In this document: positions 1 through 64,000 of the stretch, in pieces
Layout of the letters: each line of letters opens with the position of its first letter
How positions within the stretch are numbered: position 1 is the first letter of the stretch
From: Octopus sinensis
Lineage: Eukaryota
Reading direction: 5' to 3'
Length of the DNA: 64,000 nucleotides
NCBI RefSeq assembly: GCF_006345805.1
Contig: NC_043015.1
Coordinates: 47,120,001-47,184,000 of the forward strand
Notes under the pieces: generated by a model
The model's database searches: none
Told to the model about the DNA's origin: nothing
Seen by the model: the letters and a program-made list of their open reading frames with translations, nothing else
Position numbers and translations under genes: made by a program

Positions 1-94
1 TTTTAACTAATTTCAATTATAATTTTATAGTTATCTCTCCATGCTTTCCACGTGCAAAATTAATCATTATGTTAATGAGTCTTTCTCCTCAAAA

Positions 95-497
95 TACTCT
101 TTTACTTGTTTCAGTCATTTGACTGCGGCCATGCTGGAGCACCGCCTTTAGTCGAGCAAATCGACCCCGGGACTTATTCTTTGTAAGCCCAGTACTTATT
201 CTATTGGTCTCTTTTGCTGAACTGCTAAGTGACGGGGACGTAAACACACCAGCATCGGTTGTCAAGCAATGCTAGGAGGACAAACACAGACACACAAACA
301 CACACACATACATATATATATATACATATATATACGACAAGCTTCTTTCAGTTTCCGTCTACCAAATCCACTCACAAGGCATTGGTCGGCCCGGGGCTAT
401 AGCAGAAGACACTTGCCCAAGATGCCACGCAGTGGGACTGAACCCGGAACCATGTGGCTGGTTAGCAAGCTACTTACCACACAGCCACTCTTGCGCC
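95..497 (-). mobile_element. tRNA-derived SINE, family A, full length
   Basis: On the minus strand: A-box-like TGGCTGTGTGG, B-box-like GGTTCAGTCCC, CTTGGGCAAG core, internal (TA/CA)n and (AAAAGAGT)n tail. More than 12 related copies in the window. Confidence 0.85.
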
Positions 498-1218
498 TTT
501 TTTGTTTTAATCTTTTAGTCAGGAAGGGGAGTAGTGCTCATAACCTCTCTGAGACTGAAAGGGGTGGGGAATGAGTAAGGTATACTCAAACTGGAGACCA
601 GGCCTAAAGCTTGCAAAAGGGTGGATTCTCCTAAAGGTACTCAAGATGCTAGATGTTGTTGTTAAAGCTGGTAACAGATTAAGTCTAACTCCCTAATTGG
701 CCGTACTGGGATTTGAACTCTGAATGAAAAGAGTCAGAGCAAATAGTGCAATGCTTCTGCTTAAATGTTCTTATAATTCCTCCATTCTATTGTCCTGGAC
801 TGCTACTTTATTTGTAATCCCTGTAAAGATGAAAAGGCAAATTCGGCTTTAGCAGGATTTGAACTCAGAGCACTTTGAGATAGAACAAATAATGCCAGTC
901 ATTCTGTGTGATTAATTAAAATTTCTCAACTCGTTACATTAAACATGTGAACACTGACCTTACACAAAGTGGACGTTAAGTGAAATAAATATCACAGATG
1001 CTTCCCCATGCATAAACAGCTTGAGTTACATAAAGATATTGCAAGCTTTTCTTCTGGCAGTGACTAAAGCCATCACATTGTTGGAAACTCTTCTGTATCT
1101 TCAGAAGACATTTGCCCAAGGTGCCACGCAGTAGGACTGAACCTGGAACCATGTGGTTGGTAAGCAAGCTACTTACCACACAGCCACTCCTACATTATAT
1201 ATTCACAACCATTTAGTT

Positions 1219-1416
1219 CAGTGGTTCCCAAACTATGAGTCGCAACCCATCTGTGGGTCGTGAATGGAATCTTAGTGGGTCGCAAAAAGTCATAAAATTA
1301 CGCATTAGCTTTGATTAACTGCTGTCTATCGAAATAGTTCAGTAGAGTTAAGTGGGTCGTCATAAACTGGTGTGATAAATAGTGGGTCGTAACTCTAAAA
1401 ATTTTGGGAACCACTG
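1219..1416. mobile_element. hAT-type MITE
   Basis: TIR CAGTGGTTCCCAAA...TTTGGGAACCACTG with perfect 8-bp TSD ATTTAGTT (1211-1218 and 1417-1424). Confidence 0.9.
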
Positions 1417-1499
1417 ATTTAGTTCCTTACCTTGTATACTACACCTGAGTGCTAAAACTGACTACTGGAGCCCGGTGCAGAAGTGTTCCTGCAGATACT

Positions 1500-1760
1500 T
1501 CACCTGCAGAAGTATTCCAACTATGATTTCTTGTCAGCCACAACCATCTTGGGCTAGTTCCAGCTGCCATGGCTATTTCCTAGGTAATTTTCTTCAGTTG
1601 TTTGGGCTCCAAACTAATCCTCTACAGAAATAGCACAAAAAACTGCAGCAGCTGACTTCAGCAGTGAATGAGACCGTGTACCATTCTTTTACAAGAGCCT
1701 CATGAACCAAGTCCTTATATTTGATTTTCTTCAGTTGGTAAGAAATATCAAGTCTGTCTT
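1500..1760 (-). pseudogene. C-terminal remnant of a NeSL/HERO-like non-LTR retrotransposon (restriction-like endonuclease end)
   Basis: Frameshifted translation KKIKYKDLVHEALVKEWYTVSFTAEVSC...EIAMAAGTSPRWLWLTRNHSW resembles the K.KY.DL....W...EVGCRG...AAE.AS.WLW..R terminus of this clade. Confidence 0.6.
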
Positions 1761-2059
1761 CCTAGAGCCCTGTAAGATAAATTACAGCATATACAGCTGC
1801 GTGCGTGCGCACATACACGCGAGTACTGTCCAAATCTCCAACCAATCATATACAGCCAGCTGGCATTCAATTGGCGTATCAAGTTTTGGGCATTTTGATT
1901 GGGTTTTGGATAGAAAATTCACAAAAAAGTCACTTCTATTGATTTTTTAATGGCTTTGCGGGGTGACTGGGAAATGTAAAGATGTGCACGACCACCCTTG
2001 GACAGTTTTGAATGACCATAGAAAGTGCAAGCCCTCTAACTGAAAAATTGTGGATTTGT

Positions 2060-2082
2060 ATAAAGGACACACACACACACAC

Positions 2083-2131
<49 letters not shown>

Positions 2132-2291
2132 CATATATACGAAGGGCTTCTTTCAGTTTCCGTCTACCAAATCCACAAGGCTTTGGTCGGTCCAAGGCTA
2201 TAGTAGAAGACACTTGCCCAAGGTGCCACGCAGTGGGACTGAACCCAGAACCATGTGGTTGGTAAACAAGCTACTTACCACACAGCCACAC
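2060..2291 (-). mobile_element. SINE family A, head and core only
   Basis: Same head and core sequence as 95-497. Confidence 0.8.
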
Positions 2292-2952
2292 CTGAAATGT
2301 TCAAAGAAAATAAATTCGAGACATATGTGTTCAGGTGTTTTTGTTAACTTACAGAAATCGTCTAAAATGTTCTCATATGCAGCTATAACCTGTCATACTA
2401 TATTATATAGAGGTGCAACATAAAAGAGATGTGTAGCATAGACAGGTGGATGTTTAGCAAGGCAAGTTAGAGATTCATTAAATGAAGTATGTTAACACCA
2501 ACCAAAGTAATGGTGAATAAATGTACCTATATAATGTAGTGTGAATAAAAATAATAAAATTTCTCATTAGCCATTGGTTACATTATATGTATGTGGACTA
2601 TAATAGAGACGTGGACATTTAGTGAAGCGAGAAAAAGATCCAATTCCAATTTCAGCCGACACTTATTAAAACTTCAGATGAAATAACAAATGAAAAAATC
2701 ATTGTCATTGAAAGCGCATTGGAGACATAATATCATATTGTGTTATGACCAATATCAGATATAGAAAAGAGAGAAACAAACGGCCGTTTATTAGAAAGTT
2801 AATACTAGCATCAAATTTGTCTGACATTATAAATATTTTAAATACTTCATCTGGGCTGTGTTTCAATGAGGGTATTGTGCACCCACAAGCGAGCAACAAA
2901 TATCAAGAGAGAACTATAAAGAAAACTGAGTGTTTAGAGCTGTAGTTTTTCA

Positions 2953-3205
2953 TACTCTTTACTTGTTTCAGTCATTTGACTGTGGCCATGCTGGAGCACC
3001 GCCTTTAGTCGAGCAAATCGACCCCCAGGTCTTATCATTTGTAAACCTAGTACTTATTCTATCAGTCTCTTTTTCTGAACCGCTAAGTTACGGGGACGTA
3101 AACATACCAGCATCGGTTGTCTAGCCCAAGATGCCCCACAGTGGGACTGAACCCGGAACCATGTGGTTCATAAGCAAGCTATTTACCACACAGCCACTCC
3201 TATGC
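2953..3205 (-). mobile_element. SINE family A with internal deletion
   Basis: Tail and head segments are joined directly; the core and microsatellite are missing. Confidence 0.8.
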
Positions 3206-3255
3206 CTATGAAATAAAATATTTAAACCATGCCCAATACTTATATTTTAATCACA

Positions 3256-3620
3256 ACTTCTTCTTCTGCCTTTAACCCTCCAACACGGAGTATAGGCCAC
3301 TTATAGTTGAATTCCATGTTGCATAATTTTTTGCTTCTGTACTTATACTCTGCCATGAATGTCCCCCTTTCTCTAGTTCCTTCTGTGTTGATCTACGCCA
3401 CGGAGTTCTTAGGCCTACCCTTTCTTTCTATATCCATCCGGATTCCACTGTAAAGCACTTTTCGCTACATTTGGTGTGTCTTTTCTAATTGTGCTACCAA
3501 TCCATTTCCACTTTTTCTTAAATATTTGCTCCCTAATCGAAACTTCATTTGCTCTTTGCCATAGCTCCATATTGCTTTTGTGTTCAGGCCATCTAATTAA
3601 TCACAACACTTTTTGGAAAA
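3256..3620 (-). pseudogene. RTE-clade LINE 3' fragment
   Basis: IRWPEHKSNMELWQRANEVSIREQIFKKKWKWIGSTIRKDTPNVAKSALQWNPDGYRK matches the RTE C-terminal W.W.GH..R...L.W.P.G.R motif. Short (GAA)n tail. Confidence 0.8.
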
Positions 3621-3722
3621 TGTCAGAATTAAAATATGGACAGACATTGTGGTAGCAGAGAATAAAAACATGACTGATGATATACCAAGGTTCAATATAA
3701 TCTTAATATATAAGACCTTTAA

Positions 3723-3942
3723 CCCTTTCATTACTGTTTATATTTTTAGATGATCTGTGTTTTTTTCAATTACTTTAAATATAACAAAGAATTTAGTAAA
3801 ATAACTTAGTTATCATTAAGCTAATGTTAGGAACATAAACTGTGACAAAGGTTTGGTGAAAGATTTTAATTCAAAACTTATGGAAACAAGAAATTTGTAC
3901 TCAGAGCCAGAGCCGGTTTCAGCTGGGTTGGTAACGAAAGGG
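3723..3942. mobile_element. piggyBac-type MITE
   Basis: Ends CCCTTTCATTAC / GTAACGAAAGGG, flanked by TTAA on both sides. Confidence 0.8.
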
Positions 3943-4430
3943 TTAAGGCAGTGAGCAGGCAAAATTGTTAGCATGTCAGACAATATGCTTAGTGGTATTT
4001 CATCCATGTATATGTTTTGAGTTCAAATTCTGCAGAGGTTGACTCTGCCTTTTGTCCTTTTGGGGGGTTCAATAAAATAGGTACCACTTGAGCACTGGGG
4101 TCGATGTAATTGACTTTAACCCTCCCCAGAACTTGGTGGCCTTGTGCCAAAATTTGGTACCAATATATAAAGTCCTCTTCTTCTTTAGTAATTTCTATAA
4201 AAATTTAATTTAGGGGTCATAATTCCAGGCAAATATTTGGTTAAGATGTACATACTGAATGGGATATTATAAGAAAAAAAAATGGATAATAAACCACTGC
4301 ATGAAAGAGGAAGAGGAGTTTGTAAAATGCCATTCTGTAAAAGAAGCACAAAACTTCAAAGAAGTACTGACCTAAACTGATTAGGACTGTAAGGATGACT
4401 GTTCAGTTTATGGTTCTGTCTGGTGGAGGC

Positions 4431-4435
4431 TGCTG

Positions 4436-4497
<62 letters not shown>

Positions 4498-4586
4498 ACT
4501 ACTACTACTACTACCACCACCACCACCACCACCACTACTACTACTACTACTACAGCTGCTGCTGCTGCTCGTGCTGCTGCTATTAT

Positions 4587-4637
<51 letters not shown>

Positions 4638-4650
4638 CATAACCACCAAT
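4431..4650. repeat. compound trinucleotide microsatellite (CTA/CTG/CCA)n
   Basis: Directly visible; it explains the poly-A/T/V/Y ORFs. Confidence 0.95.
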
Positions 4651-5367
4651 AGTAGATTTTTAACCCTTAATGATAATATTCATAGAGTCAGCTGGCCATG
4701 CCTGGGAATCCAGCTGTAAAGTGCAATGATGGTTGTTCTGATAAGAACCTATGGAGGAGGTGCTTGAGGACTCTGCCTGCCTCAGCCCCTCCAGGAATGG
4801 TGGGCAATAAAGATGGGTGGATGGATGGATGGATGGATTGATGGAAAGATAAAGCTGTCGGAAACATAACTTAGGAAAACATTGCAGTAAAAATCTTGTT
4901 CAAATTAGTTTTCTGCCACTGAGATGACCAAATCAAGTCAAATCAGGCAAAATATTACAGTTCGTCATCTATGTGTCACATAATATATATACACAGTTCA
5001 TAGGCCAGTTATACTGCAGTATGTATCCAGAGATAACATCTGTAATAGGCTTGTTGTGCTAAAATACAATAAATATCAGATTGGAGCATGATACAGCTTT
5101 CTGGCTTGCCAGTCCTCAGTCAAACTGTCCAACCCATGCCAGCATGGAAAACGGACGTTAAACAACGATGATGATGATGGTGATGATGATGATCAGTCAC
5201 TGGCTGCTGCTGGGATGAAATTTTGTCTCTCTCTGATTTTTTTTTTTTTGTTTTTAACACAAGTCCATAAGGGATGTTATCTTCGGACAAATACAGCAGT
5301 GACTGGCCTATCGACTGATTATATACGCTATTCATACATGGATGGCTATTTTAATTAAATACTTATT

Positions 5368-5592
5368 TCTTTACTACCCACAGGGGGCTAAACACAGAGG
5401 GGACAAAGACAGACAAACGGTTTAAGTCAATTACATCGATCCCAGTGCGTAACTGGTACTTAATTTATCGATCCCGAAAGGATGAAAGGTAAAATCGACC
5501 TCGGCAGAATTTAAACTCAGAACGTAATGCTAGACGAAATACGGCTACGCATTTTGCCCGGCATGCTAACGTTTCTGCCAGCTCGCCGCCTT
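5368..5592 (-). mobile_element. tRNA-derived SINE, family C
   Basis: On the minus strand: head GGCGGCGAGCTGGCAGAAACGTTAGCA, B-box-like GAGTTTAAATTC, tail ending AAAGAAATA. More than 20 related copies or units in the window. Confidence 0.85.
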
Positions 5593-6132
5593 ATTTTAAT
5601 TAAATACTGTCTCAGTTGTGTATACTGGATTGTAGCTAGTGCCATTCAAATGTGTATATACACCAGTATTTTAATACTCAATCTAATTTTATAGTGCGGT
5701 CACTGGTTGTTCGTCCAGCCTTCAACTCTGTAGCATTTAAACTGGCTGTACACAGTCCAAATATTCTACCTGCTCTATGTTCAAACTGGCCAGATTTGGT
5801 TTCTCACAGCCACTCTACAATGTTATTCTAAAAATAACCTATCACATTGAAATGTCAAAGCTGCAAGATAATGCATGATTAGTTTAAAACAACATGAATA
5901 AATAAGCCTTATATTTGGACGAGTAATTTGAATACTAAATGGTTGACTGTACAGTTTGTAATTTAAGTATCATTTTCACAAAAGGAATGTGTCCAGTAAA
6001 ATGCCTGGGCATACTTAGGTATAAAATAAAGCTTTTTCAATGCATGGATGGATGAATAGATAGGTTGGTACATAGACGGTAGGTTGACTGTAAGTATGTA
6101 ATTAGTTAAGTAGATAAGCACACCAGTAAGTA

Positions 6133-6482
6133 TGAAGGTGCATGGTGCAGTGGTTAGTGCATCAGGCTTGCAATCATGAGGTAGTGAGTTCAATTCCAGG
6201 ATTGGGCTGTGTGTTTTGTTCTTGAGCAAGACACTTTATTTCATGTTCCTCCAGTTCTCTCAGCTGTTGAAATGAGTTGTGATGTCACTGGTTCCAAGGT
6301 ATATGTATCGGCCTTTGCCTTTCCCTGGGATAACATTAGTGGCATGAAGAGGGGAAACTGGTATGTATGGGTGACTGCTGGTCTTTCATAAACAACGTTG
6401 CCCAGACTTGTGCCTCGAAAGGGAACTTTCTAGGTGCAATCCCATGGTCATTCATGACTGAAGGGGGTCCTTACCTTTTTTG
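6133..6482 (+). mobile_element. tRNA-derived SINE (distinct family) with 12-bp TSD
   Basis: A box TGGTGCAGTGG, B box GTTCAATTCC, CTTGAGCAAG core. TSD CACCAGTAAGTA at 6121 and 6483. Confidence 0.85.
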
Positions 6483-6489
6483 CACCAGT

Positions 6490-7050
6490 AAGTAGATTGA
6501 TTGGTAGGTAGGTAGATAAGTAGATCTTAGATTGATCTGTAGCTAGTTGTGTTAGTGGGTACTTAGATAGGTAGGGAAGATGGGTAGATAGTGGGTTGGC
6601 CTGTAGATTAGTAGGTAGATAAGTAGTTAGGTCAGTAGATAGATAGGCATGTATGTAGGTAGGTAGATAGGTAAGTAGGTAAATATATGAGAAAGTATGT
6701 AGGTAGGTAGGTAGATTGGTAACTGGGTAGGTATATAGGTAAGTCTACAGGTACAAATGTAAGCATGTAGGTAGGTAGGTACTTAGGTAAATAGATAGAT
6801 AGGTAAGTGGGTAGGTAGATAGGTTGGCACTTAGGTGAGCAGATAGGTAGGTGGGTAGATATGTAGGCACTTAGGCAAGTAGATAGATAGGCAAGAGGGT
6901 AGGTAGGTATTTAAGTCTGTAGGTACAAAGGTAAGTGGGTGGGTTGGTAGGTAGGTAAGCACTTAAGTACATGGTACATGGGTAAGTCTATATGTACAAA
7001 GGTAAGTAAGTAAGTAGGTAGGTATTAGGTCAGTTGGTAGAAAGGCAAGA
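6490..7050. repeat. degenerate (AGGT/AGAT)n tetranucleotide array
   Basis: Directly visible; it continues on the left of the SINE from about 6050. Confidence 0.85.
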
Positions 7051-8349
7051 TGGTAAGTACAATCAATAGTGACTTCTGTCTATGAGAAGACTTCAACAAG
7101 GCAAATTTTTCTGTTGGTTGCAGCAGTGAAATCTACCTCAAAATGAAGTATCTTTTATGTAACTATATGATCTGCTAGACAGAAATAGCAGCCAAATTTC
7201 CCTCAGAACTCATATTATCATGTTAAATAAGGAAAAGACAGGTGATTAGATAATGTATTACTACATATTATTTAAAAGACAAGAAGGTCACAGCTGGAAG
7301 GCCTTTAATCATGGGTCTTTCTTCATTAGAAACGAGCAGCAGCAACAACAGCATCTTTTCTGCTTGGCTGTACCTGTGGAAATTTCAATGTTTAGTGAAA
7401 AATTTAAATATTTGGTGTATTGGTGTAATTTTCCATGCTGAATCTCAGGAGATAATTCACTTTCTCCAGAAAAAATAAAAGTTACAGAGATTTAAAGTTT
7501 GATAATTTTTGCCCAGTTAGAAAACAGGATTTGGAAGCCGTTAATTAGTGCATGACAGCCTGTATTGTCAACCATAAACAAATGAAATATTGGCGGTATT
7601 CTGCTTTATGCATGCCAATTAACACCTCATAACATTTTTATTTTTTGGAATTTTCAGAAAATTTTTTGCAACTTTGTATTCTACATAAAGGAATTCAAAG
7701 AATTATGCAAAAACCAAAAGAAAAAAATTTCTTCCTGTGTGTAATTTAAGGCCTATTTAGCTGTTTGTTTTTAATGCACCTCGTACTATATGTGTTTTAA
7801 GCATTTAATAAGCAACAAAAAGAACACGTAGTGAACAGCTTGGCTTGTTACTATGGAAACAGGCATCTATATGTCTGTGGCTTTGATTGGCTAAAATTAC
7901 ACGAATTTTGCAAAATTTAACAGCTATTAACACTTTATTTATTGATTTATGGCGAAAATGAATTTCATATCAATGGTTACTTTACAAAACTACACAAATA
8001 CACCAAATACGAAATCATTTGGAACAAAAATTGAAGAAATCGGCAGATTTTTAAAATAATTTTTTTGTAACTAAACACTTTTAAACTTTGAATACTGGTA
8101 GAATGTGTTTCACAAAACATCTTTTTCTCTTGGCTTTCTTGAGAAAATTCTGTAGTTTGTAAGCTATTTCTTGGTAAATTTCTTGCATTTCAACAATCAT
8201 GGCAAGCAGTACACCAAGGTACTCAGAAAGCTTGCCAGATCAGATTGGAGCCTGGTGTGGTCTCCTGGTTCGCCAGTCTCCAGTCACACCGTCCAACCCA
8301 TGCCAGCATGGAAAACGGACATTAAACGATGATGATGATGATGATGAAA

Positions 8350-8660
8350 CTGCAAAGAAATTTGAAAGCAATTCACATTCACTATGACAATGCATGACCA
8401 TGTGAATCTTTGGAAACAATCCAGGTGAATGGCAAATTGGGCTGATCATTGGTTCCCCTATATACTGTACAGCCCAGATCTGGTGCCCTCTGGTTTCCAT
8501 CTGTGTGGTTCAATGAAAGCTGATCTTCAGGAACAGTGGTTCAAAAGTAGCTGTGAAGAAGTGGGTACAACATTGCACTTCTGAATGCTTTCAAAGAGCT
8601 TCCAAAAGTTGCATTCAACTACGACTCAACAATGTGACTGAGAGTATGTTGAGTAATAAT
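8350..8660 (+). pseudogene. mariner transposase C-terminal remnant
   Basis: Degraded DNA.P...KLG...YSPDLVPS.FHL..SMK...KKWV pattern with stops and frameshifts. Confidence 0.6.
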
Positions 8661-9001
8661 TTAGTATAGCGAAAGACTTCAAAAGGATTTACTGTGAGGT
8701 TTGGAATAATGCAAGAAAGTACAAAGGAAAAGAAGAAAATAAAACAAAATTGCAGTTTTACTTTGGATTTCTATATTTCGAGGTTAAAGAGAAAAAGTTA
8801 CAAAGTGCGATTTCAGTTACCATTCTGAGTAGTAACTTAGTATAAAGAAAAAGTAACAAGTGCAATTTAAATTACTTGTGTCATTCAATAAAAAGGTTAT
8901 GGATCAACCCTCCTATATCAGAGGTTTTTTTCTCATTAATTTTGTTTCACTTTGAAATATGGGTCAATGTTTAATTGTCACTCCACCTATTATTATTCAT
9001 A

Positions 9002-9403
9002 TCTTTATATATAAAAGTAAGGTTGTGTGTCTGTCTCCTACGATTTAGATTCCTAACTACTCCCACATTTTGCGGTGCAGTTTAACCAAAACCGGGTATC
9101 TTATAGTCGTGATTCATATCAAGCCCTTCTGGGTATTAGCGCGCATCTACGATGAGTCTACGATTAAAAAAAAAAATTTACCATCATTTTTTTTCCATTT
9201 TAATGCATTTTTTCGCTATTATATAAGGGAAGTAACTCTCTAAAAATGTCTACGATGAGTCAACGATTTAAAAAAAAAATTACCATAATTTTTTTTCCAT
9301 TTTTAATGCATTTTTTTTGCTATTTTTTGGCTATAACTCTCTATAAAATGCTTATATAGTTATTTCCCTTACAAACCCGAGCAACGCCGGGCGATACTGG
9401 TAG
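9002..9403 (+). mobile_element. non-autonomous Helitron
   Basis: 5' TC after A, subterminal hairpin CCCGAGCAACGCCGGG, 3' GTAG (CTAG variant) before T. Closely matches 30784-31177. Confidence 0.85.
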
Positions 9404-9931
9404 TTCAACATAAAATTTGAAATCATAATTACAATAAACAAAGATATAAATATTATGTGAATTAAGGAATTTACTTTAATCAAACGGCAATTAAAAAAAA
9501 AGACAACAACAATAACAAACAACCATACAGAACTGAAATAAGTCTATTGTTGTCCTTTTTAAGACGGTGGGGGTGTAAATTAAATTATACGTGACGGCTA
9601 CTTCCCACAGGTTGAGCGACCTCATAGAATAAGGAAGGTCGTGGGCGTAGAAATTCCATTGTTGGTCCATCATTCGGAGATTGGTTATACTGTTGGGTGA
9701 CGTAGACAAACGGTAAATCAAACAACCTATCATTTTAAAACCGGATGTTTACTTTTTTTCCAGGAAAAAGTTAATAGTTAAAAGTACAAAGAAGTGAAAC
9801 GTCCTCTTTGTTGGTAGCAAGAAATGTTACTCGTTGGCAATGACTTGACAGACCACAACAGAAAGGAATAACTAATTTCGTTTACGCTATTATCATTGTC
9901 GTTGTTGTTCCTTTTTTATGTTTTCCTTTTT

Positions 9932-9959
<28 letters not shown>

Positions 9960-9964
<5 letters not shown>

Positions 9965-11064
9965 TTTACTATTTATTGTACTTTATTCATTTAAAATAAA
10001 GTTTTTATTTATGAATTTGGTGAAGAATTCATGGAATAAAGTTACCAACAGTTGCATTGCCCAATGCATTACGAGCAGAGTACTTGGACAAAAAGTGTTC
10101 ATTTAAGGAAAGTTATATAGTCAAACATGAAAGATTGGGGTCCATGATTCTATAAGAAATGAATTTGCAAGAAATTCAGTCCGAAGTTCGGGTTTTGAAG
10201 AGGACGAAATGTTTGTACTTAACTGAAAACAAGAAGCAAATAAATAAACTTTTGGAAACTACACGAGGACATGAGACTCTTTTTGTCTTTACTCTTTTAC
10301 TCTTTTACTTGTTTCAGTCATTTGACTGCGGCCATGCTGGAGCACCGCCTTTAGTCGAGCAAATCGACCCCGGGACTTATTCTTTGTAAGCCCAGTACTT
10401 ATTCTATCGGTCCCTTTTGCCGAACCGCTAAGATACAGGGACGTAAACACACCAGCATCGGTTGTCAAGCAATGCTAGGGGGACAAACACACACACACAC
10501 AAACACACATATATACATATATATACATATATACGACAGGCTTCTTTCAGTTTCCATCTACCAAATCTACTCACATGGCATTGGTCGGCCCGGGGCTATA
10601 GCAGAAGACACTTGCCCAAGATGCCAAGCAGTGGGACTGAACCCAGAACCATGTGGTTGGTTAGCAAGCTACTTACCACACAGCCACTCCTGCGCCTACT
10701 ATTTACTATTTATTGTACTTTATTCATTTAAAATAAGGTTTTTATTCATGAATTTGGTGAAGAATTCATGGAATAAAGTTACCAACAGTTGCATTGCCAA
10801 TGCATTACAAGCAGAGTACTTGGACAAAAAGTGTTCATTTAAGGCAAGTTATACTGTCAAACATGAGAGATTGGGGTCCATGATTCTATAGAAAATGGAT
10901 TTGCAAGAAATTCAGTCCGAAGTTCGGGGTTTGAAGAGGACGAAATGTTTGTACTTAACTGAAAACAAGAAGCAAATAAATAAACTTTCGATAACTAAAA
11001 ACATGGGTTTCCTTTTTATAATTTGTTTCCTTTTACACGAGGACATGAGACTCATTTTGTCTTT
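9960..11064. repeat. about 330-bp direct repeat pair (9960-10289 and 10698-11064) flanking a SINE A
   Basis: Two copies of the AATTTGGTGAAGAATTCATGGAATAAAG... block, roughly 90% identical by eye. Confidence 0.85.
10290..10697 (-). mobile_element. SINE family A, full length
   Basis: As 95-497. Confidence 0.85.
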
Positions 11065-11521
11065 CTTGAATTTTTTTCCGCAAAAACTACACTCTCGGAG
11101 TGGTTGGCGTTAGGAAGGGCATCCAGCTGTAGAAACCCTGCAAGAGCAGATTGGAGTCTGGTGCAGCCATCTAGTTCGCCAGACCTCAGTCAAATCGTCC
11201 AACCCATGCTAGCATGGAAAGCGGACGTTAAACGATGATGATGATGATGAAAAATATAGGACGTCCCCTGAAAATAAGCCCTAGTGCATTTTGTGGATGC
11301 AAAATTAATATAAGGCCGGATTTTATTTTCAGGGAAACACTGTATTATTAAGAATTGTATCAAACATTCTTAAATTATTTTGTGTATTGTATAACCAATT
11401 TATTGTCCATGATTTTTAACGACAGAATTTTACATGGGTCCACAAGGACCATATGAACCCCCAATTAAGAACCACTAATCTATAGGTTTCATCACTGGCT
11501 TATTTCTGCAAAGTTTATCAA

Positions 11522-11932
11522 GGCACAGGAGTGGCTGTGTGGTAAGTAGCTTGTTTACCAACCACATGGTTCCGGGTTCAGTCCCACTGCGTGGCACCTT
11601 GGGCAAGTGTCTTCTGCTATAGCCTCGGGCCGACCAAAGCCTTGTGAGTGGATTTGGTAGATGGAAACTGAAAGAAGCCCGTCGTATATATGTATATATA
11701 TATATATATATGCATTTGTGTGTCTGTGTTTGTCCCCCTAGCATTGCTTGTCAACCAATGCTGGTGTGCTTATGTCCCCGTTACTTAGCGGTTCGGCAAA
11801 AGAGACCGATAGAATAAGTACTGGGCTTACAAAAGAATAAGTCCCGGGGTCGAGTTGCTCGATTAAAGGCGGTGCTCCAGCATGGCCGCAGTCAAATGAC
11901 TGAAACAAGTAAAAGAGAGTAAAAGAGAGTAA
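11522..11932 (+). mobile_element. SINE family A, full length
   Basis: As 95-497, opposite orientation. Confidence 0.85.
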
Positions 11933-12269
11933 GTGACAATGATGATGTTAGTATTGACACAATATAAATATGAAACTGTTAGTGAAGCAGAAATGTCAAC
12001 AACCCATTTTTTTTACTGTATATTCAGTATCAGATGACAATGTTTTGTGTGTAAGTAGGTGGCCAAATTATTACAGCCATTAGAGCGCTGTTTAGATTGG
12101 TTTCTAGTACGTGTTCTGGTTCCCTGCGCTTTGAGTTCAAATGCTCTTCGGATCAGATTTCTCTTTCATCCTTCTGTAATTGGTAACACCCCCACACACA
12201 TGCATATTGGTTTACATGCAGTTTATTGCTGTTAAACAGTGAAAGTAAATATACATACACGAGTATCTA

Positions 12270-12413
12270 TATACATACATACATACATACATACACACAT
12301 ACACACATACATACATACATACATACATACATACATACACACATACATACATACATACATACATACATACATACATACATACATACATACATACATACAC
12401 ATACATACATACA

Positions 12414-12449
<36 letters not shown>

Positions 12450-12451
12450 TA
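12270..12451. repeat. (CATA)n microsatellite
   Basis: Directly visible. Confidence 0.95.
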
Positions 12452-12453
12452 TA

Positions 12454-12849
12454 GGCGCAGGAGTGGCTGTGTGGTAAGTAGTTTGCTTACCAACCACGTG
12501 GTTCCGGGTTCAGTCCCACTGCGTGGCACCTTGGGCAAGTGTCTTCTACTATAGCCTTGGGTCAACCAAAGCCTTGTGAGTGGATTTGGTAGACGGAAAC
12601 TGAAAGAAGCCCATCGTATATGTATATGTGTATATATCTATATATGTGTGTGTGTGTTTCTTCCCCCCCCCCACATCGCTTTGCAACTGATGCTGGTGTG
12701 TTTACGTCCCTATAACTTAGTGGTTCAGCAAAGAGACTGATAGAATAAGTACTAGGCTTACAAAGGATAAGTCCAGGAGTCGATTTGCTTGACTAAAGGC
12801 TGTGCTCTAGCATGGCCACAGTCAAATGACTGAAACAAGTAAAAGAGTA
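12454..12849 (+). mobile_element. SINE family A, full length
   Basis: As 95-497. Confidence 0.85.
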
Positions 12850-12924
12850 TATATATATATACATGCACATGCACACATAAGGTAAACAGTAACCTACATT
12901 ATATACACACATACACATGTATAT

Positions 12925-13165
12925 ATCATCATCATCATCATCATTGTTTAACGTCCGTTTTCCGTGCTTGCATGGGTTGGACGGTTCGACCGGGGTCTGG
13001 GAAGCCAGGAGGCTGCACCAGGCTCCAGTCTGATCTGGCAGTTTTTCTACAGCTGGATGCCCTTCCTAACGCCAACCACTCCATGAATGCAGTGGATGCT
13101 TTTTACGTGCCACTGGTACAGAAGCCAGTCAAGGCGGCACTGGCATCGGCCACATTTGGATGGTT
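12925..13165 (-). mobile_element. retroposon family B ((GAT)n-tailed)
   Basis: Shared core GGATGCCCTTCCTAACGCCAACCACT, GGTGGCACGTAAAAAGCAC modules and (GAT)n tail. Confidence 0.8.
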
Positions 13166-13199
13166 CTTCAAAGAAGAGAAAGAGAAAATCTAATTCATG

Positions 13200-13900
13200 A
13201 GATACTTTATTAGTCACAACGATCGTTTTGACACATCTTGCATCATTCTCTCACAGGTGAGATTCTGGACAATTAATGGTGAGGCAGCTGTCCAGAGGAA
13301 GCAATTAAGAGTAGGTGGCATATCTGATGGCATCACCTCCATTATTTTCTTCTATTGTAATCAGCATTGCTTGGTCCGGTTGGTGGGTAGTGAGTGGTGT
13401 ACCTGATTTAGCTCTTGCAGGGCAGATGTCTGCTCCAGTTTGATAGCTAGAATAGGTTGTGGGGTTACTAGAATAGGGCTGGGGATTAGTTAGTACCTTA
13501 TTTGTGTTATTACTGCTATTCACATCCAGGTTTCATAATTTTCTATTGTTAAGGCGACAAATAATCCTAGCTGTGTTAGATATGGTGGAGTAGGGTTATT
13601 TAATAGACTGTGAATTGAAGATTTTCTTTAGAGTACTAGATCTTGAGAAGTGCCTTTCTAACAGTGCAAAAAAAAAGTTCGGTTAAACTATTTTGGATAT
13701 TAAGGGCAAAGTGGGGCAGGAAGAAACCAGATTGCATTGCACATTCTAATACACTTGCTGTGTTTTAAGGGGATACGAAAAAAATCCACAAACTTCTGTC
13801 TCAATAAGCCATTATTGTTCCTGAAAGTTGTTTTTTTATATTTACAATGGATTGCTTGAAGCTAACTTTCTTCCTAAACCTCGATCCCTAGATCTTGCAT
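13200..13900 (-). pseudogene. Penelope-like element remnant (RT thumb to GIY-YIG linker)
   Basis: GFFLPHFALNIQNSLTELFF/ALLERHFSRSSTLKKIFNSQSIK*PYSTISNTARIICRLNNRKL...PLDSCLTIN resembles the PLE motif WFNPP.S.N...F..L..KHF....L.KIFN...K.SYS..N...II..HN.K.L...CPL.G.CL. Confidence 0.75.
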
Positions 13901-14049
13901 TTATATATATATATATATATATATGAGAAGACCCGGCAGGACAAGTGAGACCATCACCCATGGCCTCAGTCCACTTATGCATACCTTTCCTTCTTGGGAC
14001 ACAAAACCCTACTTGTGAAGACCTGTTGAAAATCAAAAAATCAAAAATC

Positions 14050-14467
14050 AAAATCGATCAAAATGAATGGAAATTGTAGCTGTGATACCAGTGCTGGTGG
14101 CACATAAGAGAACCATCCGAATGTGGCCGTTGCCAGTGCCACCCTGAGTGGCTTCCGTGCCGGTGGCACGTAAAAAGCACCATCCGATCGTGGCCGTTAC
14201 CAGCCTCGCCTGGCCTCCGTGCTGGTGGCACGTAAAAAGCACCATCCGACCGTGGCCGTTTACCAGCCTCATCTGGCACCTGTGCCGGTGGCACGTAAAA
14301 AGCACCCACTACACTCACGGAGTGGTTGGCGTTAGGAAGGGCATCCAGCCGTAGAAACATTGCCAGATCAGACTGGGCCTGGTGCAGCCTTCTAGCTTCA
14401 CAGACCCCAGTTGAACCGTCCAACCCATGCTAGCATGGAAAGCGGACGCTAAATGATGATGATGATA
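14050..14467 (+). mobile_element. retroposon family B
   Basis: Four GGTGGCAC modules, core and (GAT)n tail. Confidence 0.8.
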
Positions 14468-14861
14468 TAACTACCTGAAGCTCATTATACAAATGTTGCA
14501 CAATGGACTCTCCTGAGCATAGCTAGTCGTTAGGTTGAAATTACCTCAGTGAAGTTTACCTTACTCTTTTTACTCTTTTACTGGTTTCAGTCATTTGACT
14601 GTGGCCACGCTGGAGCACCGCCTTTTAGTCGAGCAAATCGACCCCAGGACTTATTCTTTGTAAGCTTAGCACTTATTCTATCGGTCTCTTTTGCCGAACG
14701 CTGGGGTTGGATGGCAAATATTGATGTGAATGCCTATGGGTGGCAGCAGAATTTGTACCTTGGAGTTACTTCAGCCTTATCTCCCTCTGTAACCCTTTCC
14801 AACTCTGCTTTCTGTTTCTAATTCTTTCCAAATCCTCTTCCCTACCATCCAATGGTTTGAT

Positions 14862-15350
14862 ATCATCATCATCATCGTTTAACATCCGTTTTCCGCGCTA
14901 GCACGGGTTGGACGGTTCGACCGGGGTCTTGGAAGCCAGGGGCTGCTCCAGGCTCCAGTCTGATCTGGCAGAGTTTCTACGGCTGGATGCCCTTCCTAAC
15001 GCCAACCACTCCGCGAGTGTAGTGGGTGCTTTTTACGTGCCACCTGCACAGGTGCCAGGGGTGTCCGGCATCGGTCACGATCGGTTGGAGCTTTAACGTG
15101 CCAGCGGCACGGAAGCCAGCCAAGGTGGCGCTGGCAATGTTCGGATGGTCTTTTTTATGTGCCACTGGAACAGGGGCCAGTCGGGGCGGCGCTGGCATCG
15201 GCTACGTTCGGATGGTGCTTTTTACGTGCCACCGGCACAGAAGCCAGTCGGGGCGGTGCTGGCATTGGCCACGTTCGGATAGTGCTTTTTATGTGCCACT
15301 GGCACAGGCATCATAACTACTATTTCCATTGATATTTATTTCGACGATAC
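14862..15350 (-). mobile_element. retroposon family B
   Basis: Inverted relative to 14050-14467; about five modules. Confidence 0.8.
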
Positions 15351-15847
15351 CTAAATTAAACAGAATAACCATTACCTTTTAATTTCACATGTCCACTTTT
15401 TTATGTGCTGGTGGTGTGTTGTGTGCAGGCAAGTGTATGTAGGTAATTTTAAATCCTTGTTATTTCCTTTTTATTCCATTTTATTTTATATTTATATATT
15501 TTCTTTTTTGCTTTATTTTCCTTATGTGCTTAATTTACCCCTCCCCTTTTTTTCTCTTTATACATGTGTGTGTATAAACACACCCATTCTTAGTATTTTC
15601 CACTCTATGCATATTTAAAAAAATTTTTTGTTATTGATTTATTTATTTGGATTCACCATTGTGTTGTGCCTGACTTGGAAATTCCGTGCGAGTGGCTGTG
15701 TGGTAAGTAGCTTGCTTACGAACCACATGGTTCTGGGTTCAGTCCCACCACGTGGCACCTCGGGCAAGTGTCTTCTACTATAACCTCGGGCCGACCAAAG
15801 CCTTGTGAGTGGATTTGGTAGACGGAAACTGAAAGAAGCCTGTCGTA

Positions 15848-15898
<51 letters not shown>

Positions 15899-16057
15899 GT
15901 GTGTGTATATGTTTGTGTGTCTGTGTTTGTCCTCCCAACATCGCTTGACAACCGATGCTAGTGTGTTTACGTCCCCATTAAAAGTAAGGATAACAAAACA
16001 ACAACAGATTGTGCACATGGAATGTATTAGTTTGATGCTTTTTAAAAGGAGAGAGTT

Positions 16058-16090
16058 TTTGACATTTCAAGTATAGCTCTTCATCAGAAA
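16058..16090 (-). ncRNA. degenerate minimal hammerhead motif in a Penelope-like terminal repeat
   Basis: Minus strand reads TTT-CTGATGA-AGAGCTATACTT-GAAA-TG-TC-AAA; stems II and III are mutated. Confidence 0.45.
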
Positions 16091-16149
16091 GGAAAATGGA
16101 GAAATCCGGAAAAGGAAAAATATCACCAACAGCACATACGTAGTTACAT

Positions 16150-16205
<56 letters not shown>

Positions 16206-16206
16206 G

Positions 16207-16510
16207 TGGAGGCACAATGGCCCAGTGGTTAGGGCAATGGACTCGCAGTTGTAGGATTGCAGTTTCGATTCCCAGACCGGGTGTTGTGAGTGTTTATTGA
16301 GCGAAAACACCTAAAGCTCAACGAGGCTCCGGCAGGGGGTGGTTGCGATCCTTGCTGTACTCTTACGCCACAACTTTCTCTCACTCTTTCTTCTGTTGGC
16401 CTGCTCGCTTAGCCAGCAGGATGGTGTCATTTGAAGGCTAAAACAATGCGAAGCGCATTGTGACCAGCGATGTGTAGCAACATCTGATAGCCTGGTTGGT
16501 CACAGTGATA
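16207..16510 (+). mobile_element. tRNA-derived SINE, family E
   Basis: A box TGGCCCAGTGG and B box TTCGATTCCC; a truncated relative lies at 25956-26120. Confidence 0.8.
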
Positions 16511-17359
16511 TATATATATATATATATATATGAGTAGTATAGAATGTGGACTCAGATAATCATGTAGATATCACAGGAAGCTCTTCTTAGGAGTTGGCTA
16601 TCATTTTTCATAGTAATCAATAACAAAGAAATGTAATGTAGAGTGTTCATGTAACTGAAAATCCACAAAATCCAATTGAAATTATTTTATGAGTAGTATA
16701 TAAAACCATAAAGTCAGGAGATACGAGAAGTAAATATATGTTTATTTAACCATGTGTCTTCCATAGGGTCATGGTTGTTTCACAACCTTCTTTATGTAGT
16801 GTTAATTTCAGCATGGAAGAAATTGTGCATACATGTTTGCATTAATATGTATGTTCAGACTTATACAATATAAACTGATGCAAACAAAGACAGTTAATGC
16901 ATTAGATTACCAGAACATTATGCTTACATCAATAATTCGACTTGAAATATAGATACAAAATTTCTGTTAAGACATATGCAATGTATGGAAGACCAAACTG
17001 GACAAAATTAAATTGATTTGATCAGTAAGAAGAGGAAATAAAAATAACGCAAAAAATAAATAGCATAAAAGTATATAAAAAATAAAAGCAAATAATATAA
17101 ATGAATTTTTAGCCAAAGTAATTATATATATAGATGGGTAAGTGGGGAATGACAAATCTGGAGATTTAAAGATTCCACAGAAATCATGGGTGAATGATTG
17201 GTCAAGTAAAACTAAGAAATAGTATTCAACGATAGTAAATGAGGTCAGAATACCTCATAGAAATTAAATTGAATATTATTAATTAACATGATGTTAAGGA
17301 GATCCATTGAGTCAAGTACACCAACCTTGAGGAGATCCATTGAGTCAAGTACACCAACA

Positions 17360-17634
17360 TCAAAAATCATTGGAAACTGCAGTTGTGATCCCTGTGTTGG
17401 TGGCACGTAAAAAGCACCATTCGAACGTGGCCGATGCCAGTGCCGCCTTGACTGGCTTCCATGCCGGTGGCACGTAAAAAGCACCCACTACACTCACGGA
17501 GTGGTTGGCGTTAGGAAGGGCATCCAGCTGTAGAAACACTGCCAGATCAGACTGGAGCCTGGTGCAGCCTCTTGGCTTCCCAGACTCTGGTCGAACCGTC
17601 CAACCCATGCTAGCATGGAAAACGGACGCTAAAC

Positions 17635-17665
<31 letters not shown>
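17360..17665 (+). mobile_element. retroposon family B
   Basis: Two modules, core and (GAT)n tail. Confidence 0.8.
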
Positions 17666-17667
<2 letters not shown>

Positions 17668-18118
17668 GATTATAAGATGTCACAATCCTAAGGACATACC
17701 TAACCATGGATTAACTTATGAGAGACACACTGATAAACTTTATGGAAATTGAATATTTTCCTGTTCAACGATGACCATAAATTGGTTTCCCATTTGTAAT
17801 GGATAATGTATTACACTCCCAAGACTTAGCAGTTTTTTGCAAGAGAAACTGATAGAATAAGTGCTGGATACAGACAGAATGGAGTCGATTTGCTTGACTG
17901 AATCCCTCAAGGCAGCATACACAGTTTAATGACTGAAACAAATAAAATAGTACAAGTATATATATGTATGTATACACACACACACGTGCATGCACGCACA
18001 CGCACATGCACACACACAAGGATATATAGGGAGAATTCACAAAAAAGGCAAAAGACGAAGACAGGTGGTGTAGACAACAAACAGATGTATTAGTTTAATG
18101 CTCGGGAAGTGAAAAAGT

Positions 18119-18154
18119 CTTTAACGTTTTGAGCCTACGCTCTTCCACAGGAAG
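18119..18154 (-). ncRNA. hammerhead-like motif, CUGUGGA variant, G12 mutated
   Basis: Minus strand reads CTTC-CTGTGGA-A-GAGC-GTAG-GCTC-AAA-AC-GT-T-AAAG; homologous to 38529-38564. Confidence 0.5.
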
Positions 18155-18208
18155 GAACACAGAAATAAACAAGGAGAGAAAATAAAGAATGTGTGGTGGC
18201 TAGCGATC

Positions 18209-19146
18209 TAGGGTGTATAAGATATTCGAGGACAGATTTATGTTTATAAAAAACAGATATGTAATAACAGATAATTATTTATGAAAAATACTATGAGGAT
18301 AAAAATAAACCTTTTCTATAATGTTATTCAATAAAGCCACCTTCAGCTTCAGCACCTGCTTCTATATGAGATCTAAATCATCTACATGCTCAAATCAAGT
18401 GGTCCTGGTTCATTTTGGACATTACTCTGACTATGGCAGCTTTCAAAGAATCTTTGGTGTTATAGGCATGCTCATTGACCTCTTTCTCAACACTCCACAT
18501 GTAATAGTCCAATGGATTGAAATCTGGGGAATTAGGAGGCCAAATGTTAGGGATTATGTGATCATGAAAATTTTCAGCCATCCATTCCTGTGTTACTAGA
18601 GCCATGTGTGATAGTGCAGAGTCTTACTGAAACATATATGGCCTTCCATTGCATACACTGTCTATCCAGGGTTTAATTATTTCCAGGACCTCAATGTAGG
18701 CAGCAGAGTTAACTCTAAGGCCTTGTGGAATGAAGTAAGGAGGCATCACATGTTCTTCATTGCTGACAACCCCTAAAACCTTGACAGTTGCAGGAAGTTT
18801 TGTATGCATGACACTTGGAACTTCAGAAGGGTCTGCACATAACCATCTGTCATTTCTTCTGTTAACTTTTTGATCTTGGTCAAAGTTTTTCTTGTTTGAG
18901 TAAAACCAAATCAAATCTTCTTCTGTTGGATTTTTCTGTTTGTTTAAGAGCCTTTTAAGTCTGATGTAGTGATTTTCTTTTGCTTTTTCTGACAAATTGA
19001 TCTTTCCTCATCATATAAGACTTATATCTGATGTCTTCCTGGACAACATTTCTGACTGTTCCTTCTGACACATGGAGATCTTTTGCAATTGACCTCATGG
19101 ACTTTCTGGGATTGTAATGGTCTGTTGAACAACTGGAGGGTTGCAT
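18209..19146 (-). pseudogene. maT (DD37D) Tc1/mariner transposase remnant
   Basis: HTH part SMRSIAKDLHVSEGTVRNVV, then NRRNDRW...VLGVVS, then FQ*DSAL...WPPNSPDFNPLDY. I count exactly 37 residues between the second and third D. Confidence 0.92.
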
Positions 19147-19990
19147 CAGGTGTGCATCTTGCTGTCATCTTTCACTGGCGGCCCACATTACATGCACAAA
19201 AAGAACTCAAGACGCAATGACATACATTCGCTACTACGGGCGTCCTGACTTATTTATCACCTTCACCTGTAATCCTAGGTAGGGGGAGATTGAAATAGAA
19301 CTTTTTCAGAGTCAGCAGGCCAAAGACAGACATAATCTCATTGAGCGGGTCTTCCATTTGAAGTTACACGAACTCATGAACTTCATCACCAAAAGCCAAA
19401 TATTTGGCCCCGTGCGATGCGACATGTATACTGTCGAATGGCAGTCTTCCTCATGCTCATATCCTAATTTGGTTATCCACATGGATTGCATTTGATGCAA
19501 TCGACAATTTGATCTCAGCCAAGTTCCCTGACCCCTCTATTGGCAGGACTCTCTTTGAGACAGTGAAGACTAACATGATCCATGGTCCCTGCAGACGAGG
19601 ATTCAGCCTTCAATCGCCTTGCATGAAAGGGTCAGTTTGCAGCAAGAAATACCCAAAACAATTCCTCCAGGAAACACAATCCGGGCATGATGGGTACCCT
19701 CTGTACAGATAAAGGAAACCAGAGGACAGTGGATTCACAGCACAAGTTGGCCCCTATGTAGTAGACAACAGATGGATAGTGCCTTACTGCCCAATCCTGT
19801 TAAAGGCATTCAATGCTCACATAAATGTCGAGCTCTGCATTTCTGTAAAGTTCATCAAATATGTGTGCAAGTACATCAACAAAGGCTCTGATGCTGTTGT
19901 GTTTGGCCTGCAACCAGATGGAGTCCACGATACCAAGTAGGCAGGTACATAAGTAATAATGAAACCTTCTGGCGCATGCTGGAAGGTTGC
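19147..19990 (+). pseudogene. Helitron Rep (HUH endonuclease) remnant
   Basis: SFTGGPHYM...QDAMTYIRYYGRPDLFITFTCNP, VEWQ..LPHAHIL (HUH), MIHGPC, GYPLYR, DNRWIVPY, YVCKYINKGSD, GRYISNNETFWR. Confidence 0.93.
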
Positions 19991-20055
19991 ACTAAATTCC
20001 AGTCTGATTTGGTAATGCATACATACTTATGTATTTATTTTATTTGTTGCATATG

Positions 20056-21065
20056 TTAATGACATAGATGCCAACTTAAAGAATGCCAAAGTGCTGAAAT
20101 ATGCAGATGACATCAAGCTGTACCTCGAAATAAAAAGGTCAGATCCTGTACACTATAGATCTCTATTGCAATCAGACCTGGACACAATGCAGCAGTGGAT
20201 CATGGACTGGCAACTCAACCTGGCAGTGGACAAATGTACCACCATGCATTTTGGGAGGAAAAACCCAGCGTCTACTTACTCCCTCCACAACACTAATCTC
20301 AAAAAGTCTTCTTGTGAACGTGACCTGGGTGTTATTGTCGACACTGATTTGTGTTGGACAAAACACATCGCTAAAATTGCCAAGAAGGCTGAGGGTGTCT
20401 TGGCATCACTCACCAAGTCCTTTGTGAGCCGCTCTCCGGCTATCTATCTGCGGCTTTATATAGCTATGGTGCGACCTCATCAGGAATTTGCATCACTGGT
20501 CTGGAACCCCTATCTTGCCCAGGATATTAATCATCTGGAAGCTGTTCAGCGACATGCAACCATGAGAATACCCTCCATCAGGCATTTGCCATAATCTGAA
20601 CGCCTTACTTCCCTGGACATAGACACATTGAAACTCCAACGTCTGGCAGCTGACTTGGCAGAAACCCATAAAATTATTAACCATCTTACAAACAATAACT
20701 CTGAGCATCTTTTCAAACTCCACCCGTCTAACACCCGTGGACATGTTTACAAAGTCAGAAAACAGCACAGCTCCCATGACTTTCGGAAAAAAATTTCATG
20801 ATCTAAGAGTTGCTGAAGCATGGAACACAACTGCCGGCATCAGTTGTAGTTGTCGGAGCAATGCATCCTTCAAAACTTCCATGCTTCCTGAAATTCGCCA
20901 ACACTACACCTGATTTTCTACCCTCCATTCACATGCAAGCATGTATCTGACTCGTACATTGTTCGCTTTCCAGACATTTGTACATTACTGCATATGCTTT
21001 ATATGCACTTTTGACAAGTTGTGGTGCACCTGAGCACTGTATACAATAATTTCATTATTATTATA
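20056..21065 (+). pseudogene. CR1/L2-type LINE, 5'-truncated (RT C-terminus plus 3' UTR)
   Basis: YADDIKLY, N..KC..MHFG, ERDLGV, YIAMVRPH.EFA..VWNPY, LEAVQR.AT; (ATT)n tail. Another 3' end lies at 34852-35100 (-). Confidence 0.92.
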
Positions 21066-21067
21066 TA

Positions 21068-21438
21068 CTAGCAGTATCGCCCGGCGTTGCTCAGGTTTGT
21101 AAGGGAAATAACTATAAAGCATTTTTAGAGAGTTATAGCCAAAAAGTGGAAAAAAATTATGGTAAATTTTTTTGAGAGTTAAAAAGGTGGGTTGCGTCCC
21201 CTAGAAAGTCTGTGGTTTGGGTTTCTGATCTCGACCCCATGTCGAATTTATCGATTTTTTCAGAACTGGGGGAACATTTCAAAATTTTCGCTGCGTTAGT
21301 TTTGAATTATGACATTGGCTATGTGTGTGTCAAGTTTCATCAGAATCGGTTGAAAGCCGTGGTCAGAGTGAGGGTACGAGAAAACAGACACACAGAAAAC
21401 GCACAGACAAACTGCCGTTTATATAGAGAGAGAAGAGA
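21068..21438 (-). mobile_element. non-autonomous Helitron, second subfamily
   Basis: 3' CTAG and hairpin shared with 9002-9403; different 5' end and interior; A|T insertion. Confidence 0.75.
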
Positions 21439-21659
21439 TATATGTATGTATGCATATACATAGACACAAATACACACCCATTAATATAGAAAGGTAAATA
21501 GATAGATAGACAGACAAGACAGATAGATAGATAGAGAGAGAGAGAGTTTCAAGTTTCCTAGAATAAATAAATGCACACAAACATTCAATTGTTAGTGCTT
21601 ATAGATAGTGCATATGCACATACATAAAGAGCAATGAATCACACACATCTGTATACACC

Positions 21660-22022
21660 TCCCACCACCACCACCACCACCACCACCATCACCCACCACC
21701 ACCACCACCACCACCACCACTACCACACCACCACCACCATCACACCACCACCACCACCACCACCACCACCACCACCACCACCACCACCACCACCACCACC
21801 ACCACCACCACGCATCACACACTTCTCTACTTCCTCGAAGAGATATTCCTTGATATGCAAGTATATCTACACACTCACATGTGTGTGTGTGTGTGTGTAT
21901 GTAGGTATGTGTGTGTGTGAATGCATGTATGTATGTAGCTATGTATGCATGTATGCGTGAGTGTGTGTGTGAATATATATGCACTATATATATACACATA
22001 TATATAAATATGCAATACGTAT

Positions 22023-22055
<33 letters not shown>

Positions 22056-22155
22056 ACATACTTACATACATACATACATACATATACATATATATATATA
22101 TGTATATAAAGATATATATATATAGAGAGAGATACATATGCATGCACACACGCAC

Positions 22156-22196
<41 letters not shown>

Positions 22197-22200
22197 TACC
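21660..22200. repeat. (CCA)n, (TG)n, (TA)n and (CA)n microsatellite block
   Basis: Directly visible. Confidence 0.95.
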
Positions 22201-22663
22201 CGTGTGCACTTGCATGCATATGTATACTTAACGTTGACTCATTCACATTCTCAAATTCTAGGAACTATGAATCTTGACTCAAAACAAAAAATCAATAATA
22301 TAAATAATAAAAATAAATAGATAAGCTTTGCCACATGTGACATAACGTCATGTCTGGATTCTATGAAGAACTGAAATAAATCTCAGAAAAAAAAAAAGAA
22401 TAAAAATTCATGTACATACAAATTTCTTATTTGTATTTCCACATTTCTCTTTTTTACCTTTTAAAATTTTCTTTCCTTTTTTTTCTTTCCTTGTCATTTT
22501 TTTTATCTTGTTTAAATATTTTGTTTATATTTGATTGTTATCTTCCAGTAATCATTATTGTTAAAGAATTCAATTGCACTTGAAGGTCAAACAGCATTGG
22601 ATGAACACAGCTGTATTTCATACTAAGATAGAAAAAAGAGGTGTATTTTATATTATTATTATC

Positions 22664-23209
22664 GAGTGAGAGAGCAGTGCATGCCATCAAAGTGACACTG
22701 GGGTAAAATATACGAAGCCCAGTATACTCATCATGACTACCCGTCAGATAAGGATACACTAGGCACATGCATCACAACCATATGTGCGCGACATGGTGAT
22801 CTCATATCAAGATAAACAGTGCATGACCTTGCAGGTGGGGCCCAGTTAGAATTTTCTTCAGGTCGAATAACCCATCCTACTCAAAAGGTCCCTGAATAAG
22901 TGTTGTTTAAGGATGTTGAATGAAACACCCATGTTTCCAGAGGTGAATCATTCAAACCCCAAAGAATCCCTCTCAACACATGGCTATGATGCTCCCCCAC
23001 TACTTCTGCTCGTGATCAGAGATGCACATATTGTCAGCCACTGAGGGACATGCTCAACTGGTTAAGGTCAAACAACTGACTAGCAAATCTGTGGTATTGA
23101 GCAGAATATTTGCTGTAGCCCATCTTTTATACCAAGACAAAACAATGTACATGATAACACTTCCAGTCAGTTAAGATCAGAAGCCATGAGAGCCACTGCC
23201 TGGTACTGC

Positions 23210-23211
<2 letters not shown>
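22664..23211 (-). mobile_element. about 550-bp non-coding repeat, family D, embedded in (TAA)n
   Basis: Five copies (22664, 25009, 45632, 48734, 51877), each abutting ATT/TAT repeats. Sense inferred from a CTCTCTCACTC-(AAT)n end. Confidence 0.8.
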
Positions 23212-23240
<29 letters not shown>

Positions 23241-23535
23241 TATTATTATTATTATTATTATAATTATCATTTTTCCTCAAAACAAAACGATGAATTAGCT
23301 TACTATTTGAAAGCTGGGAGGAGGAAGAGAAATAGGATGATGATGATGAAATGAAAATAAGATAATAGCTTTATTCATATCCTGTTGAGGTCAACCTTTT
23401 GCATTTTAATCCTTTTTGGGTTGGTAAAATAAAGCACCAATCAAATCCTTGGGTGAATGTAAATTGTCTAACCCCACCTCCTCCTTCTAAATTTGCTGGC
23501 CTTGTGCCAAAATAAAGAAAGAATCTTTATTATCA

Positions 23536-24589
23536 TTATTACCTCTGCCTTCACTAACGCGGAGGTATTGTTTTTAGTCGCATTTGTTTGTATGTTTATT
23601 TGTTTGTCTGTGGACAAGATATCTCAAGAACCACTGGATGGATTTGGATGAAACTTTCAGGGATGTTTGGCCTCATGGCTGGCACGAACTGATTAGATTT
23701 TGGGATCGATCCAGTACCGGACAAGGATTCTGGATTATTTTTACTTCACTTTACATGATATGATCTTACGTTAACTTTCAAGTCTTTCTCAATTATTTCC
23801 CCTTACGCTGTAACTATTTTGAATGGTGAATTTGTTAACTTTAGCTTGTATTAGATAAGGATAAATTATTTATTACTGTTACTAAATTTTCTACAGCCAC
23901 CTTCACATTCCATGACTACCATTGTGCCCACTTCCTCCTTCTAAATTTGCTGGCCTTGTGCAAAATTAGAAAGAATCTTTATTATCATTATTACCTCTGC
24001 CTTCACTAAGGCGGAGGTATTGTTTTTAGTCGCATTTGTTTGTACGTGTATTTGTTTGTCTGTGGACAAGATATCTCAAGAACCACTAGATGGATTTGGA
24101 TGAAACTTTCAGGAATGTTTGGCCTCATGGCTGGCATGAACTGATGAGATTTTGGGATCGATCCAGTACCGGTCAAGGATTCTGGATTATTTATTACTTT
24201 TACTTCACTTTTCATGATATGATCTTACGTTAACTTTCAAGTCTTTCTCAATTATTTCCCTTTATGCTGAAACTATTTTGACTGGTGAATTTGTTAACTT
24301 TAGCTTGTATTAGATAAGGATAAATTATTTATTACTGTTACTAAATTTTCTACGGCCACCTTCACATTCCAAGAACTACCATTGTGATCAATCAGGTATT
24401 GGATAAGGATTCTGGATTACTTTTCTGTTTTTTTTTTACTTAATTTTTGAGAATGGTCAGGTTCATTTTTAGTATTTTTGTTTGTGAGAGCAGTCAAGTT
24501 TATTTCAGATATTTTTATTTTAAAAATCATCTCTGGCTAATTGTTGAGAGGACATTGTTAGAGGTTTGCACTCTCTGTGTGTTCTTGTT
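23536..24589 (+). mobile_element. non-autonomous Helentron (DINE-1/HINE-like) with 454-bp internal tandem duplication
   Basis: 5' TTATTACCTCTGCC...GCGGAGGT, GTTTGT microsatellite, GGATTTGGATGAAAC, 3' AGAGGTTTGCACTCTCTGTGTGTTCTTGTT. Segment 23480-23933 is repeated at 23934-24386. Confidence 0.7.
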
Positions 24590-24841
24590 ATTATTATTGT
24601 TATGATTATTGTTATTATTATTATTGGCAAGCTGGCAGAATTCTTAGCATACCAGGCAAAATGCTTGGCAGCATTTCGTCTGCTGTTATGTTCTGAGTTC
24701 AAATTCTACTGAGGTTGAATTTGCCTTTCATCCTTTCAGGGTTGATAAATTAAGTACCAGTGAAACACTGGGGTCGATGTAACTGACTTGTCCCCTCCCC
24801 ACCAAATTTCAAGCCTTATACCTTCAACAGAAAGGATTATT

Positions 24842-24918
<77 letters not shown>

Positions 24919-24921
24919 CAA

Positions 24922-24980
<59 letters not shown>

Positions 24981-25008
24981 CATCATCATCATCATTATTA
25001 TTATTATT

Positions 25009-25505
25009 GAGTGAGAGAGCAGTTCATGCCATCAAAGTGACACTGGGGTAAAATATACGAAGCCCAATATACCCATCATGACTACCCGTCTGATAAGGGT
25101 ACACCAGGCACATGCATCACAACCATATGTGCGTGACATGGTGATCTCATATCAAGATAAACAGCACATGACCTTGCAGGTGGGGCCCAGTTAGAATTTT
25201 CTTCAGGTTGAGTAGCCCATCCCGCTCAAAAGGTCCCTGAATAAGGGTTGTTTAAGGATGTTGAAAGAACCACCCATGTTTCCAGAGGTGAATTATTCAA
25301 ACCCCAAAGAATCCCTCTCAACACATGGCTATGATGCTCCCCTACTACTTCTGCTCGTGATCAGAGATGCACATATCGACAGCCACTAAGGGACATGCTC
25401 AACTGGTTATGGTCAAACAACTGACAAGCAAATCTGTGGTATTGAGCAGAATATTTGCTGTAGCCCATCTTTTATACCAAGACAAAACAATGTACATGAT
25501 AACAC

Positions 25506-25506
<1 letters not shown>
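25009..25506 (-). mobile_element. family D copy in (TAA)n
   Basis: Closely matches 22664-23211 and is flanked by long ATT arrays on both sides. Confidence 0.8.
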
Positions 25507-25551
<45 letters not shown>

Positions 25552-26402
25552 GGCCACCATACTGTGAAGTCATGAAATTTTTGCAATCTTTTCAGCCTTC
25601 TAAGGCCCCATTTTTTAAAATTCCTTTGTTACCTCTATGTTTCAGAGATTGTCTGGACTGCGCAGATAATATTTTTTTGTGTAGAAATACCCCAGGGGAT
25701 ATGCTTCAATAATTTTTGAATTTTAACTGCTTTCGGCAAAAACAAATATTTTGCAATTTTCTGTAATTATTTAAAGATGGCTGATAAAGAAGCCATTATA
25801 ATGTTTGACTAGGAACACATTCCTTGTTGGGTAAAATTGAGAATATGAATAATGAATGGCCTAAACTTAATGAGTCACCAAGGCGAAAAATGTTTCGTCT
25901 GTAAGCAACGTTAAAACTTTTGGTGTTAACAATAAGAACAACAGCAACAGCAAGTAGAGGCACAATGACCCAGTGGTAAGGGTAGCGGACTTGCGATTGT
26001 AAGAACGCGATTTCAATTCCCAGACCGGGCATTGTGAGTGATTGAGGCTCTGGCAGGGAGGTGAACCCCGCTGTACTCTTTCACCACAACTTTCTCTCAC
26101 TCTTTCTTCCTACTTCTGCCACAAAGCAGAGAAACCATGGTGTAACCCACTATGGTGTGGTAAAACTTTCAGACCCTAGTCTAGATTACAAATCCTCTGT
26201 ACCCCAGGATGGTTCAGCTCTCCACCCATTAAAAGACACTGTTTACGGAATGAGGATAACAACGTAGCTTTCGCACCCGTGCAACCGCCTGTCTATCGCT
26301 TGTGGTGGGTGGATTTTGAAGTTGCCACATGCATTCTTAGTTGCTTAGAGTAGGTTCGAATTTGAGATTATTTTTTTGTGGTTAATGGCGTGAGTCCTGA
26401 TT

Positions 26403-26530
26403 AGAAGAAGAAGAAGAAGAAGAAGAAGAAGAAGAAGAAGAAGAAGAAGAAGAAGAAGAAAGAAGAAGAAGAAGAAAAAGACGAAGAAGAAGAAGAAGAA
26501 GAAGAAGAAGAAGAAGAAGAAGAAGAAGCA
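26403..26530. repeat. (GAA)n microsatellite
   Basis: Directly visible. Confidence 0.95.
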
Positions 26531-26550
26531 GCAATAATAATAAGAAAGAA

Positions 26551-27170
26551 ATGAAGCATAAAAATGCAAATATTGCTGCTGCATCTGCAGTGAGAAATAT
26601 GGAAAGTTTTCCCATAGATAAAGAAGAATTAAAACTGGCAAGAAAAATTGTAAAAAGAATTAGAAGAAGGGTAGCTCCAAACCCTCCATCTGACCTGATA
26701 GAAAATATCACAAGATGCACAGGAAACATACCATTGCATTGGAGTCGAGTCTTGGCCGGTGGAAAATGCTCCTGAGAGTGAAGTACAAAAATACCTTGGG
26801 CACATGTGGGAACAAAAAAATCCACATCACCCAAGGAAAGAAGTTTGGAACCATTGAGGTGAGATTTGGGGCGGAAGAAGAAGCTAGATGTAATTTCGCA
26901 AACACTTTGAGGAATGACAAATTTTTTCTTAATCCCCAGCTATCTTGGCCGCCTTGCCAGGAATGTGCCACCAGAAAAATCCGTTACCTGGTTAGTGGTG
27001 GCCATCTTGGCAGGTTTAGAAAAAAGGGAATTCACAATATTGGAGGTCAAGAAACTACCTAAGCAAAACTGGATAGGTCTAGGTATGGAACTGACCTTGC
27101 AATACAAGCAGGACCATATCGACCAGCTGCCCGATCTAATCAATCCTCCAGACGGTACTCACCTGTCATA
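26551..27170 (+). pseudogene. probable Tx1/L1-like ORF1 (gag-like) remnant
   Basis: Three overlapping frames join into ENAPESEVQKYLGHMWEQ/KIHITQGKKFGTIEVRFGAEEEA.../IPSYLGRLARNVPPEKSVTWLVVAIL. The P.YLG...V..VPP pattern recalls Tx1 ORF1. Truncated by a SINE. Confidence 0.5.
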
Positions 27171-27745
27171 AGGCGGCGTGTTGGCAGAATTGTTAGCATG
27201 CCAGGCGAAATGCTTACTGGTATTTCGTCTGCTGTTACGTTCTGAGTTCAAATTCCGCCGAGGTCGACTTTGCCTTTCATCCTTTCGGGGTCAATTAAAT
27301 AAGTACCAGTTACGCACTGGGGTCGATGTAATCGACTTAATACCTATGTCTGTCCTTGTTTGTCCCCTCTGTGTTTAGCCCCTTGTGGGTAATAAAGAAA
27401 TAGGTATTTCGTCTGCCGTTACGTTCTGAGTTCAAATTCCGCCGAGGTCGACTTTGCCTTTCATCCTTTGGGGTCGATTAAATAAGTACCAGTTACGCAC
27501 TGGGGTCGATATAATCGACTTAATCCATTTGTCTGTCTTTGTTTGTCCTTTCTGTGTTTAGCCCCTTGTGGGTAGTAAAGAAATAGGTTCTCACTTTGAA
27601 ATAGGTTCTCGACTTTGCCTTTCATCCTTTGGGGTCGATAAATAAAGTACCAGTTTCGCACTGGGGTCGATGTAATCAACTTAAACCCTTTGTCTATTCT
27701 TGTTTGTCCCCTCTATGTTTAGCCCCTTGTGGGCAATAAAGAAAT
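27171..27745 (+). mobile_element. SINE family C, one head plus three tandem bodies
   Basis: Junction AAAGAAATA|GGTATTTCGTC after the first body; the third body is 5'-deleted. Confidence 0.85.
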
Positions 27746-27749
27746 ATAT

Positions 27750-28145
27750 TGGGATAATCTGGGCTAGTCAAGTCTGGGGAGCATTAAGATCATTCAAAGT
27801 AGACCTCACACATGGTTCCTGCAAGATGGAGCAACAGTTCATACTGCAAGAGAAACAATGCAGCTGCTATGGCAGTGCTTTGGAGAGAGAATAATCTCCT
27901 GCTACGGCAATATTAGCTGGCCTTCACATTCCCCAGACTCGACTAGCCCGGATTTTTACTTGTAGGAAAGAAAGAGGGGGTTTATGTCAATAAACTGAAG
28001 ACCCTAGCGCAACTGAAGGAGAAAATCAAATGAGAAATCAGAGAAGTGGTGTCTGAAACTCTTGAGGGTGTTATGGTACAAGATTTGGAAAATTGCATGG
28101 GTGTGCCAAGTCAAAAATGGCTGCCATTTAAGGGATGTCATTTTT

Positions 28146-28148
<3 letters not shown>
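27750..28148 (+). pseudogene. rosa-type (DD41D) Tc1/mariner transposase C-terminal remnant
   Basis: WFLQDGATVHTARET...WPSHSPDSTSPDF, with 41 residues counted between the second and third D; ends GCHLRDVIF. Confidence 0.88.
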
Positions 28149-29474
<1,326 letters not shown>

Positions 29475-29789
29475 TAATATATATATATACATATATATAT
29501 ACACACACACATATATCATCATCGTCATCATCATCGTCATCATTTAACATTTGCTTTCCATGCTGCCATGGGTTGGACAGTTTGACTGAGGGCTGGCAAG
29601 CCAGAAGGCTGCACCTGGCTCCAATCTTGATCTGGCAGAGTTTCTACAGCTAGATGCCCTTCCTAATGCCAACCACTCTGAGAGTGTAGTGGGTGTTTTT
29701 TACATGCCACCAGCATGAGATCCAGTCAGGTGGCACTGGGAACAGCCATGCTCGAATGGTGTTTTTTATGTGTTGAGTGTGTGTGTGTG

Positions 29790-29820
<31 letters not shown>

Positions 29821-30277
29821 GATGGACTTCTTTCAGTTTCCGTCTACCAAATCCACTCACAAGGCTTTGGTCAGCTCAAAGCTATAGTAGAAGACAGTTG
29901 CCCAAGGGTGCCACGTAGTGGGACTGAACCCACAACCATGTTGTTGGTAAGCAACCTATTTAACACACAGCCACTCCTGCACCTAAAATTCGCTATGAAA
30001 TTAAAATTATATTTGTACTTAATTGATTAAAAATTCAGGAAATTTATTTCAAAATTGTACATGCACTGGTTGAACCTTTCAGGGGTTAACTAGTGGTGAG
30101 AATTGTAGAGGGGGCTGGAAATAACTAGGTTAATTGGTCATAAAAAAGTAAGAATAAATCATCCTAAATATAATGAAAGTAAATTGCAATGGAAGCTGGA
30201 AGTGATAACAGTGACATCCCTTAATTTCATGTAAACAACGCATGTGACATAACCAAATGCATAGAACATACAATATA

Positions 30278-31177
30278 TCTTTATATATAAAAGTGAAGTT
30301 GTGTGTCTGTCTCCTACGATTTAGATTCCTAACTACTCCCACATTTTGCGGTGCAGTTTAACCAAATTCGGGTATCTTATAGTCGTGATTCATATCGAGC
30401 CCGTCTGGCTATTAGCGCGTGTCAACGATGAGTCTACGATTTAAAAAATAATTTAACATCATTTTTTATTCGATTTTAATGCATAATCTTTCGTGTGTCA
30501 ATGGCGGCGGAGTTGGCGTCCACGCTCACAGCTGCACCTGTTTGCTTCTCCCCCTTCCCTCCCTCGTGAAGCTGTGGGGAAGGGAGTGTAAAGAAATCAA
30601 CGTCGTAATGCGTTGTCAAGGAGACCAGCGTTCTTTTAGAACAACGACTTCATGGCTTGAAGAAACCAAAACAGAAATGGCTAAGAAAGCCCGAATTGGC
30701 TTCTATAAGGGAAGTAACTCTCTAAAAATGCTTATATAGTTATTTCCCTTACAAACCCGAGCAACGCCGGGCGATACTGCTAGTCTTTGTATATAAAAGT
30801 GAAGTCGTGTGTCTGTCTCCTACGATTTAGATTCCTAACTACTCCCACATTTTGCGGTGCAGTTTAACCAAAACCGGGTATCTTATAGTCGTGATTCATA
30901 TCGAGCCCTTCTGGGTATTAGCGCGCGTCTACGATGAGTCTACAATTTTAAAAAAATTTACCATCATTTTTTTCCATTTTAATGCATTTTCGCTATTATA
31001 TAAGGGAAGTAACTCTCTAAAAATGTCTACGATGAGTCAACGATTTAAAAAAAAATTTACCATAATTTTTTTTCCATTTTTAATGCATTTTTTGCTATTT
31101 TTTGGCTATAACTCTCTAAAAATGCTTATATAGTTATTTCCCTTACAAACCCGAGCAACGCCGGGCAATACTGCTAG
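30278..31177 (+). mobile_element. two non-autonomous Helitrons in head-to-tail tandem (30278-30783, 30784-31177)
   Basis: A|TC start, hairpin plus CTAG ends, direct CTAG|TC junction, final CTAG|T. Confidence 0.92.
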
Positions 31178-31328
31178 TTTAATATAATATGAAAACCATC
31201 ATATATATATATATATTATCTTAGTGCGCTCATTGCTGAGTATAGTAGATTGCAATGGTATACCATCTGAAATACCTCACATGTCTCTAGAAGGTAACTT
31301 ACATGTAGGTATCTGATAATATAGCATA

Positions 31329-31497
31329 GGTGTAGGAGTGGCTGTGTGGTAAGTAGCTTGCTTACGAACCACATGGTTCCGGGTTCAGTCCCACTGCGTG
31401 GCATCTTTGGCAAGTGTCCTCTACTATAGCCTCGGGCTGACCAAAGCCTTGTGAGTGGATTTGATAGATGGAAACTGAAAGAAGCCCGTCGTATATA

Positions 31498-31550
<53 letters not shown>

Positions 31551-31786
31551 GTGTGTGTGTGTGTGTGTGTATATGTTTCTGTGTCTGTGTTTGTCCCTCC
31601 AACATCACTTGACAACCGATGCTGGTGTGTTTATGTCCCCATAACTTAGTAGTTCGGCCAAAGAGACCGATACAATAAGTACTAGGCTTACAAAGAATAA
31701 GTCCTGGGGTCGAATTTGCTCGACTAAAGGCGGTGCTCCAGCATGGCCGCAGTCAAATAACTGAAACAAGCAAAAGAGTAAAGAGA
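31329..31786 (+). mobile_element. SINE family A, full length
   Basis: As 95-497. Confidence 0.85.
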
Positions 31787-32152
31787 AGGTAATGAGGGAA
31801 TTCTTTATGTCACTTTTATCAAATTTTAAGAGGGCACTGTCAGCCCTTCCAGTTTGAATCACAATTTACTTTCACCTTTTTAGGAAAATATACTTTCACC
31901 ATTCTACAATTGTAAACCCATGTTAACCATTGGCTGTGCTGTTGATGTCAATGAAAAGAAGGCATACCATACAGGATATTTGCTCCATATGAGAAATAAT
32001 TCTGAAAGTGGATTTTCAGATATTAGGCAATTTCCAATAAATCATTTTGTCATTACAACTAATTATTAATCAGATATTTTTCATATCCATATCCTGTTAT
32101 ATTGTATATATGTAAGATATTTTTCATATCTATATCCTGTTACATTGTTTGC

Positions 32153-32185
<33 letters not shown>

Positions 32186-32408
32186 CAGGTATTTATCTGT
32201 CTGTCTGTTTGTCTGCATGTATGTGTGCCTGTATAGCCACAAGTGTGGCCGTGTGGTAAGAAGCTTGCTTCCCAACCACATGGTTCATGGTTCAATCCAA
32301 CTGCATGGCACCTTGAGCAAGTGTCTTCTAATATAGCCTTTGGGCTGACCAAAGCCTTGTGAATGGATTTGGTAGATGGAAACTGAAAAAAAGCCCATTA
32401 TATATATA

Positions 32409-32451
<43 letters not shown>

Positions 32452-32710
32452 ATAAATAAATAAAACATATGCATATATACATACATATATGTACGTACCT
32501 ACCTCTACATGTATATATAGATGCATATATGGGTACAGGACACCAAAAAAACGTCGAACACAATGAGAAACGAAAACATAAACACAAAACAGGAAATGGA
32601 CATTTTTCTTAAACAACGAAAAAATAGAGTACAGGACATACAAAACAAGGCAAATTCCCCTTCTTCAGTCGCCTTTGTTTCATCTACTCCACGTTTCGAA
32701 GGTGTGTGTG

Positions 32711-32742
<32 letters not shown>

Positions 32743-32819
32743 TACATATATATATTGATAGAAATGACAAGACAACAAAAGAATGAAAGAGAACTCGGTA
32801 TTATGTAAATAGAGGAATT

Positions 32820-32920
32820 TATCTGTAAATATAATATGTGACTGTTATTCGGTAGCCATGATAAAACTCAGAGTTTTATCATGGCTACCGAATAATTGTC
32901 ACATATTATATTTACAGATA
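32820..32920. repeat. 50-bp hairpin palindrome with 1-nt loop
   Basis: Arms 32820-32869 and 32871-32920 are 48/50 complementary. The unfolded family member lies at 53430-53570. Confidence 0.92.
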
Positions 32921-32921
32921 T

Positions 32922-32968
<47 letters not shown>

Positions 32969-33011
32969 GAATATATATAAATATATATATACACATATAT
33001 GTATATATGTG

Positions 33012-33075
<64 letters not shown>

Positions 33076-33329
33076 CATATATATGTATATATGTGTGTGT
33101 GTGTCTTTGTGTCTGCACTTGTGCCGCAACCACTCCTTGACAACTGGTGCTGCTGTCTGTATGTCCCCGAAACTTAGCAGTTTGTCAAAAGGAATCGACA
33201 GAATAAGTACCAGGCTTTAAAATAAAAAGTACCGGGGTCTATACATTCAACTAAAAGTTCTTCAAGGTGGTGCCCCAGTATGGCCACAATCTAATGACTG
33301 AAGCAAGTAAAAGATAAAACAAAAGACCC

Positions 33330-33365
<36 letters not shown>

Positions 33366-33472
33366 GTCTTTTTGTATGTATGAATGCATGCACTCTTTAC
33401 AAATCTTTTACACATTTCAACCCCAAGGCTGTGACTATCCTGGGGCACCACCAGTTAAATAGAAATTTTTTC

Positions 33473-33545
33473 TACCTCTGATGGGACTCAAACCCACAAT
33501 CCCCAGTTTACGAAGCTGGTGCCTTATCCACTGGGCCACGGAGGC
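33473..33545 (-). tRNA. tRNA pseudogene, Arg(CCT)-like scaffold, anticodon now CGT
   Basis: 73 nt: GCCTCCG-TGGCCCAGTGGATAAGGCA-CCAGC-TTCGTAA-ACTGG-GGATT-GTGGG-TTTGAGT-CCCAT-CAGAGGT-A. One mismatch each in the acceptor and anticodon stems; TTC mutated to TTT in the T-loop. Confidence 0.75.
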
Positions 33546-33589
33546 TTCACACACTGGGCCACGGAGGCTTCACACACTGGGCCACAGTA

Positions 33590-34410
33590 TGCATAAATGC
33601 ATGCATGCATGTATGTATGTATGTATGTGTGTATGTATGTATGTATGTATGTATGTATGTATGTATGTATGTATGTATGTATGTATGTATGCATGTATGT
33701 ATGCATGTATGTATGCATGTATGTATGTATGAATGTATGTATGTATGTATGCATGCATGTATGTATGTATGTATGTATGTATGCATGTATGTATGTATGT
33801 ATGTATGTATGCATGTATGTATGTATGTATGTATGTATGCATGTATGTATGTATGTATGTATGTATGTATGTATGTATGTATGCATGCATGTATGCATGT
33901 ATGTATGTATGCATGTATGTATGTATGTATGTATGTATGCATGCATGTATGTATGTATGTATGTATGTATGTATGTATGCATGTATGTATGTATGTATGT
34001 ATGTATGCATGTATGTATGTATGTATGTATGCATGTATGTATGTATGTATGTATGTATGTATGTATGTATGTATGTATGTATGCATGTATGTATGTATGT
34101 ATGTATGTATGCATGTATGTATGCATGTATGTATGTATGAATGTATGTATGTATGTATGCATGTATGTATGTATGTATGTATGTATGTATGCATGTATGT
34201 ATGTATGTATGTATGTATGCATGTATGTATGCATGTATGTATGTATGCATGTATGTATGTATGTATGTATGTATGTATGTATGAATGTATGTACCTGTAT
34301 ATAGGTACCTGTGTATGCATGTATGTATGTACATGTGTATATGTGTATGTATGTACATGTATATGTATGTATGTATGTACATGTGTATGTATGTCTGTAT
34401 GTATGTATGT
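33590..34410. repeat. about 800-bp (TATG)n/(CATG) array
   Basis: Directly visible; source of the MYVC and HTYI ORFs. Confidence 0.97.
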
Positions 34411-34851
34411 CTGTAGGTACCAGAACCAGAGGCAGACCTTGTTTTGTGTAGATGGATGGAGTGAGGAAAGCTTTGGTGGTCAGAGGTGTTGGAGTGAGAG
34501 AGACAAGAGAGTTTACAAATGATAGGAAAGCTTGCCTCTTTGAGCTGGGAAATGAATGGAATACCTGGTGTGTGTCTTGTGGCTACCCACTCAAAATATG
34601 AGGAATAGGCTTGGGTATATATATTATTTAATCAGCAGACATTGCAAAGTCACTCAATTGCTGAGTGTTTCGTGTGAGTGTGAGTGTGAGTGCCAGTCTG
34701 GAAAACTCAATTTTGTCAAACCATCTGCACATTTGATTTGTTTATTGTGATCAACTGTATATGCTGTACATTAGCTCATCCCTCCATCAAATTGACACTA
34801 CCTGATCAGGTGCACGGTGTACTGCACATCAGTTGTTGAAGTAATCATAAT

Positions 34852-35100
34852 AATAATAATGAAATTATTGTATACAGTGCTCAAGTGCACCACAACTTGT
34901 CAGAAAGTGCATATAAAGTACATGCAGTAATGTAGAAATGTCTGGAAAGTGAACATGTTTGTGTGTGTATGGAGGGGAGAAAATCAAGTGTAGTGTTGGC
35001 GAATCTCAGGAAACATGGAAGTTTTGAAGGATGCAGTGCTCCGACAACTAACAACCGATGCCGGCAGTTTGTTCCACACTTCAGCAACTCTCAGCGTGAA
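34852..35100 (-). mobile_element. CR1/L2 3' end (same family as 20056-21065)
   Basis: Reverse complement matches 20800-21065, including the tail. Confidence 0.85.
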
Positions 35101-35435
35101 CATGAGATGAAGTGTTTTGCTCAAGAACAGAATACACCTCATCCAGGCATTGAAACCAGAATTTTGCGATTTTGAGTTGCACCACTCTAGGCACTAGGCC
35201 ATGCAATCATGCTTGGACACTACTTTGAAGAAGTCAGTCTGTAGCTGGTATGATGCATGTCTCTGGCCCTTGTACTATTACAAGTTCTTGGTTCTATGAG
35301 TTGTGTATAAAACAGTGGAAAGAAATACAAGAAACAAGTTTTCAATGGAACGCAACACCTTATTTATCTGCTAAATGAATTGTACAACAAATCACTTGGA
35401 TACATTAAGATAACTATCTGTAGAAATTATATATA

Positions 35436-35947
35436 CTGTAAATCCTCGAGTATAGTCTGCCCTTGAGTATAATACGCAGGGGATTTTTAGGGGGCTGTGT
35501 CTCTGAAAAACCCAAACCTTGTGTATAATAAGCACCCCTTTTCTAACTTGAGTCAAGGAGGTCTATATAACGTCCTTGGTTTGTAAAACTGTATAGGGTA
35601 ACGTCCTTTATTATTATTGTATATAAAACATAATGCAAACGTGTAGCTTTTTTGTGCATTTTGTTTGCAGAAAATAAAGCAATAACAGTAATAACGTTTA
35701 ATAAATGTTGCTTACTGCAAGTTATGGATGATTCTTTTATGCCTTCATTGCTTTCAGGCTTAGCTTAAGGTATTTTTGCGTCCAACATCACAAAATGCAT
35801 CTGAATAAACATTGCCGGACAGCAAATAGGGACTTGGACATTGCTTAGAAAATATTTTTCATTTTTAACCTCGTATATAGTATGCACTAGGGATTTTGAC
35901 CTTTAAATTTTGGGGGAAAAATGCGGATTATACTCGAGGATTTATGG
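35436..35947. mobile_element. Tc2/pogo-like MITE
   Basis: TIR CTGTAAATCCTCGAGTATA / TATACTCGAGGATTTATGG flanked by TA. Confidence 0.75.
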
Positions 35948-36650
35948 TAGTTGGCTTCTCAATTCAATCCAAAATTTGATTATATGTGCTTCGACAATAG
36001 GAACAAAATGACACGAGATTCTTCCAGAACGATTTTAACCTCACTGCCAAAAACAGGAAAATTTCTCTTGTTTAAAAATTAAATGAGGCTTACAGAGGCA
36101 CTTCATTTTGCTGCACTGGTTGGTCTATCACAGAATACAATTGGATATAAAACTGTATACCGCATAAAACTAGCTAGACCGATCCAAGAAACAGACTCAG
36201 TCAAGTATTACATCATCATGTGTCCAGTTTAAATGACCAGTTGTTAGGAAGGAACATGCCGGATGAGCTGAATTCTGACTATTTAAACTTAAATACCGAA
36301 ACATTTTATGGCAACAGTCTCACTACAAGTCTATAAAATCTGCCCAAATTCTTATTTTGAGTTTGATGCTTATTATTCTGTCGGTTTCTGTTTTAGCGAA
36401 TGACAAAGTTACTGGAATGTAAACAAACCATTGCAGTTCTCAAGCAGTGATAGGTAAATTCAAAGACAAATACACAGAGACAAAATATGTGTGTGTGGAA
36501 GGGAGGAAGGAAGGAAGGAAGGAAAGTAAGGAGACAAGGAGAAAAAAAGAAAGGAAGGGAGGAAGAAAAGAAGAAAAGGAAGGAACAAAGGAAGGGGACA
36601 AAGAAGGATGAGAAGGAAGAAGGAAAGATGAGAAGGAGGACGGAAGGTAA

Positions 36651-37150
36651 GAAGGTATGCAGACAAGCAGAAATGATTGGAAGAAAGCTGAGATTTGAGA
36701 GAGATTTGTTTGCTATTTCTAGCAATATGAGTGACTATGTAGAGGCTCTGTCATTGGCCCAATGTATCATACATAGAAGGTAGGCAGACAAGCAGAAATG
36801 ATTGAAAGAAAGCTGAGATTTGAGAGAGATTTGTTTGCTATTTCTAGCAATATGAGTGACTATGTTGAGGCTCTGTCATTGGCCCAATGTATCATACATA
36901 GAAGGTAGGCAGACAAGCAGAAATGATTGAAAGAAAGCTGAGATTTGAGAGAGATTTGTTTGCTATTTCTAGCAATATGAGTGACTATGTAGAGGCTCTG
37001 TCATTGGCCCAATGTATCATACATAGAAGGTAGGCAGACAAGCAGAAATGATTGGAAGAAAGCTGAGATTTGAGAGAGATTTGTTTGCTATTTCTAGCAA
37101 TATGAGTGACTATGTAGAGGCTCTGTCATTGGCCCAATGTATCATACATA
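36651..37150. repeat. tandem repeat, 125-bp unit x4
   Basis: Units start at 36651, 36776, 36901 and 37026 and differ at only a few positions. Confidence 0.95.
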
Positions 37151-37529
37151 GTTGTTTCCCCACTGCCACCACCTCCACCGCCACCACCTTGGTCTGTGTG
37201 TGGGTGTTTACAGATGAATTGTACATTGAGAAACAAAGAAGGCACAAAAGGCAGTGGAGGGTTGGAGCTGGTTCAAACTTCGTTTTTTTTCTTAATGGAA
37301 GGAAGAGCTTATTTTTCTTGGAATATGAGTCAGCCTGTCAATATTGCAACTCTGTCAATAGACATGTTTCTTGTGTAACTGTGGAAGGAATAACGCAGAT
37401 TTGCAAACGAGGTGCAGCCATTGTGTATAGATGTGTGTCTGTGTGTGGTAATGGTGTTCAATGCCCATTGCACAGCACTTTGGCAGGATTCTTGGAATCT
37501 TGGGGTTAACCACTACACCATATGCCTGT

Positions 37530-37619
37530 GGATGTATGGCATAGTGGTTAAGAGCGCAGGCTACTAACCCCAAGATTCCAAGTTTGATTCCAGACAGTGA
37601 CCTGAATAATAACAACAAC

Positions 37620-37651
<32 letters not shown>

Positions 37652-37653
37652 GG

Positions 37654-37695
<42 letters not shown>

Positions 37696-37860
37696 ACATT
37701 GTAAAATACCTTAGGAATGAGAACCCGGGTTCGAAATTTTCCCAAGACACCTGAAGAAGGCTGGAGGGTATATCAGCCGAAACGTTGTGTTAACAACACA
37801 CAAGATGAGGACAAATATCTGCCAAATGTAAATAATGTACATAATTCCTCATCTTCCAGA
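37530..37860 (+). mobile_element. chimeric element: tRNA-derived head, (TAA/TAG)n, then Penelope-like terminal segment with hammerhead
   Basis: A box TGGCATAGTGG, B box GTTTGATTCC, microsatellite, then the hammerhead at 37746. Confidence 0.65.
37746..37791 (+). ncRNA. minimal type I hammerhead ribozyme
   Basis: GACAC-CTGAAGA-A-GGCTG-(10 nt)-CAGCC-GAA-AC-GT-T-GTGTT. Stem I 5 bp, stem II 5 bp, palindromic stem III ACGT. Confidence 0.75.
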
Positions 37861-38403
37861 TATAGTACTGTGGGAAATCATGTTTAGAGTGACAAAACTG
37901 ATAATTTCTTAAAATATAATTATGATTTAAGTATAATAAATTATGATTCTGTATCAAAAAAAAAATTGTTGTAGAAGTCGCTTGTATTTTTTCGGTTTTT
38001 ACTTGTTTCAAATTTATTTTTCCTTCCCAGATTTGTTGTAAGTAGCTAAGCGCATGGTTGTGTGTTTAGACATGGCATGGCATTTGTGGTTAAGAAGATC
38101 GCTTTGCAACCACATGGTTTCAAGTTCAGTCCCACAGCACAACACCTTGAGCAAGTATCTTCTACTAAAGCCACTGGTCAACCAATGCTTTGTGAGTGAA
38201 TTTGTTAGATGGAAACTGTAAGGAAGACTGTCAAATATGTACATCTATACATGCATGCATAGCCATGTGGTAAGAAGTTCGCTTCCCAACTTGGTTCCAA
38301 GTTCAATCCCACTGCGTGGCACCTTGGGTAAGTGCTTTTCTCCTCAGGCTGATCAAAGCCTTGTGAGTTGATTTAGTAGACAGAAAACAAAGGAAACTCA
38401 TTG

Positions 38404-38455
<52 letters not shown>

Positions 38456-38528
38456 ATATATATCAGACGCCATGATAGATCGTTAGCCACTACACACATT
38501 TTTTTCTCTCCTTGTTTTTTCTGTGTAC

Positions 38529-38564
38529 CTTTCTGTAGAAGAGCGTAGGCTCGAAACGTAAAAG
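38529..38564 (+). ncRNA. minimal hammerhead-like motif, CUGUAGA core variant
   Basis: CTTT-CTGTAGA-A-GAGC-GTAG-GCTC-GAA-AC-GT-A-AAAG. All stems intact; A6 replaced by U. Confidence 0.6.
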
Positions 38565-38879
38565 ACTTTTTCTATTCCTGAGTGCTATACTAATACATCT
38601 GTTTGTTTTGTACACCACCTGTCTTCATCTTTTGTTTTTTTCGTAAACTTTCCCTATATATATATATATATATATCCCTCTCTCTCTCTTTCGGAGAGAC
38701 ACTGAACAGCTATATGCACACATACACACACGGCAGTAACTTCCACCTACCGAATTCAATCACAAAGTTTCGGTCGGCTCGGGGCTATAGCAGAAGACAC
38801 CTGCCCAAAGTGCCACGCAGTGGGACTGAACCTGAAACCATGTAGCTAGGAAGCAAGCTCCCTAACCACACAGCCATGC

Positions 38880-39499
38880 CCATGGCCTCCGTGCTGGTGG
38901 CACGTAAAAAGCACCATCCGACCGTGGCCGTTGCCAGCTTCGTCTGGTCCCCGTGCCGGTGGCACGTAAAAAGCACCATCTGATCGTGGCCGTTGCCAGC
39001 CTCGCCTAGCACCTGTGCTGGTGGCACATAAAAAGCACCATCCGATTGTGGCCGTTTGCCAGCCTCGCCTGGCCCCCATGCTGGTGGCACGTAAAAAGCA
39101 CCATCTGACCGTGGCCGTTTGCCAGCCTCGCCTGGCCCCCATGCTGGTGGCACGTAAAAAGCACCATCTGATCGTGGCCGTTGCCAGCCTCGCCTAGCAC
39201 CTGTGCTGGTGGCACGTAAAAAGCACCATCTGACCGTGGCCGTTTGCCAGCCTCGCCTGGCCCCCGTGCCAGTGGCATGTAAAAAGCACCATCTGACCGT
39301 GGCCGTTTGCCAGCCTCGTCTGGCACCTTGCTGGTGGCACGTAAAAATGCACCCACTACACTCACGGAGTGGTTGGCGTTAGGAAGGGCATCCAGCTGTA
39401 GAAACACTGCCAGATCAGACTGGGCCTGGTGCAGCCTTCTGGCTTCCCAGACCTCAGTTGAACTGTGCAACCCATGCCAGCATGGAAAGCGGACGTTAA

Positions 39500-39545
<46 letters not shown>
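38880..39545 (+). mobile_element. retroposon family B with seven tandem 62-63-bp modules
   Basis: GGTGGCAC(G/A)TAAAAAGCAC-type motif at 38896, 38958, 39020, 39083, 39146, 39208, 39271 and 39333. Confidence 0.88.
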
Positions 39546-39546
<1 letters not shown>

Positions 39547-40091
39547 ATATATATAATATATATACATCGTATGGTATAAACCTGGTAGTTTGGTGGCAAA
39601 GCACATTCACTAGCTTAGTGTTTGTTGGGTGTGTAATTATTGAGAGAGACAAAAGAAGGAAAATACAAGAATCTTTATTGAAACATACAATTATTTCAAT
39701 CCATCAAGCATTGATCCTTCACAGGTGGGATATACTAAACATCTAGTTTAGGCATATAGCTTGGTGTAGATATGTTTCCTCAGATGATTTGAAGAGGTAT
39801 CTCATTAAAACTGTTTCACACAACTTATTTCTGGATGTTTTTTCTTAGCCTTCTTATACAGAAATAGCAAATTAAGAGACATATTTTCATTCTTATCTTT
39901 GTTATGGCTCTTCTATAAGAATGAAGATGTATCCTTTAATTTGCTATGTGGGTGATGACAGTACTGCCTGATTGGCACCCATGCCAGTGGAATGTTAAAA
40001 GCACATACACGCATGATCGTTGCCAGGGCCATGGATTGGCTCCCATGCTGGTGACATGTGAAAAGCACCATTCAAGCGTGCCTTACCAGCA

Positions 40092-41320
40092 CAATTGACC
40101 CCGAAAGGTTGAAAGGCAAAGTCGACCTTGGCGGAATTTGAACTCAGAACGTAGCAGTAGACGAAATACCTATTTCTTTACTGCCCACGAGGGGCTACTA
40201 CACACAGAGGGGATAAAGAAGGACAGACAAACGGATTAAGTCAATTATATCAGCCCTAATGCGTAACTGGTACGTATTTAATTGACCCCAAAAAGATGAA
40301 AGGCAAAGTCGACCTCGGTGGAATTTGAACTCAGAACGTAGCAGTAGACGAATACCTATTTCTTTACTGCCCACGAGGGGCTACACACAGAGGGGACAAA
40401 GAAGGACAGACAAACGGATTAAGTCGATTATATCAACCTCAATGCATAACTGGTACTTATTTAATTGACCCCGAAAGGATAAAAGGCAAAGTCGACCTCT
40501 GCGAATTTGAACTCAGAACGTAGCAGTAGACGAAATACCTATTTCTTTACTGCCCACGAGGGGCTACACACAGAGGGGACAAAGAAGGACAGACAAACGG
40601 ATTAAGTCAATTATATCAGCCCTAATGCGTAACTGGTACGTATTTAATTGACCCCGAAAGGTTGAAAGGCAAAGTCGACCTTGGCGGAATTTGAACTCAG
40701 AACGTAGCAGTAGACGAAATACCTATTTCTTTACTGCCCACGAGGGGCTACACACAGAGGGGACAAAGAAGGACAGACAAACGGATTAAGTCAATTATAT
40801 CAGCCCTAATGCGTAACTGGTACGTATTTAATTGACCCCAAAAAGATGAAAGGCAAAGTCGACCTCGGTGGAATTTGAACTCAGAACGTAGCAGTAGACG
40901 AAATACCTATTTCTTTACTGCCCACGAGGGGCTACACACAGAGGGGACAAAGAAGGACAGACAAACGGATTAAGTCGATTATATCACCCTCAATGCATAA
41001 CTGGTACTTATTTAATTGACCCCGAAAGGATAAAAGGCAAAGTCGACCTCTGCGGAATTTGAACTCAGAACGTAGCAGTAGACGAAATACCTATTTCTTT
41101 ACTGCCCACGAGGGGCTACACACAGAGGGGACAAACAAGGACAGACAAATGGATTAAGTCGATTATATCAGCCCCAATGCATAACTGGTACTTATGTAAT
41201 TGACCCTGAAAAGATGAAAGGCAAAGTTGACCTCGGTGGAATTTGAAATCAGAACGTAGCGGCAGACGAAATACCACTAAGCATTTCATCCAGCGTGCTA
41301 ATGTTTCTACCAGCTCGCCA
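40092..41320 (-). repeat. SINE family C tandem array, about 184-bp unit x6.5, single head, ABC-ABC-B' structure
   Basis: GACGAAATAC anchor at 40160, 40347, 40529, 40713, 40897, 41081 and 41265; diagnostic variants recur every third unit. Confidence 0.93.
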
Positions 41321-41537
41321 CCCTTTGTATCTTTGTATCTGTGATTGTCCCCACCACCACTTGACAACTGGTGTTGGTGTGTTTATCACTGACAACCAGT
41401 GTTGGTTTGTTCACATCCTTATAACTTAGCGGTTCAACAGAAGAGTAAGTACCAAACTTAAAAATCTAAGCACTGGGTTTGAGTTGTCCGACTAAACCTT
41501 TTTAGGTGACGCTTCATTCATTCATTCATACATACAT

Positions 41538-42058
41538 ACATACATGATGGCCGTCCACTCATGACCGAGGAAGACCATTGTCGACCTTCAGGAATATTGT
41601 GCGCTCTAGGACTAACTTATATTTTGCATTTGCGGCTCCATTGGTGGCTAATGAGCCCTGCTCTTGACAAGCATACAAGACTGCAAACATTGCAGACCAA
41701 GCTTTCCCCATTCACCATACGAGCCGTGCGCTTTCGTGCAGCTCGCTTAAGTTCTTCATGCTGGATACGTGCTCTCTTAAAAGTGTCGATCCCCTCCTTA
41801 ACCTGCTTCCTCCATCTGTGGCGATGACAGGCATTGTTCTCCCAGTCAGTGTCCTGCATATCACAGGCCTTTAATGAGGACTTGACACAGTCCTTAAATC
41901 GCAGCCTTGGTTTCTGTCGGAGTCTCCTTCCATTCACAAGTTCTCCATAGAGCATCTGCTTAGGAATCCTATCCTTCATTCTAATAAGGTGTCCAGTCCA
42001 ACGCAACCGGTGCTTGTGCACCATCGCCTCAATACTCAAGATATCAGCTGTCGTCAGC
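41538..42058 (-). pseudogene. RTE (BovB-like) LINE 3' fragment with one C-terminal C2H2-like finger
   Basis: RLRWTGHLIRMKDRIPKQMLYGEL..GRR....RLRFKDCVK...W...CNVC..VCLSRAGLISH. Candidate TSD TCATACATACAT at 41526 and 42059. Confidence 0.92.
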
Positions 42059-42179
42059 TCATACATACATAGTTTGAAGATGACGTTTTTTGCTGTGTGT
42101 ATAATGGAGTTAAAAAATTGGATGTGGCCATGATATCCTGTTGATCTGATGAGCTAGACTTCAATACCTGCATCGGTTT

Positions 42180-42390
42180 GTAAAATGTACAATAGTACTA
42201 AGACGCAGAACAAGGTTGTTGGATAATATCCATTGTCTCAGTTGGTTACATTTGGCAATCTGATCAGTAAGTGCAATGATGGTTGCTTCTGATAGGACCC
42301 TATGGAGAAAGTACCTGAGGAGTCTACCCTAAAAAACCTCTCAGGAATAGTGAGTGGAGAAGATGGATTGATTGATGGGTGGAAAATGAA
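42180..42390 (+). pseudogene. RTE (Rex3/Expander-like) 3' end with (GATG)n tail
   Basis: RTRLLDNIHCLSWLHL...VASDRTLWRKYLRSLP*; a related tail lies at 4690-4845. Confidence 0.65.
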
Positions 42391-42397
42391 GGAATGC

Positions 42398-42627
42398 TGT
42401 ATGTATGTATGTATGTATGTATGTATGTATGTATGTGTGTATGTATGTGTGTATGTATGTATGTATGTATGTATGTATGTATGTATGTATGTATGTATGT
42501 ATGTATGTATGTATGTATGTATGTATGTATGTATGTATGTATGTATGTGTGTATGTGTGTGTGTATGTATGTGTGTATGTATGTATGTATGTATGTATGT
42601 ATGCATGCATGCATGCATGTATGTATG

Positions 42628-42659
<32 letters not shown>

Positions 42660-43310
42660 TGTATGTATGTATGTATATGTATGTATGCATGTAAGCATGT
42701 ATGTATGTATGTATGTATTATGTATGTATGCATGCATGCATGTATGTATGTATGTATGCATGCATGCATGTATGTATGTATGATGTATGTATGTATGCAT
42801 GCATGCATGCATGTATGTATGTATGTGTGTGTGTGTGTGTGTATGTGTATGTATGTGTGTGTGTGTGTGTATGTATGTATGTGTGTGTATGTATGTATGT
42901 TATGTATGTATGTATGTATGTGTATGTATGTATGTATGTGTGCATGTAAGCATGTATGTATGTATGTATGTATGTATGTATTATGTATGTATGTATGTAT
43001 GTATGTGTATGTATGTATGTATGTATGTATGTATGTATGTGTGCATGTAAGCATGTATGTATGTATGTATGTATGTATGTATTATGTATGTATGCATGTA
43101 TGTATGTATGTATGTATGTATGTATGTATGTGTGCATGTAAGCATGTATGTATGTATGTATGTATGTATGTATTATGTATGTATGCATGTATGTATGTAT
43201 GTATGTATGTATGTGTGCATGTAAGCATGTATGTATGTATGTATGTATGTATGTATTATGTATGTATGCATGTATGTATGTATGTATGTATGTATGTAAG
43301 CATGCATTTA
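42398..43310. repeat. about 900-bp (TATG)n array
   Basis: Directly visible. Confidence 0.97.
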
Positions 43311-44309
43311 TATGTATATAACAATCAGTCTATCAAGTGATCGAAGTCAGAGGTTTATCAGTTTCATTTTACTAAGCAAACGAGTTCATCACATGTATCA
43401 TTCACATGCATATCAGCATAATAAAGCAGCACGTATCCAGTCATCACCAGCGAGATAGATAATCAAAGAGGGAGGAGGGAGGGAGGGAACGACAGTCAAA
43501 CTGAGGGGGTAAAAAAAATTCTCGTTATGTGTGGGTGAATTGCCTATGGGGTTGATAAAATAAAGTACCAGTAAAATACTGGGATCAATTTAACTCTTTT
43601 GTTAACATATCTCTGTTGAATACTATGTTTTAGATTCACTTAACTGTGAAAGTAATACGTATTTAGTAAAGTAACTCACATGATTTGACTTGTGTAAGAC
43701 GGTGAGCTGACATAATCTTGTCCGTTTTTACATTCTGAGGTCGACTTAGCCTTTCATCATTTCGGGGTCGATAAAATAAGTACCAGTTGAGCACTGGGGT
43801 CGATGTAACCGACTTAGCCCCTCTTCCAGAATTGCTGGCCTTGTACCAAAATTTGAAATCAATATTTTATGGAAGACTAAGGCGGCGAACTGACAGAACC
43901 ATTAGCACGCTGGGCAAGATGCTTAGCGGCATTTCGTCTGTCTTAATGTTCTGAGTTCAATTTCCACCGAGGTCGACTTCGTCTTTCATCCTTTCGGGGT
44001 CAATAAAATAAGTACCAGTTGAGCACTGGAGTCGATGTATTCAATTTACCCTCTCACCCAAAACTGCCGGCCTTGTACCAGTATTTCATGGAAGATTTTA
44101 ATACAAAAGAGGAAGTTGGTGTTACATAATCAAGGGTCTGATTCAAATGGATTAGTCTCTCCTGCAGAGATGGTGGATGGGTCTGGCACTGTTTGTACAG
44201 CATGTCTTTCTGCAGTTCGTCTCCCTCATGGAACTGCGGTTGTGGGTGGAGTAAACACCAAGAATGAGCATCTAGCGTCTGGAATGTCGTCAGGTACTCA
44301 CCGACCTCT

Positions 44310-44624
44310 GGGGAAACATTAGCACGCCGGGCGAAATCGTAGCCGTATTTCATCTGCCGCTACGTTCTGAGTTCAAATTCCGCCGAGGTCGACTTTGCCT
44401 TTCATCCTTTCGGGGTTGATTAAATAAGTACCAGTTATGCACTGGGGTCGATATAATCTCATCTACTGTCATTAAATTCGTTTTGGAACTGTACTCCTCT
44501 CCACCCTCACCTTTTTTAAGTAAAACTTTACAAAGTCGATAAGGACTCTTTTCCTTGTTCTCCTTCGTGTGTCTGTCCTTGTTTGTCCTCTCTGTGTTTA
44601 GCCCCTTGTGGGTAGTAAACAAAT
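44310..44624 (+). mobile_element. SINE family C with 18-bp TSD and a foreign internal insert
   Basis: TSD AGGTACTCACCG(A/C)CCTCT at 44292 and 44625; insert at 44457-44570. Confidence 0.8.
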
Positions 44625-46577
44625 AGGTACTCACCGCCCTCTAACAGTCGGGCAACAGTATAGATGTATTTTTTTAAAATTCAAGTATTCTAGAAGAGTG
44701 ACAATGTATTTGGAGAGACATTGGACATCGAGGAAAATGAACTAAACTGTTTCGGAAGATATTCGGATCAGTGATTATTGTGGAATAATTTCCAGAAGTT
44801 CTTGGCTAATCATTGCTCCCACGCAGTGCTACTGGTTTGAGAGAATCTCTGTAGATATGGGAGTGCCGTCAGATGGGCCAGCTGGAAATGTTAGCAGAGC
44901 AATGTAACCATTCAGCATGCATGGGTTCAGTATTCGGACATTACTTGCTTGTGGAGTTACATCAAACAGTGACCGAATCCATCATGATGACTGCCCCGAT
45001 GCCCTCTTTTAACTGAATGGGGAAGAGCATTTTTCATTCTTTTAGGTGACTGTGGCAAAAGAGATTTCATGGTAGAATCTTCATCGACTTGTAATCAACA
45101 GCTGTGTAGTGGCTTGTCCCCAGTTCTTCAATACAGACACGGACTGAAGTCAATTCCTTGACCCATGAATAAAGGGGGCGGGTAGTACAATCTGAAGAGG
45201 AAGTGTGTCACCTTCTAACAAAGATGAGGGTTGACAGTGGGTACAGTTCCGAAACGAATTTAATGACAGTAGATGAGAGAGGCAAAAATGACAAGAGTAG
45301 ATGAGATCAGTCAGTTTAAACTTGTAAGTCGGAGAATGATAGTTGGAGAAGATACTTGCCCTTGGTCTTCATTATGGTTCTTGTATCTGTTAGCGTTCCT
45401 CAATCAGCCCTAGACGGAGGCTTTCATGTTTCAGGAGGACTGCAAAATTATCTTTCATTATTTGTATAACATGTATATGAGTGTGCGATACCCCTTTTTT
45501 GTTCCCTTGTTGATTTCGTCTATGTAAATACCTAATCTTTATATATGTCTCACTATCCTCCCTGGTGATTATTATTATTATCTTTTTTCATGTTCTTCTT
45601 TCTCTCTCCCCTCTTTTGTTTTAGTATTATTGAATGAGAGTACAGGGCATGCCAAAGTGACGATGTGATACAGATATGTGAAGCCCATTATACCCAGCAT
45701 GACTATCCATCTAACAAGGATACACCAGGCACATGCATCACAACCATATGTGTGAGACATGGTGATCTTATATCAAGATAGATAGTGCATGACCTTGCAG
45801 GTGGGGCCCAGTTAGAAGTTTCTTCAGGTTGAGTATTCCTTCCCACTCAAAATGTACCTTAATAAGGATTGTTTAAGGGTGTTGAACGAAACACTAATGC
45901 TTCCAGAGGTGAATTATTCAAATCCCAAAGAATTCCTCTCAATACATGGCTATGATGCTCCCCCATTACTTCTGCTTGTGATCAGAGATGTACATATCGT
46001 CAGCCACCAAGGGACATGATCAAGACCCCTGCTCTAGTGTGTTGCAATTTCGACAAGGCAATACAAAAATAAAAACATGTCTGGTCTCGTGACACACTTT
46101 TCTGAAAATCCACTTCTCTGAAAATCCACTTCTCTGAAAATCCACTTCTCAGGTAGCAAGCACCCTACCTTGGTTGTATTTATGCCTTGAGAAGATTGTT
46201 TTGTCTATCTCAACAATTTTCCCAGGACCGCTTGTCTGAACTGGGTTGTGGAGCAGGTCGTATGCACATATTTTATGAACATAGCTGTTGTAATCAACAG
46301 CTGTGTAGTGGCTTGTCCCCAGTTCTTCAATACAGACCCGGACTGAAGTCAGTTCCTTGACCCATGAATAAAGGGGGCGGGCAGTACAATCCGAAGAGAA
46401 AGTGTGTCACCTTCTAACCATGTATCTTTCCTGATAGATGCACACTCGTTGCATCCTTGTCTGGAGCACCACCAGTAAATATTCCCACAAAGCACCTTCT
46501 TGTTGAAATAGTGTCTTTTTGTACATAATTTTGGTTCAGAGATAACACCCTCCCTTCATCGAAAACCAGTGATTGCC

Positions 46578-46620
46578 GTACGCTGAAGACAGGCAAATAC
46601 CTAGAAACTGCAGTCCGTGC
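46578..46620 (+). ncRNA. minimal type I hammerhead ribozyme (one stem II mismatch)
   Basis: GTACG-CTGAAGA-CAGG-CAAATA-CCTA-GAA-AC-TGCA-GT-C-CGTGC. 5-bp stem I, palindromic stem III ACTGCAGT, GUC triplet. Confidence 0.7.
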
Positions 46621-46786
46621 ATATCACTTAGGTTGACGAGAGAGGGATGACCTCCCTTTGCAAATACCATAAGAGCACAGAAAGTGTGCCTAAAGCCAGC
46701 TGGAGATGATGATCTCCTGGGGCTACAAGCTACAGTAACACCCACCGTTAGTGGTTAGCCATATTAAGATGGCTAGTATACCTTAC

Positions 46787-47282
46787 CCTCCTTTTGTAAG
46801 TAAGAAATCGCATCCTCCTCGGTTTTCACTTTTTCCATCATATTCAAAAGGTTAAATGAGTTGGCTTCTGTTATACGCCTAATTAGGTTGAAAAGGTCCA
46901 AGAAAACACACGGTTCAGAATTATGGAAATGAAGTAGTGACAGGTCAGCAACCGAAAATATCAGTTCGTTTCTCAAGGAAAAAAAGGAAAAAAAAAGAAA
47001 AAAAAACAGGCAGGTAAAGACAATACAAAAAGTTGGAGTTTTAAGCAGACTATACCTTGGCTTGTTACTATGGAAACTGACACTAATATGTCTGTGACTT
47101 TCAATTGGCTGAAGTTCCCCAAAATTTACAAACTTTAAAAGCTGTTAATTTTTTATTTATTAATTTATTGCAAAAATGAATTTCCCTTCTATAATTAGCA
47201 TACAAAACTACACTAGTACACCAAATTTTAAAACAATTGGAACCAAATTAAAAGAATTGAAAAACTGTGACAGAAAAGATCC
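46787..47282 (-). mobile_element. probable 5' end of a Merlin/IS1595-like transposon with first coding exon
   Basis: Starts with the GGATCTTTTC terminus also seen in the 8-bp-TSD MITEs. At 46867-46787 it reads EANSFNLLNMMEKVKTEEDAISYLQKEG, followed by the donor G|GTAAGG. Confidence 0.45.
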
Positions 47283-47475
47283 AAGGATTTCAGTGGTGCA
47301 ATCACTTACACTTTGTTAATTATTTTATTAATTACCTGTTAAGCATTGGAATCCATTAAATCGACCCAAAATGAACAGCCTATCTCATTGCTAAAAGGCA
47401 TAACTATAATATTCTTTCAAGCCATTGCCCTTGTGGCAGACAAACAAGCAATTTGTTGCATATGTAATTAAAAAA

Positions 47476-47875
47476 GGTGCAGGAGTGGCTGTGTGGTAAG
47501 TAGCATGTTTACCAACCACATGGTTCCGGGTTCATTCTCACTGCGTGGAACCTTGGGCAAGTGTCTTCTACTATAGCCTCAGGCTGACCAAAGCCTTGTG
47601 AGTGGATTTGGTAGACGGAAACTGAAAGTAGTCCGTCGTATATATGCATATATATGTGTATGTGTGTGTATATGTTTGTGTCTGTGTTTGTCTCCTCCTC
47701 CCCCAACAACCGATGGTAGTGTGTTTACGTCCCCGTAACTTAGCGGTTCGGCAAAAGAGACCGATAGAATAAGTACTAGGCTTCCAAAGAATAAGTCCTG
47801 GGGTCGATTTACTCGACGAGAAGGCGGTGCTCCAGCACGGCCGCAGTCAAATGACTGAAACAAGTAAAAGAGATA
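47476..47875 (+). mobile_element. SINE family A, full length
   Basis: As 95-497. Confidence 0.85.
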
Positions 47876-48188
47876 AAATGAAAATTTAAAATTTAACTTA
47901 GGTGCACTGACATGAAAGAAAACGCTTGAAGGGAGGCAACCATAAATACTGAGTTGTCTCCCTTGTCCTCTTTGGCAATGTTGTCGAGCTTACAGAATCC
48001 TTAAGCACGCCGAGCTTAGAGGCATTTCGTGTTCTGAGTTCAAATTCTGCCGAGGTCAGCTTTGTCTTTAATCCTCTCGAGATCAATAAAATAAGTACTA
48101 GTTGATCTCTGGGGGTCAATGTAATCGACTATACCCCTCCCCTGAAGTTACTGGTCTGGTGCGTAAATATGAAACCATTGTTATTATT

Positions 48189-48610
48189 GGATCTTTTCGG
48201 TTTGACCGGCAGTTTTTTAAAATAATTTCCACATAACTAAACACTTTTAAACTTCGTATACTGGTAGAATGTGTTTATAAAGCATCTTTTTCTCTTGGCT
48301 TTATTGAGAAAATTCTATAGTTTTTAAGATATTTGTTATTTTTTTTCTTCAATTTCTGCAATTTCAACCAATCAATGACGTCCATTGAGTTAAAAACATT
48401 CTGTGCCGTATGAATATGTCCCTCGTTTAAGAAACAGATTGGGTTTATTTACATTTGTGAAGAAAAAAAGGATATCCTTCCCCCACCTCTAACCCTAACC
48501 CTAACCCTAAAACAGATTGAAATGCAATAGATCGATACTAGGTTTATAATTATGGGTGACAATTTCATATGACACCGCTAGAAAAACTGCCGTTCAAACC
48601 GAAAAGATCC
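48189..48610. mobile_element. Merlin-type MITE
   Basis: TIR GGATCTTTTCGGTTTGA / TCAAACCGAAAAGATCC, 8-bp TSD TTATTATT, internal (CTAACC)3. Confidence 0.8.
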
Positions 48611-49034
48611 TTATTATTACTTTCAGGATCGATAAAATATGTACCATTTGAGTACTGAGGTTGATGTAGTCGATTTACCACCTGCACCGAAACTGCTGGC
48701 CTTGCGCCAAAATTTGAAATCATCATCATTATTGAGTGAGAGAGCTACACATGCCAAAGTGACACTGGTGTGCAGATATGCAAAGCCCAATATACCCATC
48801 GTGATTACCTCCCTGATAAGGGTATACCTGGTTAAAGTCAAACAACGGTCAAGCAAATCTGTGGTATTGAGCTGAATACCTGCAGTGGCCCATCTTTTAC
48901 ACCAAAACAAAACATGTACATGATAACACTTTCAATCAGTTATGATCAGAGGCCACGAGAGCTAGTGCCTGGTGTCCCTTTATGTTTTAATTGATTTTTG
49001 TTAGCCCTTGTGGCCAATAAACGAACGAATTATT

Positions 49035-51110
49035 ATTACTATTATTATTACTGTTGTTTTTTTTCTTCTTTCTTCAAATTTTCTTCCATTTCTCACCGAG
49101 TATTTTCCGTACACCTAGGGCAGAGAAGCTCATTGTATGCATTCCCAGGTTACACACGCAAATTCACAGGTAAAAATATGTATTTAAAAAATTAATAAAT
49201 AAATAAATTCATGAATGGATGTTGTTTTCACAGTGATAATGCTCTTCTCAGTACATGAGTCGTTCCAGTTAACACGATTTTTTGCACTTCCTGTAGGGAT
49301 GGTAAGCCTGGTATCATTTTCAAGTAGGTTTCAGTACCTTTTTTTTTTATCATTTCTAGAGATCCTACAATCACTGGTACTGTAGTCGCCTTGAGATGCC
49401 ACATTTTAAAAATTTCTATTAGCAAATCTTTATATTTACTGATCTTGTCAAATTCTATTATTGTTGTTGTTGTTGTCGTTGTCGTCGTCGTCGTCACCAT
49501 CATCATCATCATCATCATCATCACCACCATCACCATCATCATCATCATCATCATCATCATTATTATTAGGTGGCAAGCTGGCAGAATTGTTAGCATGCTG
49601 GACAAAATGCTTAGAGGAATTTCGTCTGTCTTTATCATCTGAGTTCAAATACCTCTGAGGTCGACTTTGTCTTTCACCCTTTCAGGGTCAATAAATTAAG
49701 TACCAGTCAAACACTGGGACTGTGTAATCGACTTACCCGCTCCCACCAAGTTTTAGGCCTTGTACCTATAGTAGAAAGGATTATTATTATTATTATTGCT
49801 ATTTACCAAATGTTCTGCCATGTTCTTCTTTCACTGTTGATGCACTCCCATATGCTAATCAGCCCACATGTATCTTTACCCGTCTTCATGTAGGGCTTGT
49901 GTACATTTGCCTTAGGTTGGAGGGCACCATACATTGTCATTGTCTTTTGGATAGTGTGATTGAGTTGGTTAATCTCTGCTTGTATCCATTATAGGATGGG
50001 TGCACTATAGCAGTTTAGGTGCAGTATAGCAGTTTAGGTGCAGTATAGCAGTTTAGGTGCAGTATAGCAGTTTAGGTGCACTATAGCAGCCCATATGTTG
50101 ATGGCAGTTACAAGGTTCCTTGAGTTGAGTTTTGATTTCAAGAGAAGCTTGATGTGCTTCAGATATGCAGTGGTGACCTTGTCTTTCATTTCTCTGTGCA
50201 AGATATCGTCCAACTCCAGGATCCCAAGGTACTTGTACCCATCAACATCTGGGTCTTCCATTCTGTCTCCGTTTGGCAATTCTATGCCCCTACAATCTGC
50301 TCTTTTCCTCTGTTTCAAAGTGAGCACCATATACTTCAAGATACTAAATTTCATCTCTGTATCCTTGCTACACATCTGCACAGTCTCAACCAGCCTCTCC
50401 ATTTCAGGCTCTGTTTTTGTGAACAGTTTTAAATCATCCCTGAAGAGAAGGTGCTTGAGACGAGGTCCATTCCTTCTCAGTTCATAGTGTGCATTGACTT
50501 TGCATAGGACTACAGAAAGTGGGATCAAGGCTATAACAAATAACAAAGGTGAACGAGAGTCTCCTTGGAAGATACCTCTTTTGATTGTTACCTCGGCTAA
50601 GAGCTGGTTGTTACAATAAAAGATGCGTTTTCCAACTAGGTACACTGTTTTTAATTAGTGTATACACACACTCCACTATTCCACACATTCCTATTGTTTC
50701 CAAAATCCATGAATGCAGCAACATATCACAAGCCTTTTTAAAGTCTATCCAGGCCATGCACAAGTTCTTTTGGTACCATTTGCAGTTCTTCATTGCAACC
50801 TTGTCTATCACAAAGTGGTTCTTGGTGCCCTTGAATCCTTTTTGGCATCCTTTTATCTTCTACTGCAAGTAGATTGTTTTCTGCAAGAAGTGTATATATT
50901 TTTCCTGTGAAGATGCCTGCTAACACGTTCCATAGGAGGTTAAGACAAGCAATGGGTCGGTAATTGCCAGCCTCGTTGCCCTTTGACCGATCTTTCATTA
51001 AAAATGTTGTCTTTTCCTCTACAATCCACTCCGGAACTGCACTATTGTGCAGGCAAATATCTAATTGCAACCACTTGAGCCAGAGGAAGTAGCCTTGAAT
51101 TGCTTTTATT
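49035..51110 (-). pseudogene. R4/Dong-like non-LTR retrotransposon (RT plus RLE C-terminus, internally deleted, SINE-interrupted)
   Basis: NYRPIACL, AWIDFKKA.D..HSWI, GIFQGDS.SPLLF, HLLF.DDLKL, YKYLGI, AIN.WA, then KISKYKDLLIEIFKMW...VPVIVGSL...QKIVLTGT.HVLRR*. (TAA)n on both flanks. Confidence 0.9.
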
Positions 51111-51156
51111 ATCACTATTATTATTATGATTATTATTATTATGATTATTATTATTA

Positions 51157-51191
<35 letters not shown>

Positions 51192-51193
<2 letters not shown>

Positions 51194-51270
51194 TTTTTTT
51201 TTTCTTCTTTCAAATTTGCTTCCATTTCTTGCCGAGTGTCTTCCCGACTCCTAGGGCAAAGAAACTCATA
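51192..51270 (-). mobile_element. second 3' terminus of the same R4/Dong-like family
   Basis: Matches 49050-49130 (CTAGG...CTCGG...AATGGAAG..AATTTGAA.AGAAGAAAAAAA). Confidence 0.7.
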
Positions 51271-51368
51271 GTATACATTGGTAGGCCATTAAACCAAACT
51301 CAATAGTTCGTTCTTTTTTTTTTTTTTTAAGTTAAATTAAAATACAGGAGCAGCAACAGTTCTCTATG

Positions 51369-51413
<45 letters not shown>

Positions 51414-52165
51414 GTTATTATTATTATCTCAAAGTTTGTTGTCAACTCCTGGAGTCTTGCATATGTAGCAGGCTTGCTGCCTACAGCCTATAGTACCATG
51501 TTATCTGTTTTAATACTTTTCTGATTATTTTGGCCATGCCAAGGCAAACCTTTTGTAATAGTTCTAATTTCCGCAAATGCTGCCCTCTGGTATTTTTGTT
51601 GAAATTTGGCTGTGCTCCTGTAGGCCTGAGGGAATGAAGAGGAGGGCTGGCCTTCCTGAAGTGCTCTTGGTGATCAGGACGTCTGGGATTTGTGGGGTAT
51701 CTTGACCGTCTATGGGTGGAATTCCCAATTTTGGGGGAATTTTATTGTTATTATTTTTCTTTTTACACATGCTACTTGTAAATACCCACTGTCCTTTACT
51801 TCGTATCATCCTTTCTGTTTGTGCATAACTTTTGTGGCCAATAAAGAAAGGAATTATAATTACAATAATCATTATTGAGTGAGAGAGCAGTGCATGCCAT
51901 CAAAGTGACAGTGGGGTACAAATATACGAAGCCCATTATACCCATCATGACTACCCATCTGATAAGGGTACACTAGGCACATGCATCACAACCATATGTG
52001 CACGACATGGTGATCTCATATCAAGATAAACAGGTGAGGCTCAGTTAGAATTTTCTTCAGGTTGAGTAACCCACCCCACTCAAAAGGTCCCTGAACAAAG
52101 ATGATGAATGAAACACCCATGTTTCCAAGGGTTAATTATCCAAACCCCAAACAATTCCTCATTAC

Positions 52166-52225
<60 letters not shown>

Positions 52226-52239
52226 TGGTGGTTTGTTGA

Positions 52240-52890
52240 TAGTTTCAAATTCCGCCGAGGTCAACTTTGCCTTTTATCCTTTCAGAGTTGATAAAATAAA
52301 TACCAGTACTGGGGTCGATGTAATCAGCTAATTCCTCCCCCAAATTTCAGACCTATAGGAGAAAGGATTATTGTTATTATTATTGTTGTTGTTGTTAATA
52401 AGGCGGTGAGTTGGCAGAATCGTTAGCACGCCGAACAAAAAGCTTAACAGCATTTCATCCGTTTTTATGTTCAGAGTTCAAATTCTACTGAGGTCGACTT
52501 TGCCTTACATCCTTTAAGGGTCAGTGAAATAAGTAGCAGTTAAGCACTGTGGTTGATGTAATCAACTAGCCCCCTACCCCAAAATTTCAGGCCTCGTGCT
52601 TATAATAAAAAGGATTTGGGGTTGATGTAATTGAGATATCCCTTCCCTGCAATTGCTGGCTTTGTGCCAAAATTTGAAATTAACATTATTATTATCATAA
52701 AGGCGATGAGCTGGTAGAATCGTTAGCACACCCTGTCTTTATGTTCTGAGTTCAAATGCTGCCAAGGTCGACTTTGCTTTTTGTTCTTTCAGGGTCAGTA
52801 AATTAAGTACCAGTGAAACACTGCAGATCAGTGTAGTCGACCTACCCTTTCCCCTAAATTTTAGGCCCTGTACCTATAGTAGGAAGGATT
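52240..52890 (+). mobile_element. cluster of degraded SINE family C copies
   Basis: Three to four co-oriented copies separated by (ATT)n. Confidence 0.75.
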
Positions 52891-53123
52891 ATTATAATTA
52901 TTATTATTATTATTATCATTATTATTATTATTATACAACAAAATTGCAAATAAAACTCAAGTGCTGAGAGTTTTAGTGTAGGACATTCATTAAATTTCTA
53001 TATGTACAATGAATGAAAATCGGCCCTTGAATCACTTTTGTATGTTTTCAGTCGATTTACAGACAAACACAGCCTTAGGGCTGAAACATGTAAAAAAAAA
53101 GAAGAATAGAATATATATATATA

Positions 53124-53158
53124 TATAAGAAGAGTCTCCCTGGGAGACTCTTCTTATA
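53124..53158. repeat. perfect 17-bp inverted repeat with 1-nt loop
   Basis: TATAAGAAGAGTCTCCC-T-GGGAGACTCTTCTTATA. Confidence 0.95.
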
Positions 53159-53352
53159 GTAGAGGAAATAGCTAAATTCTTTGGCTGCTATTTCTAAAAG
53201 TTCGGTGTGTGGTAAAGCAATTTTTTTGCTGAACCCTAATTATATAAAGTAATGTTTATATTTACCATAAATAGTCCTTTTACATACTGAACACTGCTTG
53301 GTAAAATTATTAATTACTAATTAATTAATTAATTTTACCCTTATTATTATTG

Positions 53353-53428
<76 letters not shown>

Positions 53429-53606
53429 CGAAATGGCAAGATAACAAAAGAATAAAAGAAACCATGATATTATGTAAATAGAGGAATTTATTTGTAAATA
53501 TAATATGTGACAATTATTCGGAAGCCATGATAAAACTCTGAGTTTTGGATGTCAGGGTGGAAACCCACCTTTTTTATTCACATACATGAATATATTTCAG
53601 CTGATC

Positions 53607-53639
<33 letters not shown>

Positions 53640-53652
53640 TTAGCTGGCAGAC

Positions 53653-53708
53653 TTGGCTGATGAGAAATCACACGCCTAGGTGGCATTAAATTTCGAAACC
53701 GGTACTGA
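53653..53708 (+). ncRNA. minimal type I hammerhead ribozyme, fully canonical core
   Basis: TTGG-CTGATGA-GAAAT-(21 nt)-ATTTC-GAA-ACC-GGT-A-CTGA. G10.1-C11.1 pair present, palindromic stem III ACCGGT, GUA triplet. Confidence 0.8.
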
Positions 53709-53989
53709 ATTGACCAGCATTTATTTGTTCTGACCCATTTGAGGTAAGACATTATTATTGTTCACTGATATTTTTTCCTATCTTGTCTGTAATGGATTTG
53801 TGACTATTCGGTGGTACAGAAGTATTTTTCAACTTCTATCTTTGGCGATATAGGTACCTTTATGTATATATAGTACCCTTATGTATATATGTACATATTT
53901 AATATTGTATGTATATATTTTATTAATTTGCCTGTACGCCTAATAATTCGCTTACTGCTTGTGATGGTATTTTAATAATACCATTCCTA

Positions 53990-54033
<44 letters not shown>

Positions 54034-54140
54034 GGAGTAAACACATAAATGTGAAACAAGGTGGAAAAAAGAGTACTCAAATACCAGGGGTAGAGTAATA
54101 TGCTTTATTTAAAAGCAGCAGAAATTCAACAAAACCTGTT

Positions 54141-54174
54141 ACTCTGAGTTTCACGTTCCCGTTCGTCGGACAGT
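54141..54174 (-). ncRNA. hammerhead-like motif, CCGACGA core variant
   Basis: Minus strand reads ACTGT-CCGACGA-ACG-GGAA-CGT-GAA-A-C-T-C-AGAGT; homologous to 29140-29173. Confidence 0.5.
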
Positions 54175-54341
54175 TTATATATATATAGAGAGAGAGATGA
54201 TGATGATGATATATATATATATATAGAGAGAGGGGGGAGAGAGAGAGAGAGAAAGAGAGAGATCGAGATCAGTGAATGAAAAAAAAAGTCGTGGCAATGA
54301 ACACCACACTGCGAAACACTAAACGTACAGCACGGGTACCC

Positions 54342-54377
54342 TATAAACTCGTACAGCTGAAGGTCTAGGTGCTCACT
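54342..54377 (+). promoter_or_regulatory. candidate TATA box and initiator
   Basis: TATAAA at 54342 and TCACT 31-35 nt downstream, in non-repetitive CpG-containing sequence about 140 nt before the candidate ATG. Confidence 0.35.
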
Positions 54378-54514
54378 GCTGTCTTTATAACAAATTGTGT
54401 TGGCTCTGAAAAATACAAGGGAAATAACTCTATTCGAACTTATTTGTCCTAGTCAGATAGGCAATAAATTAGACGACCTGAGATGCAGGCATTCCAGCTT
54501 TTGTTATCTTTTAG

Positions 54515-54631
54515 ATGGTATTGTTGTTACGTTACTCCTGCAAGCTGATCTCTCGGGTCTCTTTCTTCGTGTGCATTCTTTGCACTGCTTTCAGACTGAA
54601 CGCTGTCATTTCTCACGCCGAAAGCAATAAC
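54515..54631 (+). CDS. candidate first coding exon of a secreted or membrane protein (signal-peptide-like)
   Basis: MVLLLRYSCKLISRVSFFVCILCTAFRLNAVISHAESNN: 39 codons exactly bounded by CTTTTGTTATCTTTTAG| and |GTAAGT (phase 0). Non-repetitive context. Product not identifiable. Confidence 0.55.
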
Positions 54632-55672
54632 GTAAGTACCTTGGTGTATCTAATTGTCAGCCCACCTTTAATAGATAAAGAAAAAAATGAAAGAAATTAT
54701 GGGAAGAAGAAAAAAGAGAGAAGGGAAATTTAAACGTGCGATGTCTATCTATCTATCTACCTACCTATCTATCTATATCTATCTATCTATCTATCTATCT
54801 CTATCTATCTATCTCTATCTATCTATCTATCTATCTATCTAAGTACATGACAAAGGAATATAGTGTAAAATTATTCTCATTTAAAACAGCATACACACCT
54901 ACACATACATACATAAGTATATATAACGAGGTGTTGAAACAGAAAATTGATAATAAACAAAATATAGAAACGAGTACACTCTCCTAATTATTTATCGTAC
55001 AAGGGAATACCGTTATTCTCCCCTTTAAAGCATTTTTCAGGTAAGCCGAAACCCGATATTACTGCGGATAATAACTAAACTGGTGTGCTAGAACAACCAG
55101 GAACCCTCACGTACATCTTACTATACTTTGGGTGTGTGTTTGTGTGTAGCAATGTAAGATACCGTGAGCAACCGGTGAAGTCTGCTACTGTTTTAACGTA
55201 TTTAGTTTCTGTTTGGCTCCAGGTCAGCTCAGGTAGGCCCATAAAGGCCCTAAGCACCTAAAAGATTTTGGTGCTCCCATATATACGTAATTCAAAATAT
55301 AAACAATTATAAACCATACATTTTCTTTTCAGTTTTCAGAATGAAACAAAACTATGTTTATTTTTTATATAACCCCGCTTTATTTAAATTCAAAGTTTTC
55401 TCCTCACTATGACACCATGAACACTTCGAAATTATAATCTCAGAATCCATTTCAAATATAATTTCGGTATGTCTAAAGTGATTCCTTTTTTACTATAAAT
55501 CATTTATCATTTCTGTGGTGCCCCCTGCTTCCCTTGAAGGCCCTAAGCACGCGCTTACTTTGATTAACGGCTAATTAAGCACGAGATATACGAAACATAT
55601 GCTGAAAGGCATTCTGATAGTGACCGACTCGTCCTTGTTTTATTACGCACACACACACTCAAATAAATATAT

Positions 55673-55705
<33 letters not shown>

Positions 55706-56882
55706 GATTCCTTTGGTGTATGTGGTTGCATTTTTATCTTATAAAGGTTCCCTACACACTAGATGTTGTTTTAGCCCCAGCGCCACCATAATCAAGCAGA
55801 TCTATGATCAAAAACATTCCGGTCGTGACCCTCCCATCATTTTTCAGATGTGTAGGAGTACCTTATTCCGTCTGGGTGTGATTAAGAGTGATACTGATTG
55901 CTATTTCTTGCAGATCAAGTAACAAGCACTTAGAGGTTCTCTCGCTGATTCTTTAAAGTACTTGACAACTTCTTGGGTAGATTTATCTTCAGCGTTCTAA
56001 TCCAGCGAAGGTCAACATTGCATCCGCCTCGCTGGGGGTCGATAAGATACAACAATAGTCAAGTCATCAGTCTAATATATTTATAAAACACCCTGTATTT
56101 CTATAAAGAAGATTAATTCGTGGCCCATCTCCCCAATTTTGGGGTTTTGCTTCTGTGTAAGAATTTATTGTTTCCGTGTACGGAACTAAGCACTTTGGTC
56201 TGTCATATACCCTCCTCTGCCTACCGTAGAATAGTTCCTTCCCCATTCCTCGAGCTAAGCAAGTGCTCGAAACTTAAGTACCCGACAAGGAGGAGGAGGC
56301 AGAGTAGTAATAATAATAGTAGTTGTTGTGCTCGACTGCATCACGTACCACCAGTAGGCGAGATGATGATTTGAGCTTCGCGCTCGACTGCTAGAAATAG
56401 CAGCCAAATTTCCTTCACCCCCAACCTCCGTCTTTTTTTTTTTTTTTGGAAGGATGCATTTAGTGCATTTAGACACGGTAACATGGTATTACTAGCTATA
56501 CCGAAGGGCGGAATGGTCAAAGCTGGAATGCCTTAGATCTGCTCAAAGATGACTTGGTGTTACACAAGCAAACAAACCACAACCAGGCAGCCTCTACATG
56601 ACCGCATGATTTATTAGAAACAGCAGCTAAACATTTATACGGTCCTCTACCGTCTTAAATAAAACCCATAATAATAAAACACATCGGATAATGCTGGTTT
56701 AACAGTACAGTGCTTTTGACAAGGTCCTGCAGGCGCGACAAATCGACAATATTATGATACACTCTGGTTTCCACAGGGACCGTGTATGTACATGATGTTC
56801 TGTTCAGTCGGTTCATGGGGTAATGCACCGAAAATGTTTTTTGGAAACTCTATTAGAAATAACCGGCGAAGTTTCGCATGTC

Positions 56883-57817
56883 GTAGCTCAGATTTCCGTC
56901 GATTTCCGTAAAAAACTTTTATTTTTTTACATAAGTAATGAGAGCGAAAGAGACTAAGAGGAAGCGATTTTATGACGAGAAGGTTTCTCTTTGAAGTCGG
57001 CCTGTGTGTGTTTGATGGGGTGTGGGAGACAGTATGTTGTGTAAGTGAAGTGCTTCTGTTAGTGTGTGCGAAGAGACAGAGAGAGTAATGTGTGAAAGAG
57101 AGAGATAACTGATTTTTTACTCGGTGTATGTGTATATGTATGTATGCATGTATGTGTGTGTGTGTGTATCTATGTATGTGTGTGTGTGTAAGTATGTGTG
57201 TGTGTATGTATGTATGTATGTATGTGTGTGTGTATATGTATGTATGTGTGTGTGTGTGTATGTATGTATGTATGGCCGATTCATCGTAATTTTTTACTCG
57301 GTGTAAGTGTATATGTATGTCTGCATGTATGTGTGTGTGTGTATGTATCTATGTATGTGTGTGTGTGTATGTATGTATGTGTGTATGTATGTATGTATGG
57401 TCGATTCAGTGTAATTTTTTACTCGGTGTATGTGTATATGTATGTCTGCATGTATGTGTGTGTGTGTATGTATCTATGTGTGTGTAAGTATGTGTGTGTG
57501 TATGTATGTATGTATGTGTGTGTGTATGTATCTATGTATGTGTGTGTGTGTATGTATGTATGTATGTATGGCCGATTCATCGTAATTTTTTACTCGGTGT
57601 ATGTGTATATGTATGTCTGTCTCTTCGCACACACTAACAGAAGCACTTCACTTACACAACATACTGTCTGTCTCCCACACCCCATCAAACACACACAGGC
57701 CGACTTCAAAGAGAAACCTTCTCGTCATAAAATCGCTTCCTCTTAGTCTCTTTCGCTCTCATTACTTATGTAAAAAAATAAAAGTTTTTTACGGAAATCG
57801 ACGGAAATCTGTGCTAC
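56883..57817. mobile_element. foldback-like element: about 200-bp inverted arms around a TTTTTTACTCGGTG-(TG/TATG)n minisatellite
   Basis: Arms 56883-57080 and 57616-57817 are near-perfect (one 4-bp indel, one mismatch seen); four internal units. Confidence 0.85.
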
Positions 57818-57886
57818 TACAACCGAAACTATGCCAAATAACCTACTATGGCCACCGAATTGAATGTTGAAGGACAGGTACATCTC

Positions 57887-58352
57887 TGAAAGGCAAAGTC
57901 GACCTCGGCGGAATTTGAACTCAGAACGTAACGGTATTTCGTCTGCCGTTACGTTCTGAGTTCAAATTCCGCCGAAGTCGACTTTGTCTTTCAACCTTTC
58001 GGGGTCGATAAATTAAGGACCAGTTACGCACTGGGGTCAGTATAATCGACTTGATCCGTTTTGTCTGTCCTTGTTTGTCCCCTCTATGTTTAGCCCCTTG
58101 TGGGGGTAGTAAAGAAATATATATGTGTTTCTTTATTGCCCACAAGGGGCTAAACATAGAGGGGACAAGCAAGGACAGACAAACGGACTAAGTCGATTAC
58201 ATCGACCCCAGTGCGTAACTGGTACTTAATTTATCGACCCCGAAAGGATGAAAGGCAAAGTCGACCTCGGCGGAATTTGAACTCAGAACGCAACGACAGA
58301 CGCAATACCGCTAAGCATTTCGCCCGGTGTGCTAACGTTTCTGCCAGCTCGA
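57887..58352. repeat. SINE family C palindromic cluster
   Basis: 48-bp hairpin (57887-57934 / 57946-57993), and a tail-to-tail inverted pair (57935-58118 + and 58127-58352 -) about 8 nt apart. Confidence 0.9.
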
Positions 58353-59381
58353 AATATATATGTATGGACGAATGGATGACTGAAGGAACGACGTTTAATT
58401 GTTAGGATGTTGCACTCTCGATCAAAAGATTGTGGTTTCGATTCCTAGATCGGGTGATGCATTGTTCACTGTTGATGTTGAAATTCCAATGAAGGAGCCT
58501 TGGATCTAAGTTAGAAACCGGCTCAAGGCGGCGAGCTGGCAGAAGCTTTAGCACGCCGGGCGAAATGCGTAGCCGTATTTCGTCTGCCGCTACGTTGTGA
58601 GTTCAAATTCCGCCGAGGTCGATGTTGCCTTTCATCCTTTCGAGGTCGATATATTAAGTACCAGTTACTCACTGGGGTAGATGTAATCGACTTTATCCCT
58701 TTGTCTGTCCTTGTTTGTCCCCTCTATGTTTAGCCCCTTCTGGGCAATAAAGAAATATCTTTCTCTTTTGGCAAGAAATCTTGAAATAAAACTGAATAAT
58801 GACACACACACACACACATACATGCAAACAAACAACATTAATCTATGTGAAAGGACGAAAGACTCAGCTTCAAATAAAATAAACTTTACTTCATGCATTA
58901 AGAACTTTTTTCCTCTCCTTTGTAAATGCAGACAACCTTGTTTTATATCCAAAGTCTCACTTTGTACACAGCACACGTCTATCTCTTACTCCCGTTCCGT
59001 TGACACATGATTTGTTATGTCTTCAAATTCTGGCAATAAATGATAATAAAAGCCATGTTTGTGCTTTGCGGGAAACCAACAAGTTATGCTTATTTTGTAT
59101 TCAAGCCAATGTTTATTATATTTACAATGCATACTCCATATTTTGGCAGAAAAAGTGTCATCATTGTAAATGTTTATAAAACACAGCAGTTAGAAAAAAG
59201 GACGCCGAAGACTGTGCTTTCGGATTCTCTTGTTCAAGCCAGCAACGGAATCTTTTCATAGCGTTTCGTTCTGTTCGAAAGAAAAGCTGAATCACAACCT
59301 ATTGTCTTAACCCCCCCCCCAACCCCAGAAGAACGAAGGAAGGACATAATGTTCTCCAAGATAGGGTCCTGGAGAGCAATT

Positions 59382-60007
59382 GGATCTTTTCCTTTTGAAC
59401 GGCAGATGTCAACATAATTTCTAGTTAACTAAACACTTTTAAACTTTTTAGAATGTGTTTATAAAACATCATTTTCTCTTGGTTTTATTGAGAAAATTCT
59501 ATAGTTTGTAAGATATTTCGTCTGAAAATCCGAGCATTTCGGCAATTTTAACCAATCGATTAGCTCCATTCAACTAAAATCATTTGCTGTGTCTAAAACT
59601 GAGACAACATCCTGTAACTAACCCTAAACTTCCTCCCTAACCCTAAGCCTAAATTTTTTTTTCTTAATTGTTAAATTAATTTAATTCCATTGCTTTAGTT
59701 TTTTTACACGCGTAACAATTAAATTAATTTAACAATTAAGAAAAAAAAATTTAGGGTTAGGGGGGAGGTTTAGGGTTAGTTACAGGATGTTGTCTCAGTT
59801 TTAGACGCAGCAAATGATTTTAGCTCAAAAGAGGGCATAGGATTGGTTAAAATTCGAAAAATTAAACTATGTTAAACAAACAAATTACAATTTTCTCAAG
59901 AAAGCCAAGACAAAAAAATGTTTTATTTTGACACATTCTACCAGTATACGAAGTTTTAAAGTGTTTCGTTAACTAGAAATTGTCTGCTGTTCAAAAGGAA
60001 AAGATCC
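59382..60007. mobile_element. Merlin-type palindromic MITE
   Basis: TIR GGATCTTTTCCTTTTGAAC / GTTCAAAAGGAAAAGATCC, 8-bp TSD GAGCAATT, mirrored CCCTAA/TTAGGG motifs inside. Confidence 0.85.
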
Positions 60008-60208
60008 GAGCAATTTTACAAGCCCACTTTCGCGATCCCAGGGTAGGGGATATCAGCTCAAAGTCCTTGGGGTATGGTTGGGATTTTTCTTTCCCTTTTT
60101 TTTTCTTTTTTTTTTTTACATGGGAAAAGTCTGTTCGATATTCAGGGGTCCTGGATTCCTTTCTGGTACTACTTAAGAACAGTGGTCCCAGTGCGCGCAT
60201 CCGCGCTA

Positions 60209-60672
60209 GCTAGTCATGACTAATCGATCCTTACTTTGTGTTTTTGTGTTTTATTTACTTTGTTTAAAAAAATTATTTACTTTCATCATCATCATCATCA
60301 TCGTCATTTAACGTCCGCTTTCCATGGGTTGGACGATTTGACTGAGGTCTGGTGAACCAGGCTCCAGTCTGATCTGGCAGAGTTTCTACAGCTGGATGCC
60401 CTTCCTAACGTCAACCACTCTGAAAATGTTGTGGGTGCTTTTACGTGCCACCGGCACGAGGGCCAGTTTGGTGGTACTGGCAATGGCCACGCTCAAATGG
60501 TGCTTTTTACATGCCACCTGCACAGGAGCCAGTCCAGCGGCACTGGTGACAACCTCGCTCGAATATTACTTTGTTTAACAAAAATTATTTACTTTGCGTA
60601 AAAAAATTATTTATTTTGTGTTTTATTTACTTTGCTAGATAGTCGTTGTAGGATCGACTAGTCACGACTAGC
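60209..60672. mobile_element. TA-flanked MITE with nested family B copy
   Basis: TIR GCTAGTCATGACTAATCGATCCT / AGGATCGACTAGTCACGACTAGC with TA on both sides; family B at 60285-60565 (-). Confidence 0.7.
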
Positions 60673-61244
60673 TATATTTTGTAGCCTCTGCTTCTCAGTG
60701 CTGGCTGCTGTAAGTGCCACGTCCACCCATGCACTCATGGTTCTCTCTCGTTTCTACCCCCTCTCAACACCCCACATTGTCTCCTTTCCACAGGCTCTGC
60801 ACTAACCACATATACCCAGAGCTTTCTTCCGAAAATGTTGGCTCCCTGGAATTCCTTCTGTGTAGCCATCGACTCGAAACTGTTTCAGTTGAACATTTAT
60901 TGCATCGGGTTGTGTAAAAATTGTGTAGGTGGCGAGCTGGCAGAAACGCTAGCACGCCGGGCGAAATGCTTAGTGGTATTTCGTCCAACCGTTTGTCTGT
61001 CCTTGTTTGTCCTCTCTGCGTTTAGCCTCTTGTGGGTAGTACAGAAATAGGTATTTTGTCTGTTGTTACGTTGTGAGTTCAAATTCCGCCGAGGTTGACT
61101 TTGCCTTTCATTCTTTCGGGGTCGATAAATTAAGTACCAGTAATGCACTGGGGTTGATGTAATCGACTTATTCCATTTGTCTGTCCTTGTTTGTCCTCTC
61201 TGTGTTTAGCCCCTTGTGGGTAGTAAAGAAATAAGTATTTGTTC

Positions 61245-62489
61245 TGCGGGCATTAAGGCACGTACTGCAGTACATCTTGAGAAAGCATTTTATATACATG
61301 TATAGTATTTTAGATTGTCTAATGGAATTAAAAATTATTTTTATGCATTTGTGTACATTTACACTAATTAAATATTATTTTACTGAATAATATAATTAAA
61401 ATTTCTTTGATTAAAACCCTTTTTAACATGGAAGTATCCAAAGAGCATTTGAGGCACATAATGCTTTATGAGTACAAAAAAGGAAACTCTACAGCTGAAG
61501 TGACTTGGGAAAGAATGCTTGAATGAAAGAACTTGCAGAAAATGGTTTGCAAAATTCAGAAGTGGAGATTTCAGCCTTGAAGATGAAGATCGAATAGGAT
61601 GTCCAGTTGAGTTTGATGATAAGCTCCTTGAGGCATTACTTGGAGAAAATCTTGCATTATCAGTTGAAGAATTGGCAATAAAGCTTAGTTCAAACCATAC
61701 AACTGTTTGTCATCATCTTCAGCAACTTGGAAAGGTTCCTAAACTTGAAAAATGGGTGCCGCAAATTCCGAGTTGACATCTGCTATTCTCTCCATTCTCG
61801 CGAACTTGTTTCACCTTTTTAGGATAGACTTGTGACTGATGATGAAAAATAGATCTTCTATCGAAATGTTAAATGTCGTAAACAGTGGCTTGGTAAAAGG
61901 GAAAAAGCTCAACCACAACCAAGAAGGGAACTTCATGGGAAAAAGGTTCTTCTCTCTATCTGGTGGGATTGCAAAGGAGTAATTCACTTTGAATTGTTAC
62001 CACCTAATGCAGCAATCAATGCTCAAGTCGACAGTCAGCAATTAGAGCGTTTGAACCAAGCTTTGAAGAAAAAAAACCCACTTTAGTGAAACGAAAACGA
62101 GTGATATTTCATCAGGACAATGTGCAACCCCACACTGCAAAGATCACATCACAGAAGATCGAAGACGCTGGTTGGGAAAAAATTCCTCATCCACCTTATT
62201 CTCCCAACCTTGCTCCTTCAGACTACCATTTGTTTCATAGTTTACAGAATTATTTCGGGAACATAACTTTTATAAGCCAGAAGGAAGTCGAAACTGTTAA
62301 TTCAGAGTTCTTCGCTTTGAGACCAAAAGAGTTTTACATTGATGGGATTAAAAAGCTTGTAAATAGATGGAAGGAAGTCATAGATAATCAGGGAAAGTAC
62401 ATTGATGATTAAAATTTCAATTAAATATAACATTTGATCACTTGTTTTCTTTATTCAAAATTTTGAACAGAACTTATAGGATGACTTGA
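61245..62489 (+). pseudogene. mariner (DD34D) element, near full length, transposase 61428-62412 disrupted
   Basis: MEVSKEHLRHIMLYEYKKG, KWFAKFRSGDFSLED, KWVP, TDDEK, HQDNVQPH...YSPNLAPSDY (34 residues between the second and third D). Right TIR AGAACTTATAGGATGACTTGA-TA. Confidence 0.93.
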
Positions 62490-62609
62490 TATAAAGCAGA
62501 ATGTGTAATCAAGCAGTGACTGCTACCATAACTAAAATTGTAATTTCAACTAATTAAAATTACATGCTTTCTCTATAAGGCATGCTGATGTCCACAGCTA
62601 ATATACATT

Positions 62610-63172
62610 ATTATTATTATGGCTGCCCCCTCGTTATCGAGTATGGCCATTGCACGAAGCTTAATTGTTACTGGTGCTGTGACCGAATGTGACTTTTTAG
62701 CCCAGCTAAAGATCTACAATGTCTTGTACAAAATTGGCAACTAAAACCTTTACCGGTAATAGCCGGCTGTAGTTGTAACTGGGCTTCATGTACCTTTGCA
62801 TGTCGTTTAAGTCCTCCTGCCGAATTACATTCTCTTCCACATGCCTAACAGATATGATTAGTATGGTGTGTTACACCACCACCAGTGGCCAGGTTGTCAC
62901 TCATCTGTCTTGTTTTATGACTCTGAAGATTACTCTAGAGTCCAGCTTTACTGAGGCAGGGTCTTGCACAGACATTGCATGTCAGCATCAAAGGAAGACC
63001 CTTCCCATCTGGAAGTGTAACAGCGATGCCCTTCCTGACATCCCTCCTTACTTTCTCATGTGCAACTTGAGATTTCTCAAAAGTGGCTGTCCCCTTGTGC
63101 ACAATCCTTCTTCACCTGCTACGATCAACAGCTATGCCTTCCCATGTGTCAGGAGAGATGCAAGCATCTTAA
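62610..63172 (-). pseudogene. RTE (BovB-like) 3' fragment with three C2H2 zinc fingers
   Basis: One frame with internal stops: DTWEGIAVDRSR*R...CNVCARPCLSKAGL*SNLQSH...C*ACGRECNSAGGLKRHAKVH...FSCQFCTRHCRSLAGLKSHIRSQH*, then a (TAA)n tail. Confidence 0.85.
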
Positions 63173-63173
63173 T

Positions 63174-63174
<1 letters not shown>

Positions 63175-63234
<60 letters not shown>

Positions 63235-63498
63235 TACATACATACATACATACACACATACATACATACATGCATACACACATACATACATACATGCATA
63301 CACACATACATGCATACACACATACATACACACTACATACATACATACATACATACACACATACATACATACATACACACATACATACATACATACATAC
63401 ACACATACATACATGCATACACACATACATACATACACACACACATACATACACACACACATACATACATACATACATACACACATACATACACACAT
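63175..63498. repeat. (CA)n/(CATA)n microsatellite
   Basis: Directly visible. Confidence 0.95.
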
Positions 63499-64000
63499 GT
63501 GGCTGCTACCATTACTAAAATTGTAATTTTAACTAATTAAAATTACATGCTTTCTCCATAAGGCATACTGATGCCCACAGCTAATATACATTATTATTAT
63601 CATGGCTGCACCCTCGTTTTCGAGTATGGCCATTGCACGAAGCTTACACACATGTGTGTGTATGATATATTATAACATGATTGAAATCTAGACGGTTTAC
63701 TTTACCTCCTTTTATCTTATCTCTTTGCTTTGCTTACTGTGTCTTAGTTCAGTCATCCTCTTCCTTTCTATGATTCCTTTCTCTTCATAGTTCTTGTCAA
63801 TCTCTTGCCCTTTCTCTTCCTCACATATTTTTCTTACTCTTTCATTTACACTCTTTCTTTTGTTCTATCTTCACTCCCTTTCCTTCTGTTTCTTTCTCTA
63901 TCATTTTTCTCCTTTATCTCTGCCATGTTTTCTCTTTCTCTCTTTTATCTTGTTCTTTTATAGTTCATATCTAGACATCACCCCAGTTTTTAATGTGTAC

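What the first reader, a model, noticed from the sequence alone, without database searches (positions are those of the whole stretch)
53653..53708. Fully canonical minimal hammerhead ribozyme about 700 bp upstream of the candidate promoter
Seen: CUGAUGA, G-C closed 5-bp stem II, GAAA, zero-loop palindromic stem III (ACC/GGT), GUA cleavage triplet and a 4-bp stem I with two G-U pairs. No ORF or SINE explains it. It has the same polarity as the candidate exon at 54515. Inference: if an upstream 5'UTR intron or read-through transcript spans it, it could cleave the pre-mRNA.
Basis: partly seen in the sequence, partly recalled or inferred. Interest (0 to 1): 0.72.

Follow-up and report, generated by a model that had tools for sequence, protein, structure and literature searches.

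The report
Solitary minimal hammerhead motif in octopus DNA
The hammerhead ribozyme motif is really there and is too complete to be a likely accident, but it is the helix-III-less kind scattered through animal genomes by Penelope-like retroelements and retrozymes, so it is probably an inert relic and not a regulator of a nearby gene.

Summary
The motif is present exactly as described at 53653-53708 (+). Its parts are UUGG, CUGAUGA, GAAAU-21 nt-AUUUC, GAAA, CCGG and UA^CUGA. A closing stem, GCUGG..CAG / UUG.CCAGC, extends helix I to 53643-53718.

In a composition-matched background the loose descriptor is expected 1.5e-3 times per window, about 63 times per 2.7 Gb. With a G10.1-C11.1 pair, helix II of at least 5 bp and U7 the figure falls to about 0.3 per genome. 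The palindrome and the closing stem lower it further.

The window is Octopus DNA. A second motif with the published hallmarks of Penelope-like-element hammerheads lies at 37746-37791. It sits in a ~146-bp repeat that has a 92.5% copy at another O. bimaculoides locus, so this genome carries hammerhead-bearing repeats.

The candidate is best read as a solitary minimal type I hammerhead left by a retroelement. It has no workable helix III as a monomer and no partner copy, and its catalytic fold lies 4.7 kcal/mol above the minimum-energy fold. No relative of it was found, and no tool here searches Octopus genomes by DNA. The pre-mRNA-cleavage idea has no support. It is a new member of a known kind and of low interest.

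The parts
53643..53656 (+). Helix I, 5' strand: outer GCUGG (53643-47), CAG (53648-50), unpaired AC (53651-52, loop 1) and inner UUGG (53653-56)
   Evidence: The extension adds -10.3 kcal/mol, and 1.6% of natural flank pairs do as well.
53657..53663 (+). Catalytic core C3 U4 G5 A6 U7 G8 A9 (CUGAUGA)
53664..53694 (+). Helix II, GAAAU/AUUUC: 5 bp, one G10.1-C11.1 pair plus four A-U pairs, closing a 21-nt loop 2 (53669-89) that can form an inner GCC/GGC stem
53695..53698 (+). Core G12 A13 A14 and A15.1 (GAAA)
53699..53702 (+). Palindromic CCGG. It is either loop 3 on a 1-bp helix III or, with A15.1 and U16.1, the self-complementary ACCGGU that two copies could share as a 6-bp helix III
   Evidence: The ACCGGU self-duplex is -8.3 kcal/mol. 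The dimer model comes from PMC4209133.
53703..53704 (+). U16.1 and A17. The predicted scissile bond lies between 53704 and 53705 (GUA^C)
   Evidence: using the established hammerhead numbering
53705..53718 (+). Helix I, 3' strand: CUGA (53705-08), unpaired A, UUG (53710-12), bulged A and CCAGC (53714-18)
53601..53640 (.). (TG)n(TA)n microsatellite ending 2-3 nt before the extended helix I. It forms the left edge of the ~350-bp unique unit 53641-53987
   Evidence: Penelope-like elements insert preferentially into microsatellites (PMC8557442).
53988..54031 (.). (TA)22 microsatellite, the right edge of the ~350-bp unit
37746..37791 (+). Second, independent minimal hammerhead motif: GACAC, CUGAAGA, bulged A, GGCUGG-8 nt-UCAGCC, GAAA, CG, UU^GUGUU
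   Evidence: Its minimum-energy fold is the hammerhead fold.
37696..37841 (+). ~146-bp repeat unit carrying the second motif, placed directly after an (AAT)n(AGT)n microsatellite
   Evidence: A 92.5% identical copy lies at L003:16286-16432 (O. bimaculoides CM046617.1), also directly after (AAT)n.

Best explanation
The sequence at 53643-53718 (+) is a solitary minimal type I hammerhead motif. It belongs to the class carried by Penelope-like elements (PLEs) and their non-autonomous relatives, the non-LTR retrozymes, and it most likely arrived as part of such an element inserted in a (TA)n microsatellite.

Hammerheads of this class have almost no helix III of their own. In multimeric or tandem transcripts, two copies pair through the palindrome around positions 15.1-16.1, here ACCGGU. 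This builds a shared helix III (a double hammerhead). Each core then cleaves 3' of H17, here between 53704 and 53705, leaving a 2',3'-cyclic phosphate and a 5'-OH. That reaction trims retroelement RNA to unit length.

At this locus there is one copy, no partner, a weak AU-rich helix II with a long loop, and a more stable competing fold. The expected present-day activity is therefore none or negligible. It is a relic and not a working regulator.

Shown: the motif, its helices, its rarity under a background model, and the presence of another hammerhead-bearing repeat family in the same genome. Inferred: its retroelement origin, the dimer mechanism and its present inactivity.
For: - Every invariant core position is present, along with helices I and II.
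- Features that were not needed to find it match natural hammerheads. These are the G10.1-C11.1 pair, the palindromic 15.2-16.2 region, and a 4-bp helix I followed by an internal loop and a closing stem (p about 0.016). PMC4209133 lists the G10.1-C11.1 pair and the palindrome as marks of non-random motifs.
- The chance expectation for this quality is about 0.3 per 2.7-Gb genome or less, before the palindrome and the closing stem are counted.
- A helix III of one base pair capped by a palindromic tetraloop is the architecture of the amphibian/axolotl HHR_Amex1 hammerheads, which cleave as dimers (PMC7229834).
- The window is Octopus DNA.
- The same window holds a second minimal hammerhead with the published PLE hallmarks: an unpaired base after A9, a 6-bp helix II, a 5-bp helix I and a palindromic CG. 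It sits inside a repeat with a 92.5% copy at another O. bimaculoides locus. Hammerhead-bearing repeats are therefore evidently frequent in this genome.
- Both motifs abut microsatellites, which are the preferred PLE targets.
- The unit between the flanking (TA)n tracts is about 350 bp and about 32% G+C. That matches the size and composition reported for mollusc retrozyme monomers: 350-390 bp and under 45% G+C.
Against: - No relative of this particular sequence was found in the window, in 41 kb of O. bimaculoides DNA, or in the metagenome, prokaryote and viral collections. Family membership, the criterion used in the literature, is therefore untested.
- No PLE ORF or other protein domain lies nearby, and there is no tandem repeat.
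- It lacks the unpaired base between A9 and G10.1 and the 6-8 bp helix II that are typical of PLE motifs.
- Its 21-nt loop 2 is unusual for any natural hammerhead.
- No Rfam hammerhead model matches it even at E<=10. The family-supported second motif is missed as well, so this test has little power.
- The catalytic fold is not the predicted minimum-energy fold.
- The features used for the strict chance estimate were chosen after the motif had been seen.
Confidence: 0.62

Rival explanations
1. Chance match: AT-rich, repeat-rich non-coding DNA happens to spell the 13 or so fixed hammerhead positions with pairable flanks, and there is no evolutionary link to any ribozyme.
For: - The loose descriptor is expected about 63 times per 2.7-Gb genome, and one strict hit turned up in 200 Mb of simulated sequence.
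- The published searches also discarded motifs that fell into no family.
- No related copy was found.
- The long AU-rich helix II and loop, and the more stable competing fold, are what a random match would look like.
- Pattern hits in the metagenome and viral collections were plain chance matches.
Against: - With the canonical extras (G10.1-C11.1, helix II of at least 5 bp, U7) the expectation drops to about 0.3 per genome. The palindrome (about 0.26) and the closing stem (0.016) reduce it to below 0.01.
- A second, family-supported hammerhead in the same 64 kb shows that real motifs are common here.
Confidence: 0.25
2. One reading: a host-used, cis-acting hammerhead that cleaves a transcript of the downstream gene, in the manner of the intronic HH9/HH10 hammerheads of amniotes or the 3'UTR hammerhead of rodent Clec2.
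For: It has the same polarity as the ORF at 54515, and the core is intact.
Against: - The monomer has no helix III and there is no partner copy. Single helix-III-less motifs are inactive in vitro.
- The catalytic fold is disfavoured.
- The ORFs at 54391-54984 match no Pfam family at or above threshold.
- The surroundings are microsatellites and transposon debris.
Confidence: 0.05
3. A box C/D snoRNA-like element: UGAUGA (53658-63) as the C box, CUGA (53705-08) as the D box, and GCUGG/CCAGC as the terminal stem.
For: The only Rfam matches over the motif are weak ones to archaeal C/D sRNAs (sR12 at 9.4 bits, E=4.7; sR35 at 7.4 bits). A terminal stem exists.
Against: - The scores are far below the gathering thresholds of 38 and 60 bits.
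- The bases next to the boxes do not pair, and the stem lies 9 and 5 nt away from them.
- There are no D' or C' boxes.
- The 52 nt between the boxes is short for a eukaryotic snoRNA.
- No eukaryotic snoRNA family matches.
Confidence: 0.03

Closest known systems
Minimal type I hammerheads (min-HHRs) in the pseudo-LTRs of Penelope-like elements (Cervera & de la Pena 2014, PMC4209133)
   Same: - Canonical core
- G10.1-C11.1 pair
[quoted passage not shown]
- No real helix III, with a palindromic 15.2-16.2 region, which implies action as a dimer
- Mostly found as scattered single copies
- Next to a microsatellite
   Different: - No unpaired base between A9 and G10.1
- Helix II is 5 bp and AU-rich with a 21-nt loop, instead of 6-8 bp with a short loop
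- No PLE ORF or second pseudo-LTR within 64 kb
- No family copies found

The second motif in the window (37746-37791) fits this family much better.
Amphibian satellite-2 / axolotl HHR_Amex1 hammerheads of non-LTR retrozymes, and mollusc (Mytilus) retrozymes (Cervera & de la Pena 2020, PMC7229834)
   Same: - Type I topology with no bulge after A9
- Helix III of one base pair capped by a palindromic tetraloop, cleaving as a dimer
- The host unit is about 350 bp and low in G+C, like the 330-390 bp retrozyme monomers
   Different: - Retrozymes occur as tandem repeats with one hammerhead per unit, whereas this is a single unit with no tandem copy
- The loop 1/loop 2 tertiary-contact nucleotides cannot be recognised
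- Loop 2 is far longer
Conserved intronic and UTR hammerheads of amniotes (Rfam HH9 RF02275, HH10 RF02277; rodent Clec2 3'UTR hammerhead)
   Different: Those have a stable helix III and recognisable tertiary contacts, are conserved across species, and are active as monomers. None of the Rfam hammerhead models matches here, and no gene context is evident.
Box C/D snoRNAs
   Same: They share the UGAUGA and CUGA boxes and a terminal stem.
   Different: There is no stem next to the boxes, no internal boxes, and only sub-threshold matches to archaeal models.

Membership tests
Hammerhead ribozyme (any type) | Invariant core: C3 U4 G5 A6 N7 G8 A9, G12 A13 A14, an A15.1-U16.1 pair, and H17 (not G) at the cleavage site | tested here: met
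   CUGAUGA at 53657-63, GAAA at 53695-98, U at 53703 and A at 53704
Hammerhead ribozyme (any type) | Helices I and II flank the core, with helix II starting at G10.1-C11.1 | tested here: met
   Helix I has 4 bp plus 8 further bp beyond an internal loop. Helix II has 5 bp starting with G-C.
Hammerhead ribozyme (any type) | Helix III closes the three-way junction within one molecule | tested here: not met
   Only A15.1-U16.1 plus a CCGG loop is possible, because a zero-loop ACC/GGU hairpin is sterically impossible. A 6-bp helix III forms only between two copies (ACCGGU self-duplex -8.3 kcal/mol). This is the known situation for minimal and dimeric hammerheads.
Hammerhead ribozyme (any type) | Match to the Rfam covariance models (RF00163, RF00008, RF02275-RF02277) | tested here: not met
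   No hammerhead match at the gathering score, or at E<=10 in 800 nt or in 91 nt. The test has low power, because the family-supported minimal hammerhead at 37746-37791 is missed too.
Hammerhead ribozyme (any type) | The catalytic secondary structure is the favoured fold | tested here: not met
   The hammerhead-compatible fold is -13.9 kcal/mol against a minimum of -18.6 kcal/mol, and makes up about 7e-5 of the ensemble. Nearest-neighbour models ignore core tertiary energy.
Hammerhead ribozyme (any type) | Site-specific self-cleavage giving 2',3'-cyclic phosphate and 5'-OH ends | not testable with these tools
   Needs an in vitro transcription and cleavage assay, or end mapping.
PLE-type minimal hammerhead (min-HHR) | Unpaired nucleotide between A9 and 10.1 | tested here: not met
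   A9 is followed directly by G10.1. The feature is present in the second motif (A at 37758).
PLE-type minimal hammerhead (min-HHR) | Enlarged helix II (6-8 bp) and short helix I (4-5 bp) | tested here: inconclusive
   Helix I of 4 bp fits. Helix II is 5 bp with a 21-nt loop.
PLE-type minimal hammerhead (min-HHR) | Palindromic 15.2-16.2 region, and loop 3 if present | tested here: met
   CCGG at 53699-702
PLE-type minimal hammerhead (min-HHR) | Lies in the pseudo-LTR of a Penelope-like element, with an RT plus GIY-YIG ORF nearby or a truncated copy of one | tested here: not met
   No PLE-like ORF appears in the window's ORF lists. ORFs within about 3 kb have no Pfam domain. The only RT fragments found have LINE-type RT motifs and match Pfam RVT_1. 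A short 5'-truncated tail cannot be excluded.
PLE-type minimal hammerhead (min-HHR) | Belongs to a multi-copy consensus family in its genome, with covariation in the stems | tested here: inconclusive
   No copy in the 64-kb window or in 41 kb of O. bimaculoides DNA. The whole genome could not be searched.
Non-LTR retrozyme | Tandem repeats of 170-400 bp, each with a type I hammerhead | tested here: not met
   The unit between the (TA)n tracts is about 350 bp, but it occurs once. There is no tandem or dispersed second unit.
Box C/D snoRNA | C box (RUGAUGA) and D box (CUGA) brought together by an adjacent terminal stem, plus internal D'/C' boxes and a guide region | tested here: not met
   The boxes are present. 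However, the flanking bases do not pair, no internal CUGA or UGAUGA exists, and only sub-threshold archaeal matches were found.

The most novel reading that the evidence does not exclude
The motif is a domesticated, single-copy hammerhead kept by octopods. It would cleave a host transcript either as an RNA-RNA dimer through its ACCGGU palindrome or with a protein chaperone, so that cleavage depends on transcript concentration. That would make it an invertebrate counterpart of the amniote intronic hammerheads.
Probability: 0.03. Interest if true: 0.6.

Novelty: new member of a known kind. Interest (0 to 1): 0.25.

Why it matters
If the reading is right, it adds cephalopods to the animals whose genomes are seeded with helix-III-less hammerheads from Penelope-like elements or retrozymes. 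The two full-text searches of the held literature for hammerhead ribozymes in octopus or cephalopods returned no title or abstract reporting one. It also shows that the Rfam hammerhead models miss this class altogether. It does not change the present understanding of ribozymes or of gene regulation.

The practical lesson concerns how to score such motifs. A lone hammerhead consensus in a large animal genome should be judged by family membership and by helix III, and not by the core alone.

Tried and rejected
- Rfam was run at the gathering score on the whole window and at E<=10 on 800-nt and 91-nt stretches. No hammerhead family matched. The result was judged uninformative once the family-supported second motif was also missed.
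- BLASTN of 53431-53990 against the window and against the fetched loci found no copy of the hammerhead unit. Only the upstream 116 bp (53431-53546) has a relative, at 32762-32877.
- Exact-product look-ups of window ORFs, including the antisense ORF that spans the motif, found nothing on record.
They yielded a single O. bimaculoides locus (L003). An ENA contig reached through (L004) shared no similarity with either hammerhead region.
- Pattern scans were run on three collections:
  - metagenome contigs: two hits, both plain chance matches in coding-like sequence
  - prokaryote genomes: no hits
  - viral contigs: one hit, with no helix I.
- The tandem retrozyme reading was rejected because there is no tandem repeat.
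- The box C/D snoRNA reading was rejected.
- A tiny terminal-inverted-repeat (MITE-like) reading of GCTGGCAG...TTGACCAGC was considered and dropped, because the repeats are only 5+2 bases long.
- An attempt to score the double-hammerhead dimer with nested constraints is invalid, because that structure is not nested. Only the ACCGGU duplex energy is used from that call.
- My first simulation timed out.
- Supplements of the two key papers are not held, so no published minimal-hammerhead alignment was available as a positive control.

Full report
**What is there.**

In hammerhead numbering:
- C3-A9 is 53657-63.
- Helix II runs from G10.1 (53664) to C11.1 (53694).
- G12-A14 is 53695-97.
- A15.1 is 53698, U16.1 is 53703 and A17 is 53704.
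- The scissile bond would lie between 53704 and 53705.

A descriptor I wrote for helix-III-less type I hammerheads finds this site and no other on either strand of the window.

Ten more bases on each side extend helix I beyond a small internal loop: GCUGG-CAG-(AC)-UUGG pairs with CUGA-(A)-UUG-(A)-CCAGC, spanning 53643-53718. This adds -10.3 kcal/mol, and only 1.6% of flank pairs drawn at the same spacing from the window itself do as well.

**Is it chance?**

- A 200-Mb second-order Markov simulation gave one hit to the loose descriptor.
- A more efficient simulation used 12 million samples conditioned on the core, from a third-order model trained on the window plus 41 kb of Octopus DNA. It gave the following expectations:

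| Requirement | Expected per 2.7 Gb |
|---|---|
| Loose descriptor (1.5e-3 per 64-kb window) | about 63 |
| plus G10.1-C11.1 | 3.9 |
| plus helix II of at least 5 bp | 1.4 |
| plus U7 | 0.3 |

- No sample also carried a palindrome between A15.1 and U16.1.
- From base composition I estimate a factor of about 0.26 for the palindrome. With 0.016 for the closing stem, the expectation falls below 0.01 per genome.

Two caveats apply. The extra features were chosen after the motif had been seen, and a Markov model is only an approximation of a repeat-rich genome. Even so, the bare consensus is common enough to occur by accident in a large genome, while this particular instance is not.

**What kind of hammerhead.**

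A zero-loop ACC/GGU hairpin cannot form. What remains is one A-U pair capped by the palindromic tetraloop CCGG or, between two copies, a 6-bp ACCGGU/ACCGGU helix (-8.3 kcal/mol). This is a known architecture:
- Most metazoan type I hammerheads have a 1-2 bp helix III with a small palindromic loop and act as dimers.
- The 'min-HHR' of Penelope-like elements has none at all (PMC4209133).

PMC4209133 lists features that argue against randomness: membership of genome-wide families, an unpaired base between positions 9 and 10.1, the G10.1-C11.1 pair, and the palindromic 15.2-16.2 region. The candidate has the last two, lacks the unpaired base, and could not be tested for the first. Its helix II (one G-C pair plus four A-U pairs, closing a 21-nt loop) is atypical for every described family.

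**Rfam.**

No hammerhead model matches at the gathering score, or at E<=10 in 800-nt or 91-nt searches. This would count against the candidate, except that the second, family-supported motif described below is also invisible to Rfam. The models evidently do not cover this class.

**Context.**

- The window is Octopus DNA. A LINE-type reverse-transcriptase ORF at 50037-50654 (-) has as its best relative an O. bimaculoides protein at 66% identity.
- The neighbourhood consists of microsatellites, SINE-like repeats and LINE fragments.
- No ORF within about 3 kb of the motif matches a Pfam family at or above threshold. This includes the 'candidate exon' ORF at 54515-54730.
- The motif begins 2-3 nt after a (TG)n(TA)n tract, and the next (TA)22 tract starts at 53988. 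It therefore sits at the left end of a ~350-bp, ~32% G+C unit between microsatellites.
- PLEs insert preferentially into microsatellites, (TA)n among them (PMC8557442).
- Mollusc retrozyme units are 350-390 bp. The unit here occurs once and not in tandem.

**A second hammerhead in the window.**

I widened the descriptor to allow an unpaired base after A9. This turned up 37746-37791 (+): GACAC, CUGAAGA, A, GGCUGG[8 nt]UCAGCC, GAAA, CG, U, U, then GUGUU.
- It shows the published PLE hallmarks: a bulged base, G10.1-C11.1, a 6-bp helix II, a 5-bp helix I, a palindromic CG and no loop 3.
- Its minimum-energy fold is the hammerhead fold.
- It lies in a ~146-bp unit (37696-37841) with a 92.5% identical copy in the only other Octopus DNA I could fetch, L003:16286-16432 from O. 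bimaculoides CM046617.1.
- In both places the unit follows an (AAT)n-type microsatellite directly.
- The other copy has lost the core (GAAA to GAAG, and CG to CA), as expected for a decaying element.

This genome therefore does carry hammerhead-bearing repeats at appreciable density. That raises the prior that the candidate is one of them. The two motifs are unrelated in sequence, and their palindromes (ACCGGU and ACGU) could not pair fully with each other.

**Would it work here?**

- Single min-HHR motifs gave no detectable self-cleavage in vitro. Dimeric, trimeric and helix-III-extended constructs gave only weak cleavage.
- The candidate has no partner copy.
- The competing fold, in which G2.1-C3-U4-G5 pairs with C15.3-G16.3-G16.2-U16.1, is 4.7 kcal/mol more stable than the best hammerhead-compatible structure. 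The latter makes up about 7e-5 of the ensemble, although such models ignore the tertiary energy of the core.
- The expectation is therefore no or negligible cis-cleavage, and the pre-mRNA-cleavage idea is unsupported.

**Search for relatives.**

- Nothing related to the candidate was found in the window, in L003 or L004, or in prokaryote genomes.
- Metagenome contigs gave two chance hits, and viral contigs gave one hit that lacks helix I.
- None of the tools here searches Octopus genomes by DNA, and the three protein searches reached only one Octopus locus.
- Family membership, the decisive criterion, remains untested.

**Verdict.**

My probabilities are:

| Reading | Probability |
|---|---|
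| Solitary, dimer-type minimal hammerhead left by a PLE or retrozyme-like element, inert on its own | about 0.6 |
| Chance match | about 0.25 |
| Host-used cis-cleaving ribozyme | about 0.05 |
| Box C/D-like RNA | about 0.03 |

It is a new member of a known kind and of low interest.

Noticed in passing
window 37696-37841 (+), hammerhead at 37746-37791; L003:16286-16432: A second minimal hammerhead with the PLE hallmarks (bulged A after A9, 6-bp helix II, palindromic CG, GUU^G site) sits inside a ~146-bp repeat. The repeat follows an (AAT)n/(AGT)n microsatellite directly in both copies seen. The O. bimaculoides copy is 92.5% identical but has a mutated core. This may be an abundant short element of octopus that targets microsatellites.
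   Followed up: partly
window 53431-53546, 32762-32877 and 32863-32923: A ~116-bp repeat starts right after a (TA)n tract. It has an 89% copy at 32762-32877 that folds back on itself (the inverted arm 32923-32863 is 95% identical). Both copies abut microsatellites. It may be another microsatellite-targeting element, or the end of one, just upstream of the candidate hammerhead.
   Followed up: partly
window 33473-33545 (-): A tRNA-Thr (CGT) gene (Rfam 50 bits, and found by ARAGORN) abuts a ~900-bp compound (TATG)n-type microsatellite (about 33550-34500), read from its repetitive ORF translations.
   Followed up: no
window 56865-57032 and 57668-57835: A 168-nt inverted repeat, 96% complementary, encloses 635 bp of (TATG/TGTG)n microsatellite with internal ~300-bp direct repeats. 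It looks like a foldback or MITE-like structure.
   Followed up: no
window 49231-51250 (-), 20016-20591 (+), 61504-62409 (+), 18393-19164 (-): Transposon debris. There are LINE reverse-transcriptase fragments (Pfam RVT_1; best relative an O. bimaculoides protein at 66% identity). The 61504-62409 stretch carries mariner-type transposase fragments (best relatives named SETMAR-like), and 18393-19164 looks like a transposase by eye only. All have broken reading frames.
   Followed up: partly
window 14050-15330, 17250-17710, 38785-39600, 60340-60600: A recurring repeat translates as '...LQSDLAVFLQLDALPNANHSVSVVGAFYVPPA...' followed by ~60-bp tandem units (AFYVPPAWGPGEAGKRPRSDG). It appears to be a dispersed element with an internal minisatellite, present at least four times in the window.
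   Followed up: no
window 54515-54730 (+): The 'candidate exon' ORF named in the finding matches no Pfam family at or above threshold (best is Dsl1_C at 15 bits against a cut-off of 30). It runs into a (TCTA)n microsatellite. Nothing supports it as coding.
   Followed up: partly
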